The notes: generated by a model from the letters alone, not told the origin. 63,995 nucleotides of DNA, filler included, from a bacterium (GCA_037439705.1; 7 parts of 7 records of this genome joined end to end with filler, not necessarily neighbours in it), one strand, 5' to 3'. Shown: positions 1-63,995, numbered from the whole stretch's first letter. Program-made: numbers and translations.

Positions 1-1746
1 ATTGTGCTTTCTGTTAAACTCTTCCTGAATTCTCCTTCTCCTGGTTGTCTCCCCGACGGCAATTTTCATGGATTCTGTAATTGTATCTGCATAAAATATC
101 ACTGTTCCATTCACATTCCTTGCAGCCCTTCCACATGTCTGAATCAAAGCAGATGCAGACCTAAGAAATCCCTCCTTATCTGCATCCAGAATTGCCACAA
201 GTGAAACTTCAGGGATATCAAGCCCTTCCCTCAAAAGATTTATACCTATGAGAACATCAAACTCACCTTTTCTCAAATCCCTTATTATGTCCATCCTTTC
301 AAGGGGTTCTATGTCAGAATGAAGGTATCTAACCCTTATTCCGAGTTCAGAATAGTATGCGGTAAGCCTTTCAGCCATTCTTTTGGTAAGGGTTGTAACC
401 AGAACCCTCTCGTTCATCTCTATCCTCTTCTTTATTTCCTGAAGCAGGTCGTCAACCTGTCCTTCTGCCTTTTTCACGATTATTACGGGGTCAAGAAGAC
501 CCGTTGGCCTTATTATCTGTTCAATTATGATCCCATTTGATTTTTCTATTTCATATTTTGCAGGGGTTGCCGAAACATATATCACCTGATTAACCCTTTC
601 TTCAAATTCTTCAAACTTTAAAGGTCTGTTGTCAAGGGCTGAAGGGAGCCTGAAACCATATTCAACAAGGGTTTCCTTTCTTGACCTGTCTCCTCTGTAC
701 ATCCCTTGAAGTTGTGGAATTGTCATGTGGCTTTCATCTATTATGAGAAGAAAGTCTTCTGAAAAATAATCAAGAAGAACTGGAGGGGGCTCACCAGGTT
801 TCCTTCCTGTAAGATGCCTTGAATAGTTCTCAATGCCATGGCAGTATCAGGTGTTTTCTAACATCTCAATGTCAAAGTTAGTTCTCGTCAAAAGCCTTTC
901 AGCCTCAAGATACTTACCCATTTTTTTCAGTTCCTTTACCCTTTCTTCAAGCTCAATTTTTATGTTCTCAATTGCTATTTTCAACCTTTCAGCTGGAGTC
1001 ACATAATGGCTTGCTGGATAAACGGTAATTTTTTCCACCTCCCTTAAAATTTTCCCCCTGAAAGGGTCTATTTCAAGAAGTTTTTCCACCTCATCTCCAA
1101 AGAACTCAATCCTGTAAGCCTTTTCCTCCTCAGAAGCAGGGAAAACATCAATTATATCCCCTCTTACCCTGAACCTGCCTCTGTAAAAATCATACTCACT
1201 TCTTTCATACTGAATCTCAGCAAGCTTTCTTATAACCCAGTTTCTATCTATTGTCTCCCCCTTTTTAAGGTGAAGGAGCATTCCATAATAAGCTTCCGGT
1301 GAACCAATTCCATAAATGCAGGAAACACTCGCTACAACTATAACATCGTTTCTTTCAAGAAGGGAGGTGGTAGCTGAATGTCTCATTCTGTCTATGTCAT
1401 CGTTTATTGTCGCTTCTTTTTCAATATAGGTATCTGTTTCTGGGATATAAGCCTCAGGCTGATAGTAATCATAATAGCTTATGAAGTATTCAACAGCATT
1501 TTCGGGAAAAAGCGCTTTGAGTTCTGTATACAGCTGGCCAGCAAGTGTCTTGTTATGGGCAATGATAAGGGTTGGCTTGTTTACATTGGCAATGACATTG
1601 GCTATGGCAAATGTTTTACCTGAACCTGTGACGCCGAGAAGGACCTGATGTTTTACCCCATTTAATATATTCTCGGTAAGTTTTTCAATAGCCTGAGGCT
1701 GGTCGCCCTTTGGTTCAAATTCTGTTACAAGTTTGAATCTTGCCAT
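1..1746 (-). CDS. uvrB: Excinuclease ABC subunit B (3' truncated by window edge; one in-frame TGA at 847-849)
   Basis: [19 protein letters not shown] and [13 protein letters not shown] motifs. The frame continues past the TGA as [12 protein letters not shown]...[11 protein letters not shown] to position 1. The TGA sits at the conserved Gly of [13 protein letters not shown]. Confidence 0.97.
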
Positions 1747-3116
1747 TATATGAATTTAGAAATTGTATAAAAAAGCCTCTGTATGAGTTCAGTTCTATTA
1801 AATGGGTAGTCCCTCCATATTCTCAATATCCTTTTCGGGTCTCCGTAAAATTTAATATACGCTCTTCTGTAAATTTTTTTAATCACATCATCCAGAAATT
1901 TCCACCTTCTGAAATAATCATACGCCTGCGGGTCTTTTTCGTGATTTTTTTCTGAGAGGGAAAACAACTCTGTTCCTTTGTGTGGAATGACAATGAAAAA
2001 CATTGCAGTATGGAGCGGTGAATTCAGAGCAAAATCAACTGTCATCTTCATTTCTTCCTCTGTTTCTGTAGGAAATCCAAGCATAAAAAAACCATTAGAA
2101 AATATGCCGAGAGAAACTGCATCCTCAATGGCTTTTTTCGCCTTATCAAGGTCAACATATTTCTTTATAAATTTTTGAAGTCTCGGAGAACCTGTCTCTA
2201 TCGCGAATGAAATAAAATATGTTCCTCCTTTTCTCATAACCTCAAGGGTATTTCTTGATAACCTGTCTGACCTCAATCCGTTCGGGAATGAAAAACGCAG
2301 TTTAAGTTTTCTTCTCATTACCTCTTCAAATATATTAACAACCCTTTCTTCGTAGAAGTTGAATATATCATCAAATACCTCAACCTCTTTAACGCCCAGT
2401 TTTTTTGTTATTTCCTCTATTTCATCCACCACATTCACTGGACTTCTCATCCTCGGCTTCTTCCCGAACATGTTGTGGCAGTATATACACCTAAAAGGGC
2501 ATGCCCTTGATGTGATTACCGCCATATAAGGAATTTTTTGACCCACCGATGTGAATCTAAATTTTTTGAAGTAATGATTTGGATTTATAATGTCCCAGGC
2601 AGGAAATGGAAGTTCATCAAGGTTCTCTACAAAATCAGGCTCTCCTGTAAAAATCATCTTTCCGTTTTCCCTCATGTAAATCCCTTTTATTTCTGAGGGC
2701 TTCTTTCCGCTTCCAAGAGACCTCACCAGCTCAAAAAATGTTTTCTCCCCTTCTCTTATAACTGCATAATCAATGTTTCTGTCGGTCATAACATCATCCG
2801 GGTATGATGTAGGATGCGGACCACCCACAACAACCGGAATATTTCTTGATACTTCCTTCACCTCTTTTGCAATGGAATGCATCTTGGGAGCCTCAACCGT
2901 TATCGCACTTATACCTACAATATCAGGCTTGAACTCCTTTATCCTTTCTTTTATTTCTCCGTCCCTTGAAAACTCAACCCTTGTATCTATTATTTTTATC
3001 TTTGCACCTTTTTCCTTTTCCCTCAAAAAACTGGTAATATACATAAGTCCAAGAGGAGGCGAAACCCCCCTGTTATAATAATGAATGTATGAAGATTTTA
3101 TCAAAAGAATCCGCAT
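1746..3116 (-). CDS. B12-binding domain radical SAM protein
   Basis: N-terminal PPLGL...PDIVGIS...VVVGGPH cobalamin-binding domain; [11 protein letters not shown] CxxxCxxC motif; FMLGFPTET. Confidence 0.92.
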
Positions 3117-3269
3117 TTTATTTTTATTTTAAGAAATATCCACGATTTTTGCAAGTTAAGAAATTTATAAGCGTAGAAAACGCCGTACACACACTCTCTC
3201 CCCAATACAACACACACACTTGACTTTTATCAACATCGTATAGAAAATTGAAAAAAAAGGAGGTGGAAG

Positions 3270-3867
3270 ATGAAAAAAGTGGTAACAAAAATAGGATTGG
3301 TGCTTTTTCTCGCAACGCCTCTTTATGCAGAAGAATATAAAGGAGAAATAGAGGTAGGAACATGGTTTGCCCCAACACCCATTTCGGTTGTGCAAATGCT
3401 CGCCGCTGAAATCGATGGAGAGGAGATCTTCACGATGTTCCTTCCAATCGGCTATAGATATAGAATATCTCCAAAGATCAGTGCAGGACTGGGAATAAAC
3501 ACAATACTCATCTATTCAGAATTAGAGTGGGATGGGGAGTTTGAAAAATCCGAATCTTTTTTGGGTCTTTCCTTTTTAGGAGGACCGATCATAAGATTAA
3601 AAACTCAAGAGGGAAGCTCTCCATTCTTTGATTTTCGAACAGGATGGGGAGTTCTGTACTACAAAGAAGAATCTGATGGAGAAAGCTATTCAGACTCATT
3701 GTTTTCTTTTGCTCTATCTCCAACGATTGNNNNNNNNNNATAACATCAAAAATATAGATATAGCAATTGGACTTTCATACACATTTTTGTATGTTGATAT
3801 TGAGGAGACTTCCTTTAAACACCATAATTTAGAAATAATGTTATCGTTTACTTTTCTCCATAGATAA
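3270..3867 (+). CDS. Exported outer-membrane beta-barrel-like protein (interrupted by 10-N scaffold gap 3730-3739)
   Basis: Strong AGGAGGT RBS; signal peptide ending PLYA; amphipathic beta-strands; C-terminal LSFTFLHR after the gap. Confidence 0.65.
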
Positions 3868-3897
3868 ATAAAGAATTTTAAATAAATGGCTCAATTT

Positions 3898-5796
3898 TTA
3901 TATCTTTTTTGCAACTTCATACCCATCCTGAATTGCATCCGGCAACTTTCTAACCTCTGAACAATCACCTATTAAAAAGACCGCTTTTTTCATTTCTTTT
4001 ATTTCCTCGTAAAGCCTTCTGTCGCTCGTATATCCTGCACATATGACCACTGAATCTGATGGAATCTCCTCTCCATTCTCAAGAAAGACAATAAATTCTC
4101 CGATTTCCTTAACCTTCTTTCCAGTAATTACTTTTACATTATACCTGTTAAATGCTGGAATGAAAAAACCAAATTTGAAAGAGTTTGAAATGTCCCTTCC
4201 CCATTTTTCCATCATTTCAACAATTGTAACCCTTTTCCCTTTTTCAGCAAGAAATACAGCAACCTCACAACCTATGCTCCCACCTCCTATAATAACCACA
4301 TCTTTACCAACCTCCGCTCTTTCAGCCAAAACATCGGTGGCTAAAAAAACATTTTTCCTGTCAATCCCTTTTATTTCAGGAATTAAAGGAACAGCTCCTG
4401 TGGAAATGACAATAACATCAGGATTTTCTTTCTGAATGAGGGAAAATGTAACCTCAACACCATTAAAAATTTTTACATTGAGCCTCCTTGCCTGTTTTTC
4501 GTAATAATCTATCACTTTTTTCATTTCTCTTTTAAAAGAAGGAATGCAAGCAAACCTTATATTTCCACCGAGCATTTCTTCCCTTTCGTAAAGCAGGAGT
4601 TCGTGCCCCTTCCTTCTCAGAAAAACTGCTGAAGAAAGTCCTGCCGGTCCACCACCAACAATCATAACTTTTTTAGGTGAAGATTTACCCATTTTCTCTC
4701 CCTCTCTTCCAACCTCGGGATTTACAGCACATTTTATTCCACCAATACCCATTGAATCTGCGCAGCAATTGCATCCGATGCAGAACCTTATCTCATCCTC
4801 TCTTCCATCCCTGAATTTATTTATTATGTCAGGGTCAGCTATTAAAGCCCTTCCAATTGAAACCATATCAGCCTTCCCTTCACGGATGATTTCTTCGGCA
4901 AGAAGTGGTGAGTTTATCCTTCCTGCAACGATAACTGGAATTTTAACGCTCTTCTTTATCCTCTCGGAGAAAGGGACATAACATCCGTTTTTTACAAACA
5001 TTGGGGGAATAACCATCCAGGCAGACGAATAACATCCACCAGAGATGTGCACCGCCGAAATCCCCTCTTTCTCAAGAAGGGAAACTATTTTTTCCGTCTC
5101 CTCAATTTTTAATCCGTCCCCCACAAACTCATCAGCTGAAACTCTAAAAAGGAAAGTAAAATCGCTTCCAGCTTTTTTTATGGCATTTCTTATGCATTCA
5201 ATTGCAAATTTTGCCCTTTTCTCATAAGTATTTCCACCCCATTCGTCTTTCCTTTTATTTGAAGAAGGTGAGAGAAACTGACAGATAAGATAACCATGAG
5301 CACCGTGAATCTCAACCGCATCAAATCCCGCATCCCTTGCTCTTCTTGCCCCCTCCCCGAACATCTCAACGAGTTCCTCAATTTCTTCTGAACTCAATTC
5401 CCTCGGCATCTCTCCCATTGGAAACCACGGAACAGGTGAAGGGGCAACGGGCTGTGCTCCTATTATCTTTGAACGGGTCTGCCTTCCAGCATGAAAAAGC
5501 TGAATTGCACACCTTGCTCCATTTTTCTTCACTCTTCTCGCCAGTTCCCTCAATTCCGGAATGAATTTATCATCCCATATTCCAAGTCCTCCAGGAAATC
5601 CTATTCCAAGAGGATGAATTGATGTGGCCTCAATAATTATGAGTCCAACCCCACCTTTTGCTCTTCTTTCGTAATAACTGATAAGCTTCTCGCTTACCGT
5701 ACCATCAGGATTTCCAAAACCCGTTGCCATAGGAGGCATTATAAGCCTGTTTTTTAACTCAAGACCCCCAACCCTTATGGGCTCAAAAATTTTCAT
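3898..5796 (-). CDS. NADH:flavin oxidoreductase (Old Yellow Enzyme/FadH/BaiCD-like, FMN + 4Fe-4S + FAD)
   Basis: LKNRLIMPPM; GFDAVEIHGAHGYLI; CIGCNCC...CAVNP Fe-S cluster; two GxGxxG Rossmann motifs. Confidence 0.93.
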   Translation of the reverse strand: MKIFEPIRVGGLELKNRLIMPPMATGFGNPDGTVSEKLISYYERRAKGGVGLIIIEATSIHPLGIGFPGGLGIWDDKFIPELRELARRVKKNGARCAIQLFHAGRQTRSKIIGAQPVAPSPVPWFPMGEMPRELSSEEIEELVEMFGEGARRARDAGFDAVEIHGAHGYLICQFLSPSSNKRKDEWGGNTYEKRAKFAIECIRNAIKKAGSDFTFLFRVSADEFVGDGLKIEETEKIVSLLEKEGISAVHISGGCYSSAWMVIPPMFVKNGCYVPFSERIKKSVKIPVIVAGRINSPLLAEEIIREGKADMVSIGRALIADPDIINKFRDGREDEIRFCIGCNCCADSMGIGGIKCAVNPEVGREGEKMGKSSPKKVMIVGGGPAGLSSAVFLRRKGHELLLYEREEMLGGNIRFACIPSFKREMKKVIDYYEKQARRLNVKIFNGVEVTFSLIQKENPDVIVISTGAVPLIPEIKGIDRKNVFLATDVLAERAEVGKDVVIIGGGSIGCEVAVFLAEKGKRVTIVEMMEKWGRDISNSFKFGFFIPAFNRYNVKVITGKKVKEIGEFIVFLENGEEIPSDSVVICAGYTSDRRLYEEIKEMKKAVFLIGDCSEVRKLPDAIQDGYEVAKKI

Positions 5797-6800
5797 TTTT
5801 TAAACCTCCCTGAAAATTCTTCTGTAATCTGAAGGTAAGTATCTCCAAATTCATAACTCTCCTCTATCTCCGTTCCCTCATGCCATTCATTGAAACTCGT
5901 TATTAATACCCAATCCGGTTCAGCAAAAATAGCCTTTTCCCACAATTCCCTGTATAGTTCTCCTTCTTTTCTGTCAATGAAAAGAGGATTTTCCCTTCCT
6001 ATATTCCTGTCATCATACCCTGGAATTACAGTGAGTGCAGAAACAATTTCATTGATTTTGCCAATTGTTGCAAACCTAAGGTATGAATTTCCTATATCTC
6101 CTCCAAAAAGGAGGTCAAAAAGTGGATTGTATATGTGAATTCCCGAAAATCCATCTTTTATGAAAGGCTTAACGAGAAGGGAAGAAAAAAAGTAAGTTGC
6201 TACATCTCCAACGAAAATCACATTTTCAAAAGAATTCGCAATTTCCTTCCATGAAACCATAGGGGATGAGAATCCAGGAAATATGGCTCTCTGGTATACA
6301 AAAATTACAGGTCTTTCCATCCATTTCAGAAAATTCTCCCTTTCAAAAAATTTAGAAAGATATTCTATGCCTTCAATTATTCCCTCAATTCCTTTTTCTG
6401 GCACCTCTTCATAATATATTGAAAGTTTTATTTTAAATTTCTTCCTTTCAGCAATTTCAAAGGACTTATTTAAAACATTATCTTCAAATGACCCCATTCC
6501 CCACCATGAAAAAATAAATCCGTCTATCCCGCACCTTTCAGCGGTTTCAAAATGCCTCTCAATCACTTCTGAGGAAGACGAGTCATAAACATCTGGATAG
6601 GGATGATGGCTTGCTCCTATATCTCTGCTTTCTCTCTCACCATCCTCCGGATTGTGCCCGCCCTCATCCCAGTGCCTCCAGAATCCACTTACATCAGGTG
6701 TTCCGTACCATGGGTAATAGAAGGCGAGAACTAAATGTTTATTATTCTTCCCTCCACATCCTATTAAAACCAATGTGAGAAATAGAAAAATTTTTTTCAT
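5793..6800 (-). CDS. GH99-like (endo-alpha-mannosidase family) lipoprotein
   Basis: Lipobox LIGC; LAFYYPWYG; GIDGFIFSWWG; PGYDD; ITSFNEWHEGTEIE catalytic segment. Confidence 0.8.
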   Translation of the reverse strand: MKKIFLFLTLVLIGCGGKNNKHLVLAFYYPWYGTPDVSGFWRHWDEGGHNPEDGERESRDIGASHHPYPDVYDSSSSEVIERHFETAERCGIDGFIFSWWGMGSFEDNVLNKSFEIAERKKFKIKLSIYYEEVPEKGIEGIIEGIEYLSKFFERENFLKWMERPVIFVYQRAIFPGFSSPMVSWKEIANSFENVIFVGDVATYFFSSLLVKPFIKDGFSGIHIYNPLFDLLFGGDIGNSYLRFATIGKINEIVSALTVIPGYDDRNIGRENPLFIDRKEGELYRELWEKAIFAEPDWVLITSFNEWHEGTEIEESYEFGDTYLQITEEFSGRFKK

Positions 6801-7327
6801 TTTGAATGGGAGAAGAACTCGTTGAGGTAATGAATGGAATATTTCGCATATCTTTTCGCATAATCCTTTATCCTTTCTATCTCATCATCTGATAACTCAT
6901 GTTTCACAACCGCTGGAGAACCCATTATGAGGGATTTTGGGGGATATTTTTTATTTGGAGGAAGAAGAGAGCCAGCAGCAACAATCGAATCTCCCCCAAC
7001 CTCAACCCCATCAAGTATTACACTTCCTATTCCTATGAGGCATCCATCTTTTACAGTGCATCCGTGAAGGACGCATCTGTGCCCAACAGTTACACCATTC
7101 CCTATTATCAGTGGATTTGTGCCCTCTGTCACATGGAGGACTGAAAGGTCCTGAATGTTTGTTCTCTCACCGATTCTTATAAAATTTACATCCCCCCTAA
7201 CCACGCATCCAAACCATATGCTTGAATTATCCCCTATGACTACATCCCCAATTATAATGGCATTTTCTGCTATAAAAACATTTTTACCAATCAAAGGATA
7301 TTTATCATTAAATGGAAGAACTGGCAT
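6797..7327 (-). CDS. Gamma-class carbonic anhydrase family protein (YrdA/PaaY-like)
   Basis: Hexapeptide repeats; VRGDVNFIRIGERTNIQD; VTVGHRCVLHGC. Confidence 0.93.
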   Translation of the reverse strand: MPVLPFNDKYPLIGKNVFIAENAIIIGDVVIGDNSSIWFGCVVRGDVNFIRIGERTNIQDLSVLHVTEGTNPLIIGNGVTVGHRCVLHGCTVKDGCLIGIGSVILDGVEVGGDSIVAAGSLLPPNKKYPPKSLIMGSPAVVKHELSDDEIERIKDYAKRYAKYSIHYLNEFFSHSK

Positions 7328-8424
7328 TTTGCCCTCCTGTAAATATTCTTTTTACCCTGCTTGTCAAAAGACAGAGAACCTCGTACGGAATGGTTGATGA
7401 AAAAACTGCAAGTTCTTCTGCTGATATACTTCTTCCATTCTGCTCGCCTATTATGACCACCTCATCTCCCAATTTTGCTTCTGTAACATCGGTAACATCT
7501 ATGGCTGTCAAATACATACAAACTGTTCCAATTATAGGAGATAGTTTTCCATTCACAATAACAGACCCCTTGTTTGAATTGGCACGCAAAAATCCATCCC
7601 CGTATCCAACAGGAATAATTGCAACCCTGCTCTTTCTTTTCAATATGTATGTGTGACCATATCCTATTCCGTATCCTTTCGGGAGCTCTTTTATTGAGTG
7701 AATTCTTGTTTTTAGTGATAGAACCGGTTTTAAAGGGATCTTCAACCTGCAATCCCGGGAAGGGTATATTCCATAAAGGGCAATTCCACACCTCACCATA
7801 TCAAGGTGTGAGGGAGGAAGGAGAATCGTGCCGGCACTATTTGCAATGTGCCTTATTCCCTTGAAATCTGTATCCCTGATGCATTTTTTGAAAAGCATTA
7901 ACTGATGTTTTATAAATTCCATATCCTTCAAATCAGCATAGGCGAAGTGAGACATAATTCCTTCAAGCAGGATGAACCTGTAATCTCTTATTTTCTCCAT
8001 GAGGCTTCTGAAATCCTCTGGCAGAAACCCGAGTCTCCCCATCCCTGTATCTATCTTTATTTGAATCAAAGCCTTCTTTCCCCTCTTTTTTCCTGCTTCA
8101 TTCATCCTTTCAATTCCCTCCAACAGCCCTCAAATTGTGATTAACAAGAAAATCTTCCTCTCCGGGAAATACACCATTGAGAACAAGAATTTTTTCATTT
8201 ATTCCGCTCTTTATCAGAATATCAGCTTCTCCCGCTGTTGCAACCCCGAACCATCTCGCTCCTTTTTCTGAGAGAACCTTTGATACCTCAATCAATCCAT
8301 GACCGTAGGCATTCGCCTTAACCACGCACAAAACCTCTCCACCCTTTGCTTTCTTTTTTATTTCATAAAAATTGTGAATCAGGTTATCAAGGTTTATGTA
8401 AGCAACAGTTGGTCTATTATCCAT
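7308..8424 (-). CDS. alr: Alanine racemase, split by a frameshifting small deletion near 8120-8128
   Basis: VVKANAYGHG PLP-Lys motif in ORF 8110-8424; KIDTGMGRLG, MSHFA, ANSA and VGYGDG in ORF 7308-8123. Confidence 0.93.
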
Positions 8425-8460
8425 AGGCTTTATTATTTCAAATCTGGATTTTTGAGCAAG

Positions 8461-9201
8461 TTATCTGGTGGAAGTTCCCTTCTTTGCAAGGGCTACAAAA
8501 CCCAATGAGAATTTTCCATTTAGTTTTTTATTTATGATATCGCACACAATTTCAAAAGGAAGTGCAGAAATAACCAGCAATGCATTAATAAGATATCCTA
8601 ATACTTTTACAACAGGAAAGGATGTAGCGGATAACAGAAAAGCTGAGAGCGTGGATGTGAAAAGAGTGAGTAAAGTTCCGAAAGGATAAATTTTTACTAC
8701 TTCAAATCCTCCTTTCTCTAAAAGATATTTCAATCCAAAGGCGGTCCATCTGTGATAATCAAAGGGCTCCCCATGCTGGTAGAAAAAAAGCGGAACACCA
8801 ATTATTATCTCACCTTCTTCGGTCAGGACCCTTCTTATTTCTTTCAAAATGAGAAAGGGTTCATCAACATGCTCAAGAACGAACCAGCAAAACACACAAT
8901 CTATGGAAAGGTCCTTAAATGGTAGGTATTTACCATCTGAAACTACATCAAGTCCCATATGATATGTCACATCAAGGGAAATATATTCTGAGCAATACCC
9001 TTTTAGAACCCCACGAAAAACTGATAAACCAGCCCCGAGGTCAAGAATTTTTTGAATTTTTTTTCCGGTAAAACAATTTTTCACAATCTTCCAAGATAAT
9101 AAATATGAGGATGAAATCGTCCAGTAAATTTTTGAAGAGGAATATTCGCTCAGAAGAGCATACCACTTATTTTTTAAATAATTGAAAAATTTTGAAATCA
9201 T
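8461..9201 (-). CDS. Class I SAM-dependent methyltransferase (polysaccharide-locus type)
   Basis: ILDLGAG motif I; VLEHV; EIRRVL; HGEPFDYHRWT. Confidence 0.85.
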   Translation of the reverse strand: MISKFFNYLKNKWYALLSEYSSSKIYWTISSSYLLSWKIVKNCFTGKKIQKILDLGAGLSVFRGVLKGYCSEYISLDVTYHMGLDVVSDGKYLPFKDLSIDCVFCWFVLEHVDEPFLILKEIRRVLTEEGEIIIGVPLFFYQHGEPFDYHRWTAFGLKYLLEKGGFEVVKIYPFGTLLTLFTSTLSAFLLSATSFPVVKVLGYLINALLVISALPFEIVCDIINKKLNGKFSLGFVALAKKGTSTR

Positions 9202-10011
9202 TTAGCCAGCCCCTTTTTATGGATAAAATCTATTATCTCCTCCGTTATCCTGTCCCAGCCCATATTCTCAACCGATTTTCTTGCTTCTTTTCCCATTTCA
9301 GAAATGATTTCAGGCTTTTCAAGAAATTTTTTCATAGCCTCTACTAAATGAAGATAATTTTTTTGTTCAACTATAAAACCATTTAATCCATCTTTGATAA
9401 ATTCAACACAACCCTTTAAAGGGGTAACAATAGTGGGGAGGCCCGAGGCAAGAGCTTCAAGAAGCACATTTGGACTTCCTTCGTCTACGGAAGGAAAAAC
9501 GAAAACATCCGCATTTCTGTATAGCGTGGGAATTTCCTCTCTATTTACCCACCCCTTAAATTCAACATATTCTTCCAATCCCCACTTCTTCACCATTTCC
9601 TGAATCTCCCTCTTCAACGAACCATCTCCTGCTAAAATCAACCTGAATTTTTTATTATTTTTTAATTCCCTTGCCGCTGATATTAGAAAATGTAGACCCT
9701 TTTGTGATGTAAACCTTCCTACAAATAGAAATTTTATCAGTTGTTCTGGTTTTTTCACCACGGGGTAATAGGTTTCTAAATCTATTCCATTTGGAACAAC
9801 CTCTATATCCATTTCTCCCAAATATCTTTTTACCAGTTCTTTTAAATTTTCACTTACAGAAAGAATACCGGAAGCATTTCTAAAAATTATTTTCTGAACG
9901 GGGAGTGTGATTTTGTGATAAAATTTAAGTTCATCGCTAAAAAAACCAGGGACATCTCCTCCCCTTAAATAGATGATATATGGAATGGAGAAGAACTTTT
10001 TTAAAAAACAT
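9198..10011 (-). CDS. Glycosyltransferase family 4 (5' truncated at contig end)
   Basis: Frame open from the contig edge (LRGGDVPG); VVPNGID; FVGRF..QKG; FVFPSVDEGSPNVLLEALASGLP. Confidence 0.92.
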
Positions 10012-10111
10012 NNNNNNNNNNNNNNNNNNNNNNNNNNNNNNNNNNNNNNNNNNNNTTAATTAATTAANNNNNNNNNNNNNNNNNNNNNNNNNNNNNNNNN
10101 NNNNNNNNNNN
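10012..10111. other. Artificial contig-joining spacer (N44-TTAATTAATTAA-N44)
   Basis: Six-frame stop linker flanked by Ns; identical 100-nt spacer recurs six times; flanking genes are truncated. Confidence 0.98.
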
Positions 10112-11057
10112 GGTCTACGATGTTGTATGCGCAATAGTATGGGTATAGGACGATGAAGGAGATGCACAGATTGGTCTTGGTGGAATACTTCTTCCGGAAG
10201 TATTTTCCCTCGCTCATTTCGGTCCCGACTTCAGCGGAAGAGGAGGTGGACTTGGATTGATGGGTGGAGGCGGTGGTTCAACAGGAGGTGCTTCCTTTCA
10301 GGCAATGTCTTACCTTGCAAAGTCTGGAGGAGGAATTGAACACATTGATATGGCGGCTGCTCTTGCTAGGTCAAATGCAGCAAAGAATCCATACGCCCAT
10401 CTTCAGATTCCTGATTGCAAACCAGAAGATATAGCAAAAACACCAATAATTTCCTATCCATTGAGATACGGTCATACCTGCCCTACTTCCTGTGGAGCCT
10501 GCGCTGTAATAATAGTTGCTGAAGAGAAGGTAAAAAAATATGCTGAAACGGACAGGGTTGCATGGGTTAAAGGTGTTGCCTGCGGAAGCTCCGATGCAAC
10601 CATAGGAAATGTTCACGACGGACAGATTACAGACCCCGCTGACCAGGAAATATGCAAAATTGTTGCGAGGAGGGCTTACAAGAAGGCAGGGATAAAGAAT
10701 CCCAGAAAGGAAATTCAGGTTGCTGAGGTCTATGACGGATTTGCCCATCAGATTCTTATGTGGCCGGAAAAATTGCTTCTCGTAGACGATGGTGCCTCAC
10801 CAAAACTCATTGAAAAAGGATATTACAACATTGACGGAGAACTTCCCGTTAATCCATCAGGAGGAGTGACGAGCACAAATGCCATAGGTGCATCAGCGCT
10901 TGTAAGGGTGGCAGAGGCAGCGCTTCAGGTAATGGGCATTGCAGAAGGAGGGCATCAGGTTCCCAGAAGGTTTAAGAATGCAGTTGCTCATGGATGGGGC
11001 GGATTGTTTCAGTTTAACACCGTGACGGTTCTTGGGGATAGCCCAGTTAAAAAATAG
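10112..11057 (+). CDS. SCP-x/Ltp3-like thiolase-fold protein (5' truncated; in-frame TAG at 10146-10148)
   Basis: TCPTSCGACAVI; IQVAEVYD; LPVNPSGGVTSTNAIGASALVRVAEAALQVMG...HGWGG resembles actinobacterial Ltp3. Confidence 0.85.
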
Positions 11058-11066
11058 GAGGAAAAA

Positions 11067-11537
11067 ATGAAAGTAGAGGAATTAAAGGAAACAAAGGAAA
11101 TATATTTTTACTGGGACCTTAGCGCAATGAAATGGAAAATAGAAGCGGATGGATTAGTGCTTCTCATGGAGGGATTCAAGGAAAAGAAGGTTCTGGGAAG
11201 GCAGTGTCATAAGTGCGGAACTGTTTATGTTCCGGGACCAACATATTGCAGGAAATGTCACATTGATATCTACAGAATAGTGGAGGTTAAAAACGAGGGA
11301 ACCATAGGTGCTTTTACTGTAAACCTTGCTGACATAAGGGGAAATCCACTTGAAGAGATAAGCATAGTTGTATGCGTCAAACTTGATGGGTCAGATTCCT
11401 GGCTCATGGGAAGGCTTGAAGGCTGGAAGGATTGGAAAAAAATAAAATCAGGAATGAGGGTAAAGGTGGAATGGTCTGATAAACCAAAAGGAACCCTTTC
11501 AGACCTCCTCAACTTTAAATTGATAGAAGAAAAATAA
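11067..11537 (+). CDS. Zn-ribbon/OB-fold protein (DUF35/ChsH2 family), thiolase partner
   Basis: GRQCHKCGTVYVPGPTYCRKC; GMRVKVEW; directly downstream of the thiolase. Confidence 0.9.
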   Translation: MKVEELKETKEIYFYWDLSAMKWKIEADGLVLLMEGFKEKKVLGRQCHKCGTVYVPGPTYCRKCHIDIYRIVEVKNEGTIGAFTVNLADIRGNPLEEISIVVCVKLDGSDSWLMGRLEGWKDWKKIKSGMRVKVEWSDKPKGTLSDLLNFKLIEEK

Positions 11538-11589
11538 ACCTGCTTTTTCATAAAAGAGAAAAGGTTGAAGGCAAAAATTCTTTAAAAAG

Positions 11590-11617
11590 TTGAAATATAT
11601 TTTAAATCTGATAAAAT
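11590..11617 (+). promoter_or_regulatory. Putative sigma70 promoter of the hydrolase-matrixin-recJ run
   Basis: TTGAAA-N16-TAAAAT with TGn extension, 10 nt upstream of ATG 11628. Confidence 0.5.
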
Positions 11618-11627
11618 TAAAGCAATT

Positions 11628-12713
11628 ATGGAAAAAGAAAAAAAGATGGGTTTTCTTGCTCAGATACCAAAAATAATAAAATTTCCTGAATTAAAAAAGA
11701 AAGAGAAGAAGAAGAAGGAAGAAAAAACTCCGCTCGGTGGAAAGTTAACACGGATAAGGTCTTTTGATGGAGCAAAAATCTATTATGCCTATTACATTCC
11801 AAAAAACAAATCTCAAATAAAAGAAAAAAGAACTATTGTTTTTGGAAGCGGCTGGCTTGCATTTCCAATGATATGGAGGCGGCAGATAGAAGCATTCAAA
11901 AACGACTATTATATAATAACAATAAGAAACAGGGGATGTTTTGGTTCAGAGCTTGGAAAAAGCACAGCAAAAACGTACATTGAGGATTCAGCCGAAGATT
12001 TAAAACTCATACTTGATGAAAGAAAGATCAAAAAGGCTGTAATAGTTGGGCACTCAATGTGGGGACTCATTGCCCTTCAGTTTTACAAAAAATACCCACA
12101 GAGGGTTGCAGGACTCGTTCTTGTGAGTGCACCTGATGCCAATCCCCTTGATTACCTCTTTTTCAAAAAATTGAGCAAGTATCAGTTTCTTCTGACATGG
12201 ATATTGAAAATAATTGAAAAAATACCAATTATTGACCTCTTTAAAAATATAATCGTTTCAAGAAGCACGTATTTCAACTACTTCATCCAAGTAGCACTGA
12301 CAGGAACACTCATAAATCAGGGATATTTAGACGAAAATGAATTAAATGAGATAATTTTGAAGATAAAAGAAGCGCCATCAAAAGTTGGAGCAATGTCTTT
12401 GAGAGCAATGCTTGATATAGACCTATCAGAAATTCTTCCTCATATAAGCGTTCCAACCCTCGTTGTTGCTGGAAAGGCAGACCCAATAGTTCTCTGGACA
12501 TCCTCAAAGAGAATTGTGGAGGACATAAATTTTGACAGAGAAGAAAAATACGCGGAACTCTTTATTATGACAAAGTGCGGACATATAGCGATAATGGAGC
12601 ATCCTTCAAAATTCAATCAAAAGTTTCAGGAGTTTCTTGAAAAAAGGGTAATTCCATACTGGGACAAAAGGAAAGAAAAAGAGAAAAAGGCGCTGGAAGA
12701 AGGAATAAAATAA
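11628..12713 (+). CDS. Alpha/beta hydrolase
   Basis: VIVGHSMWG nucleophile elbow (usually GHSMGG); PTLVVAGKAD; CGH...EHP. Confidence 0.9.
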   Translation: MEKEKKMGFLAQIPKIIKFPELKKKEKKKKEEKTPLGGKLTRIRSFDGAKIYYAYYIPKNKSQIKEKRTIVFGSGWLAFPMIWRRQIEAFKNDYYIITIRNRGCFGSELGKSTAKTYIEDSAEDLKLILDERKIKKAVIVGHSMWGLIALQFYKKYPQRVAGLVLVSAPDANPLDYLFFKKLSKYQFLLTWILKIIEKIPIIDLFKNIIVSRSTYFNYFIQVALTGTLINQGYLDENELNEIILKIKEAPSKVGAMSLRAMLDIDLSEILPHISVPTLVVAGKADPIVLWTSSKRIVEDINFDREEKYAELFIMTKCGHIAIMEHPSKFNQKFQEFLEKRVIPYWDKRKEKEKKALEEGIK

Positions 12714-12719
12714 AAAAAA

Positions 12720-13214
12720 ATGGGGTTTATCTTATTTTTATTTTTCTCAACAATTATAAAGGATTTCTCCCTAAATGAACTGGCAAAGACCTCTGACCTC
12801 ATAGTTCAGGGTGAGGTTCTGGAAATTTCCTCCAGAATGGAATCAAAACACATATACACCTATGTAAAAGTGAAAATTTCAAATTCCTTCAAGGGAGATT
12901 TTCCAGATGCAGTGACATTGAAAATAAAAGGTGGAAAAATTGGAAATATTGTGGAGAAAGTATCAGGAAATCCATCCTTTGAAAAGGGCGAAAGGGTTAT
13001 ACTTTTTCTAAAGAAAAGGGGAGAATTTTTTTATCCCTCCGGTATGGCTCTCGGTAAATTTAAAATAATAAATGAAAACGGGATTGATTTTGTCATAAAT
13101 AATGCAGAAGGCTTATCAGTTTACAAAGATGGGAGAATAGTTAAGCCTGAGGAGAGGAGATGGGGGTATGAGGAATTTGTTCTCATGATAAGGAGGCTTC
13201 TTGAGGAAAGATAA
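12720..13214 (+). CDS. Exported hypothetical protein (TIMP-like/OB-fold or protease prodomain-like)
   Basis: Hydrophobic N-terminus; SLNELAKTSDLIVQGEV...VKVKISNSFKG...FEKGERVILFL...GMALGKF pattern. Confidence 0.6.
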   Translation: MGFILFLFFSTIIKDFSLNELAKTSDLIVQGEVLEISSRMESKHIYTYVKVKISNSFKGDFPDAVTLKIKGGKIGNIVEKVSGNPSFEKGERVILFLKKRGEFFYPSGMALGKFKIINENGIDFVINNAEGLSVYKDGRIVKPEERRWGYEEFVLMIRRLLEER

Positions 13215-14238
13215 AATTTTTTTTCTTTTTATTTATTTGATATCTTCGGGTTTTAATGTTTATAAAACAGGAGATGGGATAGCAGTAAAGTGGCCGAGGG
13301 AATCAATTCCTGTTGGGTTTTACATAAATGAAAAAGGTTCAGATGACATAGCGGATATGAACTCCATTATTAATGAAGTAAATCAATCTTTTAAGGCATG
13401 GGAAGTATATGGAAGCTTCATAAAGAGCAATTATCTCGGAACCACCCCTCTAATCCCTGAAAAAGAAACTGGAACGAATAAGGAGATTAAAAATGTTGTT
13501 GGATGGGTTGAGGAGAACTGGGAGGATGATGCGGGTGCTATCGCCATAACAACAGTTATCTATTATGAGGATACAGGAGAGATCATTGAGGCTGATATGG
13601 CTTTGAACGGAGTTAATTTTAAATGGACGCTCAATCCTCCCTCTCCATGCCCTTCTAACAATTTAGTTGACCTGAGAAATGTCATAACCCATGAGGCAGG
13701 TCATTTCTTCGGACTGGACCATTCAAACATTGAAGGAGCCACAATGTATCCCTCATCTCCTCCATGCGATACTGAAAAAAGAGACCTCGCTCCTGATGAT
13801 ATAAACGGCATAATATATCTTTATCCTAAAGATGGAATTCCTGTTATTGAAAGTATTTATCCTGAAAAGGGCTCAAATTCTGAAAGCAATTTTGAACTAA
13901 ACATCTACGGAAAAGGTTTCTCAAATTCCGTATTCGTTCACCTCATAAATCGTTCATCAACTATAAAAGCATATTCCACACAGACTATAAGTGCAGAGCA
14001 GATAAAAGCATATTTTAACCTCATGGGAAAAGAAGAAGGATTATATTCAGTCGTTCTTATAAACAATCCAGGAGAAACCCCGTATACAGCCATCCTTGAG
14101 AACTCATTTGAAATTGTAAGCGGACCTTCGGATTATGTAAGTGAAGAGGGATGCGGATGCTCATCATCCAGCACGCTCAATCCTTTTATATTCCTTTTTC
14201 CCCTTTATTTTATTTTCAAACATGTTTCCCGTAATTAA
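13201..14238 (+). CDS. Matrixin (M10) family metalloprotease with IPT/TIG-like domain and MYXO-CTERM-like tail
   Basis: HEAGHFFGLDH zinc motif; ATMYP Met-turn; DDINGIIYLYP; C-terminal GCGCSSS + hydrophobic stretch + basic end. Confidence 0.88.
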   Translation: MRKDKIFFLFIYLISSGFNVYKTGDGIAVKWPRESIPVGFYINEKGSDDIADMNSIINEVNQSFKAWEVYGSFIKSNYLGTTPLIPEKETGTNKEIKNVVGWVEENWEDDAGAIAITTVIYYEDTGEIIEADMALNGVNFKWTLNPPSPCPSNNLVDLRNVITHEAGHFFGLDHSNIEGATMYPSSPPCDTEKRDLAPDDINGIIYLYPKDGIPVIESIYPEKGSNSESNFELNIYGKGFSNSVFVHLINRSSTIKAYSTQTISAEQIKAYFNLMGKEEGLYSVVLINNPGETPYTAILENSFEIVSGPSDYVSEEGCGCSSSSTLNPFIFLFPLYFIFKHVSRN

Positions 14239-15901
14239 AAGGAACTGGAAAAAAAGGGAAGGAAATGGACATGAAAATATAGAAAGGGAACTGCAAGTTT
14301 CTTCATCTGTCGCTAAGGTCTTGAGAAACAGAGGAATAAAGGAGCCTGAAGAGGTTTCAAATTTTATAAATCCGTCCTTGAAGGAATTAACCGAGCCATA
14401 CCTAATAAAAGATATGAAAAAGGCTGCGGAAAGGATTTATACAGCGATAAAGAAAAAGGAAAAAATCTGCATATACGGAGACTACGATGCGGATGGACTA
14501 TGCGCCTCAGCAATTCTTTACGACTTTTTGTCCCTCCACGGAGCAAATCTTACAGTATTTGTTCCACATCGGATAAAGCACGGATACGGTTTTCACGAAG
14601 AGATAGTTTTAAAACTGAAGACAAAAGGAGTAAGGGTAATAGTCACAGCGGATTGTGGAATAAACTCATTTTCTGCCTGTGAAAGGGCAAAAAATTTTGG
14701 AATAGATGTGATAATCACAGACCATCACCTTCCATCAGGAAAAATTCCTCCAGCCTTTGCAATTCTTGACCCATCAATTAAAGGAAGTGGCTTCAAGGAC
14801 GAATTTCTCTGTGGAGCAGGAGTTGCCTTTTATCTGTGCATAGGATTGAGAAAATACATAAGGGAAATAGGTGAATACAATGAAATAAAAGAACCAAATC
14901 TTGCTACATTTCTTGATCTGGTCGCAACCGCTACTGTTGTGGATGTGGCTCCATTGAGAAACGAAAATCGCATAATGACAAAGATAGGGCTTGATGTTTT
15001 GAGAAAGACAAAGCGGGAAGGGTTGAGGGCATTGATTAAGGAAAGCGGGCTGTCTTTTGAAAACCTTTCCACATTTCATTTAAGTTTTGTTATAGGTCCA
15101 AGAATAAACGCTGCTGGAAGGGTATCTGACCCAATCTCAGCGCTTCACCTTCTTCTGACAAGGGATACCCTCTCTGCTTCAAGAATTGCAAAAGAACTGA
15201 ACAATAAAAATCAGGAGAGACAGGCAATTGAGAAAGAAATACTTGAGGAAGCCACGAAAATGGTTGAGGAACTTCCGGAGGAAGATAAAGCAATTGTGCT
15301 GTTTTCCGATAACTGGCATCCCGGCGTAATAGGAATTGTAGCATCAAAAATAGCAGAAAAATTTTATCGCCCTGTTCTTCTTGGAACAAAGGATGGAGAT
15401 ATTCTCAGGTTTTCTGCAAGAAGCATAGAAGGGATTCACATAACAAACATCTTAAGAAATTTTGAAAAAAATTTTATTTCCCTCGGCGGTCATGCATCCG
15501 CTACTGGTTTTGTTCTTAAAAAAGAAAATTTAGATGAATTTAAAAGTTCTTTTTTGAAATATGTAAACGAAAAGGTAAAACTGGGAATCCCGTTCATTGA
15601 GTATGATGAGGAAGCCAGTCCCTCTTCCCTTTCAGAAAAAGATGTTGAAATTTTATCCTATCTTGAGCCATTTGGAGAGGGAAATCCTGAGCCCGTATTT
15701 CTTGTAAGAAAGGTGAAATTAATAAATCCGAGGAAGGCAAAAAAGGGATTTGCGTACACCCTCATTGATAACGGAAAAGGATATACTGCTTTTTCAGACG
15801 AATCCTTTCCCTGTGGAGACCTTGAGGTGCTTTATACTCCGTTTCTCAACAGGGAAGGGAAATTATCTCTGAGAATCATTGATGTAAGGGAAAGGGGATA
15901 A
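14222..15901 (+). CDS. recJ: Single-stranded-DNA-specific exonuclease RecJ
   Basis: IYGDYDADG; HGYG; TADCGI; ITDHH; PRINAAGR; GGH; LEPFGEGNPEP. ATG 14222 is the likely start. Confidence 0.96.
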   Translation: MFPVIKRNWKKREGNGHENIERELQVSSSVAKVLRNRGIKEPEEVSNFINPSLKELTEPYLIKDMKKAAERIYTAIKKKEKICIYGDYDADGLCASAILYDFLSLHGANLTVFVPHRIKHGYGFHEEIVLKLKTKGVRVIVTADCGINSFSACERAKNFGIDVIITDHHLPSGKIPPAFAILDPSIKGSGFKDEFLCGAGVAFYLCIGLRKYIREIGEYNEIKEPNLATFLDLVATATVVDVAPLRNENRIMTKIGLDVLRKTKREGLRALIKESGLSFENLSTFHLSFVIGPRINAAGRVSDPISALHLLLTRDTLSASRIAKELNNKNQERQAIEKEILEEATKMVEELPEEDKAIVLFSDNWHPGVIGIVASKIAEKFYRPVLLGTKDGDILRFSARSIEGIHITNILRNFEKNFISLGGHASATGFVLKKENLDEFKSSFLKYVNEKVKLGIPFIEYDEEASPSSLSEKDVEILSYLEPFGEGNPEPVFLVRKVKLINPRKAKKGFAYTLIDNGKGYTAFSDESFPCGDLEVLYTPFLNREGKLSLRIIDVRERG

Positions 15902-15924
15902 GAAACAGAAAATTCAAATTTTTC

Positions 15925-15952
15925 TTGACTTTTAAAATTTTGGTGTTATTTT
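15925..15952 (+). promoter_or_regulatory. Putative sigma70 promoter of the Ni/Co uptake operon
   Basis: TTGACT (15925-15930), N16, TGn-TATTTT; RBS AGGAGGT at 15970. Confidence 0.55.
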
Positions 15953-15969
15953 TTTAAAAAAAATAACAC
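15943..15969. promoter_or_regulatory. Perfect inverted repeat GTGTTA-N15-TAACAC, NikR-type operator
   Basis: GTGTTA TTTTTTTAAAAAAAA TAACAC overlaps the -10 and +1 region upstream of a nikM/cbiM operon; matches the widely spaced deltaproteobacterial NikR box. Confidence 0.75.
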
Positions 15970-15981
15970 AGGAGGTGGAAG

Positions 15982-16794
15982 ATGAAAAAAGAAGATGGAC
16001 GAAGGGAAAATGGAAAATGGATCGGAGGGATGCTCATGGGTTTAGGGTTTATTCTCTTTCCGGCAACTGCCTTCTCACATCATGCCCTTGAATACATGGA
16101 TGTGGAATCATACTCCATAGCGGGAAAGAAAGAATCGGTCTTCTATCTGAGATATGATTACTTTGTTGACGACAAATCAGATGCAAGTCTTGACCACTGG
16201 GAGTTAACGCCCGGAATTTCATACGGAATTCTGAAAAGAGTGATGTTTGACGCCCACATCCATCTTTCCAAATTCGGAAGAGGGCATTTTTTAGAGGGAA
16301 TATCAGAAGAAGAAACTTCTCCATTCTTTGAAGCCATTGCTCCATCTTTAATCATCCAGCTTACAAAATACAAACAGCTTCCCGTGGATATTGCCCTTTC
16401 CCTCTGCTACGAATATCCGTTTCATCGCTCAAGAAAACTCATAGGTGGAACCCATACTTTTGAAGGAAAACTCATTCTGAGCAGAGACTTTGGCGTCCAC
16501 AGCAACATAACCCTCAATGCAGGTGGCTCAATAGATGAAAATGGAGATTATGAAGTTTTATGGATGCTTGGAGCAAAAATCCCTCTCACATCTCAGGCGC
16601 ATGGAATTGCTGGTGGAATAGAGATTGAAGGAACCCATACAGAAGAGGAAGGTGCGATTATCTTTCTTCCGGGGATATACTTTCCAATCTCCCAGAGCAT
16701 AAGGATGAAAGCTGGTTTCGGAGCAGGCTTCACATTAAATGAGAAAACAGTATGGACGGAGAAGGCTGCGGTTCAGTTGATGTATGTTTTCTGA
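15982..16794 (+). CDS. Putative outer-membrane beta-barrel channel, first gene of the Ni/Co operon
   Basis: Signal peptide ending ATAFS followed by HHALEY; amphipathic strands; C-terminal VQLMYVF (terminal Phe, BAM signal). Confidence 0.7.
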   Translation: MKKEDGRRENGKWIGGMLMGLGFILFPATAFSHHALEYMDVESYSIAGKKESVFYLRYDYFVDDKSDASLDHWELTPGISYGILKRVMFDAHIHLSKFGRGHFLEGISEEETSPFFEAIAPSLIIQLTKYKQLPVDIALSLCYEYPFHRSRKLIGGTHTFEGKLILSRDFGVHSNITLNAGGSIDENGDYEVLWMLGAKIPLTSQAHGIAGGIEIEGTHTEEEGAIIFLPGIYFPISQSIRMKAGFGAGFTLNEKTVWTEKAAVQLMYVF

Positions 16795-16803
16795 GGTGAA
16801 AAT

Positions 16804-17406
16804 ATGAAGTTAAAAATGAAAACATTTATCTTTTTCTTCATCTTCTTTATTCCATCCATTTCAACTGCCCACGATTTCTGGATTTTTCGTTCAGGAAATG
16901 AGGTCAGAATCTACGGAGGTCACGACTTTCCACAAACAGAGATGGCACCCGGAAAGAACATAGCAGTTCATTCCTATCTTTATGGAAAAGGGGGAATAAA
17001 GGAACTAATTCTTGAAAGAGGCGAGAATTTCCTGTTTTCAAAAGGGATTGAAGAGAGCGGTTTGCTTGCCTTTTCTTTTGAGAGGGGAGAAAAGGTGGTA
17101 TATTGCGGATTTTACATTCCTGAAGAAGAAAACATAATAAAAGAAGAACTCGTGAAAAAAGTTTGTGGAGATTCATTTTCCATTTCCAAAAAAATTCAAA
17201 CAGTCAAAAACGAAAAGGAAGTGGGTATAGAATTTTCACCAGATTTGGGGCTCTCATGGACGCTTTATACAGAAAAAGGAGATAAAAAAACACTCTTTCC
17301 TGACGCCAGCGTAAGAATATCTTTTAAGGTGAAAGATAAAGGGCTTTTCCTTCTTCTGAGCGAACTGAATGGAAAGCCATTATCAATAGTGGTGGGGGTA
17401 AAATGA
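16804..17406 (+). CDS. DUF4198/NikK-like periplasmic protein
   Basis: Signal peptide then AHDFWI...GGHDFP, typical DUF4198 N-terminus; located in a nik/cbi operon. Confidence 0.6.
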   Translation: MKLKMKTFIFFFIFFIPSISTAHDFWIFRSGNEVRIYGGHDFPQTEMAPGKNIAVHSYLYGKGGIKELILERGENFLFSKGIEESGLLAFSFERGEKVVYCGFYIPEEENIIKEELVKKVCGDSFSISKKIQTVKNEKEVGIEFSPDLGLSWTLYTEKGDKKTLFPDASVRISFKVKDKGLFLLLSELNGKPLSIVVGVK

Positions 17407-17828
17407 TGCTTTTTCTCATTTCCTTCATGATTATCATGCACGGAGTTGAGACAGAGATAAGAGAGGTGAAGGGTGTAGAGATTATCGTTCAATATGCGGA
17501 TGGCACGCCAATGGCTTCTGCGGATGCAAAAATTGTAAGTCCCTCAGGGAAAGAAAAGAACTTACAAACGGATAATGAAGGAAGGGTTGTTTTTTATCCT
17601 GATGAAAACGGAAAGTGGAGAATTGAAATAGATGATGGTCTCGGGCACGGGGTGGTTAAAGAAATTGAATTCAGTGGAGTCTTAAAAACGGAAGAGAAAG
17701 GAAGGCTCACGCAATGGCAAAAAATTGTTACGGGTATCAGCATAATCCTTGGAATAAGCGGAATAATCTCCTATGCCCTCCTGATAAAGGAGAAAAGAAG
17801 ACATGCACATACCCGAAGGTTTTCTTGA
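17403..17828 (+). CDS. NikL/CbiL-like accessory membrane component
   Basis: HGV...QYADGTPM...QTDNEGRVVFYPDENGKWRI..DDGLGHG plus C-terminal TM helix. Confidence 0.75.
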   Translation: MMLFLISFMIIMHGVETEIREVKGVEIIVQYADGTPMASADAKIVSPSGKEKNLQTDNEGRVVFYPDENGKWRIEIDDGLGHGVVKEIEFSGVLKTEEKGRLTQWQKIVTGISIILGISGIISYALLIKEKRRHAHTRRFS

Positions 17829-18402
17829 CCTGAAAACACTTGCCATAACTGATGGAATTGCAGGGGCACTAATTCTTTTATCTGCAAAAAAGGTGGAAAG
17901 GGAAATGTCTTCAGATTCCATAGCAAGGATGGGGATTGCTACTGCTTTTGTTTTTGCAGTCAACATGTTTGCTTTTCCCGTCGCAGGAGGGACATCAGCT
18001 CATCTCACAGGTGTTGTTCTCATCTCGGCAATTCTTGGAGGATGGCAGGGTTTTATATGTGCATCGTCCGCACTCTTCCTTCAGGCAATCCTCTTTCAGC
18101 ACGGCGGAATTTTGAGCCTTGGTGCAAACATATTGAACATAAGCGGATGGGGAGCACTGTTTGGTTCTATCACAAGAAAATCGGGAAGGTTTTATTCTGT
18201 TTCAGGAGGTATCCTTTCGTTCCTTGCAGTAATGTGCGGAAGCATCACCTGTGCGTTTGAGTTATATCTTTCAGGCAGGGGGTCCTTTTTAAGGGGAGCA
18301 ACCGCAATGGCTGTCGGGAATCTCTTTCCCGCTTTCATTGATGGAGTAATTACATTTTTTGTGTTAAAATTATTCAAAAAAATTGAAGCACAGTCCAGTT
18401 GA
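17803..18402 (+). CDS. cbiM: Ni/Co ECF transporter S component (NikM/CbiM)
   Basis: MHIPEGFL N-terminus; GGTSAHL; QAILFQHGGILSLGAN. Confidence 0.93.
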   Translation: MHIPEGFLDLKTLAITDGIAGALILLSAKKVEREMSSDSIARMGIATAFVFAVNMFAFPVAGGTSAHLTGVVLISAILGGWQGFICASSALFLQAILFQHGGILSLGANILNISGWGALFGSITRKSGRFYSVSGGILSFLAVMCGSITCAFELYLSGRGSFLRGATAMAVGNLFPAFIDGVITFFVLKLFKKIEAQSS

Positions 18403-18982
18403 CAGGTTTGCTTATAAAAAAAGCCTGATTCACCTCCTTCCCCTTGAAGTAAAAGGACCCCTCTTCTTTATTCCAATACTCATCAATTCTTTGCCCTTAA
18501 ATTCTTATTTCCTGCCCTCCTTTTTCATAATTGTTGCTCTTATTCTTTTTAAAATTTCTGATATTCCTTTAAAATTTGTATTAAAGAGAGTTCTGATGGC
18601 TTTTCCATTTCTAATTCTTGTCATTTTTATGAATCCACCTGATAAAGCAATATTTTTTTTAAAAATTTTATCTTCAATTCTATTCTTTCTCCTTTTCCTT
18701 ACAACAACACCTTTTCTGTCCATCATGAAAGGAATGGAAAAACTGGGTGTACCTGAGGTATTCAGATTGCTCACAGCCTTTGGATACAGATACTTTTTTC
18801 TTCTGACCGATGAGACAGAAAGAAGTATAAGGGCATGGAGGATGAGAGGAGGGGAATTGAAAAAAATCCGCTTTGGAAGCATTTCAGGAATCCTTTTTTC
18901 TATTTTCGCAAGGAGTATGAAGAGGGCTGAAAGGATTGGAACGGTTATGAAGATGAAGGGATTGTATGAAGAAAATAATTGA
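18383..18982 (+). CDS. cbiQ: ECF transporter T component (NikQ/CbiQ)
   Basis: SLIHLL; LTTTPF..I..GMEKLGVP; YRYFF; RSMKRAERI. Confidence 0.9.
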   Translation: MKHSPVDRFAYKKSLIHLLPLEVKGPLFFIPILINSLPLNSYFLPSFFIIVALILFKISDIPLKFVLKRVLMAFPFLILVIFMNPPDKAIFFLKILSSILFFLLFLTTTPFLSIMKGMEKLGVPEVFRLLTAFGYRYFFLLTDETERSIRAWRMRGGELKKIRFGSISGILFSIFARSMKRAERIGTVMKMKGLYEENN

Positions 18983-19670
18983 GGTAGAAGGACTTACCTT
19001 TTTTTATCCAGAAACAGAAAATGGTATAGAGAACATAACCTTTAATGTGGAGGAAGAAGAAGTCATAGGGATAATAGGTCCAAATGGTTCCGGAAAAACA
19101 ACCCTTCTTTTTTCAATATGTGGGCTTTTGAAGGCAAAAGGAAAGGTAATTATTGATGGAACCCTCCTTTCATCAAGAAGTTTTAATGGAATAAGGGAAA
19201 AAATAGGCTTTGTCTTTCAGGACCCCGATGACCAGCTTTTCATGCCAGTGGTCTTTCAGGATGTTGGATTTTCTCTCTTTCAAAAGGGCTATGATGAGAA
19301 ATTCGTCCTTGAAAGGCTGAAGGAGGTTTTGAAAAAAGTCGGGCTTGAAGGATGTGAGGAAAGGGAAAGCCATAAACTGAGTTACGGCGAAAAGAAGAAG
19401 GTCTGTATAGCAAGCGCTATTATCCATGACCCAAAAATTCTTATCCTTGATGAACCAACAGCATGGCTTGACCCTAAAGGGAAAAGAGAACTTTTAGAGA
19501 TAATAAAATCTTTGAAGAAAACAACATTGATTGCGGGACACGACCTTGAGTTCCTTGAAAAACTAACAACAAAAATTATGGTCCTTGAAAACGGAAGAAA
19601 AATTGCCTTTTCCACAAAGGAAGAAATTTTAAAAAACCCTTCCCTCCTTCAGAGGATAGGGTTTGAATAA
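18966..19670 (+). CDS. cbiO: ECF transporter ATPase (NikO/CbiO)
   Basis: GPNGSGKTT; FQDPDDQLF; LSYGEKK; ILDEPT. Confidence 0.93.
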   Translation: MKKIIEVEGLTFFYPETENGIENITFNVEEEEVIGIIGPNGSGKTTLLFSICGLLKAKGKVIIDGTLLSSRSFNGIREKIGFVFQDPDDQLFMPVVFQDVGFSLFQKGYDEKFVLERLKEVLKKVGLEGCEERESHKLSYGEKKKVCIASAIIHDPKILILDEPTAWLDPKGKRELLEIIKSLKKTTLIAGHDLEFLEKLTTKIMVLENGRKIAFSTKEEILKNPSLLQRIGFE

Positions 19671-19719
19671 ACCGGGTCAAAAAATTTAAACACTCATTCC
19701 GTATAGAAAGATATGAAAG

Positions 19720-20118
19720 AGATATGAGGACATAAACCCTTCCTGCTTCATCTGAAACTGCTATGTCCATTTTTCCGTCTCCATTAATATCGGCGATAAC
19801 TGGCAAAGACCTCACAGAATTTTTCAAAAGATATGTCCAGACAATACTGCCATCCTCGGCGTTTAACACATAAAGTTTATGTTCAGAAGAATCGACAACT
19901 ACTTCAGGGTTTCCATCTTCGTCAAAATCTGTTATCGCGGGTGAAGAATCTACTTCTCCATCTGTTGTGAATGACCAGAGAAGTGAACCATCATTTCCTT
20001 TAAAATCCATGGGAACCCACATTGAAACCTTAAACCTGCCAAGAGCATCTACTTTGGTTTTTGCCATTTCATTATTAAAATTTTCCCATCTCCGTTGAAA
20101 TCCATCTGCATTTTCACA
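19720..20118 (-). pseudogene. FG-GAP/PQQ-like beta-propeller gene remnant
   Basis: SSPAITDFDEDGNPEVV and PVIADINGDGKMDI repeats; a further DFNGDGK in another frame at the contig edge; ORF runs on antisense into cbiO. Confidence 0.55.
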
Positions 20119-20218
20119 NNNNNNNNNNNNNNNNNNNNNNNNNNNNNNNNNNNNNNNNNNNNTTAATTAATTAANNNNNNNNNNNNNNNNNNNNNNNNNN
20201 NNNNNNNNNNNNNNNNNN
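20119..20218. other. Artificial contig-joining spacer
   Basis: N-TTAATTAATTAA-N, 100 nt. Confidence 0.98.
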
Positions 20219-20236
20219 ATACGGCACATAAATTGG

Positions 20237-21795
20237 TTAATTTTCTACAATTTTGTATATTTTTACAATTTTGTATTTTTTAAGCCTGTAATTCAGCTGC
20301 CTATGAGTAATGCCGAGTTTTATAGCAGCATCTTTAATTTTCCAGTTTGAATCCTTTAACGCCTTAATAATTGTGTTTCGCTCTATTTCATCAAGAGGAT
20401 AGGATTTTACCATCCCTGTCTCATTATCTCCAGATGCTACTTTTATTTCCGGATAGATGACTGGTAAAGGTAATTCATCCTGGTCAACGATCTTCTTATT
20501 TGAAAGAACGACAATTCGTTGAATGCAATTTTCCAGTTCACGGACATTCCCAGGCCATGGATATTCAATTAAGACTCTTAGCGCTCTATCAGTTAATTTA
20601 ACTATTTTATTATAGATTTTGTTGAATCTAACTAAAAAATCTTCAACAAGAAGCGGGATATCCTCCTTTCTCTCTCTGAGGGGAGGTAAAATTATAGGGA
20701 CGATATTCAACCGGTAATAAAGGTCTGACCTGAACCGACCCTCTTCAACCATATTTTCAAGATTCCTGTTTGTCGCTGCAATTACCCTAACATCCACCTT
20801 TATTGTTTTTGAACTCCCTACTCGTTCAAAAGAGTGTTCCGCAAGAAACCTTAACAATTTTGATTGAACATTCAATGGAACCTCACCAATCTCATCAAGA
20901 AAAATAGTTCCTCCATTAGCAATTTCAAATCTTCCTTTCCTCCTCTCGGTAGCCCCTGTAAACGCACCTCGTTCATACCCGAACAACTCACTTTCTATTA
21001 AGGTCTCTGGAATTGCAGGACAGTTTACTTTTATAAATGGCTTGTCTGAACGCTTGCTTAAAGAATGTATTGCATTTGCAACAAGCTCCTTTCCTGTCCC
21101 GCTCTCTCCACGCAACAACACTGTGGCATCAGTAGGAGCGACCTGCTTTATAATTTTAAACACCTCCTGCATCTGTTTGCTAATGCCTACTATTCCTTGA
21201 AAACTAGATTTCCTCTCCAGTTGCTCCTTAAGCATCACATTTTCTTCAATAAGTTTGTTCTTCGTTTTTTCCATCTCTTTCAAAAGATGAATCACATGTG
21301 AAAACATTGAAGAAACGACTTTAAAAAACCTCAATTCCTCATTAACGGTAATCTCGTCCGTAAATTCCCTCTCTATGTACAACACGNNNNNNNNNNNNNN
21401 NNNNNNNNNNNNNNNNNNNNNNNNNNNNNNNNNNTATTATGAATTTCCATTGGGATTGCGAGCCTTGTGGGATTTTCCAGAACCACTTCGGGGATACCCA
21501 ACTTAATTGGACGCCCAATGAACCCTCCATCTGGTCTTTGCGAAAAATTTTTAACCTCATCACGCGTATAGCCATATGCATAGTTTATTTTCAACATTCC
21601 TGAATTATTGTCATATTCCATTATGGCTGCTCTTTTAAGACCAAGAAAATCAACAAGCACCCTCAATGCTGAGTTAATGCTAATTTTTGGATTCGGTGAG
21701 GAACCAATAACCTTATTGACTTCATATAGCGTAGTCATTTCAATTGTTCTTCGCTTGAGCAGATTTGCGTAGCCTTTTATTGTTCTTGGACCCAC
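20237..21795 (-). CDS. NifA-like GAF-domain sigma54-dependent transcriptional activator (interrupted by 48-N gap 21387-21434)
   Basis: [14 protein letters not shown]-terminus; [30 protein letters not shown]-terminal Fis-type HTH. Confidence 0.92.
20246..20275. repeat. Tandem TACAATTTTGTA x2 (18-bp period) creating a TTGTA-N6-TACAA dyad within the activator's last codons
   Basis: Copies at 20246-20257 and 20264-20275; encodes [12 protein letters not shown]. Confidence 0.8.
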
Positions 21796-21815
21796 ATTTC
21801 TATTTTATGCAAATT

Positions 21816-21850
21816 TTGAAAAATTTCAACTAAATTGTAAAAAATTACAA
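21816..21850. promoter_or_regulatory. Candidate upstream activator sequences (two dyads)
   Basis: TTGAAAAATTTCAA (21816-21829) and TTGTAAAAAATTACAA (21835-21850), about 50-85 bp upstream of the -24 box. Confidence 0.55.
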
Positions 21851-21899
21851 TAAAGGTTATCCTTTACTTACAGTCAGTATATTTTATATCTACATATTT

Positions 21900-21916
21900 C
21901 TGGCACAGAACTTGTA
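21900..21916 (+). promoter_or_regulatory. Sigma54 (-24/-12) promoter of nadE-glnA
   Basis: CTGGCAC-AGAAC-TTGTA versus consensus YTGGCAC-N5-TTGCW (one deviation at -12); adjacent divergent bEBP. Confidence 0.7.
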
Positions 21917-21942
21917 ATAAAAATGACATGAAAGGAGTTTTT

Positions 21943-22755
21943 GTGAATTATAGAAAATTGGCGACAGAAATTTCTCAATGGATAAAGAAAGAGGTTGAGA
22001 GTGCAAAATTAAAAGGGGTGGTTTTCGGATTGAGTGGAGGGGTGGATTCATCGGTGGTGGGAGTGCTTTGCAAAAATGTATTCCCAGATGCTCATCTCGC
22101 CCTCATACTCCCCTGCTTCTCATCCGAAGAGGATACAGAGGACGCAAAACTTGTTGTTGAAAATTTTGGGTTAAATTCAAAAATAATAAATGTTGAACCT
22201 GTGTTTCTGGAATTTGCAAAAATTCTTGAGATTGACCCGCATTCCCGTGAACTCCCTGTCGTCAACATAAAACCCAGGTTAAGAATGGTAACCCTTTATT
22301 ATTTTGCAAATCGCTTGAATTACCTTGTAGTAGGAACAGGAAACAAGTCAGAACTCACTATGGGATATTTCACAAAATACGGAGACGGAGGAGTTGATAT
22401 ACTTCCGCTCGGCGATTTAACAAAAACGGAGGTTTACAAACTTGCTAAAGTTCTCGGAATACCTGAAAGGATAATAAAAAAACCACCATCAGCAGGTTTA
22501 TGGCCAGGTCAAACAGATGAAGAAGAAATGAAAATAAAATACAAAGAACTTGATAAAATAATTTCGGTTTTTGAAAAAAAGCAGAATCTTTCAGGAAGCA
22601 AAAAGGACCTTGCGGAAAAAATTCTTACTAAATCAAAAGTGGCAATTCATAAGCTCAGACCACCAAAAATTTTTAAAGTAAAAATGAAAAAACTTAAAAA
22701 TAAAAATATAAAGGAGGTGCGGAATGAAAAAGGAAGAACTTTTAAAACTTCTTAA
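21943..22755 (+). CDS. nadE: NH3-dependent NAD+ synthetase
   Basis: GLSGGVDS; NIKPRLRM; GTGNKSE..GYFTKYGDG; PPSAGLWPGQTDE; no glutaminase domain. GTG 21943 follows AAAGGAG. Confidence 0.95.
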   Translation: MNYRKLATEISQWIKKEVESAKLKGVVFGLSGGVDSSVVGVLCKNVFPDAHLALILPCFSSEEDTEDAKLVVENFGLNSKIINVEPVFLEFAKILEIDPHSRELPVVNIKPRLRMVTLYYFANRLNYLVVGTGNKSELTMGYFTKYGDGGVDILPLGDLTKTEVYKLAKVLGIPERIIKKPPSAGLWPGQTDEEEMKIKYKELDKIISVFEKKQNLSGSKKDLAEKILTKSKVAIHKLRPPKIFKVKMKKLKNKNIKEVRNEKGRTFKTS

Positions 22756-24133
22756 AGAAAAAAGATACGAATTCGTGGACATGCTCTTTACGGACATATT
22801 TGGAACTATGCACCACTTCACAATACCACCCTCATACCTGAAATAAGAAGACTTTGAAGAAGTTCTCGGTTTAGACGGTTCATCCAACACAGCATGGCTG
22901 GCTATTCATTTAAGCGATATGAATTTTGTTCCTGACCCTGAAACAGCCTTTGAAAATCCCTTTTATTCCCATCCGACTATAAGCATAATAGGAAACATAA
23001 TTGACCCGGTTACAAAACAGAGATATAGCAGAGACCCACGATATATAGCCACAAAGGCAGAGATGTATCTAAAATCAACAGGAATAGGGGACACGGTTTA
23101 CATAGGTCCTGAACTTGAATTTTTCATATTTGACAATGTTCAGTTTGATTACAGAGAAAACAGGGCATTTCATCTTGTTGATTCCATAGAAGGATGGTGG
23201 AGAACAGGAGAAGAAGAAAACCCAAATCTCGGATACAAAATTCCATACAAAAGGGGATATTTCCCGGTTCCACCACACGATACCCTTCAGGACATAAGGG
23301 CAGAAATTGCAAATACCCTGCAAAAAATAGGAATCACAGTTGAATACTTTCACCATGAAGTAGCAAGCGGAGGGCAGAATGAAATTGACTTTCGTTTTTC
23401 ACCACTTGTAAAACAGGCTGATAATGTGATGATATATAAATATGTCGTAAAGAACATTGCAAGAAAGCACGAGAAGGTAGCGACTTTTATGCCAAAACCA
23501 CTTTTTGGAGATAACGGAAGCGGAATGCATACCCATATCTCAATATGGAAAAATGGAAAACCTGTTTTTTCAGGTTCCGGTTATGCCGGGCTTTCTCAAA
23601 CAGCACTTTATTTCATAGGAGGAATAATAAAACACGGGAAAGCTCTTTGTGCTATTGTGGCACCGACAACTAATTCCTACAGAAGGCTTGTGCCAGGTTA
23701 CGAAGCGCCTGTGAGACTTGCCTATTCCTCAAGAAACAGAAGCGCTGCAATAAGAATTCCGATGTATTCTGCATCTCCATCTGCAAAAAGAATTGAAATC
23801 CGTTTTCCAGACCCATCCTCAAATCCATATCTAACATTTGCAGCCATCTTGATGGCAGGACTTGATGGAATAGAAAACAGAATTGACCCGGGAGACCCTC
23901 TTGACAGGGATATATATGCGCTTCCGCCTGAAGAACTGGCAGATGTTCCACAGACACCCGGGAGTTTAGAAGAAGCATTAAATGAACTTGAGAAAGACCA
24001 TGACTTCCTTCTCAAAGGAGATGTATTTACTGAAGATTTACTTATGGCATGGATAGAATGGAAAAGGAAAGAATGCTTTGAACTTCAGATTCGTCCTCAC
24101 CCTTACGAATTTCTCATGTATTTTGATTCATGA
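22724..24133 (+). CDS. glnA: Glutamine synthetase type I (in-frame TAA at 22844-22846)
   Basis: RBS AAGGAGGT + ATG 22724; [48 protein letters not shown]. Confidence 0.96.
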
Positions 24134-24154
24134 TTACACTCTTTAACATCCGTT

Positions 24155-25315
24155 TTAAATTTCTATTCCATACTCCTTCAACATCTCCTTGAAAATTATC
24201 CTTCTCTGGATTTCACTTGTGCCCTCTCCTATTTCACCGAGTTTCGCATCCCTGTAAAGCCTTTCAACCTTAAAGTCCGAGATATAACCGTAGCCTCCAT
24301 GAATCTGCACCGCATCGCTTGCTATTCTCGTTGCGTGCTCGCTTATGAAAAGTTTGGCAATTGATGCGAACTCATTGGCATTTGGAGAATTTATTTCCTT
24401 CAACCATGCTGCTTTATAGAGATGAAGCCTCCCCTCATCAACAAGCGTTTTCAACTCAGCAATTTTAAAACTTATGTCCTCAAAATGAGCAATAGTCTTT
24501 CCGAAGGCTTTTCTTTCTGAAGCAAATTTTATACTCTCTTCAAGACATGCCTGAGCAATTCCAAGAGAAAAAGCAGACATTGCAATCCTGCCTGTTTCAA
24601 GGGTTTTCATTGCATAATAAAAACCCTCATTCTCTTTACCGAGAAGATTTTGAAATGGCACGAAAACCTCATCAAGGTAAACCTCCGAAGTTGGACTTCC
24701 TCTTACACCAAGTTTTTTAAAAGGCTTTCCACTTTCAAGTCCATTTGTTCCCCTTTCAACCACAAAAGCGGATATTCCCCTTTTACCTTTTTCCTGCTCC
24801 GTCTTTGCAAATATAACAAAAATATCTGCCACGGGTCCGTTCGTTACAAAAGTCTTCCTGCCATTCAACACATATCCATCATCTACCTTTTTGGCAGTAG
24901 TTCTTATACCGCTCACATCCGACCCAGCTTCTGGTTCTGTAAGACAGAAGGCACCAATTTTTTCTCCTTTCAAAAGAGGTGGAATAAATTTCTTTCTGAT
25001 TTCCTCATTTCCCGCTATGTATATGGAATTAGCGCAAAGCAATATACTCGCATTGGCGCTCAAAAATATAGATGGAGATACCCTTGCAAGTTCCTCCCAC
25101 AATGCAGAACTTATAATAAGGGAAAGACCGAAACCCCCATATTCCTGAAGAAAGAAACACCCGAGATAACCGAAATCGCCAAGTTTTCTAAAAATCTCCC
25201 TCGGGACCTCTCCCATTTCCTCCACCTTTTCTACCACTGGCTCAATCTCTTTTTTTACAAAATCCTTAAAAGAATTTAAAACTTCCTTTTCCTCTTCTTT
25301 GAATTCATAATCCAT
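24155..25315 (-). CDS. Acyl-CoA dehydrogenase
   Basis: FCLTEPEAGSD; LNGRKTFVTNG; KLGVRGSPT; QIHGGYGY; EGTSEIQR. Confidence 0.95.
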   Translation of the reverse strand: MDYEFKEEEKEVLNSFKDFVKKEIEPVVEKVEEMGEVPREIFRKLGDFGYLGCFFLQEYGGFGLSLIISSALWEELARVSPSIFLSANASILLCANSIYIAGNEEIRKKFIPPLLKGEKIGAFCLTEPEAGSDVSGIRTTAKKVDDGYVLNGRKTFVTNGPVADIFVIFAKTEQEKGKRGISAFVVERGTNGLESGKPFKKLGVRGSPTSEVYLDEVFVPFQNLLGKENEGFYYAMKTLETGRIAMSAFSLGIAQACLEESIKFASERKAFGKTIAHFEDISFKIAELKTLVDEGRLHLYKAAWLKEINSPNANEFASIAKLFISEHATRIASDAVQIHGGYGYISDFKVERLYRDAKLGEIGEGTSEIQRRIIFKEMLKEYGIEI

Positions 25316-25325
25316 TTTTTACCTC

Positions 25326-26501
25326 CTATTCTATGTCCTTGCCTGAAAGTTGAATAAGAGCTCTTGCTATGATTGACTTCTGAATCTCTGATGTTCCACC
25401 ACCTATGGTAGCAAGCCTTGCATCTCTGTAGCCTTTTTCTACTGAAAAATCCTTTATGTATCCGTAACCACCGAAAATCTGGAGGCTCTCATAAGATTGT
25501 TTTATAATTGCTTCAGAAACAAAAAGTTTTGCAAGGGAAGCCTCAACAAGAGCGGGAATTCCCTTATCAAGAAGCCATGCAACCCTGTAAACCAATTGCC
25601 TCGCTGCTTCAAGATTCATCTTCATCTCAACGAGTTTCTTCTGAATTGCCTGAAATTTAAGAATTGATTTTTTAAACTGAACCCTATCCCTCGCATACTC
25701 CATACACCTTCTTATCCCTGCTTCCATTGAACCAAGTGCAGGGGCAAGCAAACAGCTCCTCTCCCACATAAAGATATATTTAACAACCTCAGCAAAACCC
25801 ATATCAATCGGTCCAAGGAGATTTTCTTCAGGAACTTCACAATCCTCAAAAACAAGTTCTCCAGTTGGAGAAGTTCGGTTACCTAATTTATCAAGTTTTC
25901 TGCTCACACTGAACCCCTTAAATGTGCTTTCAACTATGAAAGCGCTTATTCCAAACGGACCCTTGCTTTTGTCAGTAACCGCTATGGTCACAAACACCCT
26001 TCCAATAGGACCATTCGTTATAAATATCTTTGAACCATTAAGAATAAATCTATCACCTTTTTTTACAGCATAGGTTCTCACCGACCCAGCATCAGAACCC
26101 GCATTTGGTTCAGTAAGGGCGAAACCTCCGATCCATTCACCGCTTGCAATTTTTGGAAGGTATTTTTTCTTCTGTTCCTCTGTCCCGAGTTTCCATATAG
26201 GAACACCACAGAGAATTGTGTGGGCGCCCCAGGAAAGTGTTAAACCCGCATCAGCACCACCCATCGCAAATCCTTCTTTCGCAAGAACCGTCATCATAGC
26301 AGATGCTCCCTGCCCTCCATACTCTTCAGGAAATGGAAGTCCGAGCAATCCAAATTCCCCCATCTTCTTCCAGCATTCCCAGGGAAACTCTCCCTTTTCG
26401 TCGTATTCTGGTTTTGAACTTTCGGGATAGATCTCCTTCTTTGAAAACTGATAAACGCTTTCTTTAAAAGCCTTCTCTTCTTCTGTGAGTTCAAAGTCCA
26501 T
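25326..26501 (-). CDS. Acyl-CoA dehydrogenase
   Basis: FALTEPNAGSD; LNGSKIFITNG; QIFGGYGY; IGGGTSEIQK. Confidence 0.95.
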   Translation of the reverse strand: MDFELTEEEKAFKESVYQFSKKEIYPESSKPEYDEKGEFPWECWKKMGEFGLLGLPFPEEYGGQGASAMMTVLAKEGFAMGGADAGLTLSWGAHTILCGVPIWKLGTEEQKKKYLPKIASGEWIGGFALTEPNAGSDAGSVRTYAVKKGDRFILNGSKIFITNGPIGRVFVTIAVTDKSKGPFGISAFIVESTFKGFSVSRKLDKLGNRTSPTGELVFEDCEVPEENLLGPIDMGFAEVVKYIFMWERSCLLAPALGSMEAGIRRCMEYARDRVQFKKSILKFQAIQKKLVEMKMNLEAARQLVYRVAWLLDKGIPALVEASLAKLFVSEAIIKQSYESLQIFGGYGYIKDFSVEKGYRDARLATIGGGTSEIQKSIIARALIQLSGKDIE

Positions 26502-26513
26502 CCTTAACCTCCT

Positions 26514-27131
26514 TTATTTTTTACAAAGTCCATTAAGATACACATCTATCAATGAATCTGCTGTATTCTTTAAATTTCTGACAAATTTCTTTTTATTTAT
26601 TTCAGTAAGGGTGAAAAGGGTATCAACAATTCCCATATACATCAAACTTGCCATAAGTGGAGACACATCTTCTCTAACCTCTCCTGATCTTTTCCCATTT
26701 TTTATAATTCTTTCCAAAATTTTTATAACATTGAGAAAAGGAGCATTAAGACCTTCTTTTATCAACCTCGGAGAACGGGAATATTCTGCAACAAGAACCT
26801 TCATGAGTTCTGGAAATTTTTTATAGGTATTCAGCAACAAAGATGTTATTTTTATAATTTTCTCCCTCAGCCCTTTCTCCTTCTCGTCAATCTCCTTTAT
26901 GGATTTTAAAAAAATAGACCATTTTTCCTCAATTATTTGCTTTAAAAGTTCATCCTTACTGCTAAAATAATGATAAACAAGCCCGTATGCTGTGCCTGCT
27001 TCCTCTGCTATATCTGAAATTCTCGCATTTTCAAACCCTTTCCTCGCAAAAACTCTAATTGCAGAATTGATAATACTTTCCCTTTTTTCCTCCACGCCTT
27101 TCAAATTTCTGACTGACATATCAATCAACAT
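26514..27131 (-). CDS. TetR/AcrR family regulator (FadR-like); true start may be ATG 27119
   Basis: SAIRVFARKGF...ISDIAEEAG.AYGLVYHYFSSKDEL HTH. Confidence 0.93.
   Translation of the reverse strand: MLIDMSVRNLKGVEEKRESIINSAIRVFARKGFENARISDIAEEAGTAYGLVYHYFSSKDELLKQIIEEKWSIFLKSIKEIDEKEKGLREKIIKITSLLLNTYKKFPELMKVLVAEYSRSPRLIKEGLNAPFLNVIKILERIIKNGKRSGEVREDVSPLMASLMYMGIVDTLFTLTEINKKKFVRNLKNTADSLIDVYLNGLCKK
27110..27127. promoter_or_regulatory. Candidate TetR operator TGACTGA-CATA-TCAATCA
   Basis: 18-bp dyad with one arm mismatch, just downstream of a minus-strand TTGACC-N18-TATTAT promoter and overlapping the TetR start. Confidence 0.6.
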
Positions 27132-27179
27132 AATACACCATCTTTTAGAGACAGGTCAAGAAACTTTTGATTTTACCAT

Positions 27180-27443
27180 TCAGAGCCTTACTTTTTTAAA
27201 TCCTCCTTTTTTCTTTGCTTTCCCCTTTTTCTTACCCATTATTCCAGGCTCCTTAAGAATCCTCTCAATTTCTTTTGAAAGCTTAAAAAGGCTAATGGAA
27301 GCGAGTTCAGAAACCGACCCTTTTCCTGATTTTTGAAGAATTACGGATATCAGTCTGGAAAGGGCACTCAAAAATTTTAATCCGCTTACGAAAAAATCTC
27401 CTGCTGATTCAAGAACTTCTTGAAGTATTTCTTCCTCTTTCAT
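27180..27443 (-). CDS. Small hypothetical protein coupled to the ArsA-family ATPase
   Basis: ATGA overlap with the upstream gene; amphipathic helices; Lys-rich tail. Confidence 0.6.
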   Translation of the reverse strand: MKEEEILQEVLESAGDFFVSGLKFLSALSRLISVILQKSGKGSVSELASISLFKLSKEIERILKEPGIMGKKKGKAKKKGGFKKVRL

Positions 27444-28543
27444 TTTTTACATACAGAGATTCTCAACCAGCCATGAGAAAAATCTGCTTCTCTCACATCC
27501 ATCCTTCCATTTCCCTTAAAAAACAGAGCCCTCTTGAAAGGACCCGATTTTATGACAAGTTCATTTCCATCTATCCACATTTCTATGTCCTCTTTTTTCA
27601 TTCCCGGAAAGAAAAATTCAATGGCCATCTGATGACCTTTTCTTGTTACCTTCAAGGGTTCAATTTTTGAAAGAAAATCATCTGGGGAAATACTTCCGTA
27701 GATTTTTTCACCCAGGCGTTTTAAAACCTCAAATCCGATGGGCTCTTTTTCAAATTCCTCAAGTTTCATTATGCAAATGGGAGAAAACATGTATTTCAAC
27801 CTTTCAAAAAATTCTTCATCCTCTGAAAATCTGTTCAGGATTATTCCATCAACAGGATATTCAAAAAGGGAAAGAGCAGAATACAATCTTATGGTCTCAT
27901 TAAAAGCTATCTCTGATGGAAGCGTCACAATGCGGAAGGATGTTTTTGATGAATCCCTCAGGAGAGAATGTAGTTTCAAAATTTTTTCGTAAATCGTTTC
28001 AATATCATCTATAAAATCCTTATCGGGAAGAGGGGTGTAAAAATACCTCTCCATAATGGGTTTAACCCTTATATACCTTCTTTTAGCACTGTTTAAAAAT
28101 CTATTTTTATACCAGTTCAAGGTCTCAGGCAAACTCAAAAATTTAAGGGATGAAGCGGTAGGTGGACCATCAACAATAAGAACATCATATTTCTGCGATT
28201 CAATTATTTTCAGAAGGGATATGAAAAAAAGAACCTCCTCCATTCCTGGAAGAAGAACCATCTCCTCCGCATAGACTTCATTAAGTCCCTGCTCCTCAAG
28301 GAAATTTTTTAGAAACCTGTATATCCCGTTCCAGCCTTTTCTGAGTTCTGCATCGGGATCAAACTCAATTACTGCCAAATTTTCGCCTTTAAACTCCTTT
28401 CCAAGGATATCCTTCAGATTGTGAGCAAGATCAAGGCTCGCAAGGACAACCCTTTTCCCACTTCTTGCTATTCTTACTGCAGTAGCGCATGAAAGGGTGG
28501 ATTTTCCCACCCCGCCCTTGCCGGTAAAAAATATAACTCGCAT
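27440..28543 (-). CDS. ArsA/GET3-family ATPase with C-terminal HSP20-like domain (Get3d type)
   Basis: FTGKGGVGKST; SLDLAHNL; LPGMEE; VDGPPT; C-terminal PGMKKEDIEMWIDGNELVI alpha-crystallin-like segment. Confidence 0.85.
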   Translation of the reverse strand: MRVIFFTGKGGVGKSTLSCATAVRIARSGKRVVLASLDLAHNLKDILGKEFKGENLAVIEFDPDAELRKGWNGIYRFLKNFLEEQGLNEVYAEEMVLLPGMEEVLFFISLLKIIESQKYDVLIVDGPPTASSLKFLSLPETLNWYKNRFLNSAKRRYIRVKPIMERYFYTPLPDKDFIDDIETIYEKILKLHSLLRDSSKTSFRIVTLPSEIAFNETIRLYSALSLFEYPVDGIILNRFSEDEEFFERLKYMFSPICIMKLEEFEKEPIGFEVLKRLGEKIYGSISPDDFLSKIEPLKVTRKGHQMAIEFFFPGMKKEDIEMWIDGNELVIKSGPFKRALFFKGNGRMDVREADFSHGWLRISVCKK

Positions 28544-28710
28544 GCTTCAATTATAGTTAGTGCAGGGGAGAATTTCAATTACTCGGCATTTTTCAGAAAA
28601 TTCAAAATTTGCTTGGACAAACTTTATTTCTTTGAGCTCAAATCTCCTCCGCAACGATATTTGTGCTTCTAAAAACTTGAAAATTTAAGGGGGGATGTTA
28701 TCATTAAAGC

Positions 28711-29175
28711 ATGGATTTAATAAAAAAGGCGATTCCAATAGGAAAGATTCTTATTTTGGTTTTTTCACTGATAGGTATCACAGGAAGTTTCTCTCTTTCT
28801 GCAAGTGGAGAAATTCCGTGCCCTTATTGTTTAATTGCAAGATATTCTCTGGTCATCATTCTTCTTCTCTCACTTCTTGCCCTATTTTTGAAAAAAAACC
28901 CCATTTACATAGGTACTGCCATAATCTCAATTCTTCCAATTGTTGCCTCTTCAATCCTCGTTTATAACGATTACTTCGTTCAGGGAGGAACTGAAATATG
29001 CTATTCAGAAAACAGCGATGTCCACTGCACCTCCCCACTCGTGTTTGGAATCCATGTATCCCTCTATGCCCTTCTCATAAGCCTTGCCATTTTGTTTTTA
29101 TCACTTTTACTCATCACAGGAAGTTTTATTGTGAAAAAATATGAAGGTACTGATTCTTGTAGAAAACACGGTTGA
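28711..29175 (+). CDS. DsbB-family disulfide bond formation membrane protein
   Basis: PCPYCLIARY motif; second Cys pair in a loop; four TM helices. Confidence 0.75.
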   Translation: MDLIKKAIPIGKILILVFSLIGITGSFSLSASGEIPCPYCLIARYSLVIILLLSLLALFLKKNPIYIGTAIISILPIVASSILVYNDYFVQGGTEICYSENSDVHCTSPLVFGIHVSLYALLISLAILFLSLLLITGSFIVKKYEGTDSCRKHG

Positions 29176-29974
29176 GGTCAGTTTTCTTCTAACAGGCGAG
29201 CACGGACTTTCAATCCTAATTGACAATGGAAATGAAAAGGTTCTATTTGATACAGGACAGGGAATGAGCATTATCAACAATTCTCAATTTCTCGGACTTG
29301 ACCTTTCCGAAATAAAGTGCATAGCATTGAGTCACGGACATTCAGACCACACAAGGGGATTGAAACCCGTCCTTGAAATTACAGGAAAAAGAGATATCTA
29401 TGCCCATCCAGGCGTATTTGGTAAAAAATACTTTATTGGTAAGAGAAAAGGAGTAGATGTGGAACTTTCAATCGGGATTCCGTATGAGAAAAAAGAAATA
29501 GAAGAAATGGGAAGACTGGTCTTAACAGATTCAAGCGTTAAACTTGCTGATGGTATATGGACAAGCGGTGAAATTCCTTTTGTTACAGAATTTGAAAGAG
29601 TTGACCCAACATTTTTCATTCAGGAGGGAGAAAAATTTCAACCCGACACCATGCCGGTAGACCTTGCCATATTATAAAAATCCGAGAAGGGATACAGTAA
29701 CCTACAGGTATGAGGACAAACAGGCGAATGCAACACAATTGAAGATATATAAAATAAATCACAAGAAAGAGAATTTTACGCACTGATAGGTGGAACACAT
29801 TTAGTAAGCGCTGATGAGAAGAAAATTGAAAAGACAATAAATCTCCTTAAGAGGTATAAATTTAAAAAAATAGTTCCCTGTCATTGCACAGGATTGAAGG
29901 CTAACTTTGAAATTTTTAAAAACTTCGGCGAAGTTTTCGTGCCGGGATGCGTAGGCACCGCATTAGAAATTTAA
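29141..29974 (+). pseudogene. MBL-fold metallohydrolase (MJ0448-like), three in-frame stops at 29675, 29711 and 29750
   Basis: EHGLS; LFDTGQ; LSHGHSDH. The frame resumes as LIGGTHL...PCHCTG to TAA 29972-29974. Confidence 0.85.
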
Positions 29975-30009
29975 TAGACTTATTCCGGTGAAAATTATAA
30001 AATAAGAAA

Positions 30010-30189
30010 ATGAAATTAAAAAGAATAGTTTTGAAGTATGTCTTTATTTTAATTTTTTCTTTTCTTCATTGTTCGGAGCCATCCAAAGAATTCATAAATT
30101 CAAAAGGTAGATGGCTGATTGATGAAAAGGAAAGGATTTTAATATTAAGAGGAATAAATTTTTCAGACAGGTCCAAAAGACCTCCCTTT
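30010..30189 (+). CDS. GH5 endoglycoceramidase-like lipoprotein, N-terminal fragment
   Basis: Lipobox FLHC; GRWLIDEKERILILRGIN typical of the GH5 EGCase N-terminus; truncated by contig end. Confidence 0.65.
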
Positions 30190-30289
30190 NNNNNNNNNNN
30201 NNNNNNNNNNNNNNNNNNNNNNNNNNNNNNNNNTTAATTAATTAANNNNNNNNNNNNNNNNNNNNNNNNNNNNNNNNNNNNNNNNNNNN
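30190..30289. other. Artificial contig-joining spacer
   Basis: N-TTAATTAATTAA-N, 100 nt. Confidence 0.98.
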
Positions 30290-30508
30290 CCAACAATAAT
30301 CCTTCATCCTCAAGTTTCCATTTATACAAATTTCACAATAAACTTTGAACCTGAAACAAAACTCATTTCAAGCACCTACAATTTAGCCTATGATAATCCA
30401 TGCAGGTGCTGGGGGATAAGATTTACCTATTACAGAGACTATCAGGGATACTCCCGCTTTCTCTTCTCCTTTTACTTAACAGGCATTGGCGAAATAAAAA
30501 GTTTGTAA
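30290..30508 (+). CDS. LPS-assembly protein LptD, C-terminal fragment (not in ORF track)
   Basis: Manual translation ...LAYDNPCRCWGIRFTY...FLFSFYLTGIGEIKSL* matches the LptD Y..xCxCW and F.L.G[LI]G ending. Confidence 0.7.
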   Translation, partial: PTIILHPQVSIYTNFTINFEPETKLISSTYNLAYDNPCRCWGIRFTYYRDYQGYSRFLFSFYLTGIGEIKSL

Positions 30509-30574
30509 ACGCACATCCCCCTCTCTCATCATCACCATTTCATTTTTTATTCGTTCTTTAATTTTACTCAACTC

Positions 30575-31921
30575 TTATATATCCAATCCGCTTGGAGATT
30601 TCTTTATCAAGCCAGTTTTCATAAAGAGAGAAACCTCCTTCCTTGCCCTCTTCATCATGGACTCTGCTCTCTCATAGAGTTCCTCTTTGCTCAATTTCAC
30701 CCTCGCAACTCCATCCTTTATTGCTTTCAACGCTACCCTTACCGCCTCTTCTACATAAGCCTTCCATTCCGACATTTTTGGAATTATGTAATTTTCGCTT
30801 ATTCCTTTTTTCTGAGCATATTCTGCAAGTGCATAAGCAGCCTCCACACACATATCATCAGTAATGGTTCTTCCCTTTACATCAAGAACACCTCTAAAGA
30901 TACCCGGAAATCCAAGTGAATTGTTAATCTGGTTTGGAAAATCTGACCTTCCAGTTGCCATTATTCTGGCACCTCCCTCTTTTGCTTCCCAGGGCCATAT
31001 TTCAGGAACCGGATTCGCACATGCAAAAACTATAGCATCTTTATTCATCTTTTTTATCCACTCTTTTTTCACTATATCTGGACCCGGTGTAGACATCGCT
31101 ATCAGCACATCCGCTCCTTCAAGGGCTTCTGGTAAACCTCCTACAACCTGCATTTCATTGGTTATCTGACACATCTCCCATTTTTCTTTGTATTTTTCCT
31201 TCAAATCCTCCCTTCCCTTGTGGAGTGTTCCCTTTGAATCAAGCATAATTGTTTTTGAAGGGTCAACACCACCTTTAAAGAGAAGTCGGGCTATTGCTAT
31301 GTTCGCCGCACCTGCACCGAGCATTGTCACCCTCACTTTATCTATTTTCTTTTTCACAATTTTTAAAGCATTTATAAGCCCTGCGAGGGTAACAGTTGCT
31401 GTTCCCTGCTGATCATCGTGCCAGACAGGAATTTCCATTTCTTTTCTTAATCTGTCCAGAATGTAAAAGCACTTTGGCTGTTCTATGTCTTCAAGGTTAA
31501 TTCCCCCAAATGATGGCTCCATATACTTCACAGCCCTTATTATCTCATCTGCATCTGTTGTGGCAAGACAAACTGGAAAAGCATCCACTCCTCCGAGATA
31601 TTTATAAAGGATTGCCTTTCCTTCCATAACAGGCATTGCCGCTTCCGGTCCTATATTTCCCAGCCCTAAAACCCTTGTGCCATCAGACACAACCGCTACT
31701 ATGTTGCCTCTGTTTGTAAGGTCAAAGGAGGCATCCTTAAATTTATGAATCTCCATGCACGCTGATGCTACCCCTGGTGTATACCATATAGAAAAATCAT
31801 CATAAGAACTTATCCTGCACTTCGGAACAATCTCTACTTTTCCAACATAGAACCTGTGCAGTTCCACCGATATTTTTTGAGGTCTTGTCGCCCTTTCAAG
31901 AAGTTTTTTTATGTCTTTCAT
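30575..31921 (-). CDS. NAD(P)-dependent malic enzyme
   Basis: [59 protein letters not shown]. Confidence 0.95.
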
Positions 31922-32052
31922 ATCTCCCTCCTTTTAATCTCTGGATTATCATAATAAAAAGCGAGCGCTATAAAAATTTGGAAACGCGTGCCCATTGATA
32001 AAAAAATTATTCCAAAAAATTTTAAATTCAAGAAAAATAGAAATTTTTAACT

Positions 32053-32451
32053 TTAAAGCCTTATCCTTGCCCATTTCATGGAAAGGAAGGAACTGCTTAA
32101 ACTCACAGAAATCATATAAATTGCTCCTATGAAGGAAGCAGATGTTGCTGCAATACCTGCTCCCTTTGCTCCCATCTTTGGAAATCCTGCCTCTTCCGTT
32201 TTTTCCTCTCCAATCCTTCTCGCTACCACTGCCTGGGTACCCACTCCTATGGCATTAAAGAAACCCCCTATTACCCACAGGAAAATTATTCCAACACCTA
32301 CACCCGCAAGTGAACAAATTGCTTCTTCATTTGGCAATCTTACAAGAAATGCAGTATCAAGCAGATTTATAAGGGTCCGGGAAATGGTTGCAATAACAAC
32401 CGGAGTTGCAAGAGAGATTATATCTTTTGAAATTTCCTTTTTAATGAACAT
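32053..32451 (-). pseudogene. MATE efflux transporter with large in-frame internal deletions
   Basis: N-terminal ISLATP...LDTAF...GTQAVVARRIG fused directly to mid-protein GFPKMGAKGAGIA and then to the C-terminal KWARIRL; 132 aa versus ~450 aa expected. Confidence 0.75.
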
Positions 32452-32608
32452 CTTTAAACCTTAACACCTAAAATTCCTTTTTCAATAAACACTATAAATT
32501 CCAGGGACAATAAAAAGAATTTTTCTTGAAATATAAATTGATAATAATAAGATGAAAAACAAAAGAAAAGTTTTATTAAAAAGAAACTGAACATTTAGAG
32601 GCGAGAAC

Positions 32609-33466
32609 ATGGAAAAATTGATGGATGGAAAAGCATTGTCTCAGAAAATAAGGGAGAGCCTTAAGGAAGAAGTTTCAGAAATTAAAAAAGAACTCGGAAG
32701 ACCACCCGGTCTTGTGGTTTTCCTTGTCGGAAATAATGAAGCATCAAAGATATATGTAAGAAACAAAGCAAAGGCGTCTGAAGAAGTTGGTATAAACTCT
32801 ACAACAAAGCACCTCCCACAGGAAATATCCGAAGAGGAACTCTTAAAAATGATTGATGAGGCAAACAGAAATAAGAATGTGGATGGAATTCTCGTTCAAC
32901 TTCCCCTCCCGGAGCATATAAATGAGAACAGAATCATAGAGAGTATAGACCCATCAAAGGATGTAGATGGATTTCATCCCTATAATATGGGTCTCCTTCT
33001 TGAAGGAAGGGCAAGACTTATAGCATGCACTCCACTTGGAATAATGAAACTCCTTGAGCATTACAATGTGGAAATAAAAGGCAAAAACTGTGTTGTAGTA
33101 GGAAGAAGTAATATAGTTGGCAAACCAACTGCTATACTTTTGATGCACAATCACGGCACGGTTACTATATGCCATTCAAGAACAAAGGACCTTCCAGAAA
33201 AGGTTTCAGTGGCAGATATCCTTGTTGCTGCAATGGGAAAACCACACTACATAAAGGGAGAATGGATAAAAGAGGGAAGCGTGGTAATTGATGTGGGAAT
33301 CACGAGAACCCCCGAGGGTTTAAGAGGGGATGTGGAGTTTGAAAAGGCGAAGGATAGGGCATCGTTGATTACACCTGTTCCGGGAGGAGTTGGTCCTATG
33401 ACAATCGCTATGCTTCTTTCCAATACCATAACCGCTGCAAGGATGAGACTTGAGGAAAGAAAATAA
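32609..33466 (+). CDS. folD: Bifunctional methylene-THF dehydrogenase/cyclohydrolase
   Basis: YVRNK; GILVQLPLP; KDVDGFHP; GRSNIVGKP; TPVPGGVGPMT. Confidence 0.97.
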   Translation: MEKLMDGKALSQKIRESLKEEVSEIKKELGRPPGLVVFLVGNNEASKIYVRNKAKASEEVGINSTTKHLPQEISEEELLKMIDEANRNKNVDGILVQLPLPEHINENRIIESIDPSKDVDGFHPYNMGLLLEGRARLIACTPLGIMKLLEHYNVEIKGKNCVVVGRSNIVGKPTAILLMHNHGTVTICHSRTKDLPEKVSVADILVAAMGKPHYIKGEWIKEGSVVIDVGITRTPEGLRGDVEFEKAKDRASLITPVPGGVGPMTIAMLLSNTITAARMRLEERK

Positions 33467-33469
33467 TCA

Positions 33470-34552
33470 ATGGAAACAGGTCTAAAAAGGACCCGACTTT
33501 TTGAAAATCACCTGAAACTGAATGTAAAAATGGTGCCTTTCGCAGGATGGGAAATGCCACTTTTTTACAGGGGCATCCTTGAAGAGACATTAGCGGTGAG
33601 AGAAAAGGCTGGAATTTTTGATGTTTCTCATATGGGAGAAATTATGGTTGAGGGCGATTCAGCGGTTGATTTTCTTGAGAGAGTTTTATCAAATACAGTT
33701 CATACCCTTAAACCCTTCAAAGCAAGATACAGCTTTCTTCTTGATGAAAACGGAGGTTTTATAGATGACCTCATAGTTTACAGACTTTCTGAAAAAAAGT
33801 TTATTTTATGTGTAAATGCAATAAATACAGAGAAGGATTTCAACTGGCTGATTGACCACAGAAAAGGGGATGTAAAAATTGCAAATCTAACTTTACTTTA
33901 CAGTCTTATTTCTTTACAGGGAAAGGATGCTGAAAAGATAATTCAGATTATGTTCAACAAACCTGAAATTTTGGGACTGACCTTTTATTCATTCTTCATT
34001 TTAGAAGATAAGGAATTTCCAACAATAATATCAAGAACAGGCTATACTGGAGAGGATGGATTTGAAGTGTTTTATCCTCGTGAGAATCCTGAATCCATAT
34101 GGGAAAGGGCAATTGAACTCGGAGCAGTTCCCTGTGGACTTGGGGCGAGAGATACATTGAGAATTGAAGCCTGTTATCCGCTTTACGGACACGAAATTAC
34201 AGAAAAAAACACTCCTCTTGAAGCTGAACTCACAAGATTTGTTGATATGAAAAAGGATTTCATAGGCAAGGACGCACTTTTGAAAAGAAAACCATCTGAA
34301 AAACTTGTAGCCTTCAAACTCAAAACAAGAAATGTTCCAAGGGAGGAAAATCCCATTTTTTATGATAAAGAACTGGCAGGAAAAGTTACGAGTGGAACAT
34401 TTTCACCAGTTTTGAAGTGTGGAATAGGAATGGGGTATATAAAAAGAGAATTCAATGAAAAAGATATATTCTTGGAGGTGAGGGAAAAGAAGGTGGAAGG
34501 AGAAATTGTCAATCCACCATTTGTCCCATATAAAGTAAAGAGAGGAGGCTAA
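33470..34552 (+). CDS. gcvT: Glycine cleavage system aminomethyltransferase T
   Basis: FAGWEMP; FDVSHMG; SRTGYTGEDGFE; GLGARDTLRIEA; TSGTFSP. Confidence 0.97.
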   Translation: METGLKRTRLFENHLKLNVKMVPFAGWEMPLFYRGILEETLAVREKAGIFDVSHMGEIMVEGDSAVDFLERVLSNTVHTLKPFKARYSFLLDENGGFIDDLIVYRLSEKKFILCVNAINTEKDFNWLIDHRKGDVKIANLTLLYSLISLQGKDAEKIIQIMFNKPEILGLTFYSFFILEDKEFPTIISRTGYTGEDGFEVFYPRENPESIWERAIELGAVPCGLGARDTLRIEACYPLYGHEITEKNTPLEAELTRFVDMKKDFIGKDALLKRKPSEKLVAFKLKTRNVPREENPIFYDKELAGKVTSGTFSPVLKCGIGMGYIKREFNEKDIFLEVREKKVEGEIVNPPFVPYKVKRGG

Positions 34553-34554
34553 AA

Positions 34555-34944
34555 ATGAATGTGCCAAAGGAACTTTTTTACACAAAAGAACACGAATGGG
34601 CAAAAATTGAAGGCGAAATAGCAACAGTAGGAATAACTGACCATGCCCAGCATCAGCTGGGAGATATCGTTTATGTTGAACTCATTGAACCAGGTAAAGA
34701 GGTTAAGCAGATGGAAAAAATAGGGGTTGTGGAATCCGTCAAAGCAGTAAGTGAAATTTATTCACCACTTTCGGGAGAGGTTCTGGAAACTAATGAAACT
34801 TTAAAAGAACATCCTGAATATATAAATCAGGACCCGTACGGAAAGGGATGGATGATAAAATTGAAAATAAAGGATATTTCCGAGACAAATAATTTGATGA
34901 AGGCGGAGGAATACGGAAATTATGTGAAAGAGGAAAGCAAATGA
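34555..34944 (+). CDS. gcvH: Glycine cleavage system H protein
   Basis: EHEW; VGITDHAQ; VESVKAVSEIYSP lipoyl-Lys; DPYGKGW. Confidence 0.97.
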   Translation: MNVPKELFYTKEHEWAKIEGEIATVGITDHAQHQLGDIVYVELIEPGKEVKQMEKIGVVESVKAVSEIYSPLSGEVLETNETLKEHPEYINQDPYGKGWMIKLKIKDISETNNLMKAEEYGNYVKEESK

Positions 34945-36233
34945 ATCCATACATTCCACACTCAGAAAAAGATATAAAAGAGATGCTTGAGGAGATAGGA
35001 GTTTCGGAAATCTCTGAACTCTTCTCAGATATTCCTGAAAAATACCGCTATTCCAAAATAAACCTTCCCCAACCAATGGAAGAATATGAACTTTTCAGGT
35101 TTTTTGAAGAACTTTCAGAAAAAAATATCACATTAAAAAAGATGAAAGGTTTTCTGGGCGGCGGTATCTACTGGCATTATATCCCTGCTGTTGTGCGCCA
35201 TATCATTGGAAGGAGCGAATTCTATACCGCTTATACACCATATCAACATGAGGCAAGTCAGGGAACACTTCAGGCTATATTTGAATATCAAACCACAGTC
35301 TGTGAACTTTTCAGTATGGATGTGGCAAATGCCTCTATGTATGATGGCTCAACAGCCCTTGCAGAAGCATGTCTTATGACAATGAGAATTACAGGAAGGG
35401 ATAAAATTGTGATTTCAAGAGCCCTCCATCCGGAATACAGAGAAGTGGTGAAAACTTATGTGGGAGAAGAAAGGGTTTTTGAACTCCCTTTTGACCAAAA
35501 AACTGGAATGACAGAGTTCGTAAATGTAGATTTTCCAGCCTGCATTATCCTTCAGAATCCAAATTTCTTCGGGGTTATTGAAGACCTTGAAAAGATGAGA
35601 AAATTCTGTGATGAAACAGGCGGAAAAATGGTGGTATGTGTTACCGAACCCCTTTCGCTTGGAATTCTTGCTCCTCCAGGTGATTTTGGATGCGACATAG
35701 CAGTAGGAGAAGGACAATCCTTATGCCTCCCTCCCGCCTTTTCAGGTCCTCATCTGGGGCTTTTCGCCTGTAAAAAGGAATATGTAAGGCACATGCCGGG
35801 AAGACTTGTAGGAGAAACAACGGATTTAGATGGGAAGAAAGGGTATGTCCTCACACTCTCCACGAGAGAACAGCACATAAGGAGGGAAAAGGCAACATCC
35901 AATATATGCACAAATTCTGGACTCAACGCAATTGCCTTTGCAGTTGCTCTTTCATACCTTGGAGGCGATGGTCTTAAAAATCTTGCAATTTTAAATTTTT
36001 CAAAAGCACATTATTTTTATGACCTCTTGACTAAATCAAAGGTTGCAGAAGGTGTATTTACGGGTAGTTTTTTCAACGAATTTGTGGTCCGCTTCAAAAA
36101 AATTCCTGACAATTTTTCATCAGGAATAATGCTTGAAAGATGGTATGAAGAAATGAAAAACTGTGTTTTGTTTGCAGTGACAGAATTGAATACAAAAGAA
36201 GAGATGCAGGAATTACTGGAAGAAATTAAATGA
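34941..36233 (+). CDS. gcvPA: Glycine dehydrogenase subunit 1
   Basis: EFYTAYTPYQ.EASQG; NASMYDG; REQHIRREKATSNICTN. Confidence 0.96.
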   Translation: MNPYIPHSEKDIKEMLEEIGVSEISELFSDIPEKYRYSKINLPQPMEEYELFRFFEELSEKNITLKKMKGFLGGGIYWHYIPAVVRHIIGRSEFYTAYTPYQHEASQGTLQAIFEYQTTVCELFSMDVANASMYDGSTALAEACLMTMRITGRDKIVISRALHPEYREVVKTYVGEERVFELPFDQKTGMTEFVNVDFPACIILQNPNFFGVIEDLEKMRKFCDETGGKMVVCVTEPLSLGILAPPGDFGCDIAVGEGQSLCLPPAFSGPHLGLFACKKEYVRHMPGRLVGETTDLDGKKGYVLTLSTREQHIRREKATSNICTNSGLNAIAFAVALSYLGGDGLKNLAILNFSKAHYFYDLLTKSKVAEGVFTGSFFNEFVVRFKKIPDNFSSGIMLERWYEEMKNCVLFAVTELNTKEEMQELLEEIK

Positions 36234-37111
36234 AATCCTCTCCGGAATGTGTTTTATGTTTCATAAAAGACCTTTATGGAGCAATTGAATCCCTTCAGTT
36301 AGATGAAAGCCTTTCAAAAGAAATAATTGAAGAAGGATTGACTTTTCTTTCCCAGAATATAAACAGATGGGAACTCCCTTCTTTTTACATCACCCACCTT
36401 CACCGGATATTGAAAAGAAAAGCAAAAATTCCTTTTCCATTTGAAGAGATGAGAAAAAAGACAAACGAAATATGCCTTGAAATTCTAAAAGACATTGAGA
36501 ACGATATGAAACACCTTTCAGACGAAGAAAGGATGAAAAATTCAATAAAATGGGCTATTGCAGGGAACCATCTTGATTTTAGAACCGCAGGAAGGGGATA
36601 CAAAGATGTTAAAAATTTAAAGAAAGAACTTATGAATGAAGTAGAAGGAAAAATTCATGTTGACGATATTGAAAAATTTCTGCAAATTTCTTTTTCCCGT
36701 GTTCTTTACATACATGATAATGTAGGGGAAATAGTTCTGGACATTCCTTTTATAAAAGAACTCAGTAAGAAAGGAGCAAAGGTATTTTCCGCATTAAGGG
36801 GAGGACCGATAACCAGTGATGCCACGGTTGAGGACGGGTTGGCAGTTGGGCTTGCAAACTATGCTGAAATAGTTGAAGCCTGTCCGGATACCCTTGGAAT
36901 CTCATGGGAGGAGATGACCCCTTATATGAAAAAATTAATAAATGAGGTGGATCTCATTGTTTCAAAGGGTCAAGCAAATTACTATGTTCTTATTTCCCAT
37001 AAAAACTCAATTAAACCCCCCATATTTTTCCTGTTGAAGACAAAATGTTCCTATATATCAAAGAGTTTCGGTTTCTCTGAAAAAAGCATAAATGTAGCGA
37101 AACTCATTTAA
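36230..37111 (+). CDS. DUF89/ARMT1-like metal-dependent damage-control phosphatase
   Basis: ECVLC; AIAGN..D; DNVGE; PITSDAT; SKGQANY; LLKTKC. Confidence 0.88.
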   Translation: MKSSPECVLCFIKDLYGAIESLQLDESLSKEIIEEGLTFLSQNINRWELPSFYITHLHRILKRKAKIPFPFEEMRKKTNEICLEILKDIENDMKHLSDEERMKNSIKWAIAGNHLDFRTAGRGYKDVKNLKKELMNEVEGKIHVDDIEKFLQISFSRVLYIHDNVGEIVLDIPFIKELSKKGAKVFSALRGGPITSDATVEDGLAVGLANYAEIVEACPDTLGISWEEMTPYMKKLINEVDLIVSKGQANYYVLISHKNSIKPPIFFLLKTKCSYISKSFGFSEKSINVAKLI

Positions 37112-37203
37112 AACTCTCTGCCCTCCTCCCCTTCAAAGTGAACCGCATGTAGATTTACCTTACCTTCTTGAATAACTTTTAAAAAAGGTATATCTTATTA
37201 ACC

Positions 37204-37656
37204 ATGAAGGAAGAAGTATTAAAAAGGATTGAAGAAATATCAAGGGGTATAGCAGAGTGGAAAGGTGTAAAAGTAAAGGGGGTTTATTTTGTAAAGGAGA
37301 AATACGGAAATGTATTAAAAATTGTCATTGATAAAATTGGCGGTGTAACAGTGGAAGATTGTGCTGAATTTTCAAAAGAATTGAACCACATACTTGATGT
37401 GGAGGACATTATAGAAGGAAGATATTTTCTTGAAGTTTCCTCACCGGGTGTCAACAGGAAATTGATGAGCAAAGAAGATTTTATAGATTGCATTGGAAAA
37501 AAGATAAAGGTGAAATTAAAATCCCCCGTCAACGAAAAAAAACTTCTTGTAGGTAAGCTCAAACTTGTAGGTGATGAGAGCTTTCTCTTACAGAATAATT
37601 TTTCATCGTTTAATATAAACTTTGATAATGTTCAAGAAGCAGAAATAGAAGTATAA
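37204..37656 (+). CDS. rimP: Ribosome maturation factor RimP
   Basis: GVTVEDCA; YFLEVSSPG; upstream of nusA. Confidence 0.93.
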   Translation: MKEEVLKRIEEISRGIAEWKGVKVKGVYFVKEKYGNVLKIVIDKIGGVTVEDCAEFSKELNHILDVEDIIEGRYFLEVSSPGVNRKLMSKEDFIDCIGKKIKVKLKSPVNEKKLLVGKLKLVGDESFLLQNNFSSFNINFDNVQEAEIEV

Positions 37657-37691
37657 AATTAAAAACAAAAGAAAGGAGGTTTGTTAAAAAG

Positions 37692-38969
37692 ATGGGTTTT
37701 GAAATAAAAAGTATAATAGATCAGATAGAGAAAGAGAAGAAAATAAAGAGAAAGGACATCATAGATGTGTTAAAAGAGGCAATCCTTAAAGCAGTGGAAA
37801 GGTCCATCGGTGGAGAAAGGGACATTGAGGTTTATTATGATGATGACACAGGAAATCTTGAGATTATTGAAAAGAAGATCGTGGTCAGCAAAGTCCAGAA
37901 TCCCGACAAAGAGATCTCTGTAGAGGAGGCAAAAAAGTATATAGGAGATGTAAAAGAAGGAGATATCCTTGAAATGAGAGTGGACAAGAAAGGGTTTGGT
38001 AGAATAGGAGCTCATATAGCAAAAAATATAATTTTGGACAAACTTACAAAGGTGGAAGCGGACACAATATACAATGAATACAGCAAGAAACTATGGCAGA
38101 TAGTGGAAGGGAAAGTAAAGAAAATTGATAAAGATGGTAATATCATAGTTGACCTCTCAGGAGTAGAAGGATTGCTTAGAGCTGATGAAATAATTCCAAA
38201 AGAAAAATTCAGACCAAATGATGATATTAAAGCGGTGGTTATATCAGTAACAAAAGACGAAAAGAAATCCATTGTCAAAGTTCTTCTATCAAGGACGCAT
38301 CCTGAATTTGTAAGGAGACTTTTTGAACGCCATGTTTCTGAAATAGCGGATGGAAAGGTAGAAATTAAAGGAATTGCAAGGGAACCAGGGGTCAGAACCA
38401 AGATAGCAGTTCATTCCGCAGATCCGGATGTTGACCCTGTGGGTGCGTGTGTGGGAATGAAAGGAGGAAGGGTACAAAATATCGTTCAGGAGTTGAAAGG
38501 AGAAAAAATTGATATAATCCCATGGTCACCCGACCCACAAAAGTTTGTTGCGAGAGCACTCTCTCCTGCCCATATTTCCAGAGTAACTGTTTATGAAGAT
38601 GAAAAACTTATGGAAGTTGTTGTTCCTGACGACCAGCATTCACTTGCGATAGGAAAGAAAGGGCATAATGTCCGATTAGCGAAAAAATTGACTGGATGGG
38701 AAATAATACAGATAAGAAGCGAGTCGCAAATAGAAAACATGAAGAAAGAAGCATACGAAAAATTCGGAAAGCTACCCGGGGTTGGTCAAAAAACTGCAGA
38801 ATTCATATTTACAAGTGGATACAATAGTATCCTTGAAATAGCAAAAGCAAATGTGGAAGATCTTATAAAAATTCCCGGAATAACAAAAAAGGAAGCGGAA
38901 GCGATAATAAAAGCTGCAAAAGAAATGATTGAAGAGGAATCTAAAAAGTCAGGGGAAGGAAAAACTTAG
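37692..38969 (+). CDS. nusA: Transcription termination factor NusA
   Basis: FGRI; LSRT; AREPGVRTKIAV; GACVG; EKIDI; AIGKKGHNVRLA; C-terminal HhH. Confidence 0.97.
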   Translation: MGFEIKSIIDQIEKEKKIKRKDIIDVLKEAILKAVERSIGGERDIEVYYDDDTGNLEIIEKKIVVSKVQNPDKEISVEEAKKYIGDVKEGDILEMRVDKKGFGRIGAHIAKNIILDKLTKVEADTIYNEYSKKLWQIVEGKVKKIDKDGNIIVDLSGVEGLLRADEIIPKEKFRPNDDIKAVVISVTKDEKKSIVKVLLSRTHPEFVRRLFERHVSEIADGKVEIKGIAREPGVRTKIAVHSADPDVDPVGACVGMKGGRVQNIVQELKGEKIDIIPWSPDPQKFVARALSPAHISRVTVYEDEKLMEVVVPDDQHSLAIGKKGHNVRLAKKLTGWEIIQIRSESQIENMKKEAYEKFGKLPGVGQKTAEFIFTSGYNSILEIAKANVEDLIKIPGITKKEAEAIIKAAKEMIEEESKKSGEGKT

Positions 38970-38980
38970 GAGAGAATAAA

Positions 38981-40239
38981 TTGAGAGTCCATGAACTGGC
39001 AAAAAAATTAGGCATTTCTTCCAAAGACTTGCTCCTTATACTGGCAGAATGCGGAATTCATAAAAAAACATCTTCCAACAATATTGAAAAAGAAGAATTA
39101 GAAAGGTTACAGGAAAATAGACCTGATTTATTCAAAACCGAGGAGAAATCTATCGAAGTTCAGGTTCCGGAAGAAACAAAGGTATTCAGGGTAATAAAAA
39201 GGGAAGAAAAAAAGAAAGAAGAAGTCAAAATTGAAGAAGAGATTTCTGAACAAAAGGAGGAAGTTGAACCTGTTGAAACAATGGAAAGGGGGGAAGAAAG
39301 GGAGGAAGTTGAAAAGGCAGAAGAAGAAAAAATAGAAAAAGTAGCAGCAGAAGAAAGGGAATTTTACGAAGAAATACAAGAGGAAGTTAAGGAGGAAAAA
39401 CCTGTCATCCATTCGGAGGAGTTTGAGGAACAATTTAAAGAAAAAGAAATAAAAATACTTAGAAGGGAAGAGATAAAACAAAAAATAAAGACACTTGAAG
39501 AAGAACTCAAGAAGAAAAAAGGAATAAAGCGTCCAGAAAAAAAGAAGAGAGAAGTGTTCACAATGGAAGAACTTTATGATGAAATAGAACTGAAGCACAG
39601 AATTGAAATCCAGAAAAAGAAAAAAATAAAAAAGGAAGTAAAACCTCCACCGGTTGTTCAAAAAAAACCTGAAAAGAGGATAATAAAGGTTGAAGAAGGG
39701 CAAAAAATTACTGCCCTGGATTTGTCCAGGTTTATGGGGGTTAAGGTTGAAGAAATCATCAGGAAAATTGAAAATCTTGGAGTTAAAGCAAAAAGGAATG
39801 ACCCCCTTGATATGGATGCTGCTTCTGTGGTAGCAGGAGAGTATGGATACGAACTCCAGGTCATTGAATTTAGAGAGGAAGATTATATAGATAAGGAAAC
39901 ATCTGCTGGCAGGTTGGAACCAAGGGCTCCGGTTATAACCGTAATGGGGCATGTAGACCATGGAAAAACTTCATTGCTGGAGAGTATTTGAAAAACAAAT
40001 GTAGCAGATAAAGAAACAGGTGGAATAACCCAAAGCATAGGTGCATCAACTGTTATCATTAACGGCAGAAAGATTGTGTTTATAGATACGCCGGGACACG
40101 AGGCTTTTACCGCTATGCGTGCAAGAGGAGCAATGGCTACAGATATTGTTGTCATCGTTGTGGCATATGATGATGGAGTTATGCATCAGAAAATAGAAGC
40201 TATTAACCATGCAAAATCAGCGAATGTCCCTATTATCGT
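38981..40239 (+). CDS. infB: Translation initiation factor IF-2 (in-frame TGA at 39989-39991; 3' truncated)
   Basis: [27 protein letters not shown]; same frame continues [30 protein letters not shown]. Confidence 0.96.
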
Positions 40240-40339
40240 NNNNNNNNNNNNNNNNNNNNNNNNNNNNNNNNNNNNNNNNNNNNTTAATTAATTAANNNNN
40301 NNNNNNNNNNNNNNNNNNNNNNNNNNNNNNNNNNNNNNN
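40240..40339. other. Artificial contig-joining spacer
   Basis: N-TTAATTAATTAA-N, 100 nt. Confidence 0.98.
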
Positions 40340-41446
40340 CTGCAATTTTCCCCTTTCTATAGCAATTCTCATCAGTTTCTCCATGCCGTGTTCTGGAAGT
40401 ATTACTTTTTCTTTTCTCTCCTCAAGATGAAGCGCTCCTTTATTGCATGCGCGATAGCATGTACCACATCCAAGACATATCTCTTCATCTATGTGTGCCT
40501 TTAATTCACCTGGTTTGAGGGTTGGTTTCAAACTTATAGCATTCAGCTGACACCTCCTCGCACACCTTCCGCATCCAACGCATTTTTCAGCTTTCACACT
40601 CATTATGAACCTTGTTGACATCGCCACAGGATAGAATCCGTGGTCGTGATATGACATCAGAATCCCACAGCAACATTTACAACAGTGACATATAAATGTG
40701 ATATTCTTCTTTACATTGTCTCCAATGTGCATAACTCCTTTCTCGCTCAATTCATCCAGAACTTCCAGTGCTTTCTGCTTATCTACCTCCCTTCCTATAT
40801 TATGATTGATAACATATTCCGCTGCTATATTAAGTGCGGTACAGACATCCATCGGATACTGGCACTCCCTTCCCAGATGCCTCTCCTTATGCCTACAGTA
40901 GCACAGAATAAATGCTATTTTTTTCGCATCCTTTATCACATCCCTTGCAACTTCATAAGGCATAACATCAGCCCTTTCATCTGCTATTTTATTGTCAAGA
41001 AGCGCCCGTCCGAACTGGGTTTCTCCGTCAAATACTTTTCCTATAAATCCCTTGTCCTTCATAGCCTCAGACAAAACCTTCGCCACTTCCTTTTGAGGAA
41101 TATCCTCCCTCAATTTCGCCAGCGTCATTTCTATAAACCCTGGGACTGACCACATTGGCATATAATAGACCTTGCCATTTCGCTCAATATCTATAACTAT
41201 TCCCTTTTCTGCCATTCTGTTAAGAGTTTCCTTCAACTCTTCCTCATCAATTTTCATAATACCTGCAAGCCTTTTCAGTGTAGTAGGCTGTAAAGGCATT
41301 TTGGAAACTATCTCCGCTTCCTCGGGAGTGTAAAGCATCATTATCAACCCGAGAGCTGTATCTGTATCAGGATACCCAATCGGATAAGAATCCACCTTCT
41401 TGATGAGCATTCTGTAAATCTCTTTTGTCCTCGTTAAATGAGCCAT
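40340..41446 (-). CDS. Multi-[4Fe-4S] protein with winged-helix N-terminus (3' truncated)
   Basis: CYCR; ICHCCKCCCG; two ferredoxin motifs CVGCGRCARRC and CLGCGTCYRAC. Confidence 0.85.
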
Positions 41447-41506
41447 GAGTACCTCCTTTTTAAAAAATCGTATTCTCCTTCATCAATATTAAGGGATTTA
41501 AACTTA

Positions 41507-43861
41507 TTATTTTAATAAGCCCTCCTCTCCTTTAAAAGCAAATTTTACAGCCTCTTCCAGTGTGTTCACAAAGTGGAACTGAAGTCCCTCTTTCCCATCA
41601 ACTGGAATTTCTTCCATATCCTTACTGTTTTTCTCGGGAAGTATGACCTCCTTTATTCCTGCTCTTTTTGCAGCAAGGACTTTCTCTTTTATCCCGCCCA
41701 CAGGAAGAACTGCTCCCCTTAGGGTAATCTCGCCTGTCATTGCCACATCGCTCTTTACAGGAATGTTTTTGAAAAGTGAAACAAGGGAAACGAGAATAGC
41801 AATTCCAGCAGATGGACCATCTTTTGGAATGGCACCCGCTGGAACATGTATGTGAATGTCCACATTTTCAAATATAGATTCGTCAATGTTCAACTTACTT
41901 GCATTTGCTTTAACATAACTTAAAGCAGCCTGTGCGGACTCTTTCATTACATCCCCGAGATGCCCTGTAAGAATGATATTTCCCTTTCCTTTCATCTTTG
42001 TGGATTCTACGAAAAGTATATCACCTCCGGTTGGTGTCCAGGCAAGTCCCGTAGCAACTCCAGGTTTTTGAGTTCTTTCTGCCACCTCCTTAAAGAACTG
42101 TTCCGCTCCCAATATCTCCCTCACCTTTTCAGGGGTTATAACCTTCTTTGAAACATCACCACTCGCCACATTTTTTGCAACCCATCTCATAATGTTTGCA
42201 ATTTCCCTCTGAAGATTTCTAACCCCCGCCTCTCTTGTATAGTACTCAATAACATCCTCAACTGCTTTTTGTGTAAACTCCACATGATCCAGTGTAAGCC
42301 CGTGTCCGCTCAACTGCTGGGGAATGATATGATTGAAAGCTATGTGAACCTTTTCGTTAAGCGTATACCCTGGTAGTTCAATAACCTCCATTCTATCTCT
42401 CAGCGCTGGAGGAACTGTATCAAGGATATTTGCAGTAGTAATAAAGAAAACCTTTGAAAGGTCAAAAGGCACTTCAAGATAATGGTCAGAAAAAGAGTGG
42501 TTCTGTTCGGGATCAAGGACTTCAAGAAGAGCAGAAGCAGGGTCTCCCCTGAAATCTATTCCTATTTTATCCACTTCATCAAGCATAAAAACTGGATTAT
42601 TCGTCCCAGCTTTCTTTATTCCCTGTATAATCCTCCCTGGAAGGGCACCAACATAGGTTCTCCTGTGCCCTCTTATTTCAGCTTCATCCCTTATACCACC
42701 AAGAGACATTCTCACAAATTTCCTTCCGAGAGCCCTTGCGATAGATTTACCAAGAGATGTCTTTCCCACTCCCGGAGGACCAACAAAACATAAAATTGGT
42801 CCTTTCATATCTTTTTTGAGCTTTTTTACTGCAAGGTATTCAAGTATCCTCTTTTTAACTTTATCAAGGTCATAGTGGTCTTCATCAAGAATTCTTCTCG
42901 CCTTCTCAAGGTCTATCTCATCCTCCGTAGATTTCGACCATGGAAGCTCAATGAGCCAGTCAAGATAAGTCCTTGAAACTATATATTCCGGAGACTGGGT
43001 GGGAATTTTCTCGAGCCTCTGGAGCTCTTTCAAAGCAACTTTTTCAACATGAGGAGGCATACCCGCCTCTTTCACCGCCTTTTCAAGTTCTTCTATCTCT
43101 CCTGCTTTTTCATCGTATTCTCCAAGCTCCTTTTTTATAGCCTTCAATTGCTCTCTCAGATAGTATTCCCTCTGTGTCTTATCTATCTCCTCCTTAACAT
43201 TTGACTGAATCTCTTTGCTTATCTTCAATATCTCATATTCCTTGTTCAGATGTTTTAGAACAAGTTTCATTCTTTCCTTTAAGTCCATCTTTGCGAGAAC
43301 CTCTATTTTTTCCTCCACGCTAATTCTAAGATTCGCTGCAATCATGTCGGTAAGGAGGAGAGGATTTTCAACACCCTGTATCACACTTCCTGCCTCAGAT
43401 GGGATATTGGGAGCAAGTTCAATAACCTTCATGGTCAAATCTTTTATGTTTATTTTTAAAGCCTCTATTACGGGGTCTGAAGGGTCATACTCCTCCTTCA
43501 CATATTCCAGTTCAGCTGTTAAATAAGGAGTCGTCTGAACTAATTTTTTAAGTTTTATTCTGTATAGCCCTTGAACAACTATATTTTGAGTCCCATCCCC
43601 CATTTTTAGAAATCTAAGGATTTTTGCTGAAACCCCCCATTCGTAAAGGTCATTTATATTAGGAACTTCAATATTGGGGTTCTTCTGGGTAAACAGGGCT
43701 ATAAGTTTATTACCGGAAACAGCTGTCTCAACTGCTTTTTTTGACATCTCCCGTCCAACGGAAAGAGGCACGGGAAATGCTGGAAAAACCACAAGATTCC
43801 TTAAGGAAAGAACGGGCAACTGACTGGGCTGAAGTTCTTCTGTCTTTTTTTCCTCTTTCAT
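41507..43861 (-). CDS. lon: ATP-dependent protease La
   Basis: LonN domain; GPPGVGKTS; RGHRRTY; PKDGPSAG; GGIKEK. Confidence 0.98.
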   Translation of the reverse strand: MKEEKKTEELQPSQLPVLSLRNLVVFPAFPVPLSVGREMSKKAVETAVSGNKLIALFTQKNPNIEVPNINDLYEWGVSAKILRFLKMGDGTQNIVVQGLYRIKLKKLVQTTPYLTAELEYVKEEYDPSDPVIEALKINIKDLTMKVIELAPNIPSEAGSVIQGVENPLLLTDMIAANLRISVEEKIEVLAKMDLKERMKLVLKHLNKEYEILKISKEIQSNVKEEIDKTQREYYLREQLKAIKKELGEYDEKAGEIEELEKAVKEAGMPPHVEKVALKELQRLEKIPTQSPEYIVSRTYLDWLIELPWSKSTEDEIDLEKARRILDEDHYDLDKVKKRILEYLAVKKLKKDMKGPILCFVGPPGVGKTSLGKSIARALGRKFVRMSLGGIRDEAEIRGHRRTYVGALPGRIIQGIKKAGTNNPVFMLDEVDKIGIDFRGDPASALLEVLDPEQNHSFSDHYLEVPFDLSKVFFITTANILDTVPPALRDRMEVIELPGYTLNEKVHIAFNHIIPQQLSGHGLTLDHVEFTQKAVEDVIEYYTREAGVRNLQREIANIMRWVAKNVASGDVSKKVITPEKVREILGAEQFFKEVAERTQKPGVATGLAWTPTGGDILFVESTKMKGKGNIILTGHLGDVMKESAQAALSYVKANASKLNIDESIFENVDIHIHVPAGAIPKDGPSAGIAILVSLVSLFKNIPVKSDVAMTGEITLRGAVLPVGGIKEKVLAAKRAGIKEVILPEKNSKDMEEIPVDGKEGLQFHFVNTLEEAVKFAFKGEEGLLK

Positions 43862-43966
43862 CTTTTATAATTTAATCAGATTCTATTTAAAGGTCAAACT
43901 TTTTTAAATTCAAAGCAAAATCTCAAATACTTGGAAGTTTTATATAAAATTGGATATAATGTATAA

Positions 43967-44833
43967 ATGCGATTTTGGATTATAATAGCACTCTTTACCG
44001 AAAATCCCCTCATCCATTCATCATATAGCAATGAGCTTCATATCATCTATTCAGCCTTTGATATAAATAATGAAAACAAACTGAAAATTGAACTCGGCTT
44101 TTTCAGAGGCGAATTTCTCTCTTTTTCTCTTGGTGCCCTACTTTTAGGAATTCTTCCGATAAATGAAAAACCCGATTATGAAGTGAATCCCGTGTGGAGT
44201 GGAAATTATCCTGTTGAGAATACAACATATATCTTCGGAGACAGTGGATATATAAAAATAGAAAATGATATTCTCTACACTCAACTGCAAACAAAAAATT
44301 ATTCTTTAAGTGCAACACATTATATAGAATCCGAATGTGCGTTAAGTTTCCCATCTTCCAATGCTGAAAATGCCATTTTTATTCCCAATCTCCGCTCAGA
44401 AGGCAGGCTAAAAATGCAGGGTTTTGAAATCCTTTTAAAAGGCTATTCATTTTACTGGGGACTCTGGGGAAATAGAAGATTAAAACTGAACGACCATGCA
44501 GTATTCTGTGTAGAGAATGAATGTGTATTCCTTGAATTTGACATTAAGAAAAAAATGGCAAAAATTTCTTTCTGCCCGCAAAAGAAAGAGATAGAAAATG
44601 AGTTTTCAATAATAAATCTTTCCAAAGGGAGTGCCACAGGAAGAACATACCCTGCCAATATAGAAATTGGAAAAGGAAAAATAAAAATAAATGTTGACTC
44701 CATGAAAAACGAAGCCAAACTTCTAACCTTTTCCTACCTTATAAGTTCCATAACCGTTGAAAAGGACTCAAAAACAGGAACTGGATTTATATTCTTTCAC
44801 CCGGTTGAGGAAAAGAAAAAATGGGAATTCTGA
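43967..44833 (+). CDS. Hypothetical exported beta-rich protein (weakly AttH/lipocalin-like)
   Basis: Long ORF with upstream TATAAT; GSATGRTYP resembles the S..TG..YP motif of AttH/CrtC-like proteins. Confidence 0.45.
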   Translation: MRFWIIIALFTENPLIHSSYSNELHIIYSAFDINNENKLKIELGFFRGEFLSFSLGALLLGILPINEKPDYEVNPVWSGNYPVENTTYIFGDSGYIKIENDILYTQLQTKNYSLSATHYIESECALSFPSSNAENAIFIPNLRSEGRLKMQGFEILLKGYSFYWGLWGNRRLKLNDHAVFCVENECVFLEFDIKKKMAKISFCPQKKEIENEFSIINLSKGSATGRTYPANIEIGKGKIKINVDSMKNEAKLLTFSYLISSITVEKDSKTGTGFIFFHPVEEKKKWEF

Positions 44834-44926
44834 AGGGTAAATTTAAAAATCAAGAAAATTTCATTGAAAATCTTGAAGAGTATTTCTGAATTTTGTATAT
44901 TTCTCAAAAATATAAGGAGGTAAAAG

Positions 44927-45649
44927 TTGTCTTATATAACCATTAAAGAACTGTTAGAAGCAGGAGTTCATTTTGGACACCAAACCTCAAAATGGAATCC
45001 AAGAATGAAACCATATATTTTTGACAAAAGAGAAGGCGTCCACATTATTGACCTTGAAAAAACCGTTCCACTCTTTGACCAGGCTTACACCTTCATTGTA
45101 GAGGTCGTATCAAAAGGTGGAAAGGTGTTGTTCGTGGGAACCAAGAAACAGGCAGAAGCTGCTATAAAAGAAGAAGCTGAGAGATGTGGAATGTTCTATG
45201 TAAACACGAGATGGTTGGGAGGGACTCTAACAAATTTCAACACAATCAAAAAGAGTATTGAAAAACTTGAGGAATTAGAACAAAAAGAAAGTGAGGGCCA
45301 CTTTGAAAAACTTCCCAAGAAGGAGGCAGCAAGGTTAAAAAGAAAACTACAGAAATTGAAAAAATATCTTGGAGGATTAAAGGGAATGAGAAGGCTACCT
45401 GATGTCCTATTTGTCATTGATGTAAAAAAAGAGGAAATTGCTGTGAAAGAGGCTAAAAAGATTGGCATTCCTGTGGTAGCGGTGGTGGATACAAACAGCT
45501 CACCTGATTTAGTAGATTATGTCATCCCCGGAAACGATGACGCCATAAAGGCATGCAAACTCTTCATCTCAAAAATAGCAGATGCGTGTATTCAGGGGAG
45601 AAAAATATATGAAGAAAGTTTAAAGGAAGGAACTCAAAATGAAGGTTGA
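44927..45649 (+). CDS. rpsB: 30S ribosomal protein S2
   Basis: [31 protein letters not shown]. Confidence 0.98.
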
Positions 45650-46208
45650 GGATGTAAAAAAACTCAGAGAGGAAACAGGCGCGGGAATAATGGATTGCAG
45701 AAAGGCACTTGAAGAAAGTAATGGAGATTTTGAAAAAGCAAAAGAACTGCTCTTCAAGAAGGGAATTGCAAAAGCTGAAAAAAAGGCTCAGAGGGCAACA
45801 AAGGAGGGACTAATTGATGCATATATTCATCTTGGAGGAAGGATTGGAACTCTTATTGAAGTTCAGTGTGAAACTGATTTTGTAGCAAGAACAGATGATT
45901 TCAGAAAACTTGTTAAGGAACTTCTCCTCCAGATCACAGCAATGGCTCCAAAATTCATATCAAAGGAGGATATACCGGAGGAAATTTTAAAAGAAGAAAA
46001 AGAAAGAATAAAAATGGAAACTGGAATGGAAAATGAAGAAAAAATAAATGAGTATCTGGAAAAATTTTATTCGGAAAATTGCCTTCTTGAACAACCTTTT
46101 ATCAAGAATGAAACAATAAAGGTGAAAGACCTTATAGCAAGTGTTATTGCGAAAACAGGAGAAAATGTAAAAGTAAGGAGGTTCGTAAGGTTTGAACTTT
46201 CCGAGTAA
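45639..46208 (+). CDS. tsf: Elongation factor Ts (short form)
   Basis: [32 protein letters not shown]. Confidence 0.97.
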
Positions 46209-46914
46209 ATCTATTTATAAACGAGTTCTTCTTAAATTGAGCGGTGAGGTTCTTGGAGGAGAAAAAGGAACGGGTATTGATTTCAAAGAAGTGAGAAGAA
46301 TATGTGAAGAAATAAAAGAAGTCCACAATATGGAGGTAGAAATAGGAATAGTAGTTGGAGGAGGAAATATATTCAGAGGAGCGGAAAACGAAGAGGGTGA
46401 GATTGATAGGGTAACGGGTGATTATATGGGCATGCTCGGTACAGTAATAAACAGTCTTGCCATTCAAAGTGTGCTGGAAAATATGGGAGTTCAGACAAGA
46501 GTTTTAAGCGCAATAGAAATGAAAGCACTTGCAGAACCATACATAAGAAGAAGAGCAATAAGACATATGGAAAAGGGAAGAATTGTAGTTTTTGCAGGAG
46601 GAACAGGAAGTCCTTACTTCAGCACAGACACAGCCTCTTCTCTGAGAGCAGTGGAAACAAACGCTGAAGTAATTTTGAAGGGAACAAAGGTAGATGGAGT
46701 TTTTGATGCTGACCCTTTTAAAGTAAAATCTGCAAAAATGTTTCCTTACATAACATACATGGAAGCTCTACAGAGAAACCTGAAAATAATGGATTCCACA
46801 GCTTTTTCTATGTGCATGGACAACAAAATTCCGATAATTGTATTCAATATCACTGTTCCGGGGAATCTATTAAAAATTATGCGTGGCGAAAAAATAGGAA
46901 CGATTGTAAAATAA
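46192..46914 (+). CDS. pyrH: Uridylate kinase
   Basis: [37 protein letters not shown]. Confidence 0.97.
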
Positions 46915-46931
46915 AAAGAGGAGGTGAAACG

Positions 46932-47495
46932 ATGGACACAAAAGAAAACCTCCTGAAGGCTGTTGAAGAAAAAATGAAAAAAACACTGGAAAATATGAAA
47001 AAAGAGTTCCTGAAAATAAGAACGGGTAGAGCATCCTCTTCTTTAATAGAGGATATAAAAATTAATGCGTATGATACAAAGATGCCGTTAAATCAATTGT
47101 CCACAATTACTGTCCCTGAAAGCAATCTGATAATAGTTCAGGTATGGGATAAATCCCTCGTTCAAACAATTGATAAGGCAATAAGAGAAGCAGGACTGGG
47201 ACTTAATCCCATGGTTGAAGGAAACATCCTGAAAATCCCAGTGCCTACCCTTTCTGAAGAAAGAAGAAAAGAAATCGTTAAGGCTTTAAAAAAAAGGACT
47301 GAGGAATTTCGTGTAACAATAAGGAATATAAGAAGGGACTATAATGAAACCATTAAAAATATGCAAAAAAACGGTGAAATTTCGGAAGATGAAATGCACA
47401 AATTGCTTCAGAAAGTTCAGGAACTAACTGATAAGCACATAAAGGAAATTGATGATATATTTTCAAAAAAAGAAAAGGAAATAATGACAGTTTGA
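46932..47495 (+). CDS. frr: Ribosome recycling factor
   Basis: RBS GAGGAGGT + ATG 46932; IRTGRA; LSEERRKE; IRNIRR; KEKEIM. Confidence 0.97.
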   Translation: MDTKENLLKAVEEKMKKTLENMKKEFLKIRTGRASSSLIEDIKINAYDTKMPLNQLSTITVPESNLIIVQVWDKSLVQTIDKAIREAGLGLNPMVEGNILKIPVPTLSEERRKEIVKALKKRTEEFRVTIRNIRRDYNETIKNMQKNGEISEDEMHKLLQKVQELTDKHIKEIDDIFSKKEKEIMTV

Positions 47496-47519
47496 AGTCT
47501 GAAATTTTTTGTATATAAT
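47492..47519 (+). promoter_or_regulatory. Putative sigma70 promoter of the AAA-PilZ operon
   Basis: TTGAAG-N16-TATAAT, 9 nt before ATG 47529. Confidence 0.5.
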
Positions 47520-47528
47520 AAAATGTAG

Positions 47529-48935
47529 ATGAAAGATAAAGGTTTGAAAAAACGGGGACTGGAGTATAAATACTGGAAAAAATGGTTTACCCTGATTGAC
47601 CTCCTTTATAAAAAAAGGGATTTAAAATTCAGGAAAGATTCTAATCCAGTTCTGGCAAGGGAAGAATTGAGAGATACCGACTTTTTTACGAAAATAGAAG
47701 AAGAAATAAAAAATACTTATAGAGAAATAGAAAATATAGAAAAGGAGGCTAAAAATAAAGGAATAAAATTGAGGCAACTCAACTTTAAGAAAAAATACCA
47801 TCTTTCAATGGAAGAAACTCTTTTGCTTATAGCTCTCCTCAAAAACGAACTTGAAGGCGGGATGAAACGAACAAACAGAGGCGTTCACCTCCTTGAGCTT
47901 ATAACGGAAGACGAAACAGAAAAACTGGAAAAACTTTCATTTTTTTCTGCAAACGGAAATCTCATCAAAAAAAAATTGATAGTACAGGAATTCTGGGTTT
48001 CTCCCCTCAAAACAGATTAATCACTTACAGAAAAAGCAATTTTTGAACTTCTGGGATGGAAGGGAGCAAAAGAAAGGGACTGGATAGAATGGACAGATGA
48101 AAATTATTATGAAACTCCCCCTAATTATCTCATCACCTTTTTCAAACCCGACCTCCGCCTTAAAGATGTAGTCCTTTCTCCTGAGCTTTTGGAAAGCATA
48201 ACAGATGTAATTGCTCAGATCAAAGGGCATAAACTTATCTTTGAAAAATGGGGGTTTGGCAAAACTATAAATTATGGAACAGGAACCACAATGTTATTCT
48301 ACGGACCCCCTGGAACAGGAAAAACATTAACCGCACTTGCCATCGCTGGGGAATTGGGAAAAGAGATAGGCATTGTTCGGTATGAAAATCTTCAGGATTA
48401 CCTCGTTGGAATGACAGAAAAAAATATAGCACGCGTGTTTGAAGAAGCAGAAGAAAGAAAATGCATTCTTCTGTTTGACGAAGCAGATGCTCTATTTTCT
48501 GAAAGGTCTTTCAGAAACATGAAATATGACAACAGAGAGGTAAACATCCTCCTCCAGCACATTGAAAAATTCAATGGTGTTCTCATACTCACAACAAACT
48601 TTGCACCAATTCTTGACTGGGCACTGGAAAGAAGAATTTCCATCAAGGTCCGTTTCACACCACCATCATTCCCGGAAAGGGTTGAGATATTTAAAAAACT
48701 TATTCCACCTTCAGCGCCTGTTGAAGAAATAGATATAGAAAAACTCGCACAGTACGAATTAACCGGTGGACAGATAAAAAATGTCCTTCTCAATGCAGCA
48801 AGAAGGGCTGTAAAAATGATAGAAGTAAGGGGAAAGGAAGTGATTACCATGGAAGACATTGAAAAAGCCATAGAAAGGGAGTTAAAAAAGAAAGAAGAAA
48901 CAGAGAAAAAAATAGGTTTCGGAAAAATTCTATGA
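47529..48935 (+). CDS. AAA+ ATPase with N-terminal helical/winged-helix region (one gene with in-frame TAA at 48018-48020)
   Basis: ORFs 47529-48020 and 48189-48935 share a frame and the intervening sequence is open; GPPGTGKT; LFDEADALF; LTTN; LTGGQIKN. Confidence 0.85.
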
Positions 48936-49276
48936 AAGAGAAAGAAGAAAAAAGGGCAACCCAAAGATTTCACAAAACCTTAGAGGTAAAATATTTATCA
49001 GTTAAAGGGCTTATTTCTGACTGGACAATGAACATAAGTAAGGGGGGTATGTTTATTTCAACAAATGACCCACTTCCCGAAGGAACAAATTTAACCCTCA
49101 AACTAAAAATCCCTGGTTCAAATGAAGAAATTACCTTGGATGCTGAGGTGGTATGGAGAGTAAAACCCGAAGAGAGTAAAGGAACGCTTATACCTGGAAT
49201 GGGGCTCAAATTCAAAAATATAAGCGAGGAGGTTATAAAAAAGATAGAAAGGATAATTGCTGAAAAGGAGGGATAA
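48932..49276 (+). CDS. PilZ-domain protein (TIGR02266-like)
   Basis: RATQR and NISKGG c-di-GMP motifs; GMFI.T..PLP.GT; AEVVW; PGMGLKF. Confidence 0.9.
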   Translation: MKEKEEKRATQRFHKTLEVKYLSVKGLISDWTMNISKGGMFISTNDPLPEGTNLTLKLKIPGSNEEITLDAEVVWRVKPEESKGTLIPGMGLKFKNISEEVIKKIERIIAEKEG

Positions 49277-49278
49277 TT

Positions 49279-49629
49279 ATGGAAAGGAGAGGAGCACCAA
49301 GATTTCGGGTAAAAATTGCAGTGGACAAAATGGAGGAAACAGAGATTACACTAATTCTTGATAAAAACGGTGAATCCTACCTTTACGAAGAAGAAGGGGA
49401 TATAAGCGAAAAGGGGATATTTGTAGCCACCAAAACCCCTCTTCCTGTTGGCAAAATTGTTAATCTCAAATTTTCTTTTCCCGATGTAATTGAGCTCATA
49501 GAAGCGAAAGGAAGGGTTGTGTGGGCAGGAAAAGGTGCGGATAAAAAAATGGGGATGGGAATTGAAATTCTGGAGATGGACTCAAAGGGAAGAACTGAAT
49601 TGAAAAGGTGTATAAAAGGGGAAAGATAA
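49279..49629 (+). CDS. PilZ-domain protein
   Basis: RGAPR and DISEKG motifs; GRVVW; GMGIE. Confidence 0.88.
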   Translation: MERRGAPRFRVKIAVDKMEETEITLILDKNGESYLYEEEGDISEKGIFVATKTPLPVGKIVNLKFSFPDVIELIEAKGRVVWAGKGADKKMGMGIEILEMDSKGRTELKRCIKGER

Positions 49630-49879
49630 ATGGCAAAATATACGAGGGAAGAGGTTATAAAGGGTGTAAAGGAAGGTAAAAGTTTCAAGAACGATGATTT
49701 GAGAGGAATAAATCTCAGAGGCGCTGACCTGAGTGGAGGAGATTTCAGTGGAGCCAATTTTCGTTATACGGACTTGAGAGAAGCGATATTAAGAAATGCA
49801 GACTTAAGAGGTGCAAATCTGAGGCATGTGGTTCTAACCGGTGCAGACCTTACCAATGCTGATTTGAGCAATGCAGACC
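49630..49879 (+). CDS. Pentapeptide repeat protein (3' truncated)
   Basis: A[DN]L[RST]x repeats (ADLSG, ANFRY, ADLRG, ANLRH, ADLTN, ADLSN). Confidence 0.92.
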
Positions 49880-49979
49880 NNNNNNNNNNNNNNNNNNNNN
49901 NNNNNNNNNNNNNNNNNNNNNNNTTAATTAATTAANNNNNNNNNNNNNNNNNNNNNNNNNNNNNNNNNNNNNNNNNNNN
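49880..49979. other. Artificial contig-joining spacer
   Basis: N-TTAATTAATTAA-N, 100 nt. Confidence 0.98.
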
Positions 49980-50739
49980 ACTCAAGCCTGCCAAAATTTT
50001 CATCCATTATTTTTCTGATTTCTTTTACATCGTCTTTTAGGGAGTTTACATAAATTGATAGATAATGTGTCGAATAATCAAGTATTACCGGATCATCAAT
50101 TTCCCTTGCTATGTCTAAAAATGTTGATTTTAGCTTATCCTTAAATCCAAGCCAGTCAGCACATATATAGGCACTCATCAAAACAGCAAAAATTTCATTG
50201 GTTTTTGATGTCGTGTTCAGTTCTTCAATATATGTATTATAACATTCCTGAGCAATTTCTGGTATCATAGATGGTTCCAATTCCTTTGCCAAGAAAATTG
50301 CTTTAAGATACATACCATTCTCTTTCAGATGATTGATTGCTTGCCTATATTCACCCCTTCTTAAAAATTGCCTTGCTTCAAGAATGATGCGTATCCAATC
50401 AGGCATCTCCTCCTCTTTCTTTTGTTCTACCGAATTGTTTTGCTGGCTTTTTCCATATTCAATTTGCCCTTCCTGCTTACTTGCTTCCTTTTTCACAAAA
50501 TTGTTTTTCAAACTTTCAAAATCAGACCTTCCAATTTCTTTTTTCCGATTTCCATATTCGGTTGTAAAATTTGGCCTGCCTTGTTCTTTTGGCAAATTTC
50601 TGTATTTTGTGGGCAAGCTAATGTATATCAGCCCACCTATTATGGGAATCAGGAGGTATTTAATTTTTTTCAAAAATTCCAATTTTTCCCCTTCGCTGAA
50701 GAACCGGACTGAGTAGTATTTTCCCTTCTTTTTCTTCAC
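49980..50739 (-). CDS. Hypothetical single-pass membrane protein with helical/TPR-like domain (3' truncated)
   Basis: Long ORF; one TM segment YLLIPIIGGLIYISL; ARQFLRRGEYRQAI TPR-like helix. Confidence 0.6.
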
Positions 50740-50970
50740 CCATTTAAAATTTTAACATTTTTAAAACATAAATTCAAGCATTTCGGTGTTTGATTAAATT
50801 TCAACCATTATAAAATTTAACGAGAAAAATTTAATTGAAAATTTTGGCTGCTCTTCATTGTTATCTTTCTCCTCTTCTTTATCTCCCTATCCACTTTTTT
50901 AGAGGAGGGTAAAATGAGTGCCACAAATCAACAGGTTGAATCTATTGAGAGAAATTGCCTAAAATTTAAT

Positions 50971-51900
50971 CTATAATTTTTTTAAGAAATGCTCCCATGT
51001 CCTTTTGAGTCCTTCCCTTAACCTAATTTTTGGTTCCCAATTCAGGACATTTTTTGCAAGGGATATATCGGGCTGTCTTCTGTGAGGGTCGTCTTCCGGA
51101 AGGGGGAGGTATTTTATCTCCAGTTTTTTACCTGAAATTTCCATAAAGAGTTTTGCAACCTCCTTTATCTTCCATTCCTCCGGACTTCCAAGATTCATTG
51201 GACCGTTAAAATCTGATTCCATAAGTTTTATCAAACCCTCAATCATATCATCTATGTAGCAGAAACTTCTTGTATGTTCTCCGTTCCCGAACACTGTTAA
51301 GGGTTCATCATTCAGCGCCTGGTTTATAAAGTTAGGTATAACCCTTCCATCATCAAGCCTCATAAAGGGTCCGTATGTGTTGAATATCCTTGCTATCTTC
51401 ACATCAAGTTTATGAATTTTGTTATAAGCCATTGTAAGTGCTTCTGCGAATCTCTTGGCTTCATCGTAAACCCCCCTTGGTCCAACTGGATTCACATTAC
51501 CCCAGTATGTCTCTTTTTGTGGATGTTCAAGAGGGTCTCCGTAAACCTCTGATGTTGATGCGAGAAGAAATTTTGCTTTTTTATGAAGGGCAATGCCGAG
51601 AGCATTGTGGGTTCCATACGCTCCAGCCTTTAATGTCTGTATTGGATATTGAGCATAATCTTTTGGGCTTGCAGGTGAGGCAAGATGGAAAACTTGGTGA
51701 ATCTCTCCTTCAATAAAGATTGGTTTTGTAATATCATGTTTTATAAAGAGAAATTCTTTTCTCTTCATAAGGTCTTCAATGTTTGAAAGGTTCCCTGTAA
51801 GGAGATTATCAATACATATCACCTCATTTCCCATTTCAATGAGTTTTCGTGACAGATGAGAACCTATGAAACCAGCTCCACCTGTGATAAGAACCCTCAT
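50971..51900 (-). CDS. UDP-glucuronate decarboxylase family SDR
   Basis: [51 protein letters not shown]. Confidence 0.95.
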
Positions 51901-53285
51901 TTCTCTAAGACCATTTTTATTCTTCTTATGGATTCCTCAACGCCCAGCGATTTAATTAGATCAAATATACCAGGACTGACTGTTCTTCCCGTGAGGGCAA
52001 GTCTTACTGCCTGGGCTACATGAAGAAGTTTTAAACCGAGTGAATCTGCTATCTCTCTGAAGCCTTTTTCAAGAGTTTTTTCATCAACCTCTTCATTCTT
52101 CACTGTCTCAAGAAAAGAAGAAACCTTTTTTAAAGCCATTATTCCGTTTTCATCAAAAAACCTTTTACTTCCTTCTTCCTCGTATTTAAGTTCTCTGAGA
52201 AAATAGAAAGCAGACATTTCAGCTACTTCTTTAAGGGTCTTCGCCCTTATTTTTACATGTTCAAGGAGGTAAAGGTATCCTTTCTCCGGTTTTGGATTTA
52301 TTCCCATTTTTTTTAAAAATCCTTCAATTAATGGATAGAGTTCTTCGGGCGTTTTCTTCCTCATGTACTCAGCGTTTAACCAGTTAAGTTTTTCTATCTT
52401 GAAAACGGATGGAGATTTACCAACATCCTTTATGTCAAAAAGTCTTATAAGTTCATCTATTCCGAATATCTCCTGGTCGCCGTGCGACCATCCTAATCGG
52501 ACGAGAAAATTGAGCATAGCGGAAGGGAGGTAACCTTCATCCCTGTAGCTCAAAAGTGCAGTTGCTCCGTGTCTTTTGCTCAATCTTCCTCTGTCTTCTA
52601 CAAGTATGAGCGGAACATGGGCAAATTTAGGAATTTCTTTCCCAAGGGCTTCATAAAGAAGTATCTGTTTCGGAGTATTGTTTATGTGGTCTTCACCCCT
52701 TATTATATCAGTTATTCTCATATCAATGTCATCTACAACTACTGATAGATGATATGTTGGCATCCCGTTTGAACGAAGAATGACAAAGTCCTCTATTTCT
52801 TCTGCATAAAAAATGAGTTCCCCCCTTATCATGTCCTTGACCATTATAGTTCCCTCCAATGGAGATTTAAATCTTATTGCAAATGGCTGAGGTTTTATTT
52901 CTTTCAAATTTCTGCATTTTCTATCATATTTTGGAGGGATTCCGCTTTTTAATGCAGTTTCCCTTTTTCTTTCAAGCTCTTCCGGAGAGCAGTAGCATCT
53001 GTAAGCCTTTCCAGACTCAAGGAGGAGGTTAGCAATCTCTCTATACCTCTCAAGCCTTTTGCTCTGAAAATACGGTCCTTCATCCCAGTTTAAACCAAGC
53101 CACTCTAATCCTTCAAGGATGTTCTTTACAAATTCTTCTGATGAGCGTTCAAGATCTGTATCTTCAATCCTCAAAATGAATTTTCCGTTGTGGTGTCTCG
53201 CATACAGCCAGTTAAACAGTGCAGTCCTCGCTCCTCCTACATGGAGATAACCCGTTGGAGAAGGTGCAAATCTAACCCTTACCAT
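51897..53285 (-). CDS. gltX: Glutamate--tRNA ligase
   Basis: [31 protein letters not shown]. Confidence 0.97.
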
Positions 53286-54313
53286 CAGTCAACCTTAAGC
53301 ACAACTTTTCCAATGACTTCCTTTTCTTCAAGAATTCTGTGCCCCTCTTTTGCTTCTTTAAGTGGAAGGACTTTATAAACCACCGGCTTGAGCACCCCCC
53401 TTTTCACAAGTTCAAGGACTTCAAACAGGTCACCCTTTGACCCCATTGTTGAACCAATTATTGATAATTGCTTGAAAAATATATGTCTCAGGTCTATCTC
53501 AGCGTTAAATCCTGAAGTAGCGCCACAGATGACAATTCTTCCGCCCCATTTGAGAGAGGCTATTTTTTTATCCCAGTTCACTACTCCTGTGTGGTCAAGA
53601 ATTAAATCCACGCCTCCACCTGTAATTTCTTTTATTCTTTTTGGTATGTCTTCTTTTGAGTAGTTTATGACTTCATCTGCTCCAAGCTCTTTTGCCTTTG
53701 CAAGTTTTTCATCGCTTGATGCACCTGCTATAACATAAGCTCCAATCGCTTTTGCAATTTGAATCGCTGCTGTGCTGACACCACTTCCAGCAGCTGTGAT
53801 GAAAACCGTTTCCTGTGGCTGGAGATTTGCTTTTTTCACAATCATATGCCAGGCAGTTAGAAAAACGAGAGGAATGGCAGATGCTTCTTCAAAAGACATT
53901 CCTTCAGGAAAAGGAAGTACATTTTCCTGGGGAATAACGACATATTCCGCATATCCACCATTTATACCTTCTCCGAGGATGTGGTAATTTTTACAGAGAT
54001 TATCTCTTCCAGATAAACACATTTTACATTTTCCACAGCTCACTCCCGGAGAAATCAGAACCTTTTCACCTGTTTTCAATCCATCAACTCCTTCTCCCAG
54101 TTCTGCTATTTCCCCTGCTATATCTGCTCCGAGAATGTGGGGATATTTGAGTTTCAAACCAGGAATTCCTCTTCTCACCCATATATCAAGGTGATTTAAT
54201 GCGCAGGCTTTAATTTTTACAAGGACCTGCTTAGGAGAAGGTTTTGGAGTCGGAATTTCTTCATACTTTAACACATCTCTGTTCCCATGTTCGTAAATCA
54301 CCACCGCTTTCAT
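53285..54313 (-). CDS. Zinc-binding MDR dehydrogenase/quinone oxidoreductase-like
   Basis: ALNHLD; CGKCKMC...C structural Zn site; GGYAEY; GATSG; GSTMG. Confidence 0.9.
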   Translation of the reverse strand: MKAVVIYEHGNRDVLKYEEIPTPKPSPKQVLVKIKACALNHLDIWVRRGIPGLKLKYPHILGADIAGEIAELGEGVDGLKTGEKVLISPGVSCGKCKMCLSGRDNLCKNYHILGEGINGGYAEYVVIPQENVLPFPEGMSFEEASAIPLVFLTAWHMIVKKANLQPQETVFITAAGSGVSTAAIQIAKAIGAYVIAGASSDEKLAKAKELGADEVINYSKEDIPKRIKEITGGGVDLILDHTGVVNWDKKIASLKWGGRIVICGATSGFNAEIDLRHIFFKQLSIIGSTMGSKGDLFEVLELVKRGVLKPVVYKVLPLKEAKEGHRILEEKEVIGKVVLKVD

Positions 54314-54434
54314 CTCCTGCCTCCAGAATTTTTAAAAAAGTTATCACAGAAGGCAATTTAAAACAAACTTAGGTTTTACAGTCTATTACCTTTTTACCAG
54401 TTGAAAGAGGTTTAAGAACTTTCTCCTTAACTTT

Positions 54435-54668
54435 TTATTCTATTATTTCTAAGTGAATTCTTTTGTTAATTTTATTTCCTATAGCGTTAAGGAGGGTTCT
54501 TATTGCTTTTGCATTTCTTCCCTCCTTCCCTATGACCTTGCCGAGGTCCTCTTTGGCAACCCTTAACTCTATTACATTTGTCTGGGTGCCTTCAAGGACA
54601 TTCACCTTTACTTCGTTTGGCTTGTCCACTATGAGCTTCGCTATGCTCTCTACCATTTCTTTAACCAT
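54435..54668 (-). CDS. khpA: KH-domain RNA-binding protein KhpA
   Basis: LRVAKEDLGKVIGKEGRNAKAIRTLL; directly after rpsP. Confidence 0.93.
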   Translation of the reverse strand: MVKEMVESIAKLIVDKPNEVKVNVLEGTQTNVIELRVAKEDLGKVIGKEGRNAKAIRTLLNAIGNKINKRIHLEIIE

Positions 54669-54924
54669 TGCTCACCTCCGTCTGTGGAATTTCTTTTTCT
54701 CTAATTTTCACAAGTCGTGAAACTGCAGGAGTAAGCTCCGCCCCTTTTTTAATCCATTCTCTTAATTTTTCCATTTCAATATGGGATTTATTCACGAGAG
54801 GGTCGTAATACCCGAGCATATCAATGAAGTTGGTGTATCTCGGTTTTTTTGAATCCACAACCACAATCCGATATGAAGGCTTTTTCTTTTTTCCTGTTCT
54901 TGCAAGTCTTATTCTCACTGCCAT
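54661..54924 (-). CDS. rpsP: 30S ribosomal protein S16
   Basis: MAVRIRLARTGKKKKPSYRIVV; LGYYDP; WIKKGA. Confidence 0.96.
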   Translation of the reverse strand: MAVRIRLARTGKKKKPSYRIVVVDSKKPRYTNFIDMLGYYDPLVNKSHIEMEKLREWIKKGAELTPAVSRLVKIREKEIPQTEVSNG

Positions 54925-54925
54925 T

Positions 54926-56216
54926 TTATCCTCCAAAAAGATTCAGGATGTTTATATTTTTAAACCTTTTCATAATTTTTTTCAAGTTTTTATAAGATTT
55001 AAGAACTCTATTGACATCAGCCACTGTTGTCCCACTTCCTTTTGCAATCCTCAATCTTCTGTTGCCATCAATTATCTCGGGATTTGCCCTTTCCTTTTTG
55101 GTCATAGATAGGATAATTGCCTCAGTTTTTTTCAAACTTTCCTCTGCGAATAGAAAATCAATATCATTATTCAATCCTGAGGAACCAGGAAGAAGAGGCA
55201 GGATTTTTCTTAATCCCCCCATCCTTTTTAAAATGGCTATATGCTCAAGGAGGTCATCAAGGGTAAACTCCGCTTTTTTGAGTTTTTCTTCCATTTTCCT
55301 TGCCTTTTCCTCATCTATAGTTTTTGCAACTTTTTCCATAATACCTTCAATGTCTCCAAAGGAAAGGAGTCTTTTTGCTATTCTATCTGGCAAAAACCTT
55401 TCAAGGTCATCCAGCTTTTCTCCGGTTCCAAGAAATTTTACTGGTCTTCCAGTGACTTTACGAACAGAAAGGACCGCTCCTCCTCTTGTATCTGTATCCA
55501 CTTTTGTGAAGACCAATCCCGTAATTGGAACTGCCCTTTTAAATTCGGTTGCAATTCTTATTGCTTCCTGTCCTGTCATCGCATCAATAACGAGGAGGTG
55601 CTCAGATGGTCTTATCTCATTATAAATTTTATTGAGTTCCTTCAACAATTCTTTATCAATGTGAAGCCTTCCTGCAGTGTCAAAAATTGCTACATCGTAG
55701 GCTTTACTTTTTGCAAACTTTAATCCCTTTGATGCAACCCTTACCGGATCTGTATAGCCTTCCGGGTCAAAGAAATCAACTCCTGCTTTTTGAGAAAGAG
55801 CACCTTTTCAAATCACATGGAATAAGGATAACGGATTTTCCCCTTTCTCTCAGAAATAGTGCAATTTTTCCGCAGGTGGTTGTCTTTCCGCTTCCATTAA
55901 GTCCACTTATCATGATTGAAGAGGGTTTCCCCTTAAGAATCAGTTCTTCGCCTCCACCCAAAAGGTTTTTTATCTCGTCATAAAGGGTGAATATGAAAAA
56001 ATCTCCAGGAGAAACTCCCTGTGGAACCTCTTTTCCACTTATTTTCTCTTTGATTCTGTTAACTATCTCATGGGCTATTTCATAATGAACATCTGCATCT
56101 ATGAGGTTTTTTATTGTTTCAGAAGTAATCTCTTTAAGAAGGGAATCCGTCATAACTGCTATTCCACTCACCCTGTTGATTATTGTAGAAAATTTTTGTG
56201 TCAGTCCCTCAAACAT
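54926..56216 (-). CDS. ffh: Signal recognition particle protein, split by a frameshifting deletion near 55802
   Basis: MFEGL; LIDADV; GLNGSGKTTT. After CDLKR a second frame gives DTAGRLHID, DAMTGQ, TKVD, GTGEK and M-domain SMT..ER..P. Confidence 0.94.
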
Positions 56217-56220
56217 GACA

Positions 56221-57414
56221 TTATTTCTCCAGCGGAATTATTTTCACTTTTAAATCCTTTATGTCGGGAAGCATTTCGTTCATAACGCAGAGTTGAAATA
56301 CGAAAGAGTAATTTCCCTTATTTAATTTTTCAAATCCGTTGAGTTTCCATGAAAGGGAGAATCCGTCCTCCTTTTTTGAAAAAATAATGTTTCCGTTTAT
56401 TTTTTCTTTTATTTCAGAGGGAATAAGTAAGTGGGCAATGAAGGAGTTTTCTGAACCTTTAAATTCAATTTCTCTCACATCAGGGACAGTTCTTTCTTCC
56501 ATATTGTTCAATTTTCCAGGTGAGACCATACTGCCATCCGGAAGAAGTATATTAAACTTTTCCAGCGCATTTGTAAAATCAAAGGAGAGGTTTAAAAATG
56601 CTTCGTCTACAAATGTTGAGGGTTTTATGGGGATATTTACTTCGGTTGGAAAATTTCCGCATGCTCTATAAGTAATGGATGTTCTCAAAGCCTTTGGGGT
56701 CTGAATCCCTTTTGCTATTCTCATCCTATAATTCATAAGTTTTACAAGTCGGACAGGTCCATCTGTATAACCTGCAACATCCGCAGAGAGGTCTTCCTCT
56801 GTTCTTTCAAATTTTATCTTTCCTTTAAGGGATGAAATATTGAGGTGAAGTCGGAAATTCTTGATAAGGTTTTCTCGGACACCTTTTATTAAAAAATGAT
56901 TAAGAACTGCATGGTTTGAAGAATTTATGGACCCGTAAGAGAAGAATTCGGAAGAAAAGAGGTCATTGAACGGGAGATAGGATATATATTTTTTGGATTC
57001 CCTTTCTCCTGAGCCTACATAGAAAAAACAGGTTTTTCCATCCATTTCAACTTGTATTTCGTAAATATCTCTCATATCCCTGAATGGTGATTTTTCTCCA
57101 CAATCAGATGCCATAAAAACGATTTCGTCATCGCCGTTAAACTTTCCGAACTTCCATCCATCTCTTCTTTTTTTAAAATCTCCATTATCCCTTACATAAG
57201 TGGTAAGGTAATTTCCATTTTTGTCAACCTCATCTATTTGAAAAGAAACAGACCCCCTTTTTCCATCTCTGTAAACGGAGACACTTATCTCATCAACAGG
57301 CTTTTTTTCAATAAGTGGTAGTTCCTTTGCTTTTATTATTACAGGGGGGTCAACGAGAAGAATAAAATTTATTAAAATCCAGTAGCCCATTTTCAAAGAT
57401 TTTTTACAATTCAT
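56221..57414 (-). CDS. Hypothetical exported protein
   Basis: 397-aa ORF with hydrophobic N-terminus; FQIDE, DDEIVFMA and YTDGPVR segments; no recognised function. Confidence 0.6.
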   Translation of the reverse strand: MNCKKSLKMGYWILINFILLVDPPVIIKAKELPLIEKKPVDEISVSVYRDGKRGSVSFQIDEVDKNGNYLTTYVRDNGDFKKRRDGWKFGKFNGDDEIVFMASDCGEKSPFRDMRDIYEIQVEMDGKTCFFYVGSGERESKKYISYLPFNDLFSSEFFSYGSINSSNHAVLNHFLIKGVRENLIKNFRLHLNISSLKGKIKFERTEEDLSADVAGYTDGPVRLVKLMNYRMRIAKGIQTPKALRTSITYRACGNFPTEVNIPIKPSTFVDEAFLNLSFDFTNALEKFNILLPDGSMVSPGKLNNMEERTVPDVREIEFKGSENSFIAHLLIPSEIKEKINGNIIFSKKEDGFSLSWKLNGFEKLNKGNYSFVFQLCVMNEMLPDIKDLKVKIIPLEK

Positions 57415-57593
57415 TTAAAGTCAAGTCAATTTTTTATCCTGTTACGGATGAGTAATATATCCCGATCCGGAATACAATCCTGCTTTATCTTTTTGGCCCA
57501 CTCAATTCTTTTCACTCCATTACAGAAATCATGCATGTATTGTTTTCCAACACAATTTGACTTTAAATATAAAAAATTGGTATTCTATAAGAA

Positions 57594-59454
57594 ATGAAGG
57601 ATAAAGAGCAAAGGCAGAAACTACTCATAAAGAAGGCGATTGAGGAATACACAAAAAGAGGAGACTATAAACTTGCTATTGAGGAATGTAAGAAATATCT
57701 GAACCTACCGGGAATTCTTTCAAAGGATTATCTTGAAATGAAAAAGAAAATGGCGGACCTGTATGAAAAACTTAAGGATTATCCAAATATGATTAAAGAA
57801 TATCTGGAAATTACGGATATATACATAAAAGAAGGATTTGCATCAAAAGCTCCATCCCTTCTGAGAAAAGCCATAACCCTTGCCCCTCAAAATGAAAAAA
57901 TTTTAGAAAAGATGACCGAAGTTTATGAGGCTATGGGGTGGAGAAGCGAGATGGTAAAAACCTACCTTCAGTTAATAGAGGTATATGCTGAAAGAAAAGA
58001 ACATTATAAGGCTATTGATATTTACAGGAAACTTCTTGAAATTGATCAGGGTAACATTCAGAACAGAGTAAAGTTTGTAGATTACCTGATTCACATAGGA
58101 TATACAGACGAAGCAAAGGAGGAAATTAACCTACTGCTTGAAAAACTTGCTACAGCGGATGACAAAAGAGTTATCCTTCCTATCTTTAAAAAAGCTCCAA
58201 ATCTATTTCCAGATGAATCCCTTAAACTGATAGCGGAGGCTTTTTATGCTAATGGGGAATACAAGGCAGGAATAAATGTAATAAAGCATTATATGGAGAA
58301 AACGGGCAGGAAGCGGGAAGCAGATATATTTGAACTACTTGCATATGGTTTTCAGGCTATCGGAGATAAAGAAAAATCTCTTATAGCTCTAAGGGGGCTC
58401 CTGGATATATACAAAAAACAGAAAGACAATAAAAAATTAAGAAATGTGTATGAAAGAATTCTTCAAATAGACCCAGAAAATCAGGAAGTTAAAGCCTTTC
58501 TCAGCAAAACAGAAATTGAAGGAGAAGAGGATTTTTACTCAAAACCTCCATCCCTTATAAAAACAGATAGCCTTTCACTGGCTCTTACAAAGCTTGAGAT
58601 TTATATAAAGTTTCCTTTTGAAGGGTACAGAGAAAAGGCAGAGGAAATTTTAAGGAACATAAACATCCTTTCCATTGAGGAAGAACTGTATCTTGACAGA
58701 ATAATGAAAATATTAGAAAAACTCGGTCACCAGGAACTTTTTTCTCTTGCTGCCTACAGGTTAGCCTATCTTTGGAAAGAGAAAGGAGACACAGAGAAAG
58801 CTTTAAAATATCTCAACCTTTCGCTCTCTGCCTGGCCCGATAATACCCTTGCAAAAGAACTTCTTTCAAAGATATTACCACAAAAAGAGGTTTCAGAAGA
58901 AGAGGAGATAGTTACAGAGGTGGAAATAGAGGAGGTGCCCAAGGAATCCATTCCGATAGAGGTGGAAGAAGAAAAAATAGGACAAGAAGAAGAATTTAAA
59001 GTTACTCCTGTTGAAGAGGTAAAGGATGGTGAATATGACCTTGAAAAGGCACTTATCCATGCTGAAGAGGAATTTCGGGAAGAGGTTAAAGTTGCCCCCC
59101 CTGAGCCTGAGGAAGAGATAAAAATTGAATTGCCCGAATACAAAGAAAAACCAGAAGAGGAAATAAAAGTTGAGCTGCCCGAATATAAAGAAAAACCTGA
59201 AGAAGAAATAAAAATTGAAATGCCTGAGGAATTTGAAAGTCCGAAAGAAGAAAAAATTTATGAAGAAATCCTTGTAGAGCCACTAAAAGGGGTTGAGGAG
59301 ATTTCAAAAGAAGAAAGGATTGATGCAAACTATATAGATTCTCTCATCAAAGATGCCCAGTTTTTTAAAGAGATTGGAGATTATAACACAGTGAAGGAAA
59401 CATGCAATGAGATATTAAAACTTGACCCCAAAAATGTTTTTGCAACCTCTCTCT
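57594..59454 (+). CDS. Large tetratricopeptide-repeat protein with acidic linker (3' truncated)
   Basis: Multiple TPRs (AIDIYRKLLEIDQ, VYERILQIDPEN, ILKLDPKN); Glu-rich region. Confidence 0.85.
59106..59227 (+). repeat. 45-bp coding tandem repeat (about 2.7 copies; PEEEIK[IV]ELPEYKEK)
   Basis: Units begin at 59106, 59151 and 59196; mostly synonymous divergence. Confidence 0.85.
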
Positions 59455-59554
59455 NNNNNNNNNNNNNNNNNNNNNNNNNNNNNNNNNNNNNNNNNNNNTT
59501 AATTAATTAANNNNNNNNNNNNNNNNNNNNNNNNNNNNNNNNNNNNNNNNNNNN
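59455..59554. other. Artificial contig-joining spacer
   Basis: N-TTAATTAATTAA-N, 100 nt. Confidence 0.98.
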
Positions 59555-59625
59555 AACATTCAGCAGATGCCCTTGCGGTAGCAGTTCATTGCATAAAGAC
59601 ATGTAAATATGATAGGATTTCTTAA
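59555..59625 (+). CDS. ruvC: Holliday junction resolvase RuvC, C-terminal fragment
   Basis: HSADALAVAVHC matches the RuvC D..DALA.A motif; immediately upstream of ruvA. Confidence 0.75.
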
Positions 59626-60190
59626 AGGAAGGGTTGTTTCTAAAACTCCAGAAAAAGTCCTCGTAGATGTTAATGGAATTGGCTTTTCTGTCTGGATAAC
59701 CCTCAATACTTATTCCAGATTAAGGGAGGGAGAAGATGTTTTTATACTTACATATCAATATGTTTCTGACGGAGAGGTTTCACTTTATGGATTTATAGAT
59801 GAAAATGAAAAAAGGGCTTTTGAGATGCTTCTACAGGTTCAGGGAATAGGACCGAAACTTGCGAGAAACATACTTTCTGGAATTTCATCTGATGAATTGG
59901 CAGAAGCGATAGCAAATAAGGATATGACGAGGCTCTTAAAGGTTCCAGGGGTCGGCAAAAAACTTGCTGAAAAGATAATTTTTATGCTCAAGGATTCATA
60001 CACGACATTCATTAAGGATGAGGGTTATGAGGTGTGGAGTGCTATCCGTTCATCCTTGATGAATCTTGGGTTCAGGTCTCAGGAAGTAGAGGAGGTATTA
60101 AGAATTTTGAAAGAAAAAGTAGGAAAAATTGGGATTGAGGAAGGAGTAAGGGAAGCATTGAGAATGCTTGGAGGAAGAAAAGGCGTATGA
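59609..60190 (+). CDS. ruvA: Holliday junction branch migration protein RuvA
   Basis: [29 protein letters not shown]. Confidence 0.96.
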
Positions 60191-61215
60191 GAAAAGAAGA
60201 TAACACCTATAGAAGCTTTGTGTCCTTACCAGATGAGGAAGAGAGGGATTTGGAATGCAGTCTCAGACCTTCTAAATTGAAAGACTACATAGGTCAGAAG
60301 GAATTAAAAGAAAACCTTTCAGTTTTTATAAAAGCAGCTGAAGAAAGAAATGAACCTCTTTCTCACATTTTGCTGTGTGGTCCCCCGGGACTCGGGAAAA
60401 CTACCCTTGCTCACATAATATCAAACGAACTGGGAGTGAGAATATTTGTAACATCTGGCCCTGCCCTTGAAAGACCAGGAGACCTTGCAGGAATACTGAC
60501 AAACCTTTCTTACCGTGATATCTTATTTATAGATGAAATTCACAGACTTCATCGTTCAATAGAAGAGTATCTTTATCCTGCTATGGAAGATTTTTACATA
60601 GATATTGTAACGGGAAAGGGAATTTCTGCTTCTACCCTCAGAATTCCAATTCAAAAATTTACCCTTATAGGAGCGACCACAAGGATGGGGCTTCTTACAG
60701 CTCCTTTAAGAAATCGCTTCGGATTTGTGGGTAGACTTGAATTTTATACAAAGGATGAATTAAAGGAAATAGCAATGAAAACTGCAGTTCTTCTCAGAGT
60801 TGAACTTACTGATGATGGAGCAGAGGAAATAGCAAAAAGGTCAAGGGGAACTCCAAGAATTACCATCAGGCTTCTTAAAATGCTGAGAGATTTTGCGCAG
60901 ATAAAAGGTTGTAATATAACAAGGGAACTTGCGAAAGAGGCTCTTAATAAACTTGGTATTGATGAACTCGGACTGGAAAAAATTGACAGGGAACTTCTCA
61001 GTTTGATAATAGAAAAATTCGGGGGTGGACCTGTTGGGATAAAAACCCTTTCAAATGCAATGCATGAAGATGAGGATACAATAGAAAATGTGATAGAGCC
61101 GTATTTGATGAGACTTGGATTTGTTCAGAGAACCTCCAAGGGAAGAATTGCTACTCCACTTGCTTATTCCTATTTGGGGTACAAAATTAAAAAAAGACAG
61201 GAGTCATTTTTCTGA
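60187..61215 (+). CDS. ruvB: Holliday junction helicase RuvB
   Basis: [40 protein letters not shown]. Confidence 0.98.
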
Positions 61216-63497
61216 TGGAAGAGCAGTTAAAATTTTTTTATTATAAGGCGCTTGTGTTTATTAAAGCCAATCCCTGGATTATATGGATTGGAATTGGAAT
61301 AGGGCTACTTATTCTTGCAGGGATTATAATTATAATAGGGGTAGTCCGAAAAAAGAAAAGAATAAAAATTTTTGAGACTGCTCAAAAAAATCCAAAAGTG
61401 CGTGCTGAAGCCTTGTATAAAAAGAAAGAGTACAGGAAGGCTCTACCAATTTTTCTTGAACTCGGAAACTTTGAGATGGCTGCAGATTGTCTTGAAAAAA
61501 TGGGAAAACTTCAGGATTCGGCTAAACTCTATGAGAAGGCTACAAAGTATGAAAAAGCATCGGAAATTTACCTCAAGATGAAAGACCCATTAAGAGCAGC
61601 GGAGTGCTATTTGAAAGGTGGGAAGCATTTGACAGCAGCAGAGATTTATGAAAAAGAAAATGAAAAAGAAAAAGCAGCCTCAATATATAAGAAGGGCGGA
61701 TTTTATGAAAAGGCTGCACTTCTTTATTCCGAAATTGGAAAATTTAAAGAATCCTCTTCGTGCTGGTTTGAAGCCTACAAACGCGCTGAAGGACCTTTAG
61801 AAGGGAAGAAAAAGGAATATCTTATCAAAGCAGGTGAGATGCTTATGAAGGTAGGAAATACAAAAGAGGCTCTTCAGATGTTCAGGATGGCTGGCGACCT
61901 GGAGAAGGCTGGGAAATTTGCGGAAGAAAAGGGAGATTATATGGCTGCTGGAGAATATTATGAGGAGGCAGGATTTTTTGAATCATCAGCAAGGGCATTT
62001 AAAAGGGCAGGTGATGAAAGAAGAAGTTACTTAAATATGGCAAGGTTTTACGAATCACAGGGTGAGTTTGTCAGGGCAGGAGAATTTTATGAAAAAGTTG
62101 ACAACTGGGCAGATGCTTCAAGCTGTTTTTCCAGGGGTGGAGAATTGGTGAGGGCAGCTGAAGCATCTGAAAAAGGTGGTTTTTTCAGAGAAGCAGGAGA
62201 AATTTATCTTTCTCTCGGGATGAAGGAGAAAGCAGGAGAATGCTTTTAAAGGGCAGGGGAGTATGAGAGAGCATTTTCCATTTATAAGGAAATACAGAAC
62301 TATCACAAACTTGCTTCACTGATGGTGAAGACTGAGAGGTTTATTGAAGCGGCAAACCTTTACTTAAAAATGAAACTTTACAACGAAGCAGTGTCAGTGC
62401 TTTCAAAAGTTTCTTCCTCCAGTGAAGAATATAAGGAAGCCATTGTCTTAAAGGCAAAAATTTTTGATGAGCAGTGTAAAAAAGAAGAGGCAGTTAAAAC
62501 ATTAGAGGAATTTTTGAAAAACGAAGTAATTTCAGAAAAAACAGTTGACCTGTTTTACTTATATGCAACATTGGTTGAAAAAATGGGTGATACAAAGAAG
62601 GTTCTTACAATATATACAAAGATATCTGAACTGAATCCCTCCTTCAGGGATGTTTCCCAGAAAATAAATGAGATTCAGAAAAAAACAGCGAAAATACCCA
62701 TAACTCAGGAGGAAAGATATGAAATTCTTGAGGAGGTTGGAAGGGGAGGAATGGGGGTTGTGTATAAAGCGAAGGACAGGGTTTTAAACAGGATAGTAGC
62801 TTATAAGGTTTTACCTGTTACCATGAAGGACGACCCAGCAGCAGTTGATAATTTTTATAAAGAGGCAAGGGCAGCAGCTGCTCTCAATCATCCTAATATA
62901 GTTACAATCCATGATTTTGGAGTTGATAAAGATGGTCAGTATTTTATTACAATGGAATTCATAGAAGGCGAAACAATCAAAGCAAAACTTAAAAAGACTC
63001 AGAGACTCCCAATTAAGTTTGCTGTGGAGGTCGCAAAGGAGGTATGCAAAGGATTACATTTTGCTCATACTAAAAATATACTTCACAGGGATATAAAAAG
63101 TGCAAATATAATGATTGCTAAGGGAGGATATGTGAAGATAATGGATTTTGGATTAGCAAAGATATTGCACGATGCAATGAGTGCTCACACAGTTGTAGGA
63201 GGGACCCCACATTATATGTCTCCGGAACAGCTCCTTGGTGAGCCCCTTGATGGAAGGACGGATATATATTCTCTTGGAATAACAATTTATGAAATGATTG
63301 CAGGAAGGGTTCCATTTACGAAGGGCGATGTAGGATATCATCATATTCATACTCCACCTCCTAAACTTTCAAACATTGTGCCATCAGTTCCTCCTGAACT
63401 TGAAAAAATTGTAATGAAGTGTATAGAAAAAAAGAAAGAGAACAGGTTCAACAGCGTGGTTGAGCTGTTTGAGGTACTTAAGGCTTTAAAAATTTAA
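61215..63497 (+). CDS. Membrane-anchored TPR-like repeat Ser/Thr protein kinase (one gene with in-frame TAA at 62247-62249)
   Basis: N-terminal TM; AAECY/AGEYY repeats continue in frame past the TAA (RAGEYERA); kinase motifs GRGGMGVVY, HRDIKSAN, DFG, GTPHYMSPE. Confidence 0.9.
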
Positions 63498-63499
63498 AG

Positions 63500-63995
63500 A
63501 TGGAAGAGATAAGGACTCTGGTATCAGATATTGCGCAGAGGGCAAAGAGGGCAAGTTTTGTTCTGGCTTCCAAAGGAAGTAAAGAAAAAAATCTCGCTCT
63601 GAAAAGAATTGCAGAACTTCTTGATGAGAGAAGGGATGATATAAAAAGAGAAAATGAAAAGGACCTGAAAGAGGCGAAAGGTCTCAGTGCATCCATGATT
63701 GACAGGTTGATTCTGAACGATAAAAGAATAGACCAGATGATTATGGGAATAAAAGATGTTATAGCGCTTCCCGACCCTGTGGGAGAAATAGTGAGGATGT
63801 GGACAAGACCCAATGGTCTCATTGTCGGCAAGATGAGAATTCCTATAGGAGTTATAGGTATTATATATGAATCCCGCCCCAATGTAACTGTTGATGCTGG
63901 AATTTTGTGCATCAAATCAGGAAATGCTGTTATTCTTAGAGGAGGCTCTGAAGCAGTTTTTTCAAACAGGATTTTGACCGATATAATGAGGGAAG
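63500..63995 (+). CDS. proA: Gamma-glutamyl phosphate reductase (3' truncated; not in ORF track)
   Basis: Manual translation MEEIRTLV...IDRLIL...LPDPVGE...RPNGL...PIGVIGIIYESRPNVT...KSGNAVILRGGSEA. Confidence 0.95.
   Translation, partial: MEEIRTLVSDIAQRAKRASFVLASKGSKEKNLALKRIAELLDERRDDIKRENEKDLKEAKGLSASMIDRLILNDKRIDQMIMGIKDVIALPDPVGEIVRMWTRPNGLIVGKMRIPIGVIGIIYESRPNVTVDAGILCIKSGNAVILRGGSEAVFSNRILTDIMRE

Follow-up and report, generated by a model that had tools for sequence, protein, structure and literature searches.

Receptors that take up nickel with the help of TonB are 22-strand outer-membrane barrels with plug domains, and they need TonB-ExbBD. ECF-type nickel transporters of the NikKLMQO, or Nik(K,L)MQO, type were described by Rodionov et al. 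(2004; PMC545781). A nickel site built on an N-terminal histidine was published in 2025 for DUF4198 proteins; IsDUF4198 binds Ni with a Kd of 18 nM, using its N-terminal His together with His18 (PMC12537917). The accessible text of that article contains none of the words "barrel", "outer membrane" and "porin".

The locus described here lies on the + strand of the window (the entire 64-kb stretch of DNA that was analyzed). All six coupled genes given for positions 15982-19670 in a preliminary description were found as ORFs. They encode, in order, a predicted outer-membrane barrel, a DUF4198/NikK-like protein, a NikL-like protein, NikM, NikQ and NikO; the first two genes are 9 nt apart, and the subsequent ones overlap by 4, 26, 20 and 17 nt. 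The ECF S component NikM (17803-18402, 199 aa; PF01891, 3.1e-46) starts with MHIPEG, as noticed earlier, and has M1, H2, H67, Q94, G101, G102 and N109 at the positions of TtNikM2, whose ligand positions (PMC3945884) served as the reference. The T component NikQ (18383-18982, 199 aa) matched PF02361 (3e-19) and TIGR02454 (4.7e-23) with its C-terminal half only, and the ECF ATPase NikO (18966-19670, 234 aa) matched PF00005 (5.8e-32) and TIGR04520 (2.1e-57).

The second gene (16804-17406, 200 aa) encodes a divergent, NikK-like DUF4198 protein, putatively periplasmic, which was assigned through its orthologues. The window copy gave no Pfam or NCBIfam match even at E≤1, whereas PF10670 was matched by 28 of 30 syntenic orthologues (best 5.4e-21), and the orthologue profile matched PDB entries 9mhi (1.6e-5) and 9gcb (1.6e-3), the latter deposited as "NikK". 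H23 (mature His1), W26, G39, H40 (mature position 18) and E143 are invariant over the 30 orthologues; His1 and His18 of the IsDUF4198 nickel site are kept in the window protein, which is without about 20 residues present in its orthologues. The third gene product (17403-17828, 141 aa) comprises a short signal peptide, a mature His1, a beta-sandwich-like domain with the motif DDGxGH, and a C-terminal membrane helix. It matched the NikL model NF058648 at 6.5e-9 with 36 bits, under the curated cut-off of 100; the same model was matched by all 22 syntenic orthologues at E≤1e-3 (best 1.6e-16), over which H13 (mature His1), D78, G81 and H82 are invariant. The earlier claim that the first three mature proteins all start with His gained from the conservation of these residues in homologues, but it fits the NikL-like protein of the window less well, as the signal peptide has only 12 aa and Met occupies position -1 of the proposed cleavage site, where the orthologues have S, G or A.

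The first gene (15982-16794) encodes a 270-aa protein of an unnamed family, assigned as a 12-strand outer-membrane beta-barrel from homologues, models, fold matches and conservation. The protein had no Pfam or NCBIfam match even at E≤1 (in a Pfam copy without PF28045) and no match among PDB sequences at E≤10, and the literature search found the family in no paper. In the Atlas, a cluster with PF28045, named "HAEPLYID" in Pfam 38.1, appeared at rank 18 with a score of 0.97; this word was absent from the literature searched. Homologues were compared as two sets, of 30 sequences and of 56 representative clusters. Across the 30 homologues H33, H34 and A35 are at least 90% conserved, and F270, the C-terminal Phe already remarked upon, is invariant. 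Further invariant residues are E37, S43, Y44, D59, H72, E74, M88, D90, H92, H94, E144, N179 and E214, and His is also found at positions 55 and 57 in most homologues.

The barrel signal peptide is predicted to span 15982-16077, so that the mature protein would start with His-His at 16078. In 54 of the 56 full-length copies His-His directly follows the signal peptide and falls exactly at a predicted canonical signal-peptidase I site (the remaining two have His-Gly). The residue at -1, tallied by eye, is A (41), G (7) or S (6); the -3/-1 rule was the sole criterion for cleavage sites. The predicted mature protein opens with a conserved segment of 19 residues (HHAxEYIExESY). Exposure of the histidines by cleavage and their conservation had been put forward as tests of the original proposal; the former is predicted at the site just described, and the latter spans more than 10 phylum-level labels. 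For a distant His-His subfamily (HHGKDF type), 70 metagenome loci gave no sign of linkage to nik genes.

In agreement with the barrel originally proposed, the mature protein (238 residues) was modeled with 12 strands (pLDDT 93.3, pTM 0.87). Residues 1-10 of this model reach a pLDDT of only 73, and the N-terminal segment stays below 50 when the full-length protein is modeled. The fold-match alignments begin at residues 4-7 of the barrel model and at chain residue 1 of 4rl8, while the alignments with KdgM and NanC, whose N-termini are not inserted, start no earlier than residue 20. In Pput2725 the lumen is occupied by the first ~14 residues (PMC4493636). Judged from these alignment ranges, i.e. 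from the first and last aligned residues only, the N-terminal segment is probably placed inside the lumen, as in COG4313 proteins. The earlier statement that the barrel has no plug is therefore correct in the sense of TonB-dependent receptors, but probably not with respect to this segment. According to the amphipathic periodicity of the strands, the invariant residues lie on the polar, lumen-facing side, and, besides the tip, conservation is strongest on this side of strands 1-3, 5, 7 and 9. In strands 1-3 a conserved ladder of residues lines the lumen wall: H72, E74, D59 and H94 lie nearer the outside, H92 and D90 about halfway along, and M88 on the periplasmic side.

The gene neighborhood was examined in 61 related loci, all from metagenome-assembled genomes, in which nikR, nikK, nikL, nikM, nikQ and nikO recur. 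The barrel gene is followed by nikL in 40 of the 48 loci with at least 2 kb of downstream sequence, and nikL together with nikO is present in 34 of the 42 loci with at least 4 kb. Two of the eight loci lacking nikL (L046 and L049) have unrelated neighbors, and only the barrel and DUF4198 genes are kept in L011 and L029. A nikR gene was found in 35 of the 61 loci, mostly on the same strand and directly upstream of the barrel gene; in L032 it directly follows that gene (NikR_C, 3e-29). There is no nikR inside the 64-kb window.

The promoter region of the barrel gene contains an inverted repeat, GTGTTAT-N13-ATAACAC (15943-15969, strandless), 13 nt 5' of the start codon. It is the sole match in the window and agrees exactly with GTGTTAY-N13-RTAACAC, a pattern that arose in none of 100 shuffles; it fits the published NikR consensus GTGTTAC-N13/14-GTAACAC (Table 4 and text of PMC545781). 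A Shine-Dalgarno sequence, AGGAGG, was read directly at 15970-15975 (+ strand), 6 nt ahead of the ATG at 15982. The candidate sigma-70-like promoter at 15925-15952 (+ strand; TTGACT, 16-nt spacer, TATTTT, with TG preceding the second hexamer; 9/12 matches) is weak, given 10 such sites in the region against a shuffle mean of 9.0; its candidate -10 hexamer falls within the NikR-type box. A scan of 640 kb (window plus loci), with one mismatch allowed per half-site, yielded 32 sites: 16 at most 200 nt before a barrel gene, 10 at the start of nikR and 6 elsewhere. The box is thus well placed in 26 sequences, the window included, with an equivalent position before the barrel gene in 15 related loci and a position before nikR in 10 further ones. 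It is also retained at barrel genes without ECF genes (L011, L031, L035 and L049). These boxes, with the nikL and nikR counts given above, bear out the expectation that homologues of the barrel would be linked to metal transport. A nickel demand is indicated by the [NiFe]-hydrogenase large subunit encoded in all five related genomes checked. In our view the nik region is probably a NikR-controlled, nickel-repressed operon for high-affinity uptake, spanning the whole cell envelope.

We consider it likely that, within such an operon, the barrel acts as a nickel-selective passive channel that works without TonB and supplies a relay leading to NikM. The barrel itself represents a new family, most likely a nickel-specific outer-membrane channel that makes no use of TonB, and we regard it as a strong candidate for the passive gate through which nickel crosses the outer membrane, a component missing so far. 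Signal-peptidase cleavage would leave it with a free His-His N-terminus, and the N-terminal segment may fold back into the lumen from the periplasmic side, by analogy with COG4313 proteins. Ni(II) would lose water on the ladder of the barrel, with the terminal amine and imidazoles acting as chelators. The ion would then pass to the NikK-like DUF4198 protein in the periplasm (His1 and His18 brace), a characterized relative of which has nanomolar affinity for Ni (PMC12537917), then to the membrane-anchored NikL-like protein (His1 and DDGxGH), and finally to the Met1-His2-His67 site of NikM, with import driven by ATP through NikQ and NikO. We infer this direction and order of hand-over, in which tight binding in the periplasm and the ATP-driven step, instead of TonB, would pull the net flux across the outer membrane.

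Instead of the bare ion, the barrel could admit a small nickel chelate, for instance Ni-(His)2, a Ni-carboxylate or a metallophore of the nicotianamine type, with His-His completing the coordination sphere of the partly chelated metal. A 12-strand barrel of the COG4313 type would have a 10-12 Å pore if it were without its N-terminus (PMC4493636), and in the IsDUF4198 crystal Ni is held by three protein nitrogens, the rest being filled by malonate and water (PMC12537917). NikM, however, binds the bare ion via four protein nitrogens (PMC3945884). Entry as a chelate is unlikely, given also that the 61 loci show no recurrent gene for metallophore synthesis.

In even-stranded outer-membrane barrels the N-terminus lies in the periplasm. 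This and the low confidence of the tip in the full-length model would suit a barrel that is an outer-membrane anchor and no conduit, its His-His "fishing line" buffering or holding periplasmic nickel for NikK and NikL in the manner of anglerases, a concept already published for N-terminal-His domains (PMC12537917). Such a role would hardly explain why polar residues facing the lumen are conserved in strands 1-3, 5, 7 and 9, and the fold matches suggest that the N-terminus lies within the barrel; we therefore regard it as quite unlikely.

It appears very unlikely that the nik system is not specific for nickel but takes up cobalt or divalent metals more broadly (Co, Zn). The CbiM/NikM site suits Co(II) too (PMC3945884), all NCBIfam matches of the fourth gene product are named "cobalt transporter CbiM", DUF4198 members bind Zn (Zcp; PMC12663993), and Zn and Co also stabilize IsDUF4198 (PMC12537917). 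Against this stand the NikR boxes and the adjacency of nikR, the presence of NikL-like and NikK-like partners instead of CbiN (PMC545781), and the lack of a cobalamin riboswitch in the window region and in 11 loci.

Energization of the barrel by TonB or another inner-membrane motor acting through the conserved N-terminal segment, which would make the pathway TonB-dependent, is highly improbable. Pairing of this segment with a partner in the periplasm is conceivable in principle, and in one locus (L058) exbB-exbD-tonB-slp lies directly upstream of a truncated barrel homologue. Both TonB and TonB-dependent receptors are encoded in the five related genomes checked, and a route free of TonB is therefore not a necessity. 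L058 is nevertheless the only one of the 61 loci with exbB, exbD or tonB homologues, of which the window has none, and a barrel of this size and strand number, with no plug domain and no match to PF00593 or PF07715 (TonB-dependent receptor), argues against such coupling. An ordinary COG4313-like barrel that conducts hydrophobic compounds and lies beside nik genes only incidentally is scarcely conceivable here, in view of the NikR box directly ahead of the barrel gene, the synteny kept over many phyla, the invariant His, Asp and Glu in place of hydrophobic residues facing the lumen, and the fact that PF13557 (Phenol_MetA_deg) was matched by only one of the 30 homologues (E = 0.072) and not by the window protein at E≤1.

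Returning to the nickel channel and relay favored here, which had been put forward as an undescribed system, what has so far gone undescribed is limited to the barrel and the notion of a continuous relay, as genes 2-6 belong to the known NikKLMQO type (PMC545781) and the His-brace nickel site of DUF4198 has been published (PMC12537917). Like NikKLMQO systems, the locus has NikK-like and NikL-like proteins, NikM, NikQ and NikO, no NikN, the same type of NikR box, and the NikM ligands M1, H2 and H67 of TtNikM2. It differs in that its NikK-like and NikL-like proteins are very divergent and in that the barrel gene stands first, directly behind the operator; the accessible part of the NikKLMQO report (PMC545781) describes no outer-membrane component. 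The NikK-like protein and its orthologues share with IsDUF4198 (9GCB, Ni) and Zcp (9MHI, Zn) the signal peptide, the mature His1, the second His and an "LEIVP" core, whereas the window copy is shorter, with one insertion and one deletion. DUF4198 genes commonly neighbor TonB receptors (PMC12537917); here the operon partner is a small barrel.

The barrel shows no significant sequence relationship to the COG4313 protein Pput2725 (4RL8) or to FapF (5O65). Its lumen offers His, Asp and Glu and no hydrophobic path, its context is nickel and not hydrocarbons or amyloid secretion, and the predicted free His-His terminus is unique to the nik barrel family. The TonB-dependent receptors FrpB4, FecA3, NikH and others are, as is probable for the nik barrel, NikR-regulated outer-membrane proteins for nickel acquisition (PMC11247825), but the nik barrel is predicted to be 12-stranded, lacks a plug domain and rarely adjoins TonB genes. 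It also belongs to a family other than those of MnoP (Mn; set apart by description), RopAe (Cu) and PcoB (Cu; PDB 7PGE) and would serve another metal; a processed N-terminal His-His is not reported in the accessible accounts of those channels. In the anglerases Ang-1 and Ang-2 on HupE/UreJ permeases (PMC12537917), the post-cleavage N-terminal His similarly forms a metal-capturing tip on a membrane transporter, but these are beta-sandwich domains on inner-membrane permeases, whereas here the predicted tip sits on an outer-membrane barrel.

Positions 15982-19670 of the window hold six tightly spaced open reading frames on the + strand, as reported in the preliminary description: a barrel gene (15982-16794) and, after a 9-nt gap, genes for NikK-like (16804-17406), NikL-like (17403-17828), NikM (17803-18402), NikQ (18383-18982) and NikO (18966-19670) proteins, with overlaps of 4, 26, 20 and 17 nt. 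Profile searches assigned the fourth product to NikM/CbiM (PF01891, 3e-46), the fifth to CbiQ (3e-19) and the sixth to the ECF ATPases (TIGR04520, 2e-57). The third matched NikL weakly (NF058648, 6.5e-9; 36 bits, where the cut-off is 100), and for the first two no family match was obtained in these searches, even at E ≤ 1. The window NikM has kept residues M1, H2, H67, Q94, G101, G102 and N109 (TtNikM2 numbering); in TtNikM2 the four nickel-binding nitrogens come from Met1, His2 and His67 (PMC3945884). A 2004 study put forward NikK and NikL as additional periplasmic components of NikMQO (PMC545781). In one related locus (L012, 2144-3220) the NikL-like and NikM frames run on without a stop codon as a 358-aa ORF, the NikM start (MHISEG) being internal; a true fusion is the less likely cause, as it would cost NikM its free N-terminal amine, and internal initiation or misassembly the more likely.

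A NikR-type palindrome, GTGTTAT-N13-ATAACAC, was found at 15943-15969, 13 nt upstream of the barrel ATG. No other match occurs in the window, and 100 shuffles gave no exact match (on average 0.20 matches with two mismatches allowed). The NikR signal GTGTTAC-N13/14-GTAACAC is a delta-proteobacterial consensus, and GTGTTAt-N13-GTAACAC-like sites precede nikKMLQO and nikMQO (PMC545781, Table 4). A candidate -10 hexamer overlaps the box, in a promoter scan that itself did no better than chance. With one mismatch permitted per half-site, 32 sites were detected across 640 kb of sequence. Of these, 16 lie no more than 200 nt 5′ of a barrel match (window included), 10 are found where an upstream nikR begins, and the other six are elsewhere. 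The sequences thus read as a NikR-box-controlled operon for the barrel, NikK-like, NikL-like, NikM, NikQ and NikO proteins.

The related loci (n=61) were drawn from a genome collection and all belong to metagenome-assembled genomes. A tblastn search with the NikR of locus L032 (NikR_C, 3e-29) detected nikR in 35 of them, mostly co-oriented with the barrel gene and ending just 5′ of it, and found none in the 64-kb window. nikL follows the barrel gene within 2.5 kb in 40 of the 48 loci with at least 2 kb downstream. Where at least 4 kb was available (n=42), nikL was present in 35 loci, nikO in 34, both together in 34, and nikM in at least 30, the last being a minimum obtained by tblastn with the window's own NikM as query. 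Barrel homologues are therefore linked to metal transport through nikL, nikR and the NikR boxes at barrel and nikR starts. The eight exceptions vary: L011 and L029 carry only the barrel and DUF4198 genes (31 and 50 bits, Pfam cut-off 34), L031 and L035 have a same-sized ORF at the position of the DUF4198 gene, L032 has nikR downstream of the barrel gene, L046 and L049 have unrelated neighbours, and L058 has TonB-system genes ahead of a truncated copy (see below). A NikR box is still present in the nikL-lacking loci L011, L031, L035 and L049. A [NiFe]-hydrogenase large subunit is encoded in all five related genomes examined; no nickel enzyme was found among ten large ORFs of the window. This comparative evidence supports the nickel-import pathway first suggested for the cluster.

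Several other features of the window were recorded. A 345-aa secreted-looking protein (13201-14238, +) has, on translation, a metzincin-type HEAGHFFGLDH motif, and its C-terminus has a Gly/Cys/Ser-rich stretch and a hydrophobic tail resembling a sorting signal. A sigma-54-type activator-like gene (20237-21795, -) is apparently split into two ORFs by an N run at 21387-21434, and paired runs of 44 N occur about every 10 kb (10012, 20119, 30190, 40240, 49880 and 59455). A B12-binding radical SAM protein (1746-3116, -) and a eukaryote-type Ser/Thr protein kinase (62322-63497, +; Pkinase, 1.9e-54) are unrelated to the nickel operon.

A word-indexed search yielded 30 relatives of the barrel protein, for which 'hypothetical protein' is the sole name and no Pfam domain is precomputed. 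An exhaustive search of 1.84 billion cluster representatives returned 56 matches with E ≤ 1e-3, and 16 with E ≤ 1e-30. This is a genuine family, though a small one. All relatives come from uncultured organisms, including WOR-3, the Verrucomicrobiota/Kiritimatiellia/Lentisphaerae group, Marinimicrobia, Krumholzibacteriota, Aminicenantes and others, and the family may have escaped notice because it is seen only in metagenome-assembled genomes of such groups. None of the 30 members had a significant Pfam match, the best barrel-type scores being Porin_2 (four members, 0.031) and Phenol_MetA_deg (one member, 0.072), and the family profile matched no PDB chain at E ≤ 10.

AlphaFold2 predicted 12 strands, both from the full-length alignment (pLDDT 85, with residues 27-44 below 50) and from 35 aligned mature sequences (pLDDT 93.3, pTM 0.87). 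In the latter model, of 238 residues, positions 1-10 average pLDDT 73 and the lowest residue is not below 50. The top Foldseek matches were FapF and the COG4313 channel Pput2725 (PDB 4rl8); the models bear out the outer-membrane barrel proposed in the preliminary description. A protein language-model atlas likewise puts the protein beside Phenol_MetA_deg clusters (0.97). Judged by the end points of the Foldseek ranges, alignments to lumen-filled proteins (FapF, 4rl8, autotransporters) start at model residues 1-7, and those to the empty barrels KdgM and NanC at residue 20. The 4rl8 protein has its first ~14 residues folded into the lumen, which they enter from the periplasmic side (PMC4493636). 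From these start positions and the 4rl8 precedent, we think that the conserved N-terminal segment of the modelled family sits in the lumen.

The N-terminal histidines are, in the aligned sequences, the most conserved feature of the protein. H33, H34 and A35 are at least 90% conserved among 30 sequences, in which E37, S43, Y44, D59, H72, W73, E74, T76, M88, D90, H92, H94, E117, E144, N179, E214 and F270 are invariant. A signal peptide is followed by His-His in 54 of the 56 full-length copies (genome loci and window) and by His-Gly in the other two (L043, L048). The residue before the first His, counted by eye, is A in 41 copies, G in seven and S in six; a small residue (A/G/S) before the cleavage point is a requirement of signal peptidase I. 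All cleavage sites were predicted by the -3/-1 rule only. A lipoprotein can be excluded, as there is no Cys after the cleavage point. At 23-35% identity, distant representatives still show A|HH(A/G)(K/R)(E/D)(Y/F), except P0058, P0061 and P0083. Model strands and the hydropathy phase of the alignment place D59, H72, E74, T76, M88, D90, H92, H94, E144, N175, N179, E214 and K243 on the polar (lumen) side; most homologues also have His at positions 55 and 57, where the window protein has Y and R. The N-terminus is periplasmic in standard barrel topology, and given this, the polar residues of modelled strands 1-3 would form a ladder leading from the mouth on the outer side down to the periplasmic end. 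The protein language-model atlas also listed at rank 18 a cluster of 52 Bacteroidota proteins with Pfam PF28045, 'HAEPLYID', a name that looks like an N-terminal motif resembling HHAMEYIE and is absent from the literature searched.

The predicted mature His1 recurs in the next two proteins, in agreement with the earlier claim of N-terminal histidines along the pathway, and NikM begins with Met-His. In the NikK-like protein H23 (mature residue 1), W26, G39-H40 and E143 are invariant among 30 orthologues, the invariant histidines being mature residues 1 and 18 of the window copy. DUF4198 was matched by 28 of the 30 orthologues (best 5.4e-21), the window copy being one of the two exceptions. Against the PDB, the profile hit 9mhi (1.6e-5), taken to be Zcp on the strength of the PNAS paper although the depositor's name differs, and 9gcb (1.6e-3), deposited as 'Nickel ECF transporter, additional periplasmic component NikK'. 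The latter, IsDUF4198, binds Ni(II) with a Kd of 18 nM; three nitrogens, the amine and imidazole of its N-terminal His and one from His18, are arranged facially (PMC12537917). In the NikL-like protein H13 (mature residue 1), Y31, D78 and G81-H82 are kept in 22 orthologues, all of which match the NikL model and have a C-terminal hydrophobic helix. Among their respective orthologues, the NikK-like and NikL-like proteins of the window deviate most. The latter has a 12-aa signal peptide with Met at -1 of the predicted cleavage site; the former, compared with its orthologues, has a ~22-residue insertion with two Cys and lacks ~20 residues of the C-terminal half that all others have. This NikK-like copy may have degenerated or become specialised.

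We consider it probable that the system as a whole takes up nickel through a passive barrel and a relay into NikMQO. The barrel would be a nickel-selective channel, its His-His tip lying in the lumen beside the His/Asp/Glu ladder, and nickel would be handed from barrel to NikK, NikL and NikM, drawn by the nanomolar periplasmic binder and by ATP hydrolysis. The firmest part, which we regard as likely, is a role for the barrel in acquiring nickel at the outer membrane; for a relay with the tip in the lumen the chances seem roughly even. Complex prediction for the mature barrel with the mature NikK-like protein scored 0.00, which weighs neither way on binding.

Five other explanations, each judged unlikely, were weighed. 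The barrel might admit a nickel chelate rather than the bare ion. It might instead conduct nothing and serve to anchor a metal 'fishing line'. The specificity might be for cobalt or for metals broadly: Zcp, a DUF4198 protein of N. gonorrhoeae, is a periplasmic zinc binder (PMC12663993), so the DUF4198 family is not nickel-only. Rfam scans gave no matches in 14000-22000 (E ≤ 1) and only tRNAs in 11 related loci, which leaves no sign of a cobalamin or NiCo riboswitch there, and the boxes are of NikR type. Covert dependence on TonB would fit one locus (L058, 3426-6516), where exbB, exbD, tonB and an slp lipoprotein gene directly precede a barrel homologue; that 173-aa ORF is truncated (only query residues 12-99 match), and no exbB, exbD or tonB homologues occur in the remaining 60 of 61 loci or in the window. 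The idea that the hosts have no TonB systems was rejected, as TonB and TonB-dependent receptors were found in five of five related genomes; a TonB-free route is therefore not forced on them. Weakest is a channel for hydrophobic compounds, set against the NikR box, the nik linkage and the conserved polar residues on the predicted lumen side.

A metagenome scan with five closer sequences yielded 70 loci of a distant subfamily (proteins P0059-P0085), in which mature His-His is followed by G-K/R-D-F. None had nik, DUF4198 or nikR neighbours, and in 50 of them the flank reached at least 1.5 kb to one side or both. The nickel assignment is therefore limited to the HHA(M/L)E(Y/F) subfamily, and the HHGKDF type may serve other metals. 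No neighbour dominates, the commonest cluster occurring in 6 of the 70 loci; a lysyl-oxidase-like gene was noted in four, a TonB-dependent receptor in three and an opposite-strand ALAD gene in six.

A wider reading, which we put forward tentatively and regard as somewhat less likely than not to hold, is an unbroken envelope-spanning chain of amine/imidazole ligand exchange, with the barrel founding a wider and so far unrecognised class of N-terminal-His outer-membrane metal channels whose HHGKDF-type relatives would serve other metals. Nickel would pass from a gate-like His-His tip within the passive 12-strand barrel to NikK His1/His18, NikL His1 with DDGxGH, and NikM Met1-His2/His67. The tip could offer two chemistries, a brace of the DUF4198 type formed by His1 and an amine/amide/imidazole chelate of the NikM type formed by residue 1 together with His2; because it combines both, it might be at once selectivity filter and swinging adaptor. 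Such a tip would, speculatively, suit an adaptor between DUF4198 and NikM site types. The barrel lends itself readily to experiment, with 238 mature residues and a proposed site of just two.

Nickel passage across the outer membrane is settled only in the case of a few TonB-dependent receptors; elsewhere it is attributed to unspecific porins, through which cations are said to pass poorly; a 2024 survey names only these two routes in the text drawn on here (PMC11247825). Metal-selective, TonB-independent outer-membrane channels are a kind already known, from MnoP and RopAe (PMC6011978) and from PcoB, which was among the fold matches. In the text of the open-access papers and preprints searched, we found no small NikR-regulated barrel, no nickel-specific channel of the MnoP/RopAe/PcoB kind, and none using a processed His-His terminus; the words 'barrel', 'outer membrane' and 'porin' are absent from PMC12537917, which deals with signal strapping and N-terminal-His proteins. 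If the proposal is correct, this small barrel under NikR control would be the first channel of the kind dedicated to nickel, would turn an importer already known into one that spans the envelope, and would carry the recently recognised N-terminal-histidine principle of metal binding from soluble proteins to an outer-membrane channel. The suggestion of an undescribed system holds for the barrel and the idea of a continuous relay, absent from the literature searched, and not for genes 2-6: these form a divergent version of the NikKLMQO type already described, and the DUF4198 nickel site was published in 2025 (PMC12537917). The barrel itself is not a TonB-dependent receptor; it is like COG4313 channels and FapF in fold, but is not matched by them in sequence profile.
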